From positions 6,108-70,107 of the forward strand of contig CACDTB010000002.1 of assembly GCA_902555535.1 (NCBI GenBank): 64,000 bases of DNA, given 5' to 3'. This stretch comes from an uncultured Pelagibacteraceae bacterium (GTDB taxonomy: Bacteria > Pseudomonadota > Alphaproteobacteria > Pelagibacterales > Pelagibacteraceae). The notes under the pieces are model-generated. The model did not search any database. It worked only from the letters and a program-made list of their open reading frames with translations, and was not told the origin of the DNA. The translations under genes and the position numbers were made by a program. This document shows positions 1 through 64,000 of this stretch, one piece after another (the first letter of the stretch is position 1; each line of letters starts with the position of its first letter).

Positions 1-453
1 TTTACCATTTTGAAATTCAATATAATATTTTTTTCCATCTCTATATATTTCTAACTGTAATTTTTCAGATAAGGCGTTAACAACAGAAACACCTACACCA
101 TGCAGTCCACCAGAAACTTTATAAGAATCATGATCAAACTTACCTCCTGCATGAAGTTGTGTCATAATTACTTCTGCTGCTGATTTTTTTTCTCCTTTAT
201 GGATATCTACAGGTATACCTCTACCATCATCATTTACTGTAATTGTTTGATCAGAATTGATTTTTACATTAATATTTTTACAATATCCCGCTAATGCTTC
301 GTCAATTGAATTATCAACAACCTCATAAACCATATGATGCAAACCAGTACCATCATCTGTGTCTCCAATATACATGCCAGGTCTTTTTCTTACTGCTTCA
401 AGACCTTTTAAAACTTTAATGGAATCTGCTTGATATGTATTTTTATTTGTCAT
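1..453 (-). CDS. gyrB: DNA gyrase subunit B, 5' part (runs off the window start)
   Basis: Manual minus-strand translation from ATG at 453: [53 protein letters not shown]..., the GyrB N-terminal ATPase signature. Not in the ORF track because it is truncated. Confidence 0.96.
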
Positions 454-568
454 TTTTTTAAATTTTGGAAAAAGAAAATTATAACATTTTTTAAAAAAAT
501 TGCTGATTTATCTTCACTTAGGAACTGTAAAATACTTAAATTACCTTTGAAAAATAGGGCTTATTTGG

Positions 569-658
569 TGGCGGAGAGAATGGGATTCGAACCCATGAAA
601 GAATTGCTCCTTTACACGCTTTCCAAGCGTGCGCCTTCAACCACTCGGCCACCTCTCC
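569..658 (-). tRNA. tRNA-Ser (GGA)
   Basis: 90-nt cloverleaf GGAGAGGTGGCCGAGTGG...CACGC-TT-GGA-AA-GCGTG, long variable arm, GGTTCGAATCC, ends CTCTCCG-CCA. Confidence 0.97.
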
Positions 659-660
659 AA

Positions 661-2469
661 CTATTTTTCTTTTGAAATCTTAAGTACACCAATAAATGCC
701 TCTTGTGGAATTTCAACTCTTCCAAATTGTTTTGATCTAGCTTTACCTTTTTTCTGTTTTTCTAAAAGTTTTCTTTTTCTATCTGTTGCTCCTCCGCCGT
801 GAATTTTAGTTAATACATCCTTTTTAAATCCCTTAATTGTCTCTCTTGCAATAATTTTGCCTCCTATCGCTGCTTGGACCGGAATCATAAAATTATGTCG
901 TGGGATTAAATCTTTCAATTTTTCACAGACTTCTCTTCCTGTTTTTTGAGCAAAATCTTTATGAATCATCATGGCTAAAGCATCAACAGGTTCACCATTT
1001 ACTAATATAGCAAGCTTAACTAGGTCTCCTTCTCTATGCTCAATTATCTCATAATCAAAACTTGCATATCCACTAGTCATTGACTTCAATCTATCATTAA
1101 AATCAAAAACAACCTCATTCAATGGAAGTTCATAATTTACTACCGCTCTATTTCCAGAATAACTTAGATTAGTTTGTATCCCTCTTTTATCCTGACACAT
1201 TTTAATTATTGAACCTAAATATTGGTCGGGAGTAATGATGGTTGCCTTAATCCATGGTTCTTCAATATACTTTATTAATGTAGGATCTGGTAAACTTGAT
1301 GGATTTTGTAAATCAATTGTACTGCCGCTGTTGAGAAAAACTTTGTAAACTACTCCTGGGGTAGTTGTTAATAAATTAACATCAAATTCTCTTTCTAATC
1401 TTTCTGTTACAATTTCTAGATGAAGCAAACCTAAAAAACCACATCTAAATCCTAAACCTAAAGCTGACGAAGATTCTGGCTCAAAAGAAAAGCTTGCATC
1501 ATTTAATTGTAACTTTGCTAAACCATCTTTTAATTTTTGAAATTCAGAACTATCTACTGGAAACAATCCGCAAAATACTACTGGTTTACTTGGTTTAAAA
1601 CCTGGTAAAGCTTCTTTTAAAGGTTTTGATGCATCACAAATCGTGTCACCAACTTTTGTTTCTGATAAAACTTTTATACCTGTTGTAATAAATCCAATTT
1701 CACCTGTTTTTAATTCATTTATGTCAACTGGTTTAGGAGTAAAAACACCAACTTTTTCAACAATATACTCTTGATTTGTAGACATCATTTTAATCCTCAT
1801 ATTTTTTGTAAGCTTTCCATCAATAACTCTAACTAAAATGACAACACCTAAATAAGTATCGTACCAACTATCTACCAAGAGACATTTTAAATCCGATGAA
1901 CTTTCTCCCTTCGGTGCTGGCAAAGTAGTAATAATTTGTTCTAAAATATCTTGTATTCCTTCACCTGTTTTTCCAGAACAAGGAATGGCGTTTTCAGTAT
2001 CAATACCTATTACTTCTTCAATTTGTTTTTTTGTTTTATCTAAATCTGAAGCAGGCAAGTCAACTTTGTTTAAAACTGGAACTATTTCATGGTTTATATC
2101 CATTGCCTGGTAAACATTTGCAAGTGTCTGAGCTTCAACTCCTTGTGTGCTATCTACAATCAAGATTGAACCTTCACAAGCATATAACGACCTACTGACC
2201 TCGTAACTGAAATCTACGTGGCCTGGGGTATCTATAATATTCAAAATATACTTTTTTCCATCTTTGGCTTTATAATTCAATTTTACTGTTTGAGCTTTAA
2301 TTGTGATCCCTCTTTCACGCTCAATATCCATTGAGTCTAAAACTTGAGCTTTCATCTCTCTTTCAGTCAGTCCACCACAACTATGAATTATTCTATCTGC
2401 AATTGTAGACTTTCCGTGATCTATATGTGCAATAATCGCAAAATTTCTTATGTTATCAATTAAACTCAT
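661..2469 (-). CDS. lepA: Translation elongation factor 4 (LepA)
   Basis: [43 protein letters not shown] and the LepA C-terminus. Confidence 0.98.
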
Positions 2470-2474
2470 TGGCT

Positions 2475-4883
2475 TTAGGAACGAATTTTTGCGCCAGTTT
2501 TATTTTCGACTGTTTTAATAATTAATTTATTAATTTTATCTAAATCAGAAACATCTAAAGTCTTTTCTTGCGATTGGATAGTAACACTTATTGCAATTGA
2601 TTTTTTATTTTTTGGAATATTCTCGCCCTCATAAACATCAAAAACTTTAATATTTGATATTAGATTTTTATCTACATTAGCAATTACACTTACTAAGTCT
2701 TGAACATTGATTTTTTTATCAACTATAAAAGCAAAATCTCTCTCAGATTTTTGATAATCTGAAACAGAATATTTGGTCTTTTGATCTTTTAAAGATTTTT
2801 TTGGTAATTTTAAGTTATCAAGAAATATTTCAAAGCCAACTAAAGACTCTGTTTTTAAATCAATTTGTTTAATAATATTTGGATGAATTTCTCCAAAATA
2901 AGCAGCTATACTATCTTTCCCTCTATTTAAAAATAATCTTCCTGACTTACCTGGATGATAATAAGTTGGTGTTTCATCATCAATAAAAAATTTTTCAGAG
3001 TCATAACCTGCTTCCACTAATGTTTGGACAACATCTCTTTTAATATCAAATACATCTACATTTCTATCTTTTTCTAACCAAGAAAGACGTGATTTTTTCC
3101 CAGCTACCAATCCAGACACTACTGTATTTTGCTCACCAGGTTGCGTTCCATAAAATATTGGCCCTATCTCAAAAATAGACAAATCTTTAATACCTCTATC
3201 TATATTTTTTCTCATATATATAATTAAATTAGAAAATATAGAATTTCTCAAAACACTTAACTCAGAACTTATAGGATTAATAATTTTTAATTCTTTATAT
3301 TGACCCTTAAAATAATCATTATATTTTGCATCAGTAAAAGACCATGTAATAGCCTCTAAATATCCTTTTGAAGCAATAGATCTCTGAAGAAAATGAAATA
3401 ATTTTTGTGTTTGAGTTAATGTAGATTTTTTTCTTTCTTTAATTGGTTCTTCAATTTTTATCTTATCGTATCCAGATAGCCTTACTAATTCCTCTACTAC
3501 ATCTATTTCTTGGGAAATATCTGGTCTCCAAGAAGGTATGGTTAATTTGAGAGCTTTTTTATCTTTTTTACACTGGAATCCAAGTTTACCTAAAATGTAC
3601 AACATGTCTTTTGTCGGAATTTTAAAACCGGTTACTTTCTCAAATGAATTTGGATCGAATTTAATTATCTTATTTTTAAATTTATTAATTTTTTGAATAT
3701 CTATTTTGCTAATTTCACCACCACAAATTTTTTTAATTAGAAAAGCAGCTTTTTTTAATCCTTCTTCAATAGATAATTGATCAATACCTCTCTCAAATCT
3801 AAATTTTGCATCTGAATCAATATTTAATCTTTTGGCTGTGCTTCTTATCGATCTTGGATCAAAATAGGCTGACTCGATTAAAACATTTTTTGTATCAATC
3901 TCAGTACCAGACCTTGTTCCTCCTATAATACCACCAAGTCCTAAAACACCTTTATCGTCACTAATTACACACATGCCGTCTTCTAGTTTATAGTTTTTAT
4001 TATCAAGTGCGGTAAACTCTTCTCCAGATTTTGAATTTCTAACAATTATTCTTTTTTCAATTTTATCTGCATCGTAAGCATGTAATGGACGATTAATATC
4101 TATCATTACATAATTTGTAATATCTACAATTGCTGAAATAGGTTTTTGACCTATTGAAATTAATTTGTCTTTTAACCATTTTGGACTTTCTACATTTTTT
4201 ACATTTGTGATGAGACAACTTCCAAAAGAAAAGCATCCCTGATTTTTTTCATTTGAAATCTTTACTTTAATTGTTTGAGGTTTTTTTGAATTTATTACTT
4301 TATTTTTTTCCTGTTTTAATTTACCAAAGCCTGAAGCTGCTAAATCTCTTGCTATTCCTCTAACACCAAGACAGTCTGGTCTATTTGGTGTGATGGATAG
4401 ATCAATTAAATTAGAGCTAGCTTGATTAAAAAAATTTTTTCCTATACTTTTATTATATTTTGAAAGCGCAAGTTCTGTTATTCCTTCGCTTTCCTCAGAT
4501 AAATTTAGTTCTGACTCAGAACAAAGCATTCCATAAGATGTTACATCCCTTATTTTAGCAACAACTAATTTAGTTTTATTTTTTGGTATGATTGCACCTG
4601 GAGGAGCGTAAACGGTAATTAAACCATTTCTTGCGTTTGGTGCGCCGCATACTACTTTTTTAATCTCCTTTTCACCTATGTCTACGTCACAAACTTTTAA
4701 TCGATCAGCATTAGGGTGTTTTTCAGTTTTTACTATTTTTGCAATTTTAAATAAATCTAAACCCTCAGATAAATTCTCTATACTTTCAACTTCAAGACCA
4801 ATGTCTGTTAATTTTTCTATTAAACTTTCTTCTTTTGCGTTCACCGTTAAGTGATCTTTTAACCAATCAAATGTTATTTTCAT
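2475..4883 (-). CDS. pheT: Phenylalanyl-tRNA synthetase beta subunit
   Basis: [32 protein letters not shown] and C-terminal FDX-ACB domain; follows pheS. Confidence 0.98.
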
Positions 4884-5947
4884 CGACTCAGGCCTCTATA
4901 ATTTGTTGGAACATCAAGTGGGTCAAATCCAAAATGATTTAACCATCTATAATCACAATCAAAAAAAGATCTTAAATCGTTAATTCCATATTTTAACATT
5001 GCCAATCGGTCTATCCCAATCCCAAATGCATATCCTTGATACTTAGCAGGGTCTACTTTTACATTTTTTAAAACATTAGGATGTACCATTCCACATCCTA
5101 ATATTTCAAGCCATTGATCTCCCTCTCCTATAATAATTTTTCCATCTTTTATTTTATAACCAATATCTACTTCTGCTGATGGTTCTGTAAAAGGAAAATG
5201 GCTTGGTCTAAATCTCATTTTGATTTTTTCAACTTCAAAAAACTCTTTGATAAAATAGTTTAAGCATCCTTTTAAATGACCCATATTAATATTTTTATCT
5301 ATATGAAGACCTTCTACCTGATGAAACATAGGTGCATGTGTTTGGTCACTGTCAGATCTATAAGTTCTACCTGGCGCAATAATTTTAAAAGGAGGTTTAT
5401 CTTTCATCATAGTTCTAATTTGAACTGGTGATGTGTGTGTTCTTAGTAGAACTTCCTTATTTTCATCTAAATAAAAAGTATCATGCATATCTCTTGCAGG
5501 ATGATTATCGGGTGTATTTAAAGCTGTGAAGTTATTATATTCATTTTCAACATCAGGACCTTCCTCAACGCTAAATCCTATTTCAGAAAAAATAGATGAA
5601 ATTTCATCTATAGTTTGTGAGACTGGATGAACTTTGCCTCTAGCAAATGGTCTTTCAGGTAAAGTTATATCAATTTTTTCTTTCTCTAATTTTTCATTTA
5701 TTTTTTTTCCATCAATCTCATTTATTTTATTTATTATCAAGCTCTGAAGTTCGTCTTTCACTTGGTTTAAATCAGATGCAAATTTTTTTCTTTCTTTTTC
5801 TGGTATTAATCCAATAGTTTTGAATTGAGATGATATTTGACCATTTTTGCCAAACAAATCTGTTTTGATTGTATTGATTTCCTCTAAGCTTAAATCATTT
5901 TTAAGCTTTGATACAAATTGATCTCTAATATTTTTTATGTCTGACAT
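4880..5947 (-). CDS. pheS: Phenylalanyl-tRNA synthetase alpha subunit
   Basis: [38 protein letters not shown]. Confidence 0.98.
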
Positions 5948-5990
5948 ATTAGTAGATTATTTCCTTAAGAAATAAAAACAATAGCGAAGA

Positions 5991-6347
5991 TTAATTTAAA
6001 GCGGATTGAGCTTTTTGTACAATTTTTTTGAAAGCTTCTGGGCTATCATAAGCTATTTCAGCAAGAATTTTTCTATCTATTGCAATACCACATTTGCTTA
6101 AACCATTGATAAATTTTGAATAAGTTAAGCCCTCTGCTCTTACTCCAGCATTAATCCTTTGTATCCACAGTGATTTAAAATCTCTTTTTTTGTTTCTTCT
6201 ATCTCGATAAGCATATTGCATGGATTTTTCCATCGCCTGCTTAGCAACTCTGATCGTATTTTTTCTTCTGCCCCATTGGCCTTTTACGGCTTTTAAAACT
6301 TTTTTATGTTTAGCTTTACTGGTAACACCTCTTTTAACTCTTGCCAT
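5991..6347 (-). CDS. rplT: 50S ribosomal protein bL20
   Basis: MARVKRGV...[23 protein letters not shown]. Confidence 0.98.
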
Positions 6348-6349
6348 TA

Positions 6350-6556
6350 TTAACCTCTTAAACTGTAAGGCATATATGATTTAACAATTTTTCCATCTTG
6401 TTTGGACAATGTCGTTGTGCCTCTTAGTTTTCTTACTTGTGAATTCGTTCTTTTAATCATGCCATGTCTTTTACCAGCCTGAGCAGAAATAACTTTACCC
6501 TTAGCAGATATTTTAAATCTTTTTTTTGCTGAGCTTTTTGTTTTTAGTTTTGGCAT
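6350..6556 (-). CDS. rpmI: 50S ribosomal protein bL35
   Basis: [15 protein letters not shown]; infC-rpmI-rplT order. Confidence 0.97.
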
Positions 6557-6567
6557 AATTCTGCGGA

Positions 6568-6596
6568 CTTATACAAAGAAAGATATAATTTTACAA
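6568..6596 (-). promoter_or_regulatory. Putative sigma70 promoter of rpmI-rplT (TTGTAA-N17-TATAAG)
   Basis: Read directly from the sequence; the -10 element ends 11 nt before the rpmI ATG. Confidence 0.6.
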
Positions 6597-6609
6597 CCTC
6601 TATTAAGGC

Positions 6610-7155
6610 TTATAAAGGCTGAATTACCATGATCATTTGCTTTCCATCAAACTTAGGATGCAATTCTACCTTGCCAATATCTTTCATATCTTCTTTAATC
6701 TTCCCCATTAATTCATTTCCTAGATGAGAATGTTGAAGTTCTCTACCTTTAAATCTTATAGTAAATTTTACCTTGTCTCCTTTAGCTATAAATTTTTTAG
6801 CATTTTTAACTTTAAATTCATAATCATGAGTTTCTGTAACAGGTCTCATTTTAATTTCTTTTAAAGAAACAATTTTTTGTTTCTTTTTTGCAAGATTTGC
6901 TTTTTTTTGAGCATCATATTTAAACTTACCCATATCCATAATCTTACAAACGGGTGGGTTTGCATTAGCGGCTATTTCAATTAAATCTAAACCTTGGTTT
7001 TTTGCCAAAGAAATTGCTTCATTAGTATTCATTATACCAAGATTATCACCCTCACTCCCTATAACTTGAACATCTGGAGAAGAGATTCTATTGTTAGATC
7101 TTGGTCCCTTATCTTTAGTTCTTCTTTGAAAGTAATTTTGTTTAAAATCTACCAC
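6610..7155 (-). CDS. infC: Translation initiation factor IF-3
   Basis: LDLIEIA...PPVCKIMDMGKFKY, LKEIKMRP, GDKVKFTIRFKGRE; GTG start abuts the thrS stop, start uncertain. Confidence 0.96.
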   Translation of the reverse strand: MVDFKQNYFQRRTKDKGPRSNNRISSPDVQVIGSEGDNLGIMNTNEAISLAKNQGLDLIEIAANANPPVCKIMDMGKFKYDAQKKANLAKKKQKIVSLKEIKMRPVTETHDYEFKVKNAKKFIAKGDKVKFTIRFKGRELQHSHLGNELMGKIKEDMKDIGKVELHPKFDGKQMIMVIQPL

Positions 7156-9072
7156 TTAGTTTGATGATGCTTTGTTTAAAGCAGAGAATGTTTTTAAGAA
7201 TTGATCTATACCCATATTTTCTTGTTTATTAGAGTCTAATCTTCTAATCGTTACTGAATTGGAGTCAACTTCTTTTTTACCACAAATTAATAAAAGCGGT
7301 ATTTTTGCTAAAGAATGATCTCTAATTTTATAATTTAAATTATGATTTTTTAAATCTACTGCAGAACTTATACCTGAATTTTTAATTTTATTTGATACCT
7401 CGACTGCATAGTCATTAAATTCCTCTGAAATAGGTATTACCATAGTCTGTAAAGGAGATATCCAAAATGGAAACTTGCCTGCATAGTTTTCAATTAAAAT
7501 TCCAATAAATCTCTCTAGAGAACCAAATAATGCTCTATGCAACATAACAGGAACTTTTTTAGTTCCATCTTTGTCAACATAAGAAGCGTCTAATCTTCCA
7601 GGTAAATTTAAATCTACTTGCAAAGTTCCACATTGCCAATCTCTGCCAATAGCATCTCGTAAAACAAATTCAATTTTAGGACCATAAAATGCTCCCTCAC
7701 CTTTATTAATAGTATATTCTAATTTAGAAGCTTTAACAGCTTCAAGTAAAGAGGCTTCTGCTTTATCCCATACCAAATCATCACCAACTCTTACTTCTGG
7801 CCTATCTGCATATTTTAGAATTACATTTTCAAAACCCAGGTCCTTGTAAATATCTAGTATTAAATTTGTAACAATTAAACATTCACTAGTAATTTGATCT
7901 TCAGTACAAAAAATATGGGCGTCATCTTGAGTAAAAGCTCTTACTCTTAATAACCCATGTAAAGCGCCTGATGGCTCATAACGATGAACTTTCCCAAATT
8001 CAGCAAAACGTAAAGGAAGATCTCTGTAACTTTTTAGTCCTTGATTAAATACCTGGATATGACCAGGGCAATTCATCGGTTTAATCGCAAAAACTTTCTC
8101 ATCTGGTGTTTCAGAAGTGTACATGTTTTCTCCATATTTTTCCCAATGCCCAGATTTTTCCCATAGTTGTCTATCTAGTACCTCTGGAGTATTTACTTCT
8201 TTATAACCAGCAGCATCTTGTCTACTTCTCATATAGTTAATTAGCTTTTGAAACAAACTCCATCCTCTTTCATGCCAAAATACAGAGCCAGGGCTTTCCT
8301 CTCTAAAATGAAATAAATCCATTTCTCTACCTAATTTTCTGTGATCTCTTTTTTCGGCTTCTTCTATTCTTTTTAAATATTCATCTAGATCTTTTTGAGT
8401 TGCCCAACTTGTACCATATATTCGTTGCAACATTTCATTATTAGAGTCTCCTCTCCAATATGCTCCTGATACTTTTGTAAGTTTAAAATATTTTCCTATT
8501 TTGCCTGTAGAGGATAGATGTGGACCTCTACACAAATCATGCCACTCACCATGAAAGTAAATTGATACATCTTCGTTTTCAGGTATCGCTTCAATAAGCT
8601 CAGCTTTATAAATTTCTCCTTTTTTTTTAAAATGGCTAATTGCTTTATTTCTATCCCAGACTTCTCTTTTTGTTATTTCATTCCTGTCAACAATCTCTTT
8701 CATTTTATTTTCAATTTTTACTAGATCATCCTCTGTAAATGGTTCTTTTCTTGCAAAGTCGTAATAAAATCCATTTTCAATCACTGGTCCAATAGTAACT
8801 TGTGTACCAGGAAATAATTCTTGAACAGCCATAGCTAAAATATGAGCTGTGTCATGTCTTATAGTTTCTAAGCCCTCAGGATTTTTTGAGGTAAAAATTT
8901 TTACAGAACAATCATTTACAATTAAAAAATCAAGATCTTTAAGCTCACCATCAACGCTTATGACCATGGCTTGTTTGGCTAATGATTTGCTAATTTTTTC
9001 AGCTACTTCAAGTCCAGTAACTTTATTAGGAAAATTAATATTGTTTCCGTCAGGTAATGTTATTATTGGCAT
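7156..9072 (-). CDS. thrS: Threonyl-tRNA synthetase
   Basis: TGS domain, DLCRGPH, RDHRKLG, KPMNCPGH, GAFYGPK. Confidence 0.98.
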   Translation of the reverse strand: MPIITLPDGNNINFPNKVTGLEVAEKISKSLAKQAMVISVDGELKDLDFLIVNDCSVKIFTSKNPEGLETIRHDTAHILAMAVQELFPGTQVTIGPVIENGFYYDFARKEPFTEDDLVKIENKMKEIVDRNEITKREVWDRNKAISHFKKKGEIYKAELIEAIPENEDVSIYFHGEWHDLCRGPHLSSTGKIGKYFKLTKVSGAYWRGDSNNEMLQRIYGTSWATQKDLDEYLKRIEEAEKRDHRKLGREMDLFHFREESPGSVFWHERGWSLFQKLINYMRSRQDAAGYKEVNTPEVLDRQLWEKSGHWEKYGENMYTSETPDEKVFAIKPMNCPGHIQVFNQGLKSYRDLPLRFAEFGKVHRYEPSGALHGLLRVRAFTQDDAHIFCTEDQITSECLIVTNLILDIYKDLGFENVILKYADRPEVRVGDDLVWDKAEASLLEAVKASKLEYTINKGEGAFYGPKIEFVLRDAIGRDWQCGTLQVDLNLPGRLDASYVDKDGTKKVPVMLHRALFGSLERFIGILIENYAGKFPFWISPLQTMVIPISEEFNDYAVEVSNKIKNSGISSAVDLKNHNLNYKIRDHSLAKIPLLLICGKKEVDSNSVTIRRLDSNKQENMGIDQFLKTFSALNKASSN

Positions 9073-10227
9073 TTAATTTAATAATCTTTTATACTCTGAA
9101 TAAGTAGAAAAGCACATTTTTTCAACATTAAATTTTTGAACTATGTTTTTTCTACCCTCATTACCAATTGATTTTAATAGAGTTTCATCCATGTTAAGAG
9201 TTTTTAAAATTTTATTACTTAATGATTTAGCATTTCCTGCTTCGTATAAAAAACCAGTTTTTTGATCAATTATAGTTTCGTTAGAACCTCCAATATTACT
9301 TGCTATAATTGGTTTTTCCATCGATTGCGCTTCAACAGCAACTCTACCAAAAGCCTCTGGTTCGGTTGAGGCTGAAACAATAATATCAGAAACTTTATAA
9401 GCTAATGCCATATCATTACAATGATCTACAAACCTTATTTGTTTAGACAGTCGATATTGCTCTGCAAGTCTTATTAATTTTTTCTTATATAAATCTCTAC
9501 CTTGATCACTACCTAGAATGACAGCATAAAATGCTTCATAACCCAATTCTATATTCACTAAGTTAACTGCCTCAATAAATACCTCTTGTCCTTTCCAAGA
9601 AGTTAATCTACCAGGTAAAAGTATAATTTTTTTATCTTTTTCAATGTCCCATTCTTTTAATAATTTTTTCTCATCAATTTCAATTTTGGTTGTTGGATCA
9701 AAGTAGTCGACATTTATTCCTCTAAAAATAACCATTAATTTTTTTTTCTCATTTAAATATTTTGAATAATTTTTTTTAATATGAGAAAAAATAAAATTAG
9801 ATCCTGCAATAATTAAATCTGCTCTAGTCATTACTGAGTTATAAATTTTTTTTATATTACCATTAAAATTGTATGTTCCATGAAATGTAGTTACAAATTT
9901 TCTTCCTGTGATTTTTGTTGCTAACAAACATGACCAAGCAGGTGCTCTACTTCTCGCATGAACTAGAGAAATATTATAAATTAAAATTATTCCAATTAAG
10001 ATAAAAGCATTAATTAAGATTAGTAAAGGATTTTTACTTTGCACTGGGAGTCTAAATATTTTAACTTTTTTTCTATCTACAAATTTAAGTAATTCACCAC
10101 CACTTGTTACAATAAATGATTTACAATTATTTTCTGGTAAATAATGTGCAATATCATAACAGCCTGTTTCAGCTCCCCCATAACCTAGTTTTGGTATTAC
10201 TTGTAAAACTTTAAAATCAGATGACAT
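9073..10227 (-). CDS. Glycosyltransferase family 4 (GT-B) protein
   Basis: GGAE, HARSRAPAW, TTFHG, PGRLTSWKGQ, PEAFGRVAVEAQ. Confidence 0.9.
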   Translation of the reverse strand: MSSDFKVLQVIPKLGYGGAETGCYDIAHYLPENNCKSFIVTSGGELLKFVDRKKVKIFRLPVQSKNPLLILINAFILIGIILIYNISLVHARSRAPAWSCLLATKITGRKFVTTFHGTYNFNGNIKKIYNSVMTRADLIIAGSNFIFSHIKKNYSKYLNEKKKLMVIFRGINVDYFDPTTKIEIDEKKLLKEWDIEKDKKIILLPGRLTSWKGQEVFIEAVNLVNIELGYEAFYAVILGSDQGRDLYKKKLIRLAEQYRLSKQIRFVDHCNDMALAYKVSDIIVSASTEPEAFGRVAVEAQSMEKPIIASNIGGSNETIIDQKTGFLYEAGNAKSLSNKILKTLNMDETLLKSIGNEGRKNIVQKFNVEKMCFSTYSEYKRLLN

Positions 10228-10269
10228 TTGATATGATTATATATTAATAGACAAAACTTATAAACGATT

Positions 10270-11013
10270 ATGGCAAATTTCAGATATCATCAAATATCAA
10301 ATACAAAGAAAATTAGACATATTTCTAAAATTTTTAAAAATAGTTCTTTTATAGTTTTTTTGCATGGCTTTATGTCAGATCTTGAGGGAAAAAAACCAAA
10401 TACATTTTTGGAATTTGCTAAAAAAAATAAAGTAAGTTTTTTAGCGCTAGAATACTCTGGTCATGGGAAATCTTCTGGAAAATTTGTAAATGGAAATATT
10501 TCAAAATGGAGTAAAGAGACGTCAATTTTAATTAGAAAATACATTAAAAAAAAAGAATTTGTGCTAATTGGTTCAAGTATGGGCGCATGGATTTCGCTCA
10601 ATCAATTCAAAATTTTCAAAAAACAGATTAAAGGATTTTTAGGAATAGGGGCTGCTCCTGAATTTTTAGAAAATTTAATGTGGAAAAAATTTACTAAAAA
10701 AATGAAAGAAGAGACAATTCGTAAGGGTATTTATCAATTAAAACATGGAAATTATGAATATCCAATTACTCTACAATTAATAAAAGATGGAAGAAAAAAC
10801 AAAGTCTTAAATAAGATAATAAATTCAAATATTAAAGTAACAATGGTACATGGTGAAAAAGATGAGGTTGTTCCCGTCTCATATTCAAGAAAAGTTTTAA
10901 GATTATTTCCAAAAGCTAAGAAAAAATTAAATATTATAAAAAAAGGTGATCACAGTTTATCAAATAAAAAATGGTTAAATATAATTTTAAAAGAGCTTAA
11001 ATTATTAATTTAG
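10270..11013 (+). CDS. Alpha/beta hydrolase (ABHD10-like esterase)
   Basis: HGFMSD, YSGHGKS, nucleophile GSSMG, HGEKDEVVP, GDHSLS. Confidence 0.88.
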   Translation: MANFRYHQISNTKKIRHISKIFKNSSFIVFLHGFMSDLEGKKPNTFLEFAKKNKVSFLALEYSGHGKSSGKFVNGNISKWSKETSILIRKYIKKKEFVLIGSSMGAWISLNQFKIFKKQIKGFLGIGAAPEFLENLMWKKFTKKMKEETIRKGIYQLKHGNYEYPITLQLIKDGRKNKVLNKIINSNIKVTMVHGEKDEVVPVSYSRKVLRLFPKAKKKLNIIKKGDHSLSNKKWLNIILKELKLLI

Positions 11014-14000
11014 CTAACTTTTTTTATATCTTTTTTTAAAGTAATTGGATTTTTTAATTTATCCAACATTTCTTTAGGACACACCTGAACAAAATTATTT
11101 ACTTCATCATCAAAGTTTTCAATTATTTTTTTCGATAATTGAGACTCAGTTTCTTTAAAATGCTCACTAACTAAATTTTTTAAATATTCTTTCCAGTAAT
11201 CTGTCTCTACATTTTGCCAAACTACTGACTCTGGATTTACTTTCTTCTCAAATTGTTGAGATTTGTCATATATAAATGCCATTCCACCTGTCATACCAGC
11301 TGCAAAATTATCACCAACATCTCCTAAAATTACTACAGTTCCACCAGTCATATATTCACATCCATTAGAATCGCATCCTTCAATTACTGTAACTGCACCA
11401 GAATTTCTAACTGAAAATCTTTCGCCGGCTTGGCCAGCAGCAAAAAGTTTTCCTGAAGTAGCTCCGTAAAGAACAGTATTTCCTAAAATTGTATTTTCAT
11501 TTGAAACTAAATTGCTCTCTTCAGGTAATTTTATTGAAATAGTGGCTCCTGACAAACCTTTACCAACATAATCATTTGCATCTCCCTTTAATACAAGTTT
11601 TAAACCTTTAGAAGAAAATGCACCAAATGATTGGCCCGCTGATCCTTTAAAATTTAAAACTAAAAAGTTTTCATCAAGTCTTTCATAACCGTATTTTTTA
11701 TACAAATAATGAGAAATTCTTGTGCCTACTGCCCTGTGAGTATTTTTTATTTGATATTCACTCTCAATTTTTTCAGAATTATCTAAAGCTTGTTCAATTT
11801 CTGGCCAAATTTGTTGGTCAAGAGTATCTGGTACACTATTTATTTCTTGATCCTCACAATACCTTGGATTATTTCCAGTATCAGCTTGAACAAATAAAGG
11901 ATTTAAATCTAAATCGTCTAAATTTGGAGAACCCTTACTAACCTGTTTTAACAAATCTGTCCTACCAATCACTTCATTTAATGATTTAAAACCTAAATTT
12001 GCTAATATTTCTCTTACTTCACTTGCTATAAATGTGAATAAATTAACTATTTTTTCTGGAGTCCCAGTAAATTTTTCTCTGAGCTTTTTATCTTGAGTAC
12101 AAACGCCTACTGGACATGTATTTGAATGACACTGCCTTACCATTATACATCCCATTGCAACTAATGCGGTAGTAGCAACGCCATATTCTTCAGCACCCAT
12201 CATTGCAGCTATCACCACATCTCTTCCAGTTTTTATTCCACCGTCAGTTCTTAATGTAACTTTATGTCTAAGATTATTTAAAGTTAATACTTGGTTTGCT
12301 TCCGTCAAACCCATTTCCCATGGTATTCCTACGTACTTTACACTTGTTTGAGGTGTTGCTCCTGTTCCACCATTATGTCCAGAAATTAATATTATATCTG
12401 CTTTTGCTTTAGCTACACCAGCTGCAATTGTTCCTACTCCAGAGGAAGCAACAAGCTTAACTCCAATTCGTGCTTTGGGGTTTATTTGTTTCAAATCATA
12501 AATTAGTTGTGCAAGATCTTCTATTGAATAAATATCATGATGTGGAGGTGGTGATATTAAAGTTACTCCAGGAGTTGAATGTCTAAGTTTAGCAATCTCC
12601 TCTGTAACTTTAAATCCTGGTAGCTGACCTCCCTCGCCAGGCTTAGCACCTTGTGCAATTTTAATTTCTATCTCATTACAATTATTAAGATAATTAACTG
12701 TAACTCCGAATCTTGCAGAAGCTATTTGTTTAACTCTTGAGTTTGCACTGTCACCATTATCTAAAACTTTGAATCTACTTGCGTCTTCACCGCCCTCTCC
12801 GCTACATGAAGCACCTTTGATCCTATTCATGCCAGTTGCCAAAGTTTCATGTGCCTCTTTCGATAAAGCTCCATGAGACATGCTCCCACTTCCAAATCTT
12901 TTTAAAATATTTTCTATTGGCTCAACCTTAGAAATATCTATTGGCCCGCTTAATTTTTTTTCTCTAAAATCAATTAAGTCTCTAAGATTAATAGGTGGTA
13001 AACTATATATTCCATCTGCATATCTTTTATAGGCATCATAAGAATTAGATCCTACTGCACTTTGAAGTAAATGAATTAATTTTCCTTGATATTGATGTGT
13101 TTCACCGTTTTTACGATATCTATATATACCGCCAATTGGCAATATAGTTTCAGAACTTTCAAATGCCTCTTTATGAATTTCTCTAATTTTTTTTTCTATA
13201 CCAGTAAGTCCAATACCTGAAATTTTAGAGACAACTCCTGGAAAATAATCTGCAACGATTGTTCTACTTAAACCTACGGTTTCAAAGTTACATCCACCTC
13301 TATAAGAACTTATAACTGAAATACCCATTTTAGACATGATCTTTAATAAACCTGCGTTTACTGATTTTATGTATCTCTCTACACATTCATCAAAGCTAAA
13401 TTGACCAAATAATTTCTTTTCATAACGCTGAAATAAACTATCAAATGCTAAATATGGATTTACAGTAGTTGCTCCAACTCCTATTAAGGTTGCAAAGGAG
13501 TGTGTATCTAAAGCCTCTCCAGATTGAACATTTATTGATACATATCCTCTTAGTTTTTTTTCAATAAGGAATGAATTAATTGATCCAACTGCTAAAAGCA
13601 TTGGTATGGGAAGTTTTAAGCTAGAAAGTTCTTTGTCACTTAAAATCAATTGAGTAACTCCCTGTCTTACTGCAATTTCAGATTCTTTTTGAATTTTTTT
13701 AATTGAATCAGATAAAGTTTCTTCCTCAGAAAAAGTACAATCAATTATAGATGAATTATTGCCGAAAAAATTTATAAATTTTTCAAACTGAGAATTTGAT
13801 AATATTGGACTATTTAAAACATAAATGTTTTGCTTTGTTAAGTTATCAAAATTTAAAATATTTCCAAGATTTCCAAATCTTGTTTTAAGGCTCATTACTT
13901 TATTTTCTCTTAAAGAGTCTATTGGTGGGTTTGTGACTTGGCTAAAATTCTGTCTAAAAAAATGGTATAACGGTCTATACCTATCTGACAAAACAGCCAA

Positions 14001-15515
14001 TGGTGTATCGTCCCCCATAGATCCAGTTGCTTCTTTAGCATCTTCTGCCATAGGATGCAGTATGAGCTCAAGGTCTTCTAAACTTATTCCAAAAGTATAT
14101 TGCCTTCTTCTTAAATCATCTCCAGAAAAAGAATTTTTTTCATCTGAAATATTTAACTTATCATCTAGGTCGATAATTTGTGAATTAAAGTGTTTATATT
14201 CTTTAGCTAAATAATCTTTTATTTGCTTGTTAGTAAATACTTTGCCTTTTTCTATTCTAACTCCAATTATTTCTCCAGGACCCAATCTTCCCTTTGATAA
14301 AATTCTTTTTTCATTTAATTCAATCATTCCTGTTTCAGAACCTGCGAATAATAATTTGTCTTTTGTAATTGCGTATCTTAAAGGTCTTAATCCGTTTCTA
14401 TCATTTGCAGCTATAACCCACTCATTATCAGTTCCAGCAATAGCTGCTGGTCCATCCCATGGCTCCATAGTACTATTTAAAAAATTGAATAATTGTTGGT
14501 GATCTTTTGGTAGAGTTTTATTTTTTTTAGACCATGCATCTGGAACTAACATTAGCTTCGCCAAAGGAGCAGGCTGACCAGATATATTTAATAATTCAAA
14601 AACATTGTCTAACGCAGCAGAGTCTGATGCTCCCTGTTGTATAACAGGTTTTAAGTTTTCAATATCGTCAAAAAGGGGACTGTTCATCTCTTGTTCATGA
14701 ACTTTCATCCAATTTTTATTTCCTCTATAAGTATTAATTTCTCCATTATGTGCTATAGCTCTAAAGGGTTGAGCTAAATTCCAGCTAGGTGCTGTATTTG
14801 TTGAAAATCTTTGATGAAAAATAACAAACCTTGAAACAAATCTCTCATCTTTTAGATCAAGGTAGAAATCTGAGATAGCTTCAGCTAAAAACATTCCCTT
14901 GTAAATGATAGACTTAGAACTCAATGAACAGATATAAAAATTGTTTAAAGATTTTTTAAAAGCTTCATTTTCTATCTTTCTTCTAGTTTCGTAAATTTTT
15001 CTTTCTAAATCTTTATTTTTTAATTCTGGATTATAAGGTTTAAACAATACTTGGATAATTTCAGGCATTGTTTGGAATGCTTTTTCTCCTAAAACTTTTG
15101 GATTAACTGGAACTTGTCTCCACCCATAAATACTAAAATCATTTTTTGTCAATTCACTTTCAACAATAGTTTTACATCTTTCTTGTGCAGCATAATCATT
15201 CCGAGGCAGAAATATCATGCCCACACATATTTCAGAATTGTCATGTGTGTGTCCTGTCACTTCTATCTTTTCAATGAAGAAATCTTTTGGTATTTCAACA
15301 TGAATTCCAGCTCCATCACCAGTTTTCCCATCGGCATCTACAGCGCCTCTATGCCAAACAGCTTTTAACGCTTCAATACCATACTCTACAACTTTACGAG
15401 ATTTTTTACCTTCAGTTGATGCAATTATACCAACTCCACAAGCATCATGCTCCATGTCTTCTGAATAGACATTATTTTCTTTTAAAAGCTGAAGGTTTTT
15501 TTTATAATTTTCCAT
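11010..15515 (-). CDS. gltB: Glutamate synthase large subunit
   Basis: EHDACGVG, HQRFSTNT, IKIAQGAKPGEGGQLPG, CIMVRQCHSNTCPVG. Confidence 0.98.
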   Translation of the reverse strand: MENYKKNLQLLKENNVYSEDMEHDACGVGIIASTEGKKSRKVVEYGIEALKAVWHRGAVDADGKTGDGAGIHVEIPKDFFIEKIEVTGHTHDNSEICVGMIFLPRNDYAAQERCKTIVESELTKNDFSIYGWRQVPVNPKVLGEKAFQTMPEIIQVLFKPYNPELKNKDLERKIYETRRKIENEAFKKSLNNFYICSLSSKSIIYKGMFLAEAISDFYLDLKDERFVSRFVIFHQRFSTNTAPSWNLAQPFRAIAHNGEINTYRGNKNWMKVHEQEMNSPLFDDIENLKPVIQQGASDSAALDNVFELLNISGQPAPLAKLMLVPDAWSKKNKTLPKDHQQLFNFLNSTMEPWDGPAAIAGTDNEWVIAANDRNGLRPLRYAITKDKLLFAGSETGMIELNEKRILSKGRLGPGEIIGVRIEKGKVFTNKQIKDYLAKEYKHFNSQIIDLDDKLNISDEKNSFSGDDLRRRQYTFGISLEDLELILHPMAEDAKEATGSMGDDTPLAVLSDRYRPLYHFFRQNFSQVTNPPIDSLRENKVMSLKTRFGNLGNILNFDNLTKQNIYVLNSPILSNSQFEKFINFFGNNSSIIDCTFSEEETLSDSIKKIQKESEIAVRQGVTQLILSDKELSSLKLPIPMLLAVGSINSFLIEKKLRGYVSINVQSGEALDTHSFATLIGVGATTVNPYLAFDSLFQRYEKKLFGQFSFDECVERYIKSVNAGLLKIMSKMGISVISSYRGGCNFETVGLSRTIVADYFPGVVSKISGIGLTGIEKKIREIHKEAFESSETILPIGGIYRYRKNGETHQYQGKLIHLLQSAVGSNSYDAYKRYADGIYSLPPINLRDLIDFREKKLSGPIDISKVEPIENILKRFGSGSMSHGALSKEAHETLATGMNRIKGASCSGEGGEDASRFKVLDNGDSANSRVKQIASARFGVTVNYLNNCNEIEIKIAQGAKPGEGGQLPGFKVTEEIAKLRHSTPGVTLISPPPHHDIYSIEDLAQLIYDLKQINPKARIGVKLVASSGVGTIAAGVAKAKADIILISGHNGGTGATPQTSVKYVGIPWEMGLTEANQVLTLNNLRHKVTLRTDGGIKTGRDVVIAAMMGAEEYGVATTALVAMGCIMVRQCHSNTCPVGVCTQDKKLREKFTGTPEKIVNLFTFIASEVREILANLGFKSLNEVIGRTDLLKQVSKGSPNLDDLDLNPLFVQADTGNNPRYCEDQEINSVPDTLDQQIWPEIEQALDNSEKIESEYQIKNTHRAVGTRISHYLYKKYGYERLDENFLVLNFKGSAGQSFGAFSSKGLKLVLKGDANDYVGKGLSGATISIKLPEESNLVSNENTILGNTVLYGATSGKLFAAGQAGERFSVRNSGAVTVIEGCDSNGCEYMTGGTVVILGDVGDNFAAGMTGGMAFIYDKSQQFEKKVNPESVVWQNVETDYWKEYLKNLVSEHFKETESQLSKKIIENFDDEVNNFVQVCPKEMLDKLKNPITLKKDIKKVS

Positions 15516-16954
15516 TAAGCCACTTTTTTTTCCACTTTGGATTTACTCTCTAGATAAGTTTTAATTGAAGCTGCTGCATCTCTTCCGTCTTTTATCGCCC
15601 AAACAACTAATGAAGCTCCTCTAACTATATCACCAGCAGCAAACACTCCTTTTATATTTGTTTCCATAGTATCAAAATCTGTTTTAATAGTTCCCCACTT
15701 TGTTACTTGTAATTCATTAGTATCGAATAAATTTGGTAAATCCTCAGGATCGAAACCTAATGCTTTGATAACCATATCTGCTTTTGTTTCGTAACTTGAA
15801 CCTTCTTGTACTTGTGGCTTTCTTCTTCCTGTTTCGTCTGGGTCACCTAATTTAATTTGATCTACAATTATTTTTTCTACTTTATTTGTACCTTTAAATT
15901 CTTTAGGACTTGATAACCAAACAAACTCAACACCTTCCTCTTCTGCATTTGCAACTTCTCTAGCAGATCCTGGCATATTTTCTTTATCTCTTCTATACAA
16001 ACATTTAACAGATTTTGCCTTCTGCCTTATAGAAGTTCTTACACAATCCATTGCTGTATCACCTCCACCGATTACAACAATATCTTTACCTTCTGCATTT
16101 AAAATTCCTTTATCAAACAACTCAACATCATCTCCTAGACCTTTTTTATTAGATGCTGTTAAAAAATCCATTGCAGGAAAAATATTATCAAGATCATTAC
16201 CAGGTAAGTTTACTTCTCTTGCTTTATAAACTCCTGTTGCAATTAAAATTGCATCGTGTTTTTTTCTCAATTGGTCTAAGCTTGCATCCTTACCAACTTC
16301 AAAATTTTGAACAAATTCAATTCCTCCATCTTTTAAGAGTTTTGTTCTTCGCTCTACAACTTCTTTTTCTAATTTAAAATTTGGAATTCCATAAATTAAT
16401 AATCCTCCTGCTCTATCATATCTATCGTAGACAGTAATTTTATACCCATTTTTTCTTAATTGTTCTGCAGCAGCTAATCCAGCAGGACCTGCTCCTATAA
16501 TTCCTACGCTTTGATTTTTTTCATTAGTTACCTTAATTGGTTTAACCCAGCCCTGAGCCCAAGCATTATCTGTAATATATTTTTCTACTGATCCAATAGT
16601 TACTGTTCCATGACCAGACTGTTCAATTACACAATTTCCCTCGCATAATCTATCTTGGGGGCAAATTCGGCCACACACTTCAGGCATATTGTTTGTGCTT
16701 TGGGATAATTCATACGCCTCTTTTAATCTTCCCTCAGCTGTCAGTTTAAGCCAATCTGGAATGTTGTTACTTAAAGGACAATGAACTTGGCAAAAAGGTA
16801 CTCCGCATTGCGAACATCTACTTGACTGTTCTTTGGCTTTTTCATTGATATACTCGCCATAAATTTCGTTAAAATCTTTCTTTCTCGTATCAACTTCTCT
16901 TTTAGGTGGAGTTTGTTGACCTATTTTGACAAATTTGAGCATTTTATCTGGCAT
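15515..16954 (-). CDS. gltD: Glutamate synthase small subunit
   Basis: RCSQCGVPFC, CGRICPQDRLCEG, GAGPAG, GGGDTAMDC, GASLVVWAI. Confidence 0.97.
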   Translation of the reverse strand: MPDKMLKFVKIGQQTPPKREVDTRKKDFNEIYGEYINEKAKEQSSRCSQCGVPFCQVHCPLSNNIPDWLKLTAEGRLKEAYELSQSTNNMPEVCGRICPQDRLCEGNCVIEQSGHGTVTIGSVEKYITDNAWAQGWVKPIKVTNEKNQSVGIIGAGPAGLAAAEQLRKNGYKITVYDRYDRAGGLLIYGIPNFKLEKEVVERRTKLLKDGGIEFVQNFEVGKDASLDQLRKKHDAILIATGVYKAREVNLPGNDLDNIFPAMDFLTASNKKGLGDDVELFDKGILNAEGKDIVVIGGGDTAMDCVRTSIRQKAKSVKCLYRRDKENMPGSAREVANAEEEGVEFVWLSSPKEFKGTNKVEKIIVDQIKLGDPDETGRRKPQVQEGSSYETKADMVIKALGFDPEDLPNLFDTNELQVTKWGTIKTDFDTMETNIKGVFAAGDIVRGASLVVWAIKDGRDAAASIKTYLESKSKVEKKVA

Positions 16955-17011
16955 AATATTATTTAAGTTTTGGCAAAATATACCTTGATTTATGTATATA
17001 AAGTATAAAAT

Positions 17012-17030
17012 AGGTCATATATATTGACCT
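17012..17030. promoter_or_regulatory. Inverted repeat AGGTCA-N7-TGACCT, candidate operator upstream of gltD
   Basis: Perfect 6-bp arms with GC content in an otherwise almost all-AT spacer. Confidence 0.5.
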
Positions 17031-17074
17031 TAATTTTTAAATTATTACGACTAATAAACAAGTTTTTAATTATT

Positions 17075-17089
17075 GCATAGCTATTATGC
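17075..17089. promoter_or_regulatory. GCATA-N5-TATGC (GCA-N9-TGC) palindrome, candidate NtrX/NtrC-family site
   Basis: Seen in the gltD/uppP divergent spacer; the regulator assignment is inference. Confidence 0.4.
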
Positions 17090-17137
17090 TTAAATCGAAT
17101 TGTTTAAAATCAATACTTTATAAGTTACGAAGAAATA

Positions 17138-17902
17138 ATGTTTCAAAATATTATAGAAGTTTTAATTCTCTCTGCAATTCAAGGAATATCTGAATTTCTG
17201 CCTATAAGCTCCTCTGCTCATTTAATTTTGGTTTCCACATTATATGAATTTAAGTCCAGTTCTCTTTTAATTGATATAAGCCTTCATTTAGGATCTCTAA
17301 TGGCAATAATTTATTTTTTTAGAAATGAGCTATTGGATTCTAGAAAAAATAAAAGACTTATAAGTTTAATGATACTCGGATCTATTCCTTTAATAATTGT
17401 TGGCTATTTACTTTATAATACAGGTTTAATTTATCAGTTAAGAAACATAGAAATTATAGCATGGACTACATTAATATTTGCAATTATTTTATACATTTCA
17501 GACAAAAATCGATTTGATAAAAAAATTTCTTCAAATTTAAATTTTCAATCAATAATATTTGTAGGTATTTTCCAAATTTTCTCTCTTGTACCTGGGGTGA
17601 GTAGAGCGGGAATTACTATAACAGCTGCGAGAATTTTAAAATTTAATAGAGTAGATTCAAGTAAGATATCTTTTTTACTTTCAATCCCGGCATTGGCTGG
17701 GGCTAGTGTCTTAAGTTTAAAAGATGTTTTCGAACAATCAATTGAATTTAACTACTTGATCGTTATTGCGATTGTATCTTCCTTTATTTTTTCTTTCTTA
17801 ACAGTAAAATTCTTTTTAATTTATATTAATAAATTTTCAATGAACGCTTTTGTAATTTATAGAATTGTAATTGCCTTAATTTTATTTTATTTAATTTATT
17901 AA
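17138..17902 (+). CDS. uppP: Undecaprenyl-diphosphate phosphatase (BacA/UppP)
   Basis: QGISEFLPISSSAH, PGVSRAG, SFLLSIP; multi-pass membrane protein. Confidence 0.96.
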   Translation: MFQNIIEVLILSAIQGISEFLPISSSAHLILVSTLYEFKSSSLLIDISLHLGSLMAIIYFFRNELLDSRKNKRLISLMILGSIPLIIVGYLLYNTGLIYQLRNIEIIAWTTLIFAIILYISDKNRFDKKISSNLNFQSIIFVGIFQIFSLVPGVSRAGITITAARILKFNRVDSSKISFLLSIPALAGASVLSLKDVFEQSIEFNYLIVIAIVSSFIFSFLTVKFFLIYINKFSMNAFVIYRIVIALILFYLIY

Positions 17903-18792
17903 ATATATTTTTTTTTAACTAAAGGTAACAATTGAGATAAAAGAACTCCACATAGAATAAAAAAACATCCAAGCAGATTATTAATATCTAAAATTTGATT
18001 TAAAATAATCCAAGCAGCTATCGTAGCAAATACTCCTTCAAGTGAAAATATAATGGCCGCTGGTGCTGGTGTAATATTTCTCTGTGCATAAATTTGTAGA
18101 ACAAATGCAAATCCGCCAGATAATATCCCAGCGTATAAAATTGAATAAATTTCCTTTAAAATATTATTTAAAATAAATTCTTCATAAATAATTCCAATTA
18201 TAAATGAAAAAATGGCCACAATTAAAGTCTGCGCAGCTCCTAAAGTAAGTGGAAGATTGTATTTAGTTATAATGATCCCAGTAAAAATGATATGAGTGCT
18301 CCAAAATAAAGCTCCAAGAACAACTAAAGTATCTCCTAATCTTATTGTTGCATCATGAAAATTTGTTAATAAATATCCTCCGATCAAACATAGAACTACA
18401 GAAGGCCATACACTCCAATGTATTGATTTTTTACCGAACAAAAAAATGATAATCGGTACCATTGGCACATAAAAAATTGTAAAAAAAGCAGCATTTGCAA
18501 CATCTGTATAAAGCAAAGCAACTTGTTGTAGTGCTGAGCCTAAGAATAAAGAAATTCCAATTAATAATGAATAAATTATGAAAGTTTTTTTATCTAATTT
18601 AAATTCTGATTTAAAATTTTTTAATTCAAATAAAATCATAAGTGGAATTATGGCTAAAAAACCAACAAAAAACCTCACAGCATTAAACGTAAAAGGGCCG
18701 ATATTATCCATGCCCGTATCTTGGGCAATAAAAGTTGTTCCCCAAATGAAAGTACACAACAAGGCACTAAATAATGATATGGATTTACTCAT
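17899..18792 (-). CDS. DMT/EamA family transporter
   Basis: About 10 TM segments, IWGTTF, two EamA repeats, IFSLEGVFA. Confidence 0.9.
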   Translation of the reverse strand: MSKSISLFSALLCTFIWGTTFIAQDTGMDNIGPFTFNAVRFFVGFLAIIPLMILFELKNFKSEFKLDKKTFIIYSLLIGISLFLGSALQQVALLYTDVANAAFFTIFYVPMVPIIIFLFGKKSIHWSVWPSVVLCLIGGYLLTNFHDATIRLGDTLVVLGALFWSTHIIFTGIIITKYNLPLTLGAAQTLIVAIFSFIIGIIYEEFILNNILKEIYSILYAGILSGGFAFVLQIYAQRNITPAPAAIIFSLEGVFATIAAWIILNQILDINNLLGCFFILCGVLLSQLLPLVKKKYI

Positions 18793-18798
18793 TTTTAA

Positions 18799-20061
18799 TT
18801 AGACAGCTAGTTTATAAGCAAAGTTTTTGCCTAAATTTTCTTTTAGATCATTATTAAACCTAGCTGCTTCAGCGCCGTCAATAATTCTGTGATCATAAGA
18901 TAAAGAAATTGGCAGCATGGTCCTAGTTTGAAATTTCCCGTTCATAAAAATTTGTTTTTTTTCTGATCTTCCTACTCCTAATATAGCAACTTCAGGATAA
19001 TTAATTATAGGAGTAAAAAATGAACCTCCTATACCACCTAAACTCGTAATCGTCATCGAGCCACCAAACAATTCTTTTTTATCAATTTTTAAATTTCTAC
19101 AAAGTTCGCTTACCTCCTTTAATTCTTTACTTATCAGAGAAATTTTTTTGTTATTTGCATTTCTTATTTTTGGAACCATTAATCCATTTAGAGTGTCAAC
19201 TGCTATCCCAATATGGTAATATTTTTTTAAAGTCATTTTTCCAGTCTCAATTTCGTCGATAGAAGAATTAAAACTAGGAAATTTCTTTAAAGACACAACT
19301 AAAGCCTTTATTATAAAGGCTAAAGGTGTAATTTTAATTTTTTCTCCAGTATACATATCTGTTAATGAACTCCTAAAACTTTCCATCTCTGTTATGTCGG
19401 CTTCATCGTGATTTGTAACATGAGGAATTGTTGTCCATGAATTTGTAAGATATTTTGATGACAATTTTTTTACTCTTGGTATGTCTTTTATTTCTATTTC
19501 ACCAAAATCAGAATGTTCAAATTCGTTTTTAATTTTATCTGGTTGTGTATCTTTTGCTACAACAGTGTTTTTTGAATTAGTTGAAACATATTTTTTAATA
19601 TCATCTTCAATAACCCTGCCATCTTTCTGGCTTCCAGCTACTTGATTAATATCTACACCAAGTTCTCTGGCAAATTTTCTAGCTTTTGGACTTGCAGATG
19701 AAATATTTGAAATATTATTTTTAGAAAAAGTTTTTTCTTGAATTTCAGATTTCATTACCTCAATTTTTTTAGATTCTTTTTCAATTTCTGGATTTTCTTT
19801 AACATCTTTCTTTTTAACTTCAGAGGTACTTTCTATAGTCAAAATTAAGTCGCCCTCAGAAACTTTGTCTCCTACTTTTATTTTTAAATTTTTAATTTTA
19901 CCCTCTAAATTTGATGGTATTTCTACGCTAGATTTATCGCTTTCGATTGTTATTAAGGCATCATTTTTTTTAACTGATTGACCTTCAGTAACTAATACCT
20001 CTATCACTTCAACATCTTTAAAATCTCCAATATTAGGAACATTAATCTCAGTTTCTGACAT
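18799..20061 (-). CDS. aceF: Pyruvate dehydrogenase E2, dihydrolipoamide acetyltransferase (one lipoyl domain)
   Basis: Lipoyl ESDKS, E3-binding ASPKARKFARELGVD, catalytic SYDHRIIDGA. Confidence 0.95.
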   Translation of the reverse strand: MSETEINVPNIGDFKDVEVIEVLVTEGQSVKKNDALITIESDKSSVEIPSNLEGKIKNLKIKVGDKVSEGDLILTIESTSEVKKKDVKENPEIEKESKKIEVMKSEIQEKTFSKNNISNISSASPKARKFARELGVDINQVAGSQKDGRVIEDDIKKYVSTNSKNTVVAKDTQPDKIKNEFEHSDFGEIEIKDIPRVKKLSSKYLTNSWTTIPHVTNHDEADITEMESFRSSLTDMYTGEKIKITPLAFIIKALVVSLKKFPSFNSSIDEIETGKMTLKKYYHIGIAVDTLNGLMVPKIRNANNKKISLISKELKEVSELCRNLKIDKKELFGGSMTITSLGGIGGSFFTPIINYPEVAILGVGRSEKKQIFMNGKFQTRTMLPISLSYDHRIIDGAEAARFNNDLKENLGKNFAYKLAV

Positions 20062-20062
20062 C

Positions 20063-23000
20063 TTATAATTTTGTTGGCATTGGTTTATTGCTATCTATAT
20101 TGTACTTCTTCATTGCATCTTTTGCGTGTTTGGAAGTTATAAGCTGTTCTTTTGCTAATATACTTAAACCGTAAGCTACAAAATGTTCTTTATCCACCTC
20201 AAAAAATTTTCTTAAATTTTTTCTAGTATCACTTCTTCCAAAACCATCTGCTCCTAATGAATAAAAGCTTTTATTAATATAAGATCTGATTTGATCTGAA
20301 TTCATTCTCATATAATCTGATGCAGCCAAAATTGGACCTTCAGCTTTACCAAGACACTGTTCAACATAAGATTTTTTAGGTTCTTTATCAGGGTTCAGAA
20401 GATTAAATCTTTCCACTTCCATTCCATCTTTTCTTAATTCATTAAAGCTCGTTACGCTCCATACCTCACTATCTATTTGATAGTCATTTTGTAAAATTTC
20501 AGCAGCTGACATCATTTCTCTTAATATTGTACCTGATCCTAAAAGTTGAATTTTGGTTTTTTTATATTTGTTAAACTCTTTTATTTTGTACATGCCTTTT
20601 AAAATGCCTTCTTCACAATTTTTATCTTTAGGCATTCCTGGGTGTGAATAATTTTCATTCATTGTTGTAATGTAATAAAAAACATTTTCATTTTTCTCAT
20701 GCATTCTTCTTAAACCTTCTCTAAAAATAACAGCTAATTCATAATGGAAGGTAGGATCATAAGTAACACAATTTGGAATAGTTGAGGCAATTAGATGACT
20801 ATGTCCATCTTGATGTTGTAAACCTTCTCCTGCTAGAGTTGTTCTACCAGCTGTTGCACCTACTAAAAATCCTCTTGCCTGACTATCTCCAGCCGCCCAA
20901 GCTAAATCTCCTGTCCTTTGAAATCCAAACATAGAATAAAAAATATATATTGGAATCATTTCAATATCATGATTAGTATATGCAGTAGCAGCTGCTATCC
21001 ATGATGACATTGCGCCAGCTTCATTTATACCTTCCTCTAAAACTTGACCACTTTTATCCTCTCTATAAGAACTTAATTGAGCAGAATCTTCAGGTTCATA
21101 TTTTTGTCCTTCATGTGCATAAATTCCTATTTTTTGAAAAAATCCTTCCATACCAAATGTTCTTGCCTCATCAGGAATAATTGGGACCAATCTAGGAGAT
21201 ATATTTTTATCCCTTAATAAATTTGTTAACATTCTTACTAGGGCCATAGTGGTAGACATTTCTTTTTCACCAGTTGATACTTTCATGAAATCAAAAATAT
21301 CTTTTGAAGGTGCTTTGATTGGTTTAGCGAAAGTCGAACGTTCAGGTAAATATCCACCTAATTTAATTCTTCTTTCTTTTATGTATTTTGTTTCTGGAGA
21401 TTTCTCGTCAGGCCTAAAGTATTCAATATTTCTTACTTGATCATCTGTTAGAGGGACGTCAAAGCGATCCCTATAATACATCAAATCGTCAACATCTAAT
21501 TTTTTTGTTTGGTGTGTAGTATTCACGCTTTCCCCAGATTTTCCCATTCCATAACCTTTAATAGTTTTAGCAATAATAACTGTTGGACTTCCTACACTTT
21601 TAGTTGCTTTATCATATGCAGCAAAAACTTTATGAGGGTCATGTCCACCTCTATTGAGCCGCCATATATCTTTATCAGACATGCTTGAAACTAATTCTAA
21701 TGTTTCAGGAGATTTTCCAAAAAACTTTTCTCTTACATAAGCACCATCTCTTGCCTTCATTGCTTGATACTCGCCATCTACGGTCTCATTCATAATTTTT
21801 ACTAAATGACCGGTTTTATCGTTAGATATCAATGAGTCCCAATACGATCCCCAAATTACTTTTATTACATTCCAACCAGCTCCTCTAAAACTTCCTTCAA
21901 GTTCTTGAATTATTTTCCCATTACCTCTAACTGGACCGTCCAATCTTTGAAGATTGCAATTAACTACAAAAATTAAATTATCTAAATTCTCTCTTGCAGC
22001 CAGTCCAATTGCTCCCATCGACTCTGGCTCATCCATTTCTCCATCACCTAAAAAAGCCCACACTTTTCTTCCTTCATCTTTAATCAAACCTCTATTGATT
22101 AAATACTTCATGTACCTAGCTTGATATATAGCAAGCATGGGACCTAATCCCATCGATACTGTGGGAAACTGCCAAAATTTTGGCATTAACCAAGGGTGTG
22201 GATATGACGATAGACCTCCAGGCTTTACCTCCTGTCTAAAGCTATCTAATTGTTTCTCATTTAATCTGCCTTCTAAGAATGCCCTTGCATACATTCCTGG
22301 AGCACTATGACCTTGAAAATAAATTAAATCTCCACCAAATTTATTATTTTTTGCTCTCCAAAAATGGTTCATACCAACATCGTATAATGTTGCAGCAGAT
22401 GCAAATGTACCGATGTGTCCACCAAGCTCAGGATGTTTTTTATTTGCTCGAACTACCATTGCTGCTGCATTCCATCTGATTAACGATCTAATTCTTCTTT
22501 CAATATTTTGATCGCCACTAGACTTTACTTCAGCCTCAGGTGGTATTGTATTAATGTATGGTGTATTTTGAGTATAAGGAATGTTCGCTCCTTCACGATA
22601 AGCTTTATTAATTAGTTCTTTAATTAAAAAATGAGCTCTTTGGTTTCCATCTTTCGAAATAACTGCAGATAAAGACTCCAGCCAATCTTGAGTTTCAAGT
22701 GGATCAACATCGGCCCCACTGACTACTTGAATTGTAGATTGTTTTTTCTCAATTATAGGTTCAGATATAATTTTTCTTTCTTCTTTTTTTTCAGCCATTG
22801 CTTCTTCAGCTTGTTTAATTATATTTTCTGTATCTTTTGGAAGAGTGCTTTCTGATGATATTTTTGATGATGATGTAAGATTAAGCAATAAATCTCCTTT
22901 TGAAACTTTATCACCAACTTTAACTGCTAAACTATCTACTTTTCCAGAAATTGTAGAAGGGATTTCAACGCTTGATTTGTCACTTTCAATTGTAACTATT

Positions 23001-23101
23001 GGATCATTCTCTTTAATTTGATCACCAGGTTTTACAAGTATCTCTATAACCTCAACATTTTCAAATTCACCAATATCAGGAACAAGTAATTTTTCACTCA
23101 T
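20063..23101 (-). CDS. aceE: Pyruvate dehydrogenase E1, homodimeric AceE type, with an N-terminal lipoyl domain
   Basis: DVDPLETQDWLESL, GGHIGTFAS, GDGEMDEPES, GRTTLAGEGLQH; first ~76 aa are a lipoyl domain (TIESDKSSVEIPS). Confidence 0.96.
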   Translation of the reverse strand: MSEKLLVPDIGEFENVEVIEILVKPGDQIKENDPIVTIESDKSSVEIPSTISGKVDSLAVKVGDKVSKGDLLLNLTSSSKISSESTLPKDTENIIKQAEEAMAEKKEERKIISEPIIEKKQSTIQVVSGADVDPLETQDWLESLSAVISKDGNQRAHFLIKELINKAYREGANIPYTQNTPYINTIPPEAEVKSSGDQNIERRIRSLIRWNAAAMVVRANKKHPELGGHIGTFASAATLYDVGMNHFWRAKNNKFGGDLIYFQGHSAPGMYARAFLEGRLNEKQLDSFRQEVKPGGLSSYPHPWLMPKFWQFPTVSMGLGPMLAIYQARYMKYLINRGLIKDEGRKVWAFLGDGEMDEPESMGAIGLAARENLDNLIFVVNCNLQRLDGPVRGNGKIIQELEGSFRGAGWNVIKVIWGSYWDSLISNDKTGHLVKIMNETVDGEYQAMKARDGAYVREKFFGKSPETLELVSSMSDKDIWRLNRGGHDPHKVFAAYDKATKSVGSPTVIIAKTIKGYGMGKSGESVNTTHQTKKLDVDDLMYYRDRFDVPLTDDQVRNIEYFRPDEKSPETKYIKERRIKLGGYLPERSTFAKPIKAPSKDIFDFMKVSTGEKEMSTTMALVRMLTNLLRDKNISPRLVPIIPDEARTFGMEGFFQKIGIYAHEGQKYEPEDSAQLSSYREDKSGQVLEEGINEAGAMSSWIAAATAYTNHDIEMIPIYIFYSMFGFQRTGDLAWAAGDSQARGFLVGATAGRTTLAGEGLQHQDGHSHLIASTIPNCVTYDPTFHYELAVIFREGLRRMHEKNENVFYYITTMNENYSHPGMPKDKNCEEGILKGMYKIKEFNKYKKTKIQLLGSGTILREMMSAAEILQNDYQIDSEVWSVTSFNELRKDGMEVERFNLLNPDKEPKKSYVEQCLGKAEGPILAASDYMRMNSDQIRSYINKSFYSLGADGFGRSDTRKNLRKFFEVDKEHFVAYGLSILAKEQLITSKHAKDAMKKYNIDSNKPMPTKL

Positions 23102-23257
23102 TATTTAAAAGCGTTTATATACCTTATTAAAAGTATGTTTAATGTTATTTTAGCACAGAAATTAATCTTTTTGTGTAAAGCTATATTTTAATTGGACAAA
23201 ATTTGTTAAAACATCAAAAAATACAGTAACTTTGATATATTTAAAAAAATGAATTAA

Positions 23258-23334
23258 GGACCGCTGGCCAAATTGGATAAGGCGCTCGGCTACGAACCGG
23301 GAGATTCCAGATTCGAGTTCTGGGCGGTCCACCA
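23258..23334 (+). tRNA. tRNA-Arg (ACG)
   Basis: Acceptor GGACCGC/GCGGTCC-A-CCA, anticodon arm CTCGG-CT-ACG-AA-CCGGG, 77 nt. Confidence 0.94.
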
Positions 23335-23348
23335 AAAGGAAAATAAAA

Positions 23349-23447
23349 ATGTTTAATTGGCTTTTAAAAGCATCGTTACAAAAATCGGTAATATATTTTT
23401 TTATAATTATTTTAATTATTTTAATTATATTAACTTTTGTATTATAA
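23349..23447 (+). CDS. Putative 32-aa single-pass membrane peptide (MFNWLLKASLQKSVIYFFIIILIILIILTFVL)
   Basis: Manual translation; AAGGA SD 8 nt upstream; fills the tRNA-thioesterase gap and ends 6 nt before the next ATG. Confidence 0.5.
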   Translation: MFNWLLKASLQKSVIYFFIIILIILIILTFVL

Positions 23448-23453
23448 AAAATT

Positions 23454-23879
23454 ATGAGTAATGAATTTAAGCAAATAAGTATTAAACCCGGGTTTATGAA
23501 ACATAATGGTGGTGTTTTATTTAGAACTATTTCCGAGAATGAATACGAATTTAAATCTATAATTAATGAAAATCATTTAAATGCCGCAGGAATAACTCAT
23601 GGAGGCTATTTATCTGCTTTAATAGATGCAGGGGCGGGAACAGCTGCACATCGAGCTGCAGAAAATGCTCCATGTGTAACTATTTCTTTAGATTTAAAAT
23701 TTATAGGTGCTTCAAAAGCTGGTGATGAAGTTATTGGACATACAAAAATTTTAAAAAAAACAAAAACTCTTATCTTTTTATTTTGTGAACTGAAGTGTAA
23801 TAATAAAATAATAACTTCTGGATCTGGGGTATGGAAAATTTTAAAAGTCAAACCATCTGATTTAGGACCTGGTGGGTAG
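23454..23879 (+). CDS. PaaI-family hot-dog thioesterase
   Basis: HLNAAGITHGGYLSALIDAGAG, CVTISLDLKF. Confidence 0.92.
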   Translation: MSNEFKQISIKPGFMKHNGGVLFRTISENEYEFKSIINENHLNAAGITHGGYLSALIDAGAGTAAHRAAENAPCVTISLDLKFIGASKAGDEVIGHTKILKKTKTLIFLFCELKCNNKIITSGSGVWKILKVKPSDLGPGG

Positions 23880-23881
23880 TT

Positions 23882-26203
23882 TTACTCTTTTCTTCTTGAG
23901 TTAAAGTATCCAAATATCACTAGCAATAATATTGCTATAGGATAAACTATATTTTTTGATGGTCTGTCTGAATTTTCAATTTTAAATTCACTTATATAGT
24001 CTCCTATTTCAAAACCACTTTTTTTTGCTTCTCCATTCCATTTCAAATTATCAACAACAATTTTATCATCTTGTTTCAATAATGTTATTCCATAATCCTC
24101 TAAAGTAAATTTATTCTCAAAAGTATTTTTTGATATCACAAATAACTTATATCTTTCTCCATATAAACTAGGCCTTGTTATTTTAATTTGAATTTCTTTT
24201 GTTGAGTCTAATTTTATTAAATTAATTTTATTAATTTCTTCATAATTATATTTTGGATAAAATTTGTTTAAAACAAAATCGGGTGATAACAAGGAAATAG
24301 AAATTACTAAAAAAATAATTATTTCATACCATTTAAGTTTATTAATAAACCAGCCTTGAGTAGCTGAAGTAAAGACTAAAATTCCAATTAAAGAAGTTAC
24401 AATTACAATTAATCCATGCCAAATATTTTCAATACCAATAAGCAAAAGTTCATGGTTAAATAAAAATACAATTGGCAAAATTCCTGTTCTTAAACTATAC
24501 CAAAAAGCTTGCACTCCCGTTCTTAAAGGATCTCCGCCAGATATTCCTGCGGCTGCATATGAGGCAAGTCCTACAGGCGGTGTTACATCAGCCATTAAGC
24601 CAAAATAGAAGACAAATAAATGAACTGCAATTAACGGAAAAATAAAACCTGAGGCATTCCCAACATCCACTAAAACAGTGGCCATTAAGGAAGCAACAAC
24701 AACATAATTTGCCGTTGTTGGCAAACCCATTCCTAAAAGTAAACACAAAATAATTGTCAAAAATAATAAAATAGTAACATTATCTTTAGCAATAGACTCT
24801 ATAACTATTATTAAATTTGTGCTTAAACCTGTAGATCCAACTGCACCAACAATAATTCCTGCAGTTGCAATCGCTATACCAACTGCAACCATATTTAAAG
24901 CACCTTTTTCAAAACCAACTATTGTTTGATTAAACCATTCTTTAAGAGCATCTTTTTTAATTTCATTTTTAATTAACAAATTGATTAGATTTACTAAAAC
25001 CAAAGTAATCGTTGCGTAAAAAATTGAGTATGAAGCAGTAAATCTTAAGTAAACCAAAGTATAAATTAAAACAAATATTGGTATTAAAAAATGTAGACCA
25101 GACAAAAATGTTTTTTTTAAATGAGGAACATCTGTGTCGTCCATCCCCTTAAGGTTCAATTTTAAAGCTTCTAAATGTGAAATATAAAACAATGCTATAT
25201 AAGAAATAATTGCTGGCAAAAAAGCATGTTTAACTATCTCAAAATAGGTCACACCAATAAAACTTGCCATCACAAATGCTGCAGCACCCATTACAGGTGG
25301 CATAATCTGACCATTAACTGATGAGGAAACCTCAATTGCACCAGCTTTTTCTTTTGAAAAACCAGTTTTTTTCATAATTGGAATTGTGAATGTTCCAGTA
25401 GTAACTGTGTTTGCAATTGAAGATCCTGAAATTAGTCCAGTCATACCTGAACCTAATATTGCTGCCTTTGCAGGCCCTCCTCGCATTTTTCCAACCATTG
25501 CAAATGCAAGATCTAAAAAATATTTTCCACCACCAGCTGTTTCAAGCAAAGCACCAAATAAAACAAATAAGAAAATAAAATCTACTGATACCCCAATAGG
25601 AATTCCAAAAATTGCTTCTTGATCAAGCCACTGAAAGCCTACAAGTCTATTTAAAGATAAACCGCCATGTGAAATTATTTCTGGTGCATATCTTCCAAAA
25701 TATGAAAACAATAAAAAACAACTAGCAATAATTACCAAAGGTAAACCGATTGCTCTTCTAGTAGCTTCTAACAGTATCAAAATTCCACATCCTCCTAAAA
25801 TCAACTCTAATGGAAAATTAAATTTTTCTGTTATTCTAAGATTTAAAAGTACACCTCCTCTTTCAACCAACTGATCATAAAAAAAATAAATATAGAGGCA
25901 CGATATCGCCCCCATAAAACTGATCAAAACATCAAAAAATGAAATTTTCTTACCTTTAGATATTGGATAAATTAAAAAAACTAAAGTTAAAGCAAAACCT
26001 AAATGAATTGCCCTTGCTGGCAATCCCTTAAACATTCCAAAATTTAACATAAATGGAAATGGTGAAGCGTACCAAAGTTGAAATAATGACCAAATAATTG
26101 CTATTGCTGAAACAATTTTCAAATGAAAACCAGTAATATTTCTAGTTGGTGATAAGTCTTCGCTTATTTTATTTTTTATTTTGCTACTGATTGAGTCGCT
26201 CAT
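23882..26203 (-). CDS. TRAP transporter fused 4TM/12TM permease (TAXI type)
   Basis: FVLFGALLE, RGGPAKAA, ISGSSIAN, GQIMPPVMGAAAF, GMGLPTTANY, DVTPPVGLA; extra C-terminal soluble segment. Confidence 0.94.
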   Translation of the reverse strand: MSDSISSKIKNKISEDLSPTRNITGFHLKIVSAIAIIWSLFQLWYASPFPFMLNFGMFKGLPARAIHLGFALTLVFLIYPISKGKKISFFDVLISFMGAISCLYIYFFYDQLVERGGVLLNLRITEKFNFPLELILGGCGILILLEATRRAIGLPLVIIASCFLLFSYFGRYAPEIISHGGLSLNRLVGFQWLDQEAIFGIPIGVSVDFIFLFVLFGALLETAGGGKYFLDLAFAMVGKMRGGPAKAAILGSGMTGLISGSSIANTVTTGTFTIPIMKKTGFSKEKAGAIEVSSSVNGQIMPPVMGAAAFVMASFIGVTYFEIVKHAFLPAIISYIALFYISHLEALKLNLKGMDDTDVPHLKKTFLSGLHFLIPIFVLIYTLVYLRFTASYSIFYATITLVLVNLINLLIKNEIKKDALKEWFNQTIVGFEKGALNMVAVGIAIATAGIIVGAVGSTGLSTNLIIVIESIAKDNVTILLFLTIILCLLLGMGLPTTANYVVVASLMATVLVDVGNASGFIFPLIAVHLFVFYFGLMADVTPPVGLASYAAAGISGGDPLRTGVQAFWYSLRTGILPIVFLFNHELLLIGIENIWHGLIVIVTSLIGILVFTSATQGWFINKLKWYEIIIFLVISISLLSPDFVLNKFYPKYNYEEINKINLIKLDSTKEIQIKITRPSLYGERYKLFVISKNTFENKFTLEDYGITLLKQDDKIVVDNLKWNGEAKKSGFEIGDYISEFKIENSDRPSKNIVYPIAILLLVIFGYFNSRRKE

Positions 26204-26221
26204 TAAATTTATTCATACCAT

Positions 26222-26254
26222 AAAAAAAAGGCCCGGTAAAAATTACCAGGCCTT
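26222..26254 (-). terminator. Intrinsic terminator/attenuator between TAXI gene and permease
   Basis: Minus strand AAGGCCTGGTAA-TTT-TTACCGGGCC followed by a U-tract. Confidence 0.8.
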
Positions 26255-26274
26255 ATTAATTAATAAAAATTGGA

Positions 26275-27279
26275 TTACATTAACCCAGCTTCTTTATAGT
26301 ATTTTATTGCACCCGGATGTAATGGAGCAGATAAACCATCTTTAATCATGTTTTTCTTCTCTAAAAATCCAAAAGCAGGATGTTGTTTTTTGAAATCATC
26401 AAAATTTTCCATCACAGCTTTAACAACCAAATATACAAGTTCTTCAGAAACATCTGCAGAAGTTACAACAGTTGCTTTTACACCAAAAGTTGTTGCGTCC
26501 TTTTTCTGTTTTGTATAAGTGCCTTTAGGAATTACAGCTTGAGCATAATAATCTGCACCATCTATTAAGCCTTGAACTTCTGGTCCAGTTAAATTGATTG
26601 GTGATGCTTTTGCTGCACAAGTTGCTGCTTGTTCCATAGCGCCGTTTGGAAATCCAACTGAATAACCAAATGCATCTATTTTTCCGTCACATAGAGCCTT
26701 AACTTGTTCAGAAGATGTAAGTTCAGTTGTTGATTTAAAGAAACTATTATCAACACCCATTGCTTTCATTAACTCTTCCATAGTTCCTCTTTGTCCCGAA
26801 CCAGGATTACCAATGTTAACAACTTTTCCCTCTAAATCAGCAAAATCTTTAATCTTTGCTTTTTTTCTTGCCCAAATTTGAAAAGGCTCGTTGTGAACTG
26901 AAAATACAGCTCTTAAATCACTAAATTGTTTTCCTTCCCATTTACTTGAACCATTTACAGCATGATACTGCCAGTCTGATTGCGCAACTCCAAATTGGAA
27001 TTCTCCCGCTGCTATCTGACCAATATTATAGTTAGATCCACCAGTTGACGGAGCGGTACATCTATAAGCTTTTGCTGTACCTTTTTTTCTACCATGATCT
27101 TTACTAATGGCAGATTTATGTAACATTTTACATATAGCGTTACCTGTCTGAAAATATACTCCAGTAGGTCCCCCTGTTCCTATCGTAAAGAACTCAGCTG
27201 ATTTAGCAACAGTTGTCAAAGACAGTGATGCAAATAAAATCAGTAAAGCACTTGATAGAGATGTGATTATTTTTTTCAT
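26275..27279 (-). CDS. TAXI-family TRAP solute-binding protein
   Basis: Signal peptide, TIGTGGPTGVYF, STGGSNYN, GVAQSD, GNPGSGQR, PLHPGAIKYY; SD GAGGGG upstream. Confidence 0.94.
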   Translation of the reverse strand: MKKIITSLSSALLILFASLSLTTVAKSAEFFTIGTGGPTGVYFQTGNAICKMLHKSAISKDHGRKKGTAKAYRCTAPSTGGSNYNIGQIAAGEFQFGVAQSDWQYHAVNGSSKWEGKQFSDLRAVFSVHNEPFQIWARKKAKIKDFADLEGKVVNIGNPGSGQRGTMEELMKAMGVDNSFFKSTTELTSSEQVKALCDGKIDAFGYSVGFPNGAMEQAATCAAKASPINLTGPEVQGLIDGADYYAQAVIPKGTYTKQKKDATTFGVKATVVTSADVSEELVYLVVKAVMENFDDFKKQHPAFGFLEKKNMIKDGLSAPLHPGAIKYYKEAGLM

Positions 27280-27359
27280 TGTTTACCCCTCTATTTATAT
27301 GTCGTTATTTTTTATAAGTTTATTCTAGCAAAAAATAATCATAGGTGTACAGAGTGATT

Positions 27360-28586
27360 TTATAAGTTTTCTGACCAATTCTTTAGTTTATTTACACCTT
27401 CAACTACTTTTGGTGCAAACTTATTAATTAAATTTTCATCAATTTTTTTAGTTTCATCAATATTTTTCATAAACTCTTGCCCATCAAAATCTGTAAAACT
27501 TAACCTTGCTAACATCTTATCCGGATTAAATCCAAAATCAGAACCTGGTAATAAAGCAACTCCAGTATTATTTAATATATCGCTACACATATCTGATGAA
27601 GTTTTAAATTTATTATTTAAAAATTCTGGCATCAAATAAAAACCTCCCTGAGGCTCATTAATCAATACCTTGTTTGATTTTAAATTTAAAAAAACATATT
27701 TACCAACTGCACTTAAAATATTTATTGATTTTGTAATATAGTTTGAATGATCATTTTCGTAAGCTTTGATTGCTGCATACTGAATTGGTGCACTCACAGC
27801 AGAAAAAGTTTCGCTAGCTAAAACATTGATCATATTTTTTATATTGTTCAATTCATCTGGAATTATAAAATAACCAAGTCTCCATCCACCTGCACCACAC
27901 CATTTACTAAGTCCAGTACTTATAATGGTTTTTTCAGGACAATAACTTGAGATAGATTTAAAATTTTTTGAAAATGTTAATTCTGAATATATTTCATCTG
28001 ATAAAATTATAAGTTTATACTTTTTGGCAATTTCTGAAATTTCTTCTAGTTTGCTACAAACCTGTCCAGAAGGATTGTTTGGTGAATTTAGAAATAATAA
28101 ATAATTTTTATCTTTATCTTTTGAAATGATTTTCTCAATTTGTACTCCTGTGGGAAACCAGTTATTTTCTCTTTCTGTTTGAAGAATTTGAATTTTATTT
28201 CTCCCTAAAATAGCTTGTGGCGCATATGAAACCCAACTAGGCGCTGGCAATATAATTTCACCATCAAACATAACATGCAATAAAAACATTAATTCTTTAG
28301 ATCCTGGTCCAATTATTACATTGTTTGCTTTGTAGTTATAATTTTTCTTTTTAGATGAATATTTCGCTACAGCTTCCCTTAATTCCTCAAGACCCTGCAT
28401 GGGTAAATATTTGTTTTGATAAGCATTACTTTTTAATTCTTCAACAACATCATCAGGCACTTTAAATGGTGATTGTCCAAAACCAAATTTAAAGATTTTT
28501 TTTCCTTGTTGCTCTAGTAGTTTTGAAGTTTCGTTAATAGCAAGAGTAGATGATGGCTTTAAATCTTTGACAAGATTTTTTAACAT
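27360..28586 (-). CDS. PLP-dependent aminotransferase class I/II (aspartate aminotransferase-like)
   Basis: GPGSK, PSWVSY, NSPNNPSG, SDEIY, LSKWCGAGGWRLG. Confidence 0.92.
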   Translation of the reverse strand: MLKNLVKDLKPSSTLAINETSKLLEQQGKKIFKFGFGQSPFKVPDDVVEELKSNAYQNKYLPMQGLEELREAVAKYSSKKKNYNYKANNVIIGPGSKELMFLLHVMFDGEIILPAPSWVSYAPQAILGRNKIQILQTERENNWFPTGVQIEKIISKDKDKNYLLFLNSPNNPSGQVCSKLEEISEIAKKYKLIILSDEIYSELTFSKNFKSISSYCPEKTIISTGLSKWCGAGGWRLGYFIIPDELNNIKNMINVLASETFSAVSAPIQYAAIKAYENDHSNYITKSINILSAVGKYVFLNLKSNKVLINEPQGGFYLMPEFLNNKFKTSSDMCSDILNNTGVALLPGSDFGFNPDKMLARLSFTDFDGQEFMKNIDETKKIDENLINKFAPKVVEGVNKLKNWSENL

Positions 28587-30548
28587 TTAATTGCTCAATT
28601 CTTTTAAATTATTAAATTGTTCAAGAGCTTCAGGATTTGCTAAAGCTTCAATGTTTTTAATTTGACTTCCTTCTATCTTACTTTTAACTGCAAGTTCAAC
28701 TATTTTGCCACTTTTTGTTCGAGGAATATCTTTTACAACAATAATTTTACTTGGAACATGTCTAGGAGATGCATTTTTTTTTATTTGTAATTTAATTTTG
28801 TTAATTAATTCTGCTGTTAATGAATAATTTTTGCTCATTACAATAAATAAAACTATTCTAACATCATTATCCCATGATTGTCCTACAACAATAGACTCTT
28901 TTATTTCTTTAAACTTTTCAACTTCTGAATATATCTCAGCTGTTCCAAGTCGAACACCTCCTGGATTTAAGGTGGTATCTGATCTTCCATGAATTATATA
29001 CCCGCCATTATTCTTTATTTCTGCGTAATCTCCATGGTGCCATATATTTTTAAATCTATTGAAATAAGCATTCTTAAATTTAATATCATTTTTGTCATTC
29101 CAAAACTTTAAAGGCATTGATGGAAAAGGATTTTTACAAACAAGTTCTCCTTTAATATTTTTTAAAGACTTCCCTTTATCACTTAAAACATCTACATCTA
29201 AAGCTAAACCGTTGTTTTGTATTTCTCCTATATTTACTGGCTGATATAGATTTCCTAAAACGAAGCATGAAACAATGTCTGTGCCACCAGAAATAGATGA
29301 CAAATGTACATTTTTTTTAATATGCTTATAAACATATTTAAAACTTTCCTTTGAAAGAGGTGACCCAGTTGAGCAAATTGTTCTTAATTTATTAAGTTTA
29401 AATTTATATTTTAATTTTGGTTTAAACTTTCTTAAAGAATCTACATACTTAGCGCTTATTCCAAATAAAGTTATTTTTTCTCTTTGTGCTATTTTCAGAA
29501 GCAAATCGGCTGATTTATACATTGGAAATCCATCAAACAGAACAATAGATGCCTTAGAAGCTAATGAACTAACTAACCAATTCCACATCATCCATCCACA
29601 AGTGGTAAAATAAAATACATTATCATTTTCTTTAATATTGCAATGTAATTGATGTTCCTTCATATGCTGAATTAAAACACCACCAGATCTATGACAAATA
29701 CATTTAGGTTTTCCAGTAGTTCCACTTGAATATAATATTGCTAACTCTGTTTCAAAATTAAATCTTTTAAAATTAATTTTTTCAGCATTAGTTTGCATTA
29801 ATTTATTCCATTTAAAAAAATTAATTTTTTTAAATTTAAATTTATTTTTAATAAATTTTTTTCCAGGGTAATTACTAATTACAACATTTTTAATTGATGG
29901 GATTAATTTTAAAATCTCTGGAAGTCTTTTAAAAACATCTATTTTTTTTCCATTATAAAAATATTGATCAGTAATAAATAAAACTTTTGGATTAATTTGA
30001 GAAAATCTTTCTATAACACCTTTGGAACCAAAATCAGGACTACAAGAAGACCAGATACCCCCTAATGAAGTTGTAGCAATGAATGCTTCAACAGTTTCAA
30101 TAGTATTTGGCATATAAGCGGCTACTCTGTCTCCTTTTTTAATATTTATTTTTTTTAGAAATTTTGAAACTTTATTAGTATTTAAATTTAATTGTCTCCA
30201 TGATCTTTCTTCTCTAAATCCATTTTCACTAATAAAGGTTAATGCTTTTTCTCTATTATTTTTTGACAATAAATTTTCACCAAAATTTAGTTTACTGCCA
30301 GGTAAAAATATATTTTTATAAAAAGTTTTTGATTTTCTAAATTTTTTTTTACTTTTAATTCCTTTAATTTTGCTAAAATCCCAAAATCTACTCCAAAACT
30401 CAGGTGAATTTTTAACACTCCAATTTAACAAGTTTTTATAATTTCTATTAAATTTTATTTTTAATTTTTTTGAAATATAATTTTCAAAAGCAAATAAGTT
30501 TGAACTTCTTTTTTCAATTAGAGAAGGTTGCCAAAGTTTTTTACTCAT
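28587..30548 (-). CDS. Acetoacetate--CoA ligase (acetoacetyl-CoA synthetase)
   Basis: WSSCSPDFG, YSSGTTGKPKCI, TTCGWMMWNW, SISGGTDIVSCF, GRSDTTLNPGGVR. Confidence 0.92.
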   Translation of the reverse strand: MSKKLWQPSLIEKRSSNLFAFENYISKKLKIKFNRNYKNLLNWSVKNSPEFWSRFWDFSKIKGIKSKKKFRKSKTFYKNIFLPGSKLNFGENLLSKNNREKALTFISENGFREERSWRQLNLNTNKVSKFLKKINIKKGDRVAAYMPNTIETVEAFIATTSLGGIWSSCSPDFGSKGVIERFSQINPKVLFITDQYFYNGKKIDVFKRLPEILKLIPSIKNVVISNYPGKKFIKNKFKFKKINFFKWNKLMQTNAEKINFKRFNFETELAILYSSGTTGKPKCICHRSGGVLIQHMKEHQLHCNIKENDNVFYFTTCGWMMWNWLVSSLASKASIVLFDGFPMYKSADLLLKIAQREKITLFGISAKYVDSLRKFKPKLKYKFKLNKLRTICSTGSPLSKESFKYVYKHIKKNVHLSSISGGTDIVSCFVLGNLYQPVNIGEIQNNGLALDVDVLSDKGKSLKNIKGELVCKNPFPSMPLKFWNDKNDIKFKNAYFNRFKNIWHHGDYAEIKNNGGYIIHGRSDTTLNPGGVRLGTAEIYSEVEKFKEIKESIVVGQSWDNDVRIVLFIVMSKNYSLTAELINKIKLQIKKNASPRHVPSKIIVVKDIPRTKSGKIVELAVKSKIEGSQIKNIEALANPEALEQFNNLKELSN

Positions 30549-30721
30549 TTTATTAAATTAAATTACTGTTATAGAATTAATCTTATTTATGATAATCTCA
30601 CTAACATTAAAAAGAAAATGAGAACTTTTTATCCACCGATTCGGTCATGTTTTAGTCTATTTTTGTTCTTTAGCAGTAACAATATCTGGTAGGTAAAAAA
30701 AAAGAGGCACAAAAGATAGAA

Positions 30722-33202
30722 ATGACTAAAAATAAAATTACAGCTGTTCTCGGTCCCACTAATACAGGCAAAACTCATCTTGCTATCGAAACCATGCTTT
30801 CTTTTGAGAGTGGGATGATTGGATTTCCACTTAGATTATTAGCAAGAGAAGTATATGACAAAGTAATCAAGAAAATAAGTTTAGATAAAGTTGCATTAAT
30901 AACTGGTGAGGAAAAAATCATTCCATCTAATGCTAAATATTTTTTATGTACAGTTGAGTCTATGCCAATTGACAAACATCTAGAGTTTGTTGGAGTGGAT
31001 GAAATTCAAATGTGTGCAGATCATGAAAGAGGTCATATTTTTACTGATAGACTTTTGAATATGAGGGGAGAAAAACTTACGATGCTGATGGGTTCAAATA
31101 CCATTAAAAATATCATCTCAAAATTGAATGAAGATATTGAATTTATAAACAGAGAAAGACTATCTAAACTTACCTACGCTGGTCACAAAAAAATATCAAG
31201 AATTGACAGAAAAACAGCAATCATTGCATTTTCAGCAGAGGAGGTTTATGCCATTGCAGAGTTAATAAGAAGACAAAAGGGTGGTGCTGCTATTGTAATG
31301 GGATCACTAAGTCCAAAAACAAGAAATGCTCAGGTTGAACTATATCAATCTGGGGATGTTGATTTCCTTGTTGCAACAGATGCAATTGGTATGGGAATAA
31401 ATATGGATTTAGATTTTGTTTATTTTTCAAATGTTAAGAAATTTGATGGAAAAAAATTAAGAAAATTAAATCTTGCAGAAATAGGTCAAATAGCAGGTAG
31501 AGCTGGCAGATACCTTAACGACGGTAGTTTCGGTGTAACTGGAGATTGTAAAGAGATATCTCCAGAAGAAGTAGAATTATTAGAAAATCATAGATTTGAT
31601 GAAATTAGAACTTTGTTTTGGAGAAATTCAAATCTTAATTTCAATAACCCAATTAGTTTGATCAAAAGTTTAGAAGAAAAACCTCAAATGGAATGGCTAA
31701 GAAAAATTCATGAATGTGAGGACGAAAAAGCTTTAAAATATTTTTTAAAAGATCAAAGAATTTTAAATATAGGATTTGATAAGAAAACTTTAATGCTTTT
31801 ATGGGAATGTTGCCAAATACCCGATTTTGTAAAAAAAACTTACGGAAATCATTTTGAGGTTATTGGAAATGTATTTAAATTTTTAACCAGTAAAAAAGGG
31901 CTAATTTCTGAAGACTATATGAGATTACAGCTTATGAAGCTTGATAAATTAGAAGGAAATGTAGATTCTTTATCAAATAGAATTGCAAATGTCAGAACTT
32001 GGTCATATGTTTCGAATAAAAATAATTGGGTAGAAAATCAAATTTATTGGATAGAAAAAACTAAACACTTAGAAGATAGACTTTCAGACAGATTGCATGA
32101 AGAACTTACTAAAACTTTTATTGACAAAAGAGCAAGTGTACTCGCTAGAGGTTTAAAACAAGATATGGAATTTAAAACTGAAATTTTACAAAATAACAAT
32201 GTTAAAATTGACGATCAATTTATTGGAAAGATTAAAGGACTAAAATTAGAACTAGATCTAAAAAAAGGTGCTTTGGAAACAGATATTAAATCTTTAAAAA
32301 AAGCTGCCAGGCAAACTATTGGTCCAGAATTAGAAAAACGTGTTCAATCAATAATTGATACAGGATTAATAAATTTGAATGAAGACTTTAAAATTTACTG
32401 GAATGATTTCCCAATTGCAAAATTAACAACAGGTAATGACTATTTAAATCCTAATTTTGATTTAATCGTTGATGATATTATTGAACAAAACACTAAACAA
32501 AAATTAAACGATTATATAAAAAAATGGATACATGCAAAAATAAATAACGTTCTTAAAAGTTTAATTGATTTAAAAAATATAAAAGAAAATAATTCATCAA
32601 TTAAAGCACTAGCATACCAACTCTATGAAAATAATGGGGTATTAAAAAGAGATCAAGTTTCTGAATACTTAAAAAACCTAGAGCAAAATGAGAGAAAAAT
32701 TCTTAGAGACTTAGGGGTAAAATTCGGGAGATATCATGTTTTCCTTTATCAATTAATTAAGCCAGAACCGGTATCTTTAAGAACGTTATTATGGAAAAAT
32801 TTTCATCAAAAATTTCATAATTTAAAACCACCTACTTTTGGATTAAATTTTTTAGATGATAAGGGAAAAAAAAATAAGAACTTTATGCTCTTGTGTGGAT
32901 TTGAAAGATTTGATAATTTTTTTATAAGAATTGATATTTTGGAAAGATTATTTGTACTAATAATAAATTCGAGTTCAAAAGAAAATACTGAAATAAAATT
33001 AGTTCCAGAAATGTTAAATCTTTTAGGATGTAGTAAAGATAATTTCAAAAAACTTATTCAAAAAATGAATTACAAAATATTTGAAAAAAATAATGAAACG
33101 TTTTTTAAATATAATCCTACTAAAAAAATTAGAAAGATAGCTTCAAAGAAAATTACAAATGAAAATCCATTTAAAATATTAAAAGATTTAAATTTCGGAT
33201 AA
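30722..33202 (+). CDS. Suv3/MgpS-like SF2 helicase
   Basis: LGPTNTGKTH, PLRLLARE, CTVE, DEIQ, ATDAIGMG, QIAGRAGR. Confidence 0.93.
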   Translation: MTKNKITAVLGPTNTGKTHLAIETMLSFESGMIGFPLRLLAREVYDKVIKKISLDKVALITGEEKIIPSNAKYFLCTVESMPIDKHLEFVGVDEIQMCADHERGHIFTDRLLNMRGEKLTMLMGSNTIKNIISKLNEDIEFINRERLSKLTYAGHKKISRIDRKTAIIAFSAEEVYAIAELIRRQKGGAAIVMGSLSPKTRNAQVELYQSGDVDFLVATDAIGMGINMDLDFVYFSNVKKFDGKKLRKLNLAEIGQIAGRAGRYLNDGSFGVTGDCKEISPEEVELLENHRFDEIRTLFWRNSNLNFNNPISLIKSLEEKPQMEWLRKIHECEDEKALKYFLKDQRILNIGFDKKTLMLLWECCQIPDFVKKTYGNHFEVIGNVFKFLTSKKGLISEDYMRLQLMKLDKLEGNVDSLSNRIANVRTWSYVSNKNNWVENQIYWIEKTKHLEDRLSDRLHEELTKTFIDKRASVLARGLKQDMEFKTEILQNNNVKIDDQFIGKIKGLKLELDLKKGALETDIKSLKKAARQTIGPELEKRVQSIIDTGLINLNEDFKIYWNDFPIAKLTTGNDYLNPNFDLIVDDIIEQNTKQKLNDYIKKWIHAKINNVLKSLIDLKNIKENNSSIKALAYQLYENNGVLKRDQVSEYLKNLEQNERKILRDLGVKFGRYHVFLYQLIKPEPVSLRTLLWKNFHQKFHNLKPPTFGLNFLDDKGKKNKNFMLLCGFERFDNFFIRIDILERLFVLIINSSSKENTEIKLVPEMLNLLGCSKDNFKKLIQKMNYKIFEKNNETFFKYNPTKKIRKIASKKITNENPFKILKDLNFG

Positions 33203-33207
33203 ATCTA

Positions 33208-33612
33208 ATGTTTTACAATAAAAAAAATAACAATAATTTTTTGATTAATACTTGCGCATTATTAATTCATACAGCTAAAATTGATGAAAACTATAGTGTA
33301 AAAGAAGAGGAAATAATAAAAAAAACTCTCTTAGAATTAGGAGATACTAAAGAAAACATATCTAACACTATTGCTAAAGCAAAAGTTATTGAAGATGACT
33401 CAAATCAAATATTAGATTTTACAAGAGAGATTAAAAACTTGCCTGAAATCGATAAGATAAAAATTATAGAAACTTTATGGTCAATTATTTATTCTGATAA
33501 CATGGCTGATATATATGAGACAAACCTAATGAGGCGTTTAGCTGGCTTGCTTTATATAGATAGTAAAACTATGGGTGAAATTAAAGATAAAATTATGAAA
33601 GAAAATCTTTAA
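33208..33612 (+). CDS. TerB-family protein
   Basis: [21 protein letters not shown] ... LWSIIYSD...[13 protein letters not shown] fits the TerB pattern. Confidence 0.8.
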
Positions 33613-33938
33613 TGACATATCTAGTTAATGATAAATGTATTAAGTGTAAATTAACTGACTGCGTTGATGTTTGTCCGGTAGATTGTTTTTATGAAGGTAA
33701 AAATATGCTTGTAATTAAACCGGATGAGTGTATAGATTGTGGCGTTTGCGAACCAGAATGCCCAGTTGACGCTATTAAAGCTGATACTGAACCAGGTAGT
33801 GAACAATGGTTAGAAATCAATAAAAAATATTCAGAAATCTGGCCAAATATAAATGAAAGAAAAGATCCTCCATCGGATCACGATAAATTTAAAAATGAGC
33901 AAAATAAGTACGAAAAATATTTTAAAGAAAATCTTTAA
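33612..33938 (+). CDS. fdxA: 7Fe-type ferredoxin FdxA
   Basis: [38 protein letters not shown]. Confidence 0.95.
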
Positions 33939-34791
33939 AGCTAAACCAAAAAAAAAAGTAAAAAAAAAAACTACAAACAAAAAACAAGTTAAAAAGAAAA
34001 CAAAAAGAATTAAAAAGATTGTTTCAAAAAAAATTAAAACTAAAATCACTAAAGGAAAAAAAGCTACTAATAAAAAAATAGTTACAAAAAAAATTTCTAA
34101 AGTTGTTCAGCTTAAAGAAGAACCTAAAGTTAATAATTTAAGAATTCCTAAAAGTAATGAAGTAAAACCGGAAATTAAAAAAATAAAAAAACAGGATACT
34201 GAAAAAAGAGAATTTAAAGTAAAAGATTATGTTGTTTATCCTAAACATGGTGTTGGTCAGATAACTGAATTTAAAAAGATTAATATAGGAAGCATTGATG
34301 TTGAGACTTATGTGATAAAATTTGAAAGAGACAAAGCTAATGGAATGGTTCCTGTAAATAAACAATCTCACTTAAGACCTTTAGCAACTATCAATCAAGT
34401 GAATAAATGTATCTCGATTCTAAAAAGTAAACCAAAAATAAAAAGGTCTATGTGGAGTAGAAGAGCTCAAGAATATGAAGCTAAAATTTCCTCTGGTAAA
34501 ATTTACGAGTTAGCAGAAGTAGTTAGAGATTTAAACAAAGGTGATGATCTTATGGTTGATCAATCATATAGCGAAAGACAATTATTTGAGAAAGCATACG
34601 AAAGAATTTTATCTGAATTTCAAATTGTGTTGAATTCATCTTCAGAAGATACACAAAAAAAACTTGATAAAGCACTAAAGAGAAATGTAAATGGCCAAAC
34701 TCAACAAACAAGAACTATAACAAAGACTTCTACAACAGAATTACCTGTTGAAGAACCTATTTCTGAGCCGGAAGAAAATTTAGACGAATAA
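33895..34791 (+). CDS. carD: CarD/CdnL-family RNA-polymerase-binding factor with Lys-rich N-terminal extension and acidic C-terminal tail
   Basis: [15 protein letters not shown], conserved Trp in [26 protein letters not shown]; fdxA-carD synteny. Start is 33895 or 33853, both inside fdxA. Confidence 0.92.
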
Positions 34792-34833
34792 AAAAAAACG
34801 CCTCTCACACAATCTGTAATGAGAAGCGTTTTT
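34790..34833 (-). terminator. Intrinsic terminator between carD and the basic micro-ORF (bidirectional, better on minus strand)
   Basis: Minus: CGCUUCUCA...UGAGAGGCG fully paired (one G-U) plus U9. Plus: same stem with a C-A mismatch plus U5. Confidence 0.8.
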
Positions 34834-34852
34834 AATAAGAATTACTAAGTTA

Positions 34853-34948
34853 TTATCTTTTTCTTCTTTTCTTAGTTTTCTTTGCAGCTTTTTTTCTTTT
34901 CTTAGCTTTCTTAGCTTTTTTAGCTGCTTTTTTTCTTTTCTTAGGCAT
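34853..34948 (-). CDS. 31-aa protamine/histone-H1-like basic micro-protein (MPKKRKKAAKKAKKAKKRKKAAKKTKKRRKR)
   Basis: Manual translation; AGGGAG SD 6 nt before ATG; tandem TAA TAA; upstream promoter and downstream terminator. Confidence 0.85.
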   Translation of the reverse strand: MPKKRKKAAKKAKKAKKRKKAAKKTKKRRKR

Positions 34949-34972
34949 CTTTAGCTCCCTAGTTAAGTTTAA

Positions 34973-34989
34973 CGAATCAAATTGATTCG
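34973..34989. promoter_or_regulatory. Perfect palindrome CGAATCAA-A-TTGATTCG with two GANTC sites
   Basis: Seen directly, in the predicted 5' UTR of the basic micro-ORF. Confidence 0.6.
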
Positions 34990-35000
34990 CTATTAAGGTA

Positions 35001-35029
35001 TTTTTATTTTTTTATACAAGTTATGTCAA
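35001..35029 (-). promoter_or_regulatory. Putative sigma70 promoter of the basic micro-ORF (TTGACA-N17-TAAAAA)
   Basis: Consensus -35 at 35024-35029; the -10 element lacks the -7 T. Confidence 0.6.
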
Positions 35030-35147
35030 TTCTTTAATTAAAATGTAATTTTTAAAAAAAAATTTTTATTTTTCATTTTGTTTTAAATTTAATTAATTTA
35101 ATTTAGTTAATGTTTATGCGGATAATAAACAATATACAAAATATTAT

Positions 35148-36878
35148 TTAATAAAGTTTTTCTAACTGATTTTTATATTTTTCTATAACTTTTTTTCTTT
35201 TTACTTTCATAGTTGGAGTCATTAATCCATTTTCTATAGAAAAATTTTCATCTATTAATTGAATTCTTTTTATTTTTTCTAATAAAGTTAATTTATTATT
35301 TATTTTTTCAATTACTTTATTAATTTTTTCTTTTTCATTTAAAAAATCTTTATTAGGAACTATTAATGCAACTAAATAATTTTTTTTATCTCCATAAACC
35401 ATGCATTGATCAATTTCAGGTTCGTTTGTTAACATATTTTCAATTTTAGCTGGTGAAATATTGTCTCCTCCCGCACTTACTATAATATCTTTTTTTCTAT
35501 CGGTTATTTTTAAATAACCATCATTTGGATCTATCTCTCCAATATCACCTGTATGAAGCCATCCATTTATAATTACTTTTTCAGTTTCCTCTTTTTTATT
35601 CCAATATCCTAGCATTACATTTTCACCTTTAACTAAAATTTCTCCATCTTCAGCAATTTTAACTTCGTTCCCTTTAAATGGAGGTCCTACGGTTTCCACT
35701 TTTATTTTGTGTATTGGATTGCAACTAACTACTGGTGATGTTTCTGTTAAACCATAACCCTGGAGAGTAGGTAATCCTATAGCATTTAAAAATTCACCTA
35801 TTTCTTTATCTAGAGCACCACCACCTGAAACAAAAGCTTTTAAATTTCCACCAAATTGTTTTTTTATTTTTTTTCTAACTAATTTATCAACAATAAAATT
35901 GAGTAATTTTTCAGAAAAAGTCATTTTTTGATTTAATAGTTTTTTTCTTCCCAAACGAATAGTTGCATCAATTAATTTTGCTTTTAAACCTGTCTGTTTT
36001 TTTAAATTCATGTTTATTTTATTGTAAAGGTTTTGGTAGAACCTAGGGACAGCGGCCATAATTGTAGGCTTTGCTTCAGATATATTTTCTAGAAGTTTTT
36101 CAATTTTTTCAGCATAGAAAACTCTAGCTCCTACTGCTATCTGTACAAATTGAAGACAGTGCTCATAAGAGTGTGAAAGAGGAAGCCAAGTTAAAAATAC
36201 TGGTCTTGATTTAAATAATGGTTTTGTAATTTCACACGATCCCACAACATTATTCAAAATTCCACCATGACTTAAGATTACTCCCTTAGGATTACCGCCA
36301 GTACCAGAAGTATAAATAATACATGCAGGAGAATTTCTTTTTAATTTATTATTTTCAATTTTATCTTCTGCTAATAAATTATTTTCTATAATTGAATTTA
36401 AATCTAAATATTTTTCTTTATTTATTATATGTAAATTATTTGTTACCTTAGCTATTTCATCTAAAGTTATTACTTTTTTAATAAAATCTTTTTCATTAAT
36501 TATATTATTTAATTTTCGTAGCATTTCATTATTTGAAACTATAACTAAGCTAGGTTCACAATCTTCTATCAAATACTTATAATCATCTTCTATATAAGTT
36601 GTATATGCTGGAACTGTAATTCCACTAGCTAGCATTATAGCTAAATCAGAAACAAACCACTCAGGTCTATTCTCCGAAACTAAAAGACATCTGTCGCCTT
36701 CTTTTATATTTTCTTTAATAACTTTTGATAATTTTAATATATTCTTTTCAGTTTGTTCCCAAGTGTATGTTTTTTTATTACTTGGGTTTAGCCATTCTAA
36801 GAAAATATCTTTTTTATTTTGTTTATTTGCTTGATTTGCAAATAATTCGATCAAATTATTTAAATTATTTAAATTCAT
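35148..36878 (-). CDS. Long-chain fatty acid--CoA ligase (FadD/ACSL-like)
   Basis: SENRPEW, IYTSGTGGNPKGV, LPLSHSYE, QGYGLTE, WLHTGDIG, ITDRKKD. Confidence 0.93.
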   Translation of the reverse strand: MNLNNLNNLIELFANQANKQNKKDIFLEWLNPSNKKTYTWEQTEKNILKLSKVIKENIKEGDRCLLVSENRPEWFVSDLAIMLASGITVPAYTTYIEDDYKYLIEDCEPSLVIVSNNEMLRKLNNIINEKDFIKKVITLDEIAKVTNNLHIINKEKYLDLNSIIENNLLAEDKIENNKLKRNSPACIIYTSGTGGNPKGVILSHGGILNNVVGSCEITKPLFKSRPVFLTWLPLSHSYEHCLQFVQIAVGARVFYAEKIEKLLENISEAKPTIMAAVPRFYQNLYNKINMNLKKQTGLKAKLIDATIRLGRKKLLNQKMTFSEKLLNFIVDKLVRKKIKKQFGGNLKAFVSGGGALDKEIGEFLNAIGLPTLQGYGLTETSPVVSCNPIHKIKVETVGPPFKGNEVKIAEDGEILVKGENVMLGYWNKKEETEKVIINGWLHTGDIGEIDPNDGYLKITDRKKDIIVSAGGDNISPAKIENMLTNEPEIDQCMVYGDKKNYLVALIVPNKDFLNEKEKINKVIEKINNKLTLLEKIKRIQLIDENFSIENGLMTPTMKVKRKKVIEKYKNQLEKLY

Positions 36879-36885
36879 AGTTTCT

Positions 36886-36970
36886 TGGTGGGCGAAGAGA
36901 GAATCGAACTCTCACTTCTTGCGAAACACGATTTTGAGTCGTGCGCGTCTACCAGTTCCGCCATTCGCCC
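36886..36970 (-). tRNA. tRNA-Leu (CAA)
   Basis: GGGCGAATGGCGGAACTGGTAGACGCG, CACGA-CT-CAA-AA-TCGTG, long variable arm, ends TTCGCCC-A-CCA; 85 nt. Confidence 0.97.
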
Positions 36971-37032
36971 TAGATATTCAATTAAATTATATTTAAATAG
37001 TATAAGAACTAAATTTATATTAAAACCAAAAA

Positions 37033-37638
37033 ATGTTTCAAACACTCTACAAAAAATGTTTAGAATTAGCTGCACATAAAAGTTCAAATTTTTATTTGGC
37101 GCTTGTATCTTTTATAGAAAGTTCTTTTTTTCCTATACCTCCAGATGCAATGATAATCCCAATGGTTATCGCTAAAAAAAAGGAATATCTGAAAATATTT
37201 TTAATAGCATCAATATTTTCAGTTCTTGGAGGAATCTTTGGTTATTTGATAGGTTATTTATTTTTAGATTTAGCAATGTATCTAATCGAATTTTATGGTT
37301 ATCAAGATAAAGTTGAAAATTTAAAATTAAGCATGTCTCAAGGTAGTGGATTCTTCGCATGGCTGAGTATTCTTTTTTTAGCTGGCTTTACTCCATTACC
37401 CTATAAAGCCTTTACGATTTCAAGTGGTTTAATTGCTTTTAATCTTCCTATTTTTATAATTGTTAGTTTAATTTCAAGAAGCCTGAGATTTTTTATAGTT
37501 GCCTATTTATCTTATAGATTTGGAGAGTTATTTACAAAGTACATGGAAAAACATGGATCAAAATGGTTCACCATAATTGGAGTTATTATAGTTATAATAT
37601 TTATAATTATTTATTTATTTTTAAAATTTAATGATTGA
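37033..37638 (+). CDS. YqaA/DedA-family membrane protein
   Basis: SFIESSFFPIPPD, AGFTPLPYKAFTI, SRSLRFF. Confidence 0.92.
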   Translation: MFQTLYKKCLELAAHKSSNFYLALVSFIESSFFPIPPDAMIIPMVIAKKKEYLKIFLIASIFSVLGGIFGYLIGYLFLDLAMYLIEFYGYQDKVENLKLSMSQGSGFFAWLSILFLAGFTPLPYKAFTISSGLIAFNLPIFIIVSLISRSLRFFIVAYLSYRFGELFTKYMEKHGSKWFTIIGVIIVIIFIIIYLFLKFND

Positions 37639-38116
37639 GATTAACAAAACAATTATATTAAAGTTAATTTTTTTAATTAGCATTATTGCCTTATCTTCAG
37701 CATTTTTTATTGAATATGTTTTAGGTCATCAACCTTGTAACTTATGTGTACTGGAAAGAATTCCATACCTATTAGCATTAGTAATTATTGTATTAAATTA
37801 TAAATTTATTAATCTTGAAAAGTATTTCATTCTTTCTCTTCTTTTAATTTTTTTAGCAGCTACTTTTTTATCTTTATATCATTTGGGTATTGAGCAAGGT
37901 TTTATTGAAGAATCATTGGTTTGCGATTTAAAAAATGGCTCTAATTTACTATCAAAAGAAGACATATTAAGACAGTTACAAGAAAAGAATATAAGCTGCA
38001 AAGATGTTACATTTAAGATTTTAGGATTATCGCTTACAAGTTACAATATTATAATATCAATATTAATAGTATATTTTACAACAAGAGCTTATTTAAGTTA
38101 TGAAAACAATAAGTAA
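37631..38116 (+). CDS. dsbB: Disulfide bond formation protein B family
   Basis: PCNLCVLERIPY, YHLGIE, second Cys pair, 4 TM segments. Confidence 0.88.
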   Translation: MIEINKTIILKLIFLISIIALSSAFFIEYVLGHQPCNLCVLERIPYLLALVIIVLNYKFINLEKYFILSLLLIFLAATFLSLYHLGIEQGFIEESLVCDLKNGSNLLSKEDILRQLQEKNISCKDVTFKILGLSLTSYNIIISILIVYFTTRAYLSYENNK

Positions 38117-38633
38117 AAAGAAAATAGAAGAATTTATTAGAGTTGATCATGCTGGAGAGCGTGGTGCTGTTAAAATTTATGAGGGACAGTTGCTTGCTCT
38201 AAACACATTAATTAAAGATGAAGCTTTAAAAAAAACAATTGAAGAAATGAAAGTTCATGAAAAAGAACATTCTAATTTTTTTGAAGAAGAAATTAAAAAA
38301 AGAAATATAAAACCGACAAAATTTTTACCCTTATGGGATTTATTAGGTGTGGGATTAGGTTTTGGTTCAACTTTACTTGGTAAGAAAGCAGCTATGCTTT
38401 GCACTGCTTCTGTTGAAGAAGTGATAGATGAGCATTATTTAAACCAAATAAAAAAACTTGATAATAGTGAATCAAAACTTAAAAAAAAAATAATTAAATT
38501 TAGAGAAGATGAATTAAGTCATAAAGATATTGCCTATGAAAAGGGTGCTACAAAAGAAGGTCCATACTCTATATTAGATAAAATTATTAAAACTGGATCA
38601 AAAATTGCAATAAATATTTCTGAGAAAATTTAA
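38100..38633 (+). CDS. coq7: Coq7-type demethoxyubiquinone hydroxylase
   Basis: RVDHAGERGAVKIYEGQ, EKEH, AMLCTASVEEVIDEHY, FREDELSH di-iron ligands. Confidence 0.93.
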   Translation: MKTISKKKIEEFIRVDHAGERGAVKIYEGQLLALNTLIKDEALKKTIEEMKVHEKEHSNFFEEEIKKRNIKPTKFLPLWDLLGVGLGFGSTLLGKKAAMLCTASVEEVIDEHYLNQIKKLDNSESKLKKKIIKFREDELSHKDIAYEKGATKEGPYSILDKIIKTGSKIAINISEKI

Positions 38634-39199
38634 GACTCTAGTTCTACATCCCAATATAAGTAATCCATCCAGCTTTTATGTAAAAAATTTGGTGGAAAAT
38701 TTTTACCATTTTTATGTAGATCCTCTGTTGATGGTCGATAAGGGTACTGATGCAACTTCATACCCGAATATTTTAATAGTTTTCCACCCTTTTTCACATT
38801 GCATGCAGAACAAGCTGTTACAACATTATCCCAATTAGTTTCGCCTCCTTTTGATCTAGGTAATAGATGATCAAAAGTTAACTCTTCATTGCTTCCACAA
38901 TATTGACAGGAAAATTTATCTCTTAAAAACACATTAAATCTAGTAAAACTTGGCTTGCTTTGAGGAACGATATAATCCTTTAATGCAATGACACTTGGTA
39001 ATTTCATATTGAATGATGGACTTCTTATCGTTCTATCATAATTACTAACAATAATAACTCGATCAAGAAAAACTGATTTAACAGTGTCCTGCCAAGACCA
39101 TAAAGACAAAGGGTAGTAACTCAAAGGTCTGTAGTCAGCATTAAGTACTAATGCTGGACACTTTTCTAATGAAACATTTTGTTCAATAAAATTATTCAT
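38630..39199 (-). CDS. HNH endonuclease (McrA-like)
   Basis: LVLNADYRPL, RFNVFLRDKFSCQYC, TFDHLLPRSKGG, WDNVVTACSACNVKK. Confidence 0.92.
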   Translation of the reverse strand: MNNFIEQNVSLEKCPALVLNADYRPLSYYPLSLWSWQDTVKSVFLDRVIIVSNYDRTIRSPSFNMKLPSVIALKDYIVPQSKPSFTRFNVFLRDKFSCQYCGSNEELTFDHLLPRSKGGETNWDNVVTACSACNVKKGGKLLKYSGMKLHQYPYRPSTEDLHKNGKNFPPNFLHKSWMDYLYWDVELES

Positions 39200-39205
39200 T
39201 AACTA

Positions 39206-39234
39206 ATTTTAACTTAGTTAAACAATTTTATCAA
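39206..39234 (-). promoter_or_regulatory. Putative sigma70 promoter of the HNH gene (TTGATA-N17-TAAAAT), leaderless geometry
   Basis: -10 ends 6 nt before the ATG; palindrome TTTAACT-T-AGTTAAA at 39208-39222 overlaps it. Confidence 0.6.
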
Positions 39235-39246
39235 TAATAAGAGATG

Positions 39247-39897
39247 TTAAATTTTTTTTAAAATAAAATTTAAAGCTGTACTTGATGCTTCAATAGGAAT
39301 ATGATGATCACAATTTTTTATTAATAATGTATCAACTTTAACATTATTTCTAATTAAAAAATCTTTTGCTTCTAGTAAATGTGTTGATGAGACAATTTGA
39401 TCTGCTTCACCGTGTATAAGTAATGTTTCAGTATAATTTTTGATTCTGTTTTTCAAATCTTTTTGATTAATTATTTTTCCAGAAAAACCAACTATACATA
39501 AAAATTTTTCTTCAGATGTAAGGCCAACATTTAAAGACATCATGCAGCCCTGACTGAATCCTGATAAACAGATTTGCCTATTTGACAACCTAAACTCTTG
39601 TTTTATTTCATTAATAAATTTTTTTAAAACTTCTTCAGCTTTAATTGATTGCTCTAATATGTAATCAGAGTCCTCTTTAGTTAAATCAAACCACTGGTAA
39701 CCTGAAGGATTTATAGCGCATGGTTCGTGACCATTAGGACAAATAAAGATTGTATTAGGCATATGTCTTTTCCAATTTAAGGAAAGCATGCTTATATCCT
39801 TTCCATCACCTCCATAACCATGAAGCAAAATAACTGCATTTTTGATTTCAAAACCATTTTCTGGTTTAATAATTATTGAATCTAGGCAAAATGTCAT
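39247..39897 (-). CDS. Phospholipase/carboxylesterase (alpha/beta hydrolase)
   Basis: LLHGYG, GYQWF, GFSQG, IHGEADQIV. Confidence 0.9.
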   Translation of the reverse strand: MTFCLDSIIIKPENGFEIKNAVILLHGYGGDGKDISMLSLNWKRHMPNTIFICPNGHEPCAINPSGYQWFDLTKEDSDYILEQSIKAEEVLKKFINEIKQEFRLSNRQICLSGFSQGCMMSLNVGLTSEEKFLCIVGFSGKIINQKDLKNRIKNYTETLLIHGEADQIVSSTHLLEAKDFLIRNNVKVDTLLIKNCDHHIPIEASSTALNFILKKI

Positions 39898-39946
39898 AGT
39901 AGATAAATTATGTTTTTTATGTCAAAACACAATCTATAATAAAAAA

Positions 39947-40150
39947 ATGATTTCAGGAATATTAGTAAAAGTTTTATCAATTGCTCTTTTGATAGCTGTT
40001 GGAGTAGTTTTAATCCTAGGTATAGGTACTCTTTTTAAGGGAGGAGAGACAAGTAAGAAATATTCAAATAAATTAATGCAGTTAAGAGTTATTTTACAGT
40101 TTATTGCTATTATTGCTTTAGTTGGCTTCGCTTATTTTTTTAAAAATTAG
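39947..40150 (+). CDS. Twin-transmembrane-helix small protein (HIG1-like)
   Basis: SNKLMQLRVILQFIAI motif; ATG at 39947 preferred because the 39842 start lies inside the divergent esterase. Confidence 0.85.
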   Translation: MISGILVKVLSIALLIAVGVVLILGIGTLFKGGETSKKYSNKLMQLRVILQFIAIIALVGFAYFFKN

Positions 40151-40656
40151 TTATATTTTTTTATCCAACTAACAAAATTTTTATCCTCAAAATCAATTGA
40201 ACCTATTATTCTAGCAAATTCTTGACCCTCTTTATTTATTAGAATTGATGTAGGGACACCTCTTAAAGAAAACATTTTTGCCAATGTAGTAGGTGGATCA
40301 AAATAAGGTTCGAAATTTTTGATATTAAAATCTTTAAAAAATTTATTAACTTTGTCTGAATTTTCTTTACCAATATTGATTGCAAAAATTTTAATTTTAT
40401 CCAATTCTGGATTAGCTTGAAGTTTGTCTAACGACGGCATTTCTTCTTTACAAGGTTCACACCAAGTTGCCCAAAAGTTTAATACCAATAAGTTGCCTCT
40501 ATATTCATTGATGTTAATTTTTTGATCTTTTTTGTCTAAAAAAATAACATTATCATATGTTTTTGGTGCTTTATGGATAACAATATTTTTAATTCCAGGT
40601 AGCTCTTCAGCTACAACATTTGTTATCAAAAAAATAAATATTATTAAAAATCTCAT
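40147..40656 (-). CDS. TlpA-family thiol:disulfide oxidoreductase
   Basis: LNFWATWCEPCKEEMPSL, GVPT; divergent from argH as usual in alphaproteobacteria. Confidence 0.92.
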   Translation of the reverse strand: MRFLIIFIFLITNVVAEELPGIKNIVIHKAPKTYDNVIFLDKKDQKININEYRGNLLVLNFWATWCEPCKEEMPSLDKLQANPELDKIKIFAINIGKENSDKVNKFFKDFNIKNFEPYFDPPTTLAKMFSLRGVPTSILINKEGQEFARIIGSIDFEDKNFVSWIKKYN

Positions 40657-40680
40657 GTTAAATAGGTATAATTAAATATC

Positions 40681-42072
40681 ATGGCAAAAAATAAAAACAA
40701 CCAAGCAATCTGGAACACACGGATAAAAAAAAATGCATCAAGTTTGTTTCAAAAAGTCGGTAATTCAATAGATATTGATAAAAGACTTTATAAAGAGGAT
40801 ATTCAAGGATCAATCGCTCATGTTGAGATGCTTTTTAAACAAAAAATAATTTCATTCAAAATAAAAAATAAAATTGTTTATGGACTAACAAAAATTGACA
40901 AGGAAATAACAAACAATAAATTTGAGTTTAATAAAAAATATGAAGATATTCATATGAATATCGAAAAGAGACTTTTTCAAATTATAGGTGAAGAAGCTGG
41001 CTACGTTCACACTGCAAGATCAAGAAATGATCAAGTAATTACTGATTTTAAAATTTGGATTAAAAATTCAACCAACGAAATAAATAATAACATTAATAAA
41101 GTTATTAAGAGTACAATTAAGTTAGCTGAAAAAAATGTTGAGACTATTATGCCTGGATTTACACATCTTAAAAATGCTCAAGCTATCTCTTTTGCACATT
41201 ATTTAATGTCTTATGTAGAAATGTTTAATAGAGACAAAAAGAGATTTTCTAATAATTTAGACAGTTTAAATGAAAATCCTTTGGGTGTTGCGGCTTTAGC
41301 AGGAACATCATTTAATATAGATAGAAATTATACAACCAAAAAACTTGGTTTTAAAATACCTACAAATAATTCTATTGATACAGTTTCAGATAGAGATTTT
41401 GTTTTAGATTTTTTATACGCTTCATCTGTATGTGCTATGCATATTTCTAGAATTGCTGAAGAATTAATTATTTGGAATTCTGACGGTTTTAACTTGATCA
41501 ATTTATCTGATAAAGTTGTTACTGGATCATCAATAATGCCACAAAAGAAGAATCCTGATCTATTAGAGTACTTGCGTGGTAAATCAGGAAGCGCTTATGG
41601 AAATTTATTTTCGATGCTTACAATTTTAAAAGGTTTACCATTGTCTTATTTTAAAGATTTACAAGACGACAAGGAAATTGTTTTTAAATCAAACGATAAT
41701 CTAAATAATTGTTTAAAAATTTTTGATGAAGTACTAAAAAATTGCAATCCAAATAAGAGCAGAATGTTAGAACTTGCTAATTCTGGATACATTACAGCAA
41801 CTGATTTAGCTGACTATCTTGTAAAAAATCACTCTATGTCTTTTAGAAAAGCATATCAAAAAACTGCTGCTGTAGTTAATTTTGCTGAAAAAAGAAAAAA
41901 GAAGTTAAATGAATTAACTTTAGACGATTTAAAAAAAATTGAACCTAAACTAAAAGAAGATGTATTAAAAGTATTTAACTTAAAAAATTCAATTAATTCG
42001 AAAAAATCTTATGGTGGAACTTCTTTTGATAATATTAAAAAAATGATAATGAAATATAAAAAAGAAAAATGA
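40681..42072 (+). CDS. argH: Argininosuccinate lyase
   Basis: EDIHMNIE, HTARSRNDQV, TGSSIMPQKKNPD, ATDLADYLV. Confidence 0.97.
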   Translation: MAKNKNNQAIWNTRIKKNASSLFQKVGNSIDIDKRLYKEDIQGSIAHVEMLFKQKIISFKIKNKIVYGLTKIDKEITNNKFEFNKKYEDIHMNIEKRLFQIIGEEAGYVHTARSRNDQVITDFKIWIKNSTNEINNNINKVIKSTIKLAEKNVETIMPGFTHLKNAQAISFAHYLMSYVEMFNRDKKRFSNNLDSLNENPLGVAALAGTSFNIDRNYTTKKLGFKIPTNNSIDTVSDRDFVLDFLYASSVCAMHISRIAEELIIWNSDGFNLINLSDKVVTGSSIMPQKKNPDLLEYLRGKSGSAYGNLFSMLTILKGLPLSYFKDLQDDKEIVFKSNDNLNNCLKIFDEVLKNCNPNKSRMLELANSGYITATDLADYLVKNHSMSFRKAYQKTAAVVNFAEKRKKKLNELTLDDLKKIEPKLKEDVLKVFNLKNSINSKKSYGGTSFDNIKKMIMKYKKEK

Positions 42073-42200
42073 TAAAAAAATTTACCATAATTATATTCTT
42101 ATTTTGTTTAGTTATTTCTTGTGGAAAGAAAGGTGATCCTAAATACGTAGATCCAGATAAAAAAGCAGAAATAAAAGAAGTTTCAATTAATTTAACTTAA
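42069..42200 (+). CDS. 43-aa lipoprotein, LppL/LptM(YifL)-like (MIKKFTIIIFLFCLVISCGKKGDPKYVDPDKKAEIKEVSINLT)
   Basis: Manual translation; lipobox VIS-C then GKKG; ATGA overlap with argH and TAATG overlap with lysA. Confidence 0.85.
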   Translation: MIKKFTIIIFLFCLVISCGKKGDPKYVDPDKKAEIKEVSINLT

Positions 42201-43414
42201 TGAAATACATAAATAGAAAATTAACAATAGAAAAAATTAGTCTCCAAAAAATTGCAAATAAATTTGGAACTCCATTTTATTGTTATTCCTATTCTAAATT
42301 AAAAGAAAATATTAATAATTTCAAAAAAAGCTTTAGATCTTTTTCACCACTTATATGCTTTGCAGTCAAATCCAACACAAATGTTAATATAATTAGTGAA
42401 ATTAAAAAATTTGGATTGGGTGCTGATGTTGTTTCAGTAGGAGAACTGATGATGGCACTAAAAGCAGGAATTAATCCAAGCAAAATAGTATTTTCTGGTG
42501 TCGGTAAAACAACAAGTGAAATCAGCTTTGCTATTGATAAAAGAATTTTGCTTATTAACGCTGAGTCTTTAAGTGAAATAAAAGAAATAAGTCGAATAGC
42601 AAAATCAAAAAATAAAAAAATAAAAATTGGTGTAAGACTAAACCCAAATACAGATGCAAAAACGTTAAGTCAAATATCAACTGGGAAAAAAGAAAATAAA
42701 TTTGGTGTAAATAAAAATACATTCTATGAAATTGTAAATTATTGCAAGAATTCAAAAAATATTGATTTAAAATGTCTAAGCGTTCATATAGGTAGTCAAA
42801 TTTTAGACCATAGACCTTATGAAAAAATGCTTAAAGCGGTCAGTCAAATTCTCAATAAAACAAATCATAAATTTGAATTTATAGATTTAGGTGGAGGTAT
42901 GGGCATTACTTATACTGTTAAAAATAAAAAACTTAATTATAAAAAATACAATACAGCTATTCTTAAATTTTTAAACAAACATAAAGTTAAAATTATATTT
43001 GAGCCAGGTAGATCAATCATTGGCGATACCGGGACATTAGTGTCAAAAGTAATCTATATAAAAGATAGTGGAAGTAAAAAATTTATCATTTTAGATGCCG
43101 CAATGAACGATTTAATGAGACCTGCTTTGTACGGTGCAATACATAAAACTTTACCTGTTACAAAATCTGATAGAACATCAAAAAAACCATATGAATTTGT
43201 GGGTCCTATTTGTGAAAGTACAGATAAATTTATTACATTAAAAAAATTTCAAGAGTTAAAAGAAAAGGATTTAATAGCAATATGTGATGTAGGAGCTTAT
43301 GGAATGTCACTTAGCTCAAATTATAATTTAAGACCTAAGCCTGTAGAATTATTGATAAAGGGATCAAAAATTAAAGTAATAAGAAAAAGACAAAAGCATA
43401 AAGATATAATTTAG
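42200..43414 (+). CDS. lysA: Diaminopimelate decarboxylase
   Basis: FAVKSN, FSGVGKT, HIGSQI, DLGGG, EPGRS, GPICESTD. Confidence 0.96.
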   Translation: MKYINRKLTIEKISLQKIANKFGTPFYCYSYSKLKENINNFKKSFRSFSPLICFAVKSNTNVNIISEIKKFGLGADVVSVGELMMALKAGINPSKIVFSGVGKTTSEISFAIDKRILLINAESLSEIKEISRIAKSKNKKIKIGVRLNPNTDAKTLSQISTGKKENKFGVNKNTFYEIVNYCKNSKNIDLKCLSVHIGSQILDHRPYEKMLKAVSQILNKTNHKFEFIDLGGGMGITYTVKNKKLNYKKYNTAILKFLNKHKVKIIFEPGRSIIGDTGTLVSKVIYIKDSGSKKFIILDAAMNDLMRPALYGAIHKTLPVTKSDRTSKKPYEFVGPICESTDKFITLKKFQELKEKDLIAICDVGAYGMSLSSNYNLRPKPVELLIKGSKIKVIRKRQKHKDII

Positions 43415-43426
43415 CTTTTGATAAAA

Positions 43427-44128
43427 ATGATAAGAAACTTTTTATTTTCAATATTATTTTTCAGTGGAATTATTTTTATTTCGATAATTTTTTTGCCATC
43501 ATTTTTCTTACCTAAAAAAGTTGTTTTAGTAGGGGGAAAATTAATGGGCCATTGGGCTGGTTTTTGTTTAAGTTTTGTCCTTTCAGTAAAAATTTCTATT
43601 AAAGGAAGGGAAAATATTATTAATAATGAAAAATTTTTTATAGCATCGTCTCATCAATCAATGTTTGAAACTTTTTATTTACAAACAATTTTTAATTCAC
43701 CTGTATTTATTTTAAAAAAAGAATTATTATTAATTCCAATATTTGGTTGGTACTTAAAAAAAATAGGATCGATTTCGATAAAAAGAAATAAAGTTACAAA
43801 AGACAACTTAGGTTTTTTTGATGATATTTCAAAAATAATAGCTACCTCAAATAGACCTCTAATTATATTTCCTCAGGGAACAAGAGTTCTTCCAGATGAA
43901 AGACCACCCTTTAAAAAAGGTGCTTCGAGAATTTATGAACAGCTTAATGTTACATGTCAGCCAGTGGCAATTAACTCTGGATATGTGTGGCCTAAAAAAG
44001 GTGAAAAGAAAACAAATAAAACGATTACAATCTCTATTTTAAAACCAATTCCCTCTGGTTTACCAAAAGAAAATTTTATTAATATTCTTGAAAAAAATAT
44101 TTATTCAGAGCTAGATTTAATAAATTAG
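43427..44128 (+). CDS. 1-acyl-sn-glycerol-3-phosphate acyltransferase (PlsC-like)
   Basis: SHQSMFE, KKELLLIPIFGW, FPQGTR, FKKG. ATG at 43427; alternative TTG at 43418. Confidence 0.9.
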   Translation: MIRNFLFSILFFSGIIFISIIFLPSFFLPKKVVLVGGKLMGHWAGFCLSFVLSVKISIKGRENIINNEKFFIASSHQSMFETFYLQTIFNSPVFILKKELLLIPIFGWYLKKIGSISIKRNKVTKDNLGFFDDISKIIATSNRPLIIFPQGTRVLPDERPPFKKGASRIYEQLNVTCQPVAINSGYVWPKKGEKKTNKTITISILKPIPSGLPKENFINILEKNIYSELDLIN

Positions 44129-45237
44129 CCCTTCATAGGCATTACAACGAAAATACTATCAAAATCACCTGGATCTTTTATTAATGCTGGAGAGCCAGAA
44201 TCATTAAAGAAAATTTCAACTCTGTCGCCATCTAACTGTGAGGCAACATCAATTAAGTATCTAGAATTAAAGCTTATCTCTAAATCATGATCAAACTTAA
44301 CACTTAAAGTTTCTTTACCATCACCGCTGTTGGTATTATTTACAGACAGATCTAGAGTGTCTTTAGATAAATTGAATTTCACACCATCTTTTTTATCTAA
44401 TGAAACTGAGGCTACTCTATCAACAGAATTTAAAAATAATTTTAAATCTATTTCTAATTTTTTATGATTATTTTTAGGAATAACTTGAATATAATTAGGA
44501 AATTTTCCATCAATGAGTTTTGAAATTAAAATACTATTATTTAATTCAAATTTAATTTTTGATTTCACATTTGAAACTTTTACATCCCCATCATAGCTAT
44601 CTAATAAAGAACAGAGTTGAAAAATTGTTTTTTTAGGCAAAATTATTGGATCAAAATCAATTTTTTCCTCTAATCTAATTTTTGAAATAGACATTCTATG
44701 ACTATCAGTTGCAACTGCAGTTAAATAATTTTTATCCTCAACTTCTGTTTGATGAAAATAAATACCACTTAAATAATGTCTTGTTTCATCATTAGAAACA
44801 GAAAATTTACACTTGTTTAATAATTTCAGAAGTTGTTTTGATTTAATTATAAATTCATTTTGATTAAAATTTTCATCTGTTAGTGGAAACTCTGTAGCAC
44901 TTATACAATTCAAATTAAAAATGGATTTTTCGGACTCAACTTGTAATTTACTTATATCTGTTAGAGAGAGATTTATTTTTTTTCCTGAATTAAACTTTCT
45001 TATAATATCATACATTATTGAAGAAGTCGTGGTTGTTTTGCCTTCATCTAAAATTTCTACATTATTTAATTGATGTATAAATATTAAATCTAGATCAGTC
45101 GCAGTGATAGTAAGTTTTGAATTACTTGCGTCTAACAAAATATTAGAAAGTATCGGTAATGTGCTTCTTTTCTCAATAACTCCTTGGCAGTAATTTAATG
45201 CTTGCTGAAGGTCTTGTTGATTAACGTTAAATTTCAT
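44125..45237 (-). CDS. dnaN: DNA polymerase III beta sliding clamp
   Basis: TLPILSNILL, ATDLD, ETRHYLSG, ATDSHR, SKLIDGKFPNY, VVMPMK. Confidence 0.98.
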   Translation of the reverse strand: MKFNVNQQDLQQALNYCQGVIEKRSTLPILSNILLDASNSKLTITATDLDLIFIHQLNNVEILDEGKTTTTSSIMYDIIRKFNSGKKINLSLTDISKLQVESEKSIFNLNCISATEFPLTDENFNQNEFIIKSKQLLKLLNKCKFSVSNDETRHYLSGIYFHQTEVEDKNYLTAVATDSHRMSISKIRLEEKIDFDPIILPKKTIFQLCSLLDSYDGDVKVSNVKSKIKFELNNSILISKLIDGKFPNYIQVIPKNNHKKLEIDLKLFLNSVDRVASVSLDKKDGVKFNLSKDTLDLSVNNTNSGDGKETLSVKFDHDLEISFNSRYLIDVASQLDGDRVEIFFNDSGSPALIKDPGDFDSIFVVMPMKG

Positions 45238-46645
45238 TTTCTTTATTATTATATAAAATCTGGTTTTTTAATTTATTTATATTTTCAACCATTTCAGGAT
45301 CTTTTTCTTTGATCTTTTCAATAGTTTTTACTGAATGAATTATTGTTGTATGATCTCTATTAGAAAATTCTCTTCCAATTTCAGGTAATGATTTAGAAGT
45401 TAAAATTTTAGTTAAATAAATTGCTGTTTGCCTAGGTCTTACTAAATATCTTGATCTTCTAGATGATAACATCTCATTTTTGCTGATTTTGAAGAACTTA
45501 CAAACAATTGTCTGAATTAAATCTATAGTAACCTTATTTTCTGCTATATTTAATAGATCCTTCAAAACTACTTTTGTTTCAGCAAAATTTGGGGCTTTAT
45601 TGTAAATTCTTGAAAATGAAACAACTCTATTTATTGCACCAACTAACTCCCTTACGCTTCCAGTTATTTCATTACTTATAAAATCTTGAATTTCTTTAGA
45701 AACTTGTAATTGTTCCGAATACAAAGCGTTCAATTCCTCTGTTTTTTTTTCAACTATTTTTTTTCTTAACTCAAGATCAGGCTTTTGAATATCAACAACT
45801 AATCCACCAGAAAATCTTGATTTAATTCTTTCTTGAATTCTTGATAATTTATTTGGTGCTCGATCAGCTGAAACAATTATTTGAGATCCCTTATCAAGTA
45901 ATGCATTAAATGTATGAAAGAACTCTTCCTGCATAGCTTCTTTTCCACTTATAAACTGAATATCATCAATTAATAAAATATCTGTATTTCTAAAATATTC
46001 TTTAAACTTAACCATATCGTTTGATTTAATTGATTTTACAAACTGATACATGAAACGTTCAGCAGAAATAAACATTACTTTATTTTTGTTTTTAAGCTCT
46101 AAACCTATTGAATTTAATAAGTGGGTTTTTCCCATCCCAACACCACCATAAATATAAAGCGGATTATAGTGAGATATATTTTCCGAAACTTTTAAAGAAG
46201 CTTCGTAAGCTAATTTATTACTTGAGCCTGTTATAAAATTATCAAATCTTTTATTCGGGTCAATTCGATTATACTGAAGGTAAGAATCTTTTATAAATGA
46301 AACATTTTCATTTTTATTACTCTCTTTAATATTATTTTCTTTTAAAGTGGTATCTTGAGATTTTTCAACTATTTTGAACTCAATTCTAATAATGTCTTTT
46401 TTGTATACTTTAATTATTTGTAATATTTGATCTAAATATCTTGACGTAATCCAATCTCTAATAAATCTTGTTGGAACTGACAATAATAAATAATTATTAA
46501 ATTCCTCTACAAAAGAAATCTTTTTTAACCAGCTCTCATAAACTTCTATACCTAATTTATTTTTCATTTCATTCTGCACCTGCTTCCATTCGAAGCCTTC
46601 AGAGGAAAAATTGTTAAGATTTTTTGTATTTGTTAATTTGTTCAT
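45227..46645 (-). CDS. dnaA: Chromosomal replication initiator DnaA
   Basis: YNPLYIYGGVGMGKTHL, LLIDDIQF, QEEFFHTFN, SLPEIGREFSNRDHTTI. Confidence 0.98.
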   Translation of the reverse strand: MNKLTNTKNLNNFSSEGFEWKQVQNEMKNKLGIEVYESWLKKISFVEEFNNYLLLSVPTRFIRDWITSRYLDQILQIIKVYKKDIIRIEFKIVEKSQDTTLKENNIKESNKNENVSFIKDSYLQYNRIDPNKRFDNFITGSSNKLAYEASLKVSENISHYNPLYIYGGVGMGKTHLLNSIGLELKNKNKVMFISAERFMYQFVKSIKSNDMVKFKEYFRNTDILLIDDIQFISGKEAMQEEFFHTFNALLDKGSQIIVSADRAPNKLSRIQERIKSRFSGGLVVDIQKPDLELRKKIVEKKTEELNALYSEQLQVSKEIQDFISNEITGSVRELVGAINRVVSFSRIYNKAPNFAETKVVLKDLLNIAENKVTIDLIQTIVCKFFKISKNEMLSSRRSRYLVRPRQTAIYLTKILTSKSLPEIGREFSNRDHTTIIHSVKTIEKIKEKDPEMVENINKLKNQILYNNKENEI

Positions 46646-46753
46646 AAATTAAGGGGAAATCTCACTTAGAACTATTTAAAATAATTTGCAACAAGTTAAT
46701 AAAGAAAATTAAAAAAAAATAAAATCTATGATTGTGATTTATATTTTCAAATT

Positions 46754-46788
46754 AATTTAAAATTATAAATAAATTTAAAATTATAAAT
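46754..46788. repeat. Tandem 17-bp all-AT direct repeat AATTTAAAATTATAAAT x2
   Basis: Copies at 46754-46770 and 46772-46788. Confidence 0.7.
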
Positions 46789-46854
46789 TGAATCAAATGC
46801 AGATTGAATCGATAAAATAGTTGAATCAAAATTGAATCAAACATAGATTGAATG
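46788..46854. repeat. Array of TTGAATC direct repeats (four GANTC sites plus one TTGAATG) upstream of dnaA
   Basis: TTGAATC at 46788, 46804, 46821, 46832; TTGAATG at 46848. Confidence 0.85.
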
Positions 46855-46956
46855 ACTACAATCCAAATATTTACTAAATCTAAATATAGTAACTTAAAAC
46901 AAAACTTAGATATATAATGTAGATATCAGGAGTTGTTAAAAAATTTAAGCTAACGC

Positions 46957-47217
46957 TTAGATTGCAGCAATTTTTTTTGTAATTCTAGAAACATTCCTAG
47001 AAGCATTTTGTTTTTTTATTATTCCTGTCTTTGCAATTTTCATCAACTCAGAGTTTAACTTTGGTAAAAATTTTAAAGCTTCATCTTTCTTTTTACCATC
47101 AATTAAAAGATTCATTTTCTTAAGAGCATTTTTAAACCTGCTCTTTCTAGCTTTATTTACTACTGTTTGTTTAGAAATTCTTCTAATTCTCTTAATTGCT
47201 GATTTTGTGTTTGCCAT
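46957..47217 (-). CDS. rpsT: 30S ribosomal protein bS20
   Basis: MANTKSAIKRIR...; true start is ATG 47217, not 47289. Confidence 0.96.
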   Translation of the reverse strand: MANTKSAIKRIRRISKQTVVNKARKSRFKNALKKMNLLIDGKKKDEALKFLPKLNSELMKIAKTGIIKKQNASRNVSRITKKIAAI

Positions 47218-47226
47218 CTGCGCAGG

Positions 47227-47255
47227 GGTATAGCTTGAGAATTTATAGTGGTCAA
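47227..47255 (-). promoter_or_regulatory. Putative sigma70 promoter of rpsT (TTGACC-N17-TATACC)
   Basis: Read directly; -10 ends 9 nt before the ATG and no SD is present. Confidence 0.65.
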
Positions 47256-47267
47256 CTAAATATTTAA

Positions 47268-48131
47268 CTATTTTTGACAGGAAACACAAAAAAAAGTTGA
47301 TCTATTTGATGTTATTTTTTTTTTTATAATACCTTTGCACTTTGTGCGCTTGCAATGAGCTCCTTCTTGCTGATAAACTTTAAACTCTTTTTGAAAATTA
47401 CCTTTATTACCTAAGATATCTTTAAAATCTCTTATGCTTGAACCTCCTTTATCAATCGCCTGTTTAAGTATTTTCTTAGAATTTAAAATAATATTTAAAC
47501 ATTCATTTTTATTAAGTCTTTTTGCCTTTTTAAATGGATTTATTTTACTAGCAAAAAGAATTTCGCTTGCATAAATATTACCTATCCCAGACACAAATCT
47601 CTGGTCAAGTAAGAAACTTTTTATATCCTTATTTTTATTCTTAAAATAATTAACTAAATAATTTAAGTTAAATTTATCGCTAAAGGGTTCGGGTCCCATT
47701 AATTTAAATCTTTTTTTTAAATCTTGATGATTTTTGATTATTTCGAAAAATCCAAAACGTCTTGGATCATTATAAATTACTTTCAAGCTATCAAATACAA
47801 ACTCTGCGTGGTTGTGTTTTTTTGGTAAAAAAGGGGAATGATAAAAACTAGTATTCGTAAATTTTTGAGGCTTTTTGTTATCAAGAATATGGATTGTTCC
47901 TGACATTCCTAAATGAATTAAACAATAATTTTCATTTTGAAATTGGATAATCAAATATTTAGAAAATCTATTAACTTCAATTATTTTTTTATTTTTAAGA
48001 AAACTTTCAAAATCACTTGGTATTTTAAACCTTAAATTCCTATTTCTAATTATTACTTTTTTAATGCTTTTTTTTTTGATCTTTTTATGAAGGGATTGTC
48101 TAACAATTTCTACTTCTGGTAATTCTGGCAT
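47268..48131 (-). CDS. mutM: Formamidopyrimidine-DNA glycosylase
   Basis: MPELPEVE, HLGMSG, DPRRFG, GIGNIYASE, C-terminal zinc finger RSTFFCVSCQ. Confidence 0.97.
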   Translation of the reverse strand: MPELPEVEIVRQSLHKKIKKKSIKKVIIRNRNLRFKIPSDFESFLKNKKIIEVNRFSKYLIIQFQNENYCLIHLGMSGTIHILDNKKPQKFTNTSFYHSPFLPKKHNHAEFVFDSLKVIYNDPRRFGFFEIIKNHQDLKKRFKLMGPEPFSDKFNLNYLVNYFKNKNKDIKSFLLDQRFVSGIGNIYASEILFASKINPFKKAKRLNKNECLNIILNSKKILKQAIDKGGSSIRDFKDILGNKGNFQKEFKVYQQEGAHCKRTKCKGIIKKKITSNRSTFFCVSCQK

Positions 48132-48160
48132 TTGATACTATATTCAATATATATTTTTTT

Positions 48161-48865
48161 ATGCAACAAAATCTTCAAAATAAAAAAGGACTTGTAGAAA
48201 ATGTATTTAATCAGGTCTACAACAAATATGACCTGATGAATGACTTTATGTCTATGGGTGTACATAGGTATTGGAAAAAAAGTTTAATCAATATGATGAG
48301 TCCGAGAGTTAGTAGAAAATTAATAGATGTTGCATGTGGGACAGGGGATGTTGGAAAGTTATTTTTAGATGGCACAAATAAAGAGGCTGAAATTACTTGT
48401 GTTGACCCTAATAAAGGAATGGTTAGTCAAGGAAAGCAAAAATTATCTAATTACAAAAATGTAAAATGGGTTATTTCTCCAGCAGAAAAATTACCAATAG
48501 CAGACAATTCATTTGATTATTACACTATTAGTTTTGGGCTAAGAAATACAAAAAATTTAAATAAAGCACTTTCAGAAGCCTATAGAGTTTTAAAACCTGG
48601 CGGACGCTATCTATGTCTAGAATTTTCTAAGATTCAAAACTCAAATCTTGATTTTGTATATAAAAATTATTCAAAACTCATTCCTATTATTGGTCAGTTT
48701 GTAGTTGGAGAAAAAGAACCTTACGAATATTTAATCAAAAGTATTGAACAATTTATTAATCAAGATGAATTAATAGAATTGATGAAAAAAAACAATTTTC
48801 ATAAATGTTCTTATAGAAATCTTTCTGGTGGTATTGTTTCAATTCATAGTGGTTGGAAAATTTGA
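48161..48865 (+). CDS. ubiE: Ubiquinone/menaquinone C-methyltransferase
   Basis: KYDLMNDFMSMGVHRYWK, DVACGTGD, ISFGLRN, RVLKPGG. Confidence 0.95.
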   Translation: MQQNLQNKKGLVENVFNQVYNKYDLMNDFMSMGVHRYWKKSLINMMSPRVSRKLIDVACGTGDVGKLFLDGTNKEAEITCVDPNKGMVSQGKQKLSNYKNVKWVISPAEKLPIADNSFDYYTISFGLRNTKNLNKALSEAYRVLKPGGRYLCLEFSKIQNSNLDFVYKNYSKLIPIIGQFVVGEKEPYEYLIKSIEQFINQDELIELMKKNNFHKCSYRNLSGGIVSIHSGWKI

Positions 48866-50433
48866 TGATTAAAAAACTTATTACTTTATTTAAATTGGGA
48901 AGAAAAGTTGCAAAATCAGATATTTTAAAAATTGCATCAAAATTTAAAAAACCTCCTTTAGCTATAACAATATTGTTCCAAATTTTATCCATTTCATTTG
49001 AAAAAAAGGAACAAAATAATTTAATTGAAGATGATGGAGAAAGACTATCTAGGTCATTAGAATCTATGGGTACAACTTTCATCAAACTTGGACAATTTCT
49101 TGCTACTAGACCTGATATAATTGGAGAAGAATTATCTTTAAAGTTAGAAAAACTTCAAGATCGACTGCCCCCTTTTTCAATTCATGAAGCAAAAGAAATT
49201 ATTAAAGAAGATCTGGGTATCGATGCGTTTAATTCTATAATTGATTTAAGTGAACCAGTTGCTGCTGCTTCGATTGCACAAGTTCATAAAGCAAAAATAA
49301 ATGACAATGGAACTATTAAAGATGTAGCAATAAAAATTTTGAGACCAAATATAAAAAAAATATTCAATGAAGAAATAGATGCGATGATGTTATTTGCATT
49401 TATTATAGAGTCATTTGTAAAAAAAACAAAAAGATTAAAACTTGTTGAAGTTGTTTTTTTACTTAAAGAAATAACTAATCTTGAAATGGATTTAAGATTC
49501 GAAGCTGCTGCAGCAAATGAATATGCAGAAAATACAAAAAATGATGCTGGATTTAAAGTTCCTGAGATTTATTGGAATTTTACTAGTGAAAATGTAATGA
49601 CTTTGGATTGGATAGATGGAATTTCAATAAGAGAAGCTGAGGAGCTTAAGAAAAGAAATTTAGATACTAATAAAATAGCTGAAGATATTATCCAACATTT
49701 TTTGAGACATGCTGTAAGAGATGGTTTTTTTCATGCAGACATGCATCAAGGAAATATTTTTGTTGATAATAGTGGCCAGATTGTCCCTATAGATTTTGGG
49801 ATTATGGGTAGATTAGATAAACTTAGTAAAAGGTTTTTAGCAGAAATTTTATTTGGATTTATTCAAAGAGATTATCGCAAAGTAGCTGAAGTTCACTTGG
49901 TTGCTGGATTAGTTCCTAAAGAAGTGCCAATCGATGATCTAGCTCAAGCTTTGAGATCTATTGGTGAACCTATATTTGGTCAAGAAGTAAAAGATATTTC
50001 AGGAGGTAAATTACTCAAACAATTGTTTGATGTAACAGAAAAGTTTAATATGCAAACTCAACCTCAATTATTAATGTTGCAAAAAACTATGGTTGTTGTT
50101 GAAGGTGTGGCAAGAAAATTAAATCCAAACACAAATATTTGGACAACTTCAAAGCCTGTACTAGAAAATTGGCTTAAAGAAACCAAAGATCCAATTAATA
50201 ATTTAAATGAAACTTTAAAAAATACATCTGAGGTGATTAAACGTTTACCAGAATTTCCTGAGATTATGGATAAAGCAAATCAAGCATTAACGTTTTTAGC
50301 TAGTGGTCAAATTCCACAAAATTCAAATTCTTACACCGCTCTGAATGATAAGAAATCAGAAATGATAGCATTTAGAAATCAATCTATTATTGGTTTATTA
50401 CTTCTTGTAATTTTTGGCCTTATAGTATTTTAA
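48865..50433 (+). CDS. ubiB: Ubiquinone biosynthesis protein-kinase-like UbiB
   Basis: FIKLGQFLATRPD, AAASIAQVH, GFFHADMHQGN, DFGIMG; ATG 48865 overlaps the ubiE stop (TGATG). Confidence 0.95.
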   Translation: MIKKLITLFKLGRKVAKSDILKIASKFKKPPLAITILFQILSISFEKKEQNNLIEDDGERLSRSLESMGTTFIKLGQFLATRPDIIGEELSLKLEKLQDRLPPFSIHEAKEIIKEDLGIDAFNSIIDLSEPVAAASIAQVHKAKINDNGTIKDVAIKILRPNIKKIFNEEIDAMMLFAFIIESFVKKTKRLKLVEVVFLLKEITNLEMDLRFEAAAANEYAENTKNDAGFKVPEIYWNFTSENVMTLDWIDGISIREAEELKKRNLDTNKIAEDIIQHFLRHAVRDGFFHADMHQGNIFVDNSGQIVPIDFGIMGRLDKLSKRFLAEILFGFIQRDYRKVAEVHLVAGLVPKEVPIDDLAQALRSIGEPIFGQEVKDISGGKLLKQLFDVTEKFNMQTQPQLLMLQKTMVVVEGVARKLNPNTNIWTTSKPVLENWLKETKDPINNLNETLKNTSEVIKRLPEFPEIMDKANQALTFLASGQIPQNSNSYTALNDKKSEMIAFRNQSIIGLLLLVIFGLIVF

Positions 50434-50441
50434 TTCTGCAG

Positions 50442-51647
50442 ATGAAAAATTTGTTAAATAAAAAAATACTATTTATTATCTGTGGAGGAATATCTGCTTA
50501 TAAAAGTCTTGAAACAATTAGGCTTTTTAAAAAGAATGGTGCAGAAATAAAGACAATTCTTACAACAAGTGCAAAAGAATTTGTAACTCCGCTTTCAATA
50601 ACATCACTTTCTCAAGGTAAAGTTTATAGTGATTTATTTAGTGTAGAAAATGAGGCTGAAATGGATCACATTTCACTTTCAAGATGGGCAGATATAATTG
50701 TAATTGCACCTGCAACGGCAAATACAATTTCGAAACTGGCTCAAGGAACAACTGATGATTTAGCATCCACTGTGGTTTTAGCTTCAGATAAAGATATTAT
50801 TTTAGCACCAGCAATGAATGTAAGAATGTGGGAGCATCCAACTACTAAAACAAATATAAAAAAATTAAAAGGATTTGGATATAAACTAATAGGTCCAGAT
50901 GTTGGTGATATGGCATGTGGTGAATATGGAGAGGGTAAAATGTCAGACCCATCAGTAATTGCTGAAGAAGTTGATAAATATTTCTTAACTCAAAAAAATA
51001 ATAAAAAATTTAAAGCATTAGTTACAGCAGGTCCAACTAATGAGTACATAGATCCAGTTCGTTTTATTACAAATAAATCAAGTGGCAAACAAGGATATGA
51101 ATTAGCAAAATCATTATCCAAAAAAGGTTTTGATACAACATTAATATCAGGTCCAACTAATCTTGAAATAACTAAAGATATTAATCTTATAAAAGTTGAA
51201 ACAGCAGATGATATGTTAGTTGCTACTCAAGAAAATTTACCTGTTGATGTAGCAATTTTTTCTGCTGCGGTAGCTGATTTTAAAATTAATAAAAAATATG
51301 AAAATAAAATTAAAAAACAAGAGAACTTAAATTTAAATTTAGAAAAGAATGTAGACATACTTCATTATGTGTCTAACCATAACTCCATGAGACCTGATCT
51401 TGTCATTGGATTTGCAGCAGAAACTAATGAGATTGATAAAAATGCAGAGGAAAAATTAAACAAGAAAAATTGCGACTGGATAATTTCTAATGATGTATCA
51501 AATAAAGATATAGGATTTAATTCTGATTATAATGAGGTAACAATTCATTATAAAAAGAGAGACGTTAAAAAAGAAAAACTTTCATACAAAAAAAAATCTG
51601 AAATTTCTGATGAAATAGTTGATAGAATACTTGATCAATTAAATTAA
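50442..51647 (+). CDS. coaBC: Phosphopantothenoylcysteine decarboxylase/synthase
   Basis: GGISAYK, APATAN, PAMNVRMW, TAGPTNEYIDPVRFITNKSSGKQG, GFAAET. Confidence 0.96.
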   Translation: MKNLLNKKILFIICGGISAYKSLETIRLFKKNGAEIKTILTTSAKEFVTPLSITSLSQGKVYSDLFSVENEAEMDHISLSRWADIIVIAPATANTISKLAQGTTDDLASTVVLASDKDIILAPAMNVRMWEHPTTKTNIKKLKGFGYKLIGPDVGDMACGEYGEGKMSDPSVIAEEVDKYFLTQKNNKKFKALVTAGPTNEYIDPVRFITNKSSGKQGYELAKSLSKKGFDTTLISGPTNLEITKDINLIKVETADDMLVATQENLPVDVAIFSAAVADFKINKKYENKIKKQENLNLNLEKNVDILHYVSNHNSMRPDLVIGFAAETNEIDKNAEEKLNKKNCDWIISNDVSNKDIGFNSDYNEVTIHYKKRDVKKEKLSYKKKSEISDEIVDRILDQLN

Positions 51648-52084
51648 TGGCGAAAGTTCTTATCAAAAAGTTAGACCCTGCAGTTGAATTACCTGCTTAC
51701 AAAACAGAAGGTGCATCTGGCATGGATTTAATGGCATTAGTAAAAGAACCCATCAATCTTAAACCAAACTCATCATGTTTAGTTCCAACAGGGCTTGCTG
51801 TTGCATTTTCAAGTGATTTTGAAATCCAAATAAGGCCAAGATCTGGTTTGGCTGCAAAAAACAGTATAAGTGTTTTAAATACACCTGGAACTATTGATAG
51901 TGATTACAGGGGAGAAATAAAAGTAATTCTATTTAATCACGGGAAAAATGATTTCTTGATAAATAATAAGGATAGAATAGCTCAAATGATTTTAACTCCT
52001 GTAATTAAAATGGATCTCGAGGAAACTGATGATCTACCAGAAACAATTAGAGGAGAGGGTGGGTTTGGCTCAACGGGAAAATGA
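51647..52084 (+). CDS. dut: dUTP diphosphatase
   Basis: RPRSGLA, GTIDSDYRGE, RIAQ, RGEGGFGSTG. Confidence 0.97.
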   Translation: MAKVLIKKLDPAVELPAYKTEGASGMDLMALVKEPINLKPNSSCLVPTGLAVAFSSDFEIQIRPRSGLAAKNSISVLNTPGTIDSDYRGEIKVILFNHGKNDFLINNKDRIAQMILTPVIKMDLEETDDLPETIRGEGGFGSTGK

Positions 52085-52836
52085 GCAAAAATTTAAACAA
52101 AAAAGAAATAGAGAAATTCTCAAGGCAAATAATTCTTAAAAATATTGGGGCGGTAGGTCAAAAAAAAATTTTATCTTCAAAAGTCTTGATAGTTGGTATG
52201 GGTGGTCTAGGTTGCCCAGTAGCAGAATTTTTAACTAGATCGGGTATTGGTACACTTGGGATTGCAGATCATGATACTGTAAGTCTCTCTAATATCCACA
52301 GACAAGGTCTGTATAATGAAAAAGATATAAATCAATCAAAAGTAAAGATTGCAAAAAAAAAATTAAATAAAATTAATCCAAAGACAAAAATAAATATTTT
52401 TAATTTAAAATTAAATAAAAATACATTTGAAAAAATTATTAAAAATTATGACTATATTGTTGATGGGACTGATAACTTTGAAAGTAAATTTTTAATAAAT
52501 GATTTAAGTCTAAAATATAAAAAATTTCTAGTCACTGGTGCTATAAGTAAGTTTGATGGACATATTTTTTCTTTTAATTTTACCAACAAAAAAGATCCTT
52601 GCTTGAGATGTTTTTATCAAGAAGACACAATATCTGATGAAATTTTAAATTGTGAATATGAGGGAATTTTAGGAACTGTTGCAAGCACAATAGGTACATT
52701 GCAGGCAAATGAAGTTTTGAAAAAAATATTAAATATTGGACAAAATTTAAATGGATACATTCTAATTCTAGATCTATTAAATTTAAATTTCAGAAAAGCA
52801 AAAATTAATAAAAGAAAAAAATGTCTATGCAATTAA
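52081..52836 (+). CDS. HesA/MoeB/ThiF-family adenylyltransferase
   Basis: FSRQII, GMGGLG, SNIHRQ, DGTDNF, PCLRC. Confidence 0.92.
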   Translation: MSKNLNKKEIEKFSRQIILKNIGAVGQKKILSSKVLIVGMGGLGCPVAEFLTRSGIGTLGIADHDTVSLSNIHRQGLYNEKDINQSKVKIAKKKLNKINPKTKINIFNLKLNKNTFEKIIKNYDYIVDGTDNFESKFLINDLSLKYKKFLVTGAISKFDGHIFSFNFTNKKDPCLRCFYQEDTISDEILNCEYEGILGTVASTIGTLQANEVLKKILNIGQNLNGYILILDLLNLNFRKAKINKRKKCLCN

Positions 52837-53276
52837 TAGTAAAAAAAATTTATATAGTATTTTTTTTATTATTTTTTACTCACATTTCGTTTGCTGATGA
52901 AATTTTTGTCTCTCTTAAAAAAAATAAAGTAAATGTTCGCTACGGGCCAAGTTTTGAATCTGATATTAAATACGTTTATAAAAAAATAAATCTTCCATTA
53001 AAACAAATTGATAAAAAAGAAAATTTCAGGCGAATTATAGATTTAAAAAATAACAGTGGGTGGATTCATATCTCTCAATTAAAAAAAAGTAATTCTGTAA
53101 TAGCCACGAAAGATAAAGTTTTATTTAAAAAACCTACATCTTTCGCAAAACCAATTGCTCAAATAAAAGAGGGAAGATTATTAATTATAGGAAAATGTGA
53201 ACAAAATTGGTGCAAAATTACATCAGGAGAATTTGAAGGTTGGATTAAAACAGATAATATTTGGGGACTAAATTAA
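52821..53276 (+). CDS. Exported bacterial SH3-domain protein
   Basis: Signal peptide, FVSLKKNKVNVRYGPS, GWIH and GWIK repeats. Confidence 0.85.
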   Translation: MSMQLIVKKIYIVFFLLFFTHISFADEIFVSLKKNKVNVRYGPSFESDIKYVYKKINLPLKQIDKKENFRRIIDLKNNSGWIHISQLKKSNSVIATKDKVLFKKPTSFAKPIAQIKEGRLLIIGKCEQNWCKITSGEFEGWIKTDNIWGLN

Positions 53277-53872
53277 CTAAAATCAGTAGATAAAGAGGCT
53301 ATATTTTCTTTAGATAATTTTGTGCTATGAGAATATTCTTTGTGATCAATTCCAAGCTCAATTTCTGAGCTATTAGATTGAAATTTTTCTATTTGATCAT
53401 CAGTAAAATTAAAATGAATAAACTGTACTGAAGAAGCTTTTCCCTCAGCAGAGGTTCTATCAACATCTTCTTCCGGAACTGCTTTAATTTTCTCACCATC
53501 TATTTTCATAAATACTGTGTCTTCTATTCCACCAACTTTTCCAAGAAACGCAGCCCTTGAAATAGGATTATCTATTTCAAACATTAAAGTTGCAGTTAGT
53601 TCTTTGCCGTTAGGTATTAAAGGATTGTAAGCAGATAACTCATCCTTAAGTTGCTCATCACCTCCTTTTTCAATGTATAGCATTTCTTGTACTTGAGCTA
53701 ACATTGTTTCATAACTTTCAAAATAAAAAGTTGCATAAGGACCTAAAGCAACTCTTCTATTTTTTTTATAATCAACAATATTTTTTCTTAATTCGCGTCT
53801 CTTTTCTATATAAACATCTAAAGGTATGATGTCTTCTTTCTGAATTTCTCTTTTTTCTCTCGGCATGATCAT
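53273..53872 (-). CDS. DUF3501-family protein
   Basis: RRVALGP, FESYETMLAQVQEML, YNPLIP, ATLMFEI, ASSVQFIHF; context with rubrerythrin and FeS oxidoreductase. Confidence 0.85.
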   Translation of the reverse strand: MIMPREKREIQKEDIIPLDVYIEKRRELRKNIVDYKKNRRVALGPYATFYFESYETMLAQVQEMLYIEKGGDEQLKDELSAYNPLIPNGKELTATLMFEIDNPISRAAFLGKVGGIEDTVFMKIDGEKIKAVPEEDVDRTSAEGKASSVQFIHFNFTDDQIEKFQSNSSEIELGIDHKEYSHSTKLSKENIASLSTDFS

Positions 53873-55200
53873 AAGTTATAACTTTTTGCCATCAATTCGA
53901 TAGGATGTAGTGCCTCATCATTTGATATGTTTGTATCAACTTCTAACTGTTTTAAATGTTTACCAGCTAAAGGACAATCAGAAGCCATATACTTATTATT
54001 TTTAGTTTTTATTTGTCTAGCTGTAGGTCTTCCAACTTTATTTGCTAAATCATGAGTTTCTTTCATTACTCCAAAAGTTCCTCCGTGACCCGCACATCTT
54101 TCAACTACATCAATTTTAACATTTGGTATTAATTTTAACATATCTCTTGCTTTGATACCCATGTTCTGTGCTCTAGCATGACAAGCGTGATGTACAGTTA
54201 CACCTCCATCAATCTCATTTAATCCTTCTGCTAATCCCTCATTGTTTGCGATGTCCACAACATACTCATCAATATCCATAACATTTGCAGATAATTTTTT
54301 TATTTTTTCATCATTTGGTAATAACAAAGGCCATTCGAATTTTAACATCAATCCACAACTAGCTGTTAAGGTTACTACTTTATATCCTTTATCAATCCAT
54401 TCGATTAAATCCTTAGAAACTTTTTTCGCTTGTTCAACAACTTTTGGCAAATCTGCTTGCTCTAAGAATGGCATACCGCAACAACCAGGGTAAGCCTCCT
54501 GAACTTCTACACCATTTTTTTTTAAAACTTTTAAAGCAGCAACACCCGTATTTTTTTTATTAAAATTTACAAAACAAGTTGAATAGATAACAACTTTTCT
54601 ATTTTTTGAATGTGTTTGATAATTTATTTTGTCTTTGTTTTTTTTAAAAAAATTTGAAAAAGTTTCTGAGTTATATTTTGGTAACTGAACTCTTTTATCT
54701 ATTCCTGTAATTAATTCTAAGATTTTTCTAATTAATTTATTTTTAATATTTGATGCCCAGTTAACTATTTTAGAGAACATAACACCAATTTTAGCGTTTC
54801 GATCTATTTGGGCTAATTGTGTTGGTACGCTTGGTAATTTACCTAATTTTTTTTGAGCCGTTCTATATCGCAGCATTAAATGTGGAAAATCCAAATCAAA
54901 ATCATGAGGTGGAACATATGGACATTTAGTCATAAAACACATATCACACAAAGTGCATGCATCAACGACAGGAGCAAACTGATCACTAGATAAGCTTTCA
55001 ACATCTTCATTTTTAGACTCATCAATCATGTCAAATAGCTTTGGAAATGAATCGCAAAGATTAAAGCATCTTCGGCATCCGTGACAAATATCAAAAACTC
55101 TTCTCATTTCAGCGTCTAACTTTTCAGGATTTAAAAAATCAGGATGCTCAAAATCTATAGGGTGTCTTATAGGTGCACCTAAACTTCCTTCTTTACTCAT
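53869..55200 (-). CDS. Rubrerythrin-associated Fe-S oxidoreductase (GlpC/HdrD-like, CCG domains)
   Basis: CHGCRRCFNLC, CTLCDMC...CP, CCGMP, CHARAQ, CAGHGG, SDCPLA. Confidence 0.88.
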   Translation of the reverse strand: MSKEGSLGAPIRHPIDFEHPDFLNPEKLDAEMRRVFDICHGCRRCFNLCDSFPKLFDMIDESKNEDVESLSSDQFAPVVDACTLCDMCFMTKCPYVPPHDFDLDFPHLMLRYRTAQKKLGKLPSVPTQLAQIDRNAKIGVMFSKIVNWASNIKNKLIRKILELITGIDKRVQLPKYNSETFSNFFKKNKDKINYQTHSKNRKVVIYSTCFVNFNKKNTGVAALKVLKKNGVEVQEAYPGCCGMPFLEQADLPKVVEQAKKVSKDLIEWIDKGYKVVTLTASCGLMLKFEWPLLLPNDEKIKKLSANVMDIDEYVVDIANNEGLAEGLNEIDGGVTVHHACHARAQNMGIKARDMLKLIPNVKIDVVERCAGHGGTFGVMKETHDLANKVGRPTARQIKTKNNKYMASDCPLAGKHLKQLEVDTNISNDEALHPIELMAKSYNL

Positions 55201-55231
55201 ATAATTTAGTTATTTGAAATTCGAATTATTT

Positions 55232-55256
55232 TTAGTGGGCGACTAACGCCCACTAA
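55232..55256. other. Perfect 10-bp stem-loop between rubrerythrin and Fe-S oxidoreductase genes
   Basis: TTAGTGGGCG-ACTAA-CGCCCACTAA; no U-tract on the transcribed (minus) strand. Confidence 0.75.
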
Positions 55257-55265
55257 GTAATTTGA

Positions 55266-55682
55266 TTAGCTAATAGACTCTAAAGTTTTTTGAAATTTAC
55301 CAGCGTGTGATTTTTCAGCTTTAGCTAAAGTTTCAAACCAGTCTGCGATTTCTTCAAAACCTTCTTCTCTAGCAGTCTTGGCCATACCAGGGTACATATC
55401 TGTGTACTCATGAGTTTCACCTTCGATAGCTGAAGCTAAGTTAGCTTTAGTTTCGCCAATTGGTTTGCCTGTTGCTGGGTCACCAACTTGTTCTAAGTAT
55501 TCTAAATGACCATGAGCGTGACCAGTTTCACCTTCTGCTGTTGATCTAAAAACTGTAGCTACATCATTGTAACCCTCGATGTCTGCTTTTTGTGCAAAAT
55601 AAAGATATCTTCTATTTGCTTGACTTTCTCCAGCGAATGCTGCTTTTAAGTTTTCTTCGGTTTTACTTCCTTTTAAAGACAT
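55266..55682 (-). CDS. Short rubrerythrin without rubredoxin domain (aerobic-type/sulerythrin-like)
   Basis: [34 protein letters not shown]; no CxxC tail; SD AAGGAG. Confidence 0.93.
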
Positions 55683-55741
55683 TGTTTTTCTCCTTTTAAA
55701 TGTTACTCACCATATAATGGTTATACTAAATATGTCAACAG

Positions 55742-55758
55742 TTTAGAATTATTATAAT
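55742..55758. promoter_or_regulatory. Iron control element (Irr box) upstream of rubrerythrin
   Basis: TTTAGAA-TTA-TTATAAT versus ICE consensus TTTRGAA-N3-TTCYAAA. Confidence 0.7.
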
Positions 55759-55787
55759 GTAGATTTTAAGTATTTGATTTGATAGAA

Positions 55788-56216
55788 TTATTTTTGAGTT
55801 TGATTATCACTCGCAACTCTAACCAAAACTTCAACGGAATTTATTTTTTTTCCCGTTATATTTTTTCTAATATTTATTTTGTCGATATCGCTCTCATCAC
55901 AATCGATTAGCTCATGCGTATCTTCATCAAAAAAATGATGGTGTGCTGATGTGTTTGTATCAAAATAACTTTTATGACTATCGATTGAAATTTCTTTTAG
56001 GTATCCTTTTTTTTCAAATGCATGAACTGTGTTATAAACTGTAGCTAAAGATATCTTTTGATTCATTTTCTCAGATAACAATTTAACCAAATCGTTTATT
56101 GTGAAATGAAAAGTTTTTTCTCTATTATACAAAACTTCACACATTTTTACTCTTTGCTTAGTAGGTCTAAGCCCAACTTCTCTTAATTTTTCAATAAAAT
56201 TGCAGTTTTTTGGCAT
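55788..56216 (-). CDS. irr: Fur-family iron response regulator Irr
   Basis: GLRPTKQR, SLATVYNTV, YFDTN, HHHFFD, no CxxC pair; divergent from fabA as in other alphaproteobacteria. Confidence 0.88.
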   Translation of the reverse strand: MPKNCNFIEKLREVGLRPTKQRVKMCEVLYNREKTFHFTINDLVKLLSEKMNQKISLATVYNTVHAFEKKGYLKEISIDSHKSYFDTNTSAHHHFFDEDTHELIDCDESDIDKINIRKNITGKKINSVEVLVRVASDNQTQK

Positions 56217-56221
56217 TGTTT

Positions 56222-56238
56222 TTTATAATTATTCTAAA
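56222..56238. promoter_or_regulatory. Iron control element (Irr box) 5 nt upstream of irr
   Basis: TTTATAA-TTA-TTCTAAA, one mismatch to the ICE consensus. Confidence 0.75.
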
Positions 56239-56309
56239 GTATGAATAAAAATATAATGTTTTATTATATTATATTAGGATTAAATCAAGTATTAAGGGAG
56301 CTCAAAATT

Positions 56310-56810
56310 ATGAAAAAAAACTCATACTCCTATGATGACCTAATAACTTGTGGAAATGGTGATCTTTTTGGACCTGGCAATGCAAAATTACCTCTTCCGC
56401 CGATGCTTATGTTTGACAGAATAACAGAAATCAATGAAAATAATGGAGCATTTAATAAAGGCTCTTTAAAAGCTGAATTAGATATTAAAGATGATCTTTG
56501 GTTTTTTGATTGTCATTTTAAAAAAGATCCAGTTATGCCAGGGTGCTTAGGTTTGGATGCTATGTGGCAACTGGTAGGGTTTTTTCTAGGTTGGCTAGGA
56601 AATCCTGGAAAAGGAAGAGCTTTAGGAGTGGGTAATGTAAAATTTACAGGTGAGGTTTTACAAAGTGTAAAAAATGTAAGATATGAAATAGATATGAAAA
56701 AAATTATGTCTCCTGGAGGAACAACTGTTGGGCTTGCAAATGGAATTGTTCTTGCAGATAATAAAAAAATATATTCAGCAGAAAGTTTAAAAGTAGGGTT
56801 GTTTAAATAA
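56310..56810 (+). CDS. fabA: 3-hydroxyacyl-ACP dehydratase/isomerase FabA
   Basis: [35 protein letters not shown]; SD AAGGGAG supports ATG 56310. Confidence 0.96.
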
Positions 56811-58021
56811 TGAGAAGAGTAGTTATTTCAGGTTTAGGAGTTGTTTCTTGCTTAGGAAATAATCAAGAAGAGGTTCGTCAATCTTTATTAAATTCAAAAT
56901 CAGGAATTTCTTTTGCAGAAGAGTACAAAGAGCATAATTTAAAAAGCCATGTTCATGGTAAGCCAAATATTAAACTTGAAGATCATATCGATAGAAAAAC
57001 AATTAGGTTTATGGGTTCAGGCTCAGCTTATAATTATATTGCAATGAAAGAAGCTATTGAAGACTCTGGATTAGAAGAAAGTGAAGTAAGTAATTTTAAA
57101 ACTGGAATTGTGATGGGCTCAGGGGGACCTTCTATAGAAAATGTAATTTTAGCTGCAGATAAAACTAGAGCGAAGACACCAAAATTAATGGGACCTTTTA
57201 TTGTTCCAAGAACTATGGCAAGTACTGCTTCTGCAACACTTGCTGTACCATTTAAAATTAAAGGAACTAACTACACAATGAGTTCTGCATGTGCAACTAG
57301 TGGACATTGCATAGGAAATTCTATGGAATTAATTCAAATGGGTAAACAGGATGTTGTTTTTGCAGGTGGTAGTGAAGAAATTCATTGGGCAATGACAGCA
57401 ATGTTTGATGCTATGACAGCTTTATCATCAAAATATAATGACACTCCACAATCTGCGTCTAGAGCTTATGATAAAACTAGAGATGGGTTTGTAATTGCAG
57501 GTGGTGCAGGCGTATTAGTACTTGAAGAATACGAACATGCTAAAGCAAGAGGGGCTAAAATATACGCAGAATTAACTGGTTATGGAGCAACCTCTGATGG
57601 ATTCGACATGGTAGCGCCATCGGGTGAAGGCGCTGTTAGATGTATGAAAATGGCAATGGCAACTGCTAAAAATAAAATTGATTATATTAATACCCACGGA
57701 ACATCTACTCCTGTTGGAGATATAACTGAGCTTAATGCTATTAAAGAAACATTTGGGGAGGATATTCCAAAAATAAGTTCAACTAAATCTTTATCAGGTC
57801 ATCCATTAGGCGCTGCTTCAGTTCATGAAGCTATTTATTGTCTGATAATGATGAAAAATAATTTCATTACAGGTTCTGCAAATATTACTGATATGGATGA
57901 TGATGCTAAAAAATTTCCAATAGTTCCAAAAACTGAAACAGGAACAACTTTAAATGCAGTAATGTCAAATAGCTTTGGTTTTGGTGGAACTAATGCGGCT
58001 TTAATTTTTGAAAAGGTTTAG
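56810..58021 (+). CDS. fabB: Beta-ketoacyl-ACP synthase I
   Basis: [43 protein letters not shown]. Confidence 0.96.
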
Positions 58022-58024
58022 TTT

Positions 58025-58810
58025 ATGAGTCTGATGAAAGGTAAAAAAGGATTAATCATGGGTGTTGCTAATGAAAGATCTATTGCCTGGGGTATATCTC
58101 AAAAACTTTCAGAGGCTGGAGCGGAGCTAGCATTTACATATTTGGGTGACGCTTTAAAAAAAAGAGTAGTTCCTTTAGCAGAAAAATTAAATTCAAACGT
58201 CACATTCAGTTGTGATGTTGAAAAAAAAGAAGAAGTAGTAAAACTATTTGAGGATATCAGATCTCAATGGGGTGAAATTGATTTTGTAGTGCATGCAGTT
58301 GCTTTCTCTGATAAATCAGAGTTATCAGGTGAATATTTAAATACGACTAGAGAAAACTTTTTAAGAAGTATGTTAATCTCATGCTTTTCATTTACTGAAG
58401 TCGCAAAAGAAGCTTCAAAAATAATGAAACAAGGTGGAAGCTTGCTTACATTAACTTACGAATCTACTAAAGCTATTCCAAATTATAATGTAATGGGTGT
58501 TTGTAAATCAGCTTTAGAGGCCAGTGTCAAATATCTTGCTAGAGATTTGGGAACAAAAAGTATTAGAGTTAATGCAATAAGCGCAGGGCCAATTAAAACG
58601 TTGGCTGCTTCAGCAATTGGTGATGCAAAATTCCTATATAAATGGAATGAAGATCACTCTTTTCTAAAAAGAAACGTAGATATTCATGATGTTGGAAATT
58701 CTGCATTATATCTACTAAGCGATCTTGCTAATGGTGTCACCGGTGAGATTCATTATGTAGATGCTGGGTATAACAAAGTCGGAATGCCAGATCCAAGAAA
58801 CATAACTTAA
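58025..58810 (+). CDS. fabI: Enoyl-ACP reductase
   Basis: GVANERSIAWGI, PNYNVMGVCKSALE, ISAGPIKTLA. Confidence 0.96.
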   Translation: MSLMKGKKGLIMGVANERSIAWGISQKLSEAGAELAFTYLGDALKKRVVPLAEKLNSNVTFSCDVEKKEEVVKLFEDIRSQWGEIDFVVHAVAFSDKSELSGEYLNTTRENFLRSMLISCFSFTEVAKEASKIMKQGGSLLTLTYESTKAIPNYNVMGVCKSALEASVKYLARDLGTKSIRVNAISAGPIKTLAASAIGDAKFLYKWNEDHSFLKRNVDIHDVGNSALYLLSDLANGVTGEIHYVDAGYNKVGMPDPRNIT

Positions 58811-58831
58811 ATAATTTTTGATCATTATAAG

Positions 58832-59500
58832 GTGATTATTAACCATAAATATAAATTTATTTTTATTAAATCTTTCAAAACTGCTGGGACTAGTCTTGAA
58901 ATTGCTTTATCAAAATTTTGTGGTGATAAAGATATGATTACAGAAATAGAACCTAACGACGAAATAATAAGAAAAAATTTAAAATATACCGGTCCACAAA
59001 ATAACAGCGGATTGAAAGTACATATGACAGCTAGCGAAATTAAAAGTAGAATAAAATCAGAAATATTTGAAAATTACTTCAAATTTGTTGTTGTTCGAAA
59101 TCCTTTTGACCAAATAATTAGTGCTTATTATTGGCACAATGAAAGTAAAAAAAACGAAAAAAAATTCTTTTTTTTCAAAAAAAAATCAATTGATTTTGAC
59201 AAGTTCTTTAAAAGAAAAGCAAGACACATTTTTGAAGATGAAATTAATAGATATTTTGAAAATGGAAAAATTTTAGTTGATAAATTTATTAGTTATGAAA
59301 ATTTAAAAAATGATTTATCATCACTTTCTGACTCACTTAAACTTCCTGAAAACCTTTATGAGGTTTTTAAAAATATAAAGGCAAAGAGTAATATTAAACC
59401 TTCAAAAGATAAAAGAATTAAATTAAATGAATATCACATAAAGAAAATATATGAATATGCTGATAAGATTATTAAGCTACACAAATATAAATATAAATAA
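58832..59500 (+). CDS. Sulfotransferase family 2 (CHST-like) protein
   Basis: GTG start; FIFIKSFKTAGTS (5'-PSB) and VVRNPFDQIISAY (3'-PB) motifs. Confidence 0.8.
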   Translation: MIINHKYKFIFIKSFKTAGTSLEIALSKFCGDKDMITEIEPNDEIIRKNLKYTGPQNNSGLKVHMTASEIKSRIKSEIFENYFKFVVVRNPFDQIISAYYWHNESKKNEKKFFFFKKKSIDFDKFFKRKARHIFEDEINRYFENGKILVDKFISYENLKNDLSSLSDSLKLPENLYEVFKNIKAKSNIKPSKDKRIKLNEYHIKKIYEYADKIIKLHKYKYK

Positions 59501-59531
59501 AAAAACCCCCGGAGTTGAAACTCTAGGGGTT
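59499..59531 (-). terminator. Intrinsic terminator of pnp
   Basis: Minus strand CCCCTAGAGT-TTCA-ACTCCGGGGG followed by U7. Confidence 0.8.
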
Positions 59532-59552
59532 AAAAATTTTTAATTAAATGAA

Positions 59553-61625
59553 TTATTCAGCTGCTTGTTTCATAGAAAGTTTAACCTTACCTCTATCGAA
59601 ACCAATAACTTTTACTTTTACTTCATCGCCTTCTTTTACAACGTCAGTAACTTTAGCTACCCTTTTATCTGCAAGTTCTGAAATGTGAACAAGTCCATCT
59701 TGTTTTCCTAAGAAATTAACAAATGCACCAAACTCCATAATCTTCATTACTTTACCTGAATAAATTTTATTTAATTCAGCTTTAGCAGTAATATCTTTGA
59801 TCATTTGCATAGCTATATTTCTAGACTCTTCATCTGGAGCAGCAACTGTTACAACTCCTTCATCATTTACATCAACTTTTGCACCTGATTTTTCAACAAT
59901 CTCTCTTATTGTTGCCCCACCTTTTCCAATCACAGCAGCAATATCTTTCTTATCAACATTAACTTGTTCCATTTTTGGAGTATGTTTTCCAACATCTGAT
60001 CTTGAAGCCGACAATGCTTTATTCATTTCACCTAAAATATGAACTCTTCCATCTTTAGCTTGACTTAATGCTTGCTCCATTATTTCAAATGTAATGCCTG
60101 TAATTTTAATATCCATTTGAAGAGAAGTAATTCCATCTTTAGTTCCAGCAACTTTAAAGTCCATATCACCTAAGTGATCCTCATCACCTAAAATATCTGA
60201 CAGGACACTAAAATCATTTCCTTCTTTAATTAATCCCATCGCAATACCCGCAACAGGTTCTTTAATTGGTACTCCAGCATCCATTAATGCTAAAGACGTT
60301 CCACAAACAGTAGCCATAGAAGATGAACCATTTGATTCTGTTATCTCTGAAACTACTCTAAAAGTATATGGAAAAGCCTCCTTTGTGGGTAATGAAGAAT
60401 TAATCGCTCTCCATGCTAATTTACCATGACCAATTTCTCTTCTTCCTGTTCCAATTCTTCCAGTTTCTCCAACTGAAAAAGGAGGAAAATTATAATGAAG
60501 CATGAACCTTTCTCTTTGCAATCCATCTAAACTTTCAATTCTCTGTTCATCATCAGAAGTTCCTAAGGTTGCAACCACTATTGCCTGAGTTTCCCCTCGC
60601 GTGAAAAGCGCAGAACCGTGAGCTCTTGGTAAAATACCAACCTCACACGAAATTGGCCTTACATCCGATAAACCTCTACCATCAATTCTATTTTTATTTT
60701 TTAGAATATCAGTTCTGACAATTGACTTTTCTAGATTTTTTAACTGACTGTTAACATCAAGATCTGTATAGTTTTCATCTTCCTCATAAAGCTTTTTAGC
60801 CTTGTCAGTAATCTCTGAAATTTGATTTGATCTATCTTGTTTGTCTCTCGTTGCAAAAGCTTTTTTAAGATCTTCTGTAAAAGATTCTTCAAGTTTTTTC
60901 TTAACTTCAGAGAGATCCTTCTTTTCAATAGTCCATTCTGGTTTTCTACATTCCTTTGCAAGTTCCTCTATCATTTCGATTACAGGAACGAAACCTTCAT
61001 GACCAAATTTAACTGCATTTAACATTTCTTCTTCTGTTAAACCACTTGCTTCAGACTCAACCATAAGCACAGCATCTTTTGTACCTGCCACGACTAAATC
61101 TAATTTTGATTTTTCTAATTCTGCTTTAGACGGATTTAAAACATACTTACCATCTATAAATCCAACTCTTGAGGCACCTACAGGACCCATAAATGGCATT
61201 CCTGATATTGCCAAAGCTGCTGAAGATGCAGTGATTGATAAAATATCTGGTTCATTTTCTTTATCGTATGAAATTACTGTTGGTAATAACTGTACTTCAT
61301 TTTTAAATTCATCTGGAAACAAAGGTCTAATTGGTCTGTCAATTAATCTAGAGATTAATGTTTCGCTCTCAGTTGGTCTTGCTTCTCTTTTAAAATATCC
61401 ACCTGGAATTTTTCCAGCTGCATAATATTTTTCTTGGTAATTTACAGATAGTGGAAAGTAATCCATATCAGGATTTACTTTTTTTGCTCCTACTACTGTT
61501 GCTAGTACGACTGTCTCTCCACATGTTGCGATTATTGCACCGTCTGCTTGTCTTGCTACTTTACCAGTTTCTAAACTTATTTTCTTTCCTGCTACTTCTA
61601 TTTCCTTTTTATATACTTTAAACAT
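59553..61625 (-). CDS. pnp: Polyribonucleotide nucleotidyltransferase
   Basis: [50 protein letters not shown] and S1 domains. Confidence 0.98.
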
Positions 61626-61663
61626 TTCATTTCCATTTCGTTTCGTTCGTTTCGTTCCATTCT
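61623..61663 (-). repeat. Purine-rich short tandem repeats (GAAC/GAAAC/GAAAT) in the pnp leader
   Basis: Minus strand: AGAATG-GAAC-GAAAC-GAAC-GAAAC-GAAATG-GAAAT-GAAATG, the last ATG being the pnp start. Confidence 0.75.
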
Positions 61664-61676
61664 ATCTATTTGACTT

Positions 61677-61925
61677 CTATTTTCTTAAATTCAATTTTGA
61701 CAGTACATTTTTGTAAGAATCCATTTTATTTTTCTTAAGGTATTCTAACAATTTCTTCCTTCTATTTACCGCTCTCAACAATCCAACAGACGAATGTTTG
61801 TCTTTTTTGAATTTCTTAATATGCTTAGAGAGAGTTTCAATTTTTTCTGTTAGTAATGCAACCTGTATCTCAGAGGACCCTGTATCTTTTTCGTGCATTG
61901 CTAACTCTTGTGCCTTTTTATTCAT
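61677..61925 (-). CDS. rpsO: 30S ribosomal protein uS15
   Basis: DTGSSEIQVALLT, KDKHSSVGLL..VNRRKKLLEYL. Confidence 0.96.
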   Translation of the reverse strand: MNKKAQELAMHEKDTGSSEIQVALLTEKIETLSKHIKKFKKDKHSSVGLLRAVNRRKKLLEYLKKNKMDSYKNVLSKLNLRK

Positions 61926-61937
61926 ACTTCTTTTTTC

Positions 61938-62306
61938 CTATTTATTTGTTTGTTTTATTAAGTTTTCTATTTTTTCTGCATACTCAAAAGACTCGTCTTT
62001 TCTAAAAAGTAATTTTGGTAAAAATTTCATTTCCACTTTTTTGGATAAAATTTTTCTTATTAAAAATGAGTATTCTTTCAAAACATCAATAATTTCATCT
62101 GCATTTTTTCCTCCAAGTGGAAGAACATATGCTTTAGCGATTTTTAAATCTTGACTCATTCTCACCTCAGTAACAGTTATAGTGTTAGTTTCTAACTTTG
62201 GGACCTTAGCCTCATTTCTAATAAAAATCATGCTTAAAGACTGTTTAATCATCTCACCCACCCGAAGCTGTCTTTGAGAAATTGGTTTTCCTATTCTATC
62301 AGACAT
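61938..62306 (-). CDS. rbfA: Ribosome-binding factor A
   Basis: SQRQLRVGEMIK, ITVTEVRMSQDLKIAK, KFLPKLLF..DESF. Confidence 0.95.
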   Translation of the reverse strand: MSDRIGKPISQRQLRVGEMIKQSLSMIFIRNEAKVPKLETNTITVTEVRMSQDLKIAKAYVLPLGGKNADEIIDVLKEYSFLIRKILSKKVEMKFLPKLLFRKDESFEYAEKIENLIKQTNK

Positions 62307-64000
62307 TAGATTGACCTTTCTGTAGATGTAAGACTAAATGCTTCTATTGTATCATTTTTTTGGAAATCCATATAATCCTTAACAGTAATTCCACATTCTT
62401 GGCCATTGTTAACCTGTTTTACCTGGTTTTTTTCTCTAAATAAGGTTCCAACTTTGCCAGTATAAATAATTGCTCCATCTCTTATTATTCTCACATCTGA
62501 TGTGCTTGTAATTTCACCTTCAGTTATTTTTGATCCTGCAACTTTACCTGCACCAGAAACTTTAAATATTTCCAAAATTTGCGCTGTGCCCGTAATTGTT
62601 TCTTGAACATCAGGCGCCAATAATCCAGACATTCTTTGTTTAATAAAATCTAATACTTCATAAATTATATTATAAGAAGAAATTTTTATTTTTTCAATTT
62701 CAGCTAATTTTTTTGCTTCTTTACTTGGCTTAACATTAAATGCTATTAAAACTGCATTTGAAGCTTTTGCCAAAGTAACATCAGTTTCAGTTACCATGCC
62801 AATATCTGCTAAAATAATCTTTGGTTTTACCTCTTCATGTTTAATTTGACTAATTGCATTTTTAATTGCTTCAGATGATCCATGAACATCAGATTTAATT
62901 ATTAAGTTTAATTCTTCAGTAGACTTATCTGAAAATGCTGACTCTTGTGTTGCAAATGTTAGTGGATTTTTTCCATCTTTACTTTCTTGTGCTCTATTTG
63001 AGCTTAATGTTTTAGCTTCTTTTTCATTATCTAGAACAATAAAATCATCACCTGCTTTAGCTGCACCATTAATTCCTAATATCTCTACTGGAGTTGACGG
63101 TGAAGCCTCATCAACATTTTGCCCTTTATCGTTAATAATTGCTCTAATTTTTCCCCATCTCAAACCACTCACAAAGAAATCTCCTTTTTTTAAAGTTCCT
63201 GTAGTCACAATTATTGTTGCAACCGGTCCTCTTCCAACATCAATTTTAGATTCAAGAACAATGCCAGTTGATTTAGAGTCAAAATCAGTTTTAAGATCTA
63301 AAATTTCAGCTTGAAGAATTATCGCTTCTACTAATTTATCTAAATTCATTTTTGTTTTAGCCGATATTTCAACCATTAAAGTTTCTCCAGATAAATCTTC
63401 TGCAATTAGTTCATGTTCTAAAAGTTGATTTTTTATTTTTTGTGGATCTGCTTCTGGTAAATCACATTTATTAATTGCGACAACAATTGGAACATTTGCT
63501 GCTTTTGCATGTTTAATAGACTCTACAGTTTGAGGTTTTACTCCATCATCTGCAGCTACTACTAGCACAACAACGTCTGTTAATTTAGATCCTCTAGCTC
63601 TCATTTCAGTGAATGCAGCATGGCCTGGAGTATCAATAAAGGTTAGTTTATTTGAGTGACTTTCAATTTGATAAGCACCAATATGTTGCGTAATACCCCC
63701 AAATTCTCCTGACACAACGTTTGCACTTCTCAAAACATCAAGAACAGAGGTTTTACCATGATCTACATGACCCATAACAGTAACTATTGGTGGTCTATTT
63801 TTTAAATTTTCGACTCGAGTCGCTTTTATTTTTTGAATTATCTCCTCAGCTTTCTCTTCTCTAATCGGATTATGGCCAAACTCTTTGACTAAAAACTCTG
63901 CTGTATCTGATGCTAAAGTTTGGTTAATAGTAACAGTTACACCCATTTCAAATAAATATTTTATAACATTGCTCGATTGCTCGGCCATTCTATTAGCTAA
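62306..64000 (-). CDS. infB: Translation initiation factor IF-2, 3' part (start lies beyond the window)
   Basis: [35 protein letters not shown]; frame stays open to the window end (LANRMAEQ...). Confidence 0.98.

What the first reader, a model, noticed from the sequence alone, without database searches (positions are those of the whole stretch)
34853..34960. Uncalled protamine-like 31-aa micro-protein with full expression signals
Seen: minus-strand ORF MPKKRKKAAKKAKKAKKRKKAAKKTKKRRKR (17 K, 5 R, 6 A, no acidic residue), too short for the ORF track. It has an AGGGAG SD at 6-nt spacing, a double TAA stop, a consensus TTGACA -35, and a terminator that pairs best and has its longer U-tract on this strand. 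The internal repeat KKRKKAAKK(A/T)KK differs between copies at 4 codons, 3 of them synonymous, which suggests protein-level selection. Known: K/A-rich repeat proteins (Chlamydia Hc1/Hc2, Pseudomonas AlgP, histone H1 tails, protamines) bind or condense nucleic acid. Inference: a highly expressed nucleoid-condensing, RNA-binding or polyphosphate-binding peptide in a streamlined cell. Being almost all K/R, it would be invisible to tryptic proteomics. A small ribosome-associated protein (eL41/bS22-like) is an alternative.
Basis: partly seen in the sequence, partly recalled or inferred. Interest (0 to 1): 0.85.

Follow-up and report, generated by a model that had tools for sequence, protein, structure and literature searches.

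The report
Hidden polycationic mini-protein gene of SAR11
The ocean bacterium SAR11 carries a real but unannotated gene for a 31-residue peptide made almost only of lysine, arginine and alanine, most likely a histone-tail-like binder of DNA or RNA, and in close relatives its ribosome-binding site pairs with the orphan 'rhtB' RNA hairpin.

Summary

It is a real gene. A polybasic ORF of 17-36 aa sits at this spot across the genus Pelagibacter. Forms of 22-50 aa occur in seven sister genera and 76-85 aa in the second Pelagibacterales family, always convergent to carD. Substitutions are 70% synonymous, and 12 of 13 replacements are K<->R, with no K->E. At least 14 length variants stay in frame. 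AAG codons break up poly(A) runs.

No family, structure or database protein matches. The length plasticity argues against a ribosomal protein. I favour an H1-tail or protamine-like polyanion binder, which is inferred.

In relatives, the 14-nt SD-to-AUG stretch is the exact complement of the apical loop of Rfam RF01814 (rhtB element, function unknown since 2009). An internal G-to-A change is matched in both partners in 11 of 11 informative genomes, with no mixed case among 401. This assembly (69% complete) lacks the whole rhtB neighbourhood, so the pairing cannot be checked here.

No expression data could be obtained. This scan has reported the same gene and the rhtB link before, on other SAR11 genomes.

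The parts
35024..35029 (-). -35 hexamer TTGACA
   Evidence: It is invariant in 16 aligned genus loci. TTGAC is present at the same distance in all ten genera examined.
35000..35006 (-). -10 region TAAAAA(T), 17 nt after the -35. The predicted transcription start site (TSS) is near 34994.
   Evidence: The A-rich block is conserved in the genus alignment. The TSS is inferred, not measured.
34973..34989 (-). 5'-proximal leader hairpin: CGAATCA, a 3-nt loop, TGATTCG
   Evidence: the stem is invariant in the genus while the loop varies; the motif ACGAATCA is kept in every genus of the order. The 3' arm differs between genera but still forms a 7-10 bp hairpin, so the structure is conserved.
34946..34960 (-). 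Translation initiation region: SD AGGGAG, spacer CTAAAG, ATG
   Evidence: The 15-mer, allowing one mismatch, occurs in 268 of 274 genomes of the genus, and the reversed control almost never matches. In relatives, bases 34959-34946 are the complement of the rhtB (RF01814) apical loop.
34853..34948 (-). Coding sequence of the 31-aa polybasic peptide, followed by a second TAA at 34850-34852
   Evidence: Searches show the frame, the substitution pattern and the in-frame length variants.
34790..34833 (-). Intrinsic terminator shared with convergent carD: stem 34833-34820 / 34807-34794, U9 at 34798-34790
   Evidence: The stem sequence is conserved in 18 loci. The stop-to-stem distance is 25 nt in 66 of 68 environmental contigs.

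Best explanation
Window 34790-35029 (-) is a self-contained transcription unit of about 200 nt. It encodes a polycationic microprotein of 31 aa and net charge about +22, conserved throughout Pelagibacterales.

The peptide has no room for a fold, and its length changes by repeat gain and loss. It therefore most likely acts through charge, as a non-sequence-specific binder and neutraliser of polyanions in the very small SAR11 cell. Chromosomal DNA is the first candidate and RNA the second. The closest functional analogies are a histone H1 tail, a protamine, or the Lys/Ala-rich chlamydial histone-like proteins.

Because such a peptide is potentially toxic, its synthesis is controlled at the ribosome-binding site. 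In the genus Pelagibacter, the 13-nt apical loop of the rhtB hairpin (the leader of a LysE-family exporter mRNA) can pair with the SD-to-AUG stretch and occlude it. The same pairing would open the exporter leader.

Shown by computation: the gene is real and under protein-level selection, and the pairing partner co-varies in relatives. Inferred: translation in vivo, polyanion binding, and the direction and sign of the RNA control.
For: Conservation at this position:
- 18 of 20 relatives' loci hold the ORF.
- 58 genome loci give 40 unique DNA sequences in 14 length classes, all in frame.
- 66 of 68 environmental contigs hold an intact ORF, with 32 distinct peptides of 24-35 aa.
- The same convergent gene is present in genera g5-g10 and g12 (22-50 aa) and in family f2 (76-85 aa, K/A/P repeats).
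- It was not found downstream of carD in about 57 other alphaproteobacterial loci.

Protein-level selection:
- 43 substitutions fall 31/10/2 on codon positions 3/2/1.
- 30 are synonymous, against 18.5% expected by chance.
- 12 of the 13 replacements are K<->R, and none produces Glu.
- The other two frames give 0/41 and 9/41 synonymous.

Avoidance of poly(A) runs:
- AAG makes up 28% of Lys codons here against 12% genome-wide.
- The mean longest A-run is 7.25, against 9.97 when the same peptides are recoded with genome codon usage.

Expression signals are conserved across the order.

RNA pairing:
- RF01814 is present in 74 of 77 genomes of the genus and in none of 73 genomes of other genera.
- Its loop is complementary to the translation initiation region (TIR).
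- Duplex energy with this window's TIR is -39.6 kcal/mol, against -14.3 +/- 3.1 for shuffles and a mean of -10.8 for 842 other TIRs.
- The G-to-A change at -1 is present in both partners in 11 of 11 genomes where both are assembled, with 0 mixed among 401. It needs at least 4 changes on the local carD tree.
- A G-U pair in the inner stem fits the Rfam strand only.
Against:
- No homology to any DNA-binding family, so the function rests on composition and analogy.
- Repeat slippage naturally favours 3-nt indels.
- Three frameshifted copies exist: L130, L249 and L266.
- The rhtB element and its whole neighbourhood are missing from this 69%-complete assembly.
- Three near-complete genomes of the genus lack the element yet keep the same TIR.
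- Other genera have the gene without the partner, so the pairing is an add-on and not the core function.
- Pairing beyond the AUG is not maintained in the Met-Pro subgroup to which this window belongs.
Confidence: 0.55

Rival explanations
1. It is a ribosome-bound or rRNA-bound microprotein, analogous to eL41, bL37, bS22 or bTHX, that fills an rRNA groove in the SAR11 ribosome.
For: The size (22-36 aa), the K/R content, the Arg-rich C-terminus, one of the strongest SD sites in the genome and a consensus -35 all fit an abundant component of the translation apparatus.
Against: - No Pfam, NCBIfam or PDB match even at E<=10.
- Length varies from 17 to 36 aa within one genus, by repeat gain and loss, and reaches 76-85 aa in the sister family. 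That is unlike proteins that fit a fixed rRNA pocket.
- There are no hydrophobic or aromatic anchor residues.
- The gene lies between an acyl-CoA ligase and carD, not in a ribosomal operon.
Confidence: 0.15
2. The RNA is the functional product. On this view it is a small dual-function or sensor transcript whose Lys/Arg-rich ORF only reports charged tRNA-Lys and tRNA-Arg or ribosome traffic. Its 5' part acts in trans on the leader of the LysE-family exporter mRNA, and the peptide itself has no role.
For: - The unit has sRNA-like architecture: about 200 nt, a 5' hairpin and its own terminator.
- A 14-nt core up to 22 nt is complementary to the exporter leader and co-varies with it.
- The ORF is made of two amino acids, as in attenuator leader peptides.
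- The partner gene belongs to the LysE translocator superfamily.
Against: - The gene is order-wide, whereas the partner is confined to one genus.
- Ala/Thr spacing, the N-terminal MPKK/MAKRR and the Arg-rich C-terminus are conserved beyond what a codon-content sensor needs.
- The exporter is nearest to the RhtB/LeuE subfamilies, not LysE proper, and scores below every equivalog cut-off.
- There is no downstream co-oriented gene and no alternative terminator structure at the locus itself.
Confidence: 0.15
3. It is not a gene: either a chance ORF in A-rich spacer DNA or a purely non-coding purine-rich element.
For: The genome is 29% G+C and rich in AAA. The +1 frame of the tract is also open. 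The exact peptides looked up, from this window and four genus relatives, are absent from a collection of about 15 billion proteins.
Against: - It is unique among 5,524 small ORFs in this genome.
- The codon-position bias of 31/10/2 contrasts with the other frames, which show almost no synonymous change.
- The ATG, SD and stop are invariant.
- It is conserved across two families.
Confidence: 0.04

Closest known systems
Chlamydial histone-like protein Hc1 (HctA) with its small RNA IhtA (PMC3469542); also Hc2
   Same: Both are Lys/Ala-rich polycations without acidic residues. Both are potentially toxic; HctA is lethal in E. coli according to the abstract of PMC3469542. In both cases synthesis appears to be held in check by a small RNA that binds the message directly.
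   Different: There is no sequence or HMM similarity. The SAR11 peptide is 4-6 times shorter and has no structured N-terminal domain. Its partner RNA is the leader hairpin of another mRNA rather than a free-standing sRNA. DNA binding by the SAR11 peptide is untested.
Histone H1 C-terminal tails, protamines and Pseudomonas AlgP-type KPAA repeat domains (from general knowledge)
   Same: All share K/A(/P) repeat composition, rapid length change by repeat gain and loss, and action through charge. The 76-85 aa orthologue in the sister family carries AAPKKK-type repeats. Its nearest Pfam-bearing Atlas cluster carries HC2 on 23% of members, at score 0.90, which is a lead only.
   Different: The SAR11 peptide stands alone and is not a tail on a folded domain. 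It is at most 36 aa in this genus. No homology is demonstrable.
Tiny polybasic ribosomal proteins (eL41, bL37, bS22/bTHX; from general knowledge)
   Same: Similar length and K/R content.
   Different: No family match, variable length, and no ribosomal gene context.
rhtB element, Rfam RF01814 (Meyer et al. 2009, PMC2704228)
   Same: It is the proposed partner. It is a bulged hairpin with a conserved loop, lies upstream of a LysE-type translocator gene, and its function was left open in the paper.
   Different: It is not part of this window and was not found in this assembly. The paper names no target.

Membership tests
Bacterial histone H1-like proteins (Hc1 PF07432, Hc2 PF07382) | Significant match to the family profile | tested here: not met
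   No Pfam hit at E<=10 for the 31-aa peptide or for the 36-, 50-, 84- and 85-aa orthologues.
Bacterial histone H1-like proteins (Hc1 PF07432, Hc2 PF07382) | Lys/Ala-rich, acid-free repeat composition | tested here: met
   71% K+R, 19% A, no D or E. K/A/P repeats occur in the family f2 orthologues.
Bacterial histone H1-like proteins (Hc1 PF07432, Hc2 PF07382) | Binds and condenses DNA | not testable with these tools
   This needs EMSA or condensation assays with synthetic peptide.
Small polybasic ribosomal proteins (eL41, bL37, bS22, bTHX) | Match to a ribosomal family model or to a chain in a solved ribosome | tested here: not met
   NCBIfam, Pfam and PDB sequence searches gave 0 hits at E<=10.
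Small polybasic ribosomal proteins (eL41, bL37, bS22, bTHX) | Fixed length and sequence among close relatives | tested here: not met
   17-36 aa within the genus, with 32 distinct peptides in 68 environmental contigs; 76-85 aa in family f2.
Attenuator leader peptides | Followed by alternative terminator/antiterminator structures and a co-oriented regulated gene | tested here: not met
   A single plain terminator is followed by convergent carD.
mRNA target of an antisense RNA acting at the ribosome-binding site (IhtA/hctA-like control) | Extended complementarity between the regulator's loop and the SD-to-AUG stretch, exceeding chance | tested here: met
   A 14-nt exact core, up to 22 nt with one mismatch. 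Duplex energy is -39.6 kcal/mol, against -14.3 +/- 3.1 for shuffles and -33.3 for the best of 842 other TIRs. The partner sequence was taken from relative G013.
mRNA target of an antisense RNA acting at the ribosome-binding site (IhtA/hctA-like control) | Compensatory change in both partners | tested here: met
   A at -1 occurs in both partners in 11 of 11 genomes, with 0 mixed among 401, and needs at least 4 changes on the carD tree. This was tested in relatives only.
mRNA target of an antisense RNA acting at the ribosome-binding site (IhtA/hctA-like control) | The partner RNA is present in the same genome | tested here: inconclusive
   There is no RF01814 hit in G000 (best 18.6 bits). The RhtB, DUF2805 and glutaredoxin neighbours are also absent from this 69%-complete assembly.

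The most novel reading that the evidence does not exclude
On this reading, the orphan rhtB RNA motif of Pelagibacter, unexplained since 2009, exists to pair through its apical loop with the ribosome-binding site of a hidden polycation gene. This would form an mRNA-to-mRNA regulatory pair. It would couple the synthesis of a genome-encoded Lys/Arg polycation to the expression of a LysE-family exporter, in an organism that has very few protein regulators.
Probability: 0.45. Interest if true: 0.8.

Novelty: new variant of a known kind. Interest (0 to 1): 0.72.

Why it matters
SAR11 is the most abundant bacterial lineage in the ocean and a model for genome streamlining. If translated, this peptide would be an unannotated, order-wide component of its cell. 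It would be the shortest stand-alone histone-tail-like polycation proposed in bacteria. It would also be invisible to gene callers, to the protein databases searched, and probably to tryptic proteomics. It gives a testable target for the rhtB RNA motif, whose function has been open since its description. It also adds an example of RNA-based control in a genome with few transcription factors.

Tried and rejected
- Published start-site data: the Red Sea mdRNA-Seq paper on strain HTCC7211 holds no usable table for this locus in the stored files.
- Protein databases: exact look-ups of six peptides found nothing. A homology search with the 85-aa orthologue gave only two fragments. The ESM Atlas holds the 85-aa form only as 'hypothetical protein'.
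- Rfam: no family over the locus.
- Literature: searches for SAR11 small proteins or polycations found nothing relevant.
- A same-sense mini-ORF inside the rhtB element (MAKKDY...) is rejected. Its length runs from 2 to 39 codons, with early stops in many genomes.
- A second copy of the TIR in genus g8: none within 2 mismatches.
- Metagenome contigs are all at least 1 kb, so they could not reveal transcript ends.
- Complex prediction and structure prediction were not used, because a 31-aa polycation has no fold to model.

Full report
**The observation**

The minus-strand ORF at 34853-34948 encodes 31 residues: 17 K, 5 R, 6 A and one each of T, P and M, with no acidic residue.
- The SD AGGGAG lies at 34960-34955, six bases before the ATG.
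- A second TAA follows the stop codon.
- The -35 TTGACA lies at 35029-35024. After 17 nt comes TAAAAA(T).
- A hairpin with a U9 tract folds at -23.1 kcal/mol on the minus strand. On the plus strand it folds at -18.3 kcal/mol, because a G-U pair becomes a C/A mismatch and the U-tract is only five long.
- The two 12-codon repeat copies differ at four codons, three of them synonymously.

The ORF is an outlier in its own genome. G000 is 0.93 Mb, 29.4% G+C and 69% complete. Among 5,524 ATG-ORFs of 15-100 aa in all six frames, it is the only one above 60% K+R. A GGAG near the start is rare in this genome, at about 8% of 621 long ORFs.

**It is a conserved gene**

A DNA search of 40 relatives recovered the region. 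In 18 of 20 loci there is a 22-31 aa K/R/A ORF in the same place. Each has an invariant AGGGAGCTAAAG-ATG, a conserved leader hairpin and a conserved terminator. The 15-mer covering SD to ATG, allowing one mismatch, occurs in 268 of 274 genomes of the genus, and the reversed control almost never matches. Record titles identify the genus as Candidatus Pelagibacter, in the Pelagibacteraceae.

CarD was used as an anchor to look further afield.
- A convergent polybasic ORF follows carD in genera g5-g10 and g12 (22-50 aa).
- In the second family of the order it is 76-85 aa, with a short MEELK(V/I)IFAK head and then AAPKKK-type repeats.
- About 57 carD loci from other alphaproteobacteria show nothing comparable.

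The promoter -35, a leader motif ACGAATCA and a 5' hairpin are kept in every genus. The 3' arm of the hairpin differs between genera. This favours a conserved RNA structure over a pair of GANTC sites.

**Selection acts on the protein**

I took 40 unique coding sequences from the genus and compared same-length variants along minimum spanning trees. This gave 43 substitutions.
- They fall 31, 10 and 2 on codon positions 3, 2 and 1.
- Thirty are synonymous, against 18.5% expected by chance.
- Twelve of the 13 replacements are K<->R and one is A<->P.
- None creates Glu, although A-to-G at position 1 would preserve purine content.
- The other two frames give 0/41 and 9/41 synonymous changes.

Fourteen length classes occur and all are in frame.

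An independent sample of 68 complete copies on environmental contigs gives the same picture.
- There are 32 distinct peptides of 24-35 aa.
- Two copies are frameshifted.
- The distance from stop to terminator is a constant 25 nt in 66 of 68.
- One contig carries exactly this window's peptide.

Codon choice also points to translation. AAG is used for 28% of Lys codons, against 12% genome-wide. The longest A-run averages 7.25, against 9.97 when the same peptides are recoded with genome codon usage. This is what avoidance of slippery poly(A) tracts would produce. The link to slippage comes from general knowledge.

One complete genome (L130) has a one-base deletion in the A7 run. I cannot tell whether that is a sequencing error or a real lesion.

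**What the peptide is**

Nothing matches it.
- Pfam, NCBIfam and PDB sequence searches return no hit even at E<=10.
- The exact peptides are absent from the large protein collection.
- The 85-aa form is only a 'hypothetical protein' in the ESM Atlas. Its nearest Pfam-bearing neighbour carries HC2 on 23% of members, at score 0.90, which is a lead only.

Three features argue against a protein that occupies a fixed rRNA pocket: length plasticity within a genus, the tripling of length in the sister family, and the absence of any hydrophobic anchor. They fit a charge-driven binder of polyanions.

I therefore favour a histone-H1-tail or protamine-like role on DNA, or less likely on RNA. This step is inference from composition and analogy.

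**A partner RNA in relatives**

The pattern search showed a second, near-identical site in most genomes of the genus. It is Rfam RF01814, the rhtB element, on the opposite strand (80-90 bits). [quoted passage not shown] Meyer et al. described it in 2009 as a bulged hairpin with a conserved loop and bulge, and left its function open (PMC2704228).

Its 13-nt apical loop plus one stem base is the exact complement of GGGAGCUAAAGAUG in the peptide mRNA. In Met-Ala type genes the complementarity runs on through codon 3.

Several results support a real pairing.
- The predicted duplex with this window's initiation region is -39.6 kcal/mol. Shuffled partners give -14.3 +/- 3.1. The mean over 842 other initiation regions of this genome is -10.8, and the next best is dnaJ at -33.3.
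- A G-U pair in the inner stem exists only on the Rfam strand.
- The same-sense mini-ORF in the element is not conserved.
- The element occurs in 74 of 77 genomes of the genus and in none of 73 from other genera.

The strongest test is covariation.
- A G-to-A change at position -1 of the peptide gene occurs in 16 of 401 genomes.
- In all 11 where both sites are assembled, the rhtB loop carries the matching change.
- In the other five, only one site is assembled, and it is the variant.
- No genome mixes the two states.
- On a tree of the adjacent carD segment, the variant needs at least four changes. One doubly confirmed genome (G544) sits in a separate, well-supported clade.

Two caveats apply to the tree. 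It rests on a single 450-nt segment, and SAR11 recombines freely.

**Limits for this window**

This assembly has no RF01814 hit, and it lacks the exporter, the DUF2805 gene and the glutaredoxin that flank the element in relatives. Absence here is therefore uninformative.

Three near-complete genomes of the genus lack the element. Other genera have the peptide gene without a partner. The pairing is therefore a genus-level layer on an older gene.

The direction and sign of the control are unknown.

**Earlier work in this scan and novelty**

Earlier follow-ups in this scan reported the same hidden gene and the rhtB complementarity on other SAR11 genomes. I re-derived both here and added the following:
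- the codon-position test and the poly(A)-run test;
- the environmental sample of 68 copies;
- the order-wide comparison of leaders;
- the 11-of-11 covariation count and its placement on a tree.

I found no paper describing the gene.

Noticed in passing
window 33853-34212 (+), and L112-L120: CarD carries a Lys-rich N-terminal extension of about 120 aa before its Pfam CarD domains (residues 121-272). Every Pelagibacterales CarD examined, 220-298 aa long, starts with a similar K-rich arm.
   Followed up: partly
L114, L115, L118, L119, L120 (leaders of the orthologous gene in g5, g7, g12 and family f2): In genera without the rhtB partner, the leader holds a CUCC or CCUCU tract 10-15 nt upstream that RNAfold pairs with the SD. 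This may be a cis anti-SD where Pelagibacter has a trans one. The pairs are short (4-5 bp) and untested.
   Followed up: no
G000 contig C15, start codon at offset 7373 (+): dnaJ: The dnaJ initiation region (start of MAKRDYY) is the second-best predicted partner of the rhtB apical region in this genome, at -33.3 kcal/mol. It pairs with the 5' arm rather than the loop. This may be a coincidence of MAK..DY codons.
   Followed up: no
L130 (Ca. Pelagibacter nBUS_28), L249, L266: These three copies of the micro-ORF are frameshifted. In L130 an A7 run is shortened to A6. The cause could be homopolymer sequencing error or real decay.
   Followed up: partly
L227-L306 (metagenome contigs): 12 of 80 contigs end inside the ORF, and many others end within 100 nt of it. 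Assemblies seem to break at this repeat, which fits population-level variation in repeat number.
   Followed up: partly
window 35112-35130 (-): A conserved inverted repeat, GTTTAT..ATAAAC, lies just after the stop of the AMP-binding acyl-CoA ligase gene and is followed by T-rich sequence in relatives. It is probably that gene's terminator, which would isolate the peptide unit from read-through.
   Followed up: no
L347, L354, L355, L357 (rhtB elements): The outer stem of the rhtB hairpin shows compensatory changes: GTCC/GGAC, GCCC/GGGC and GTTC/GAAC. These support the hairpin independently of the loop pairing.
   Followed up: partly
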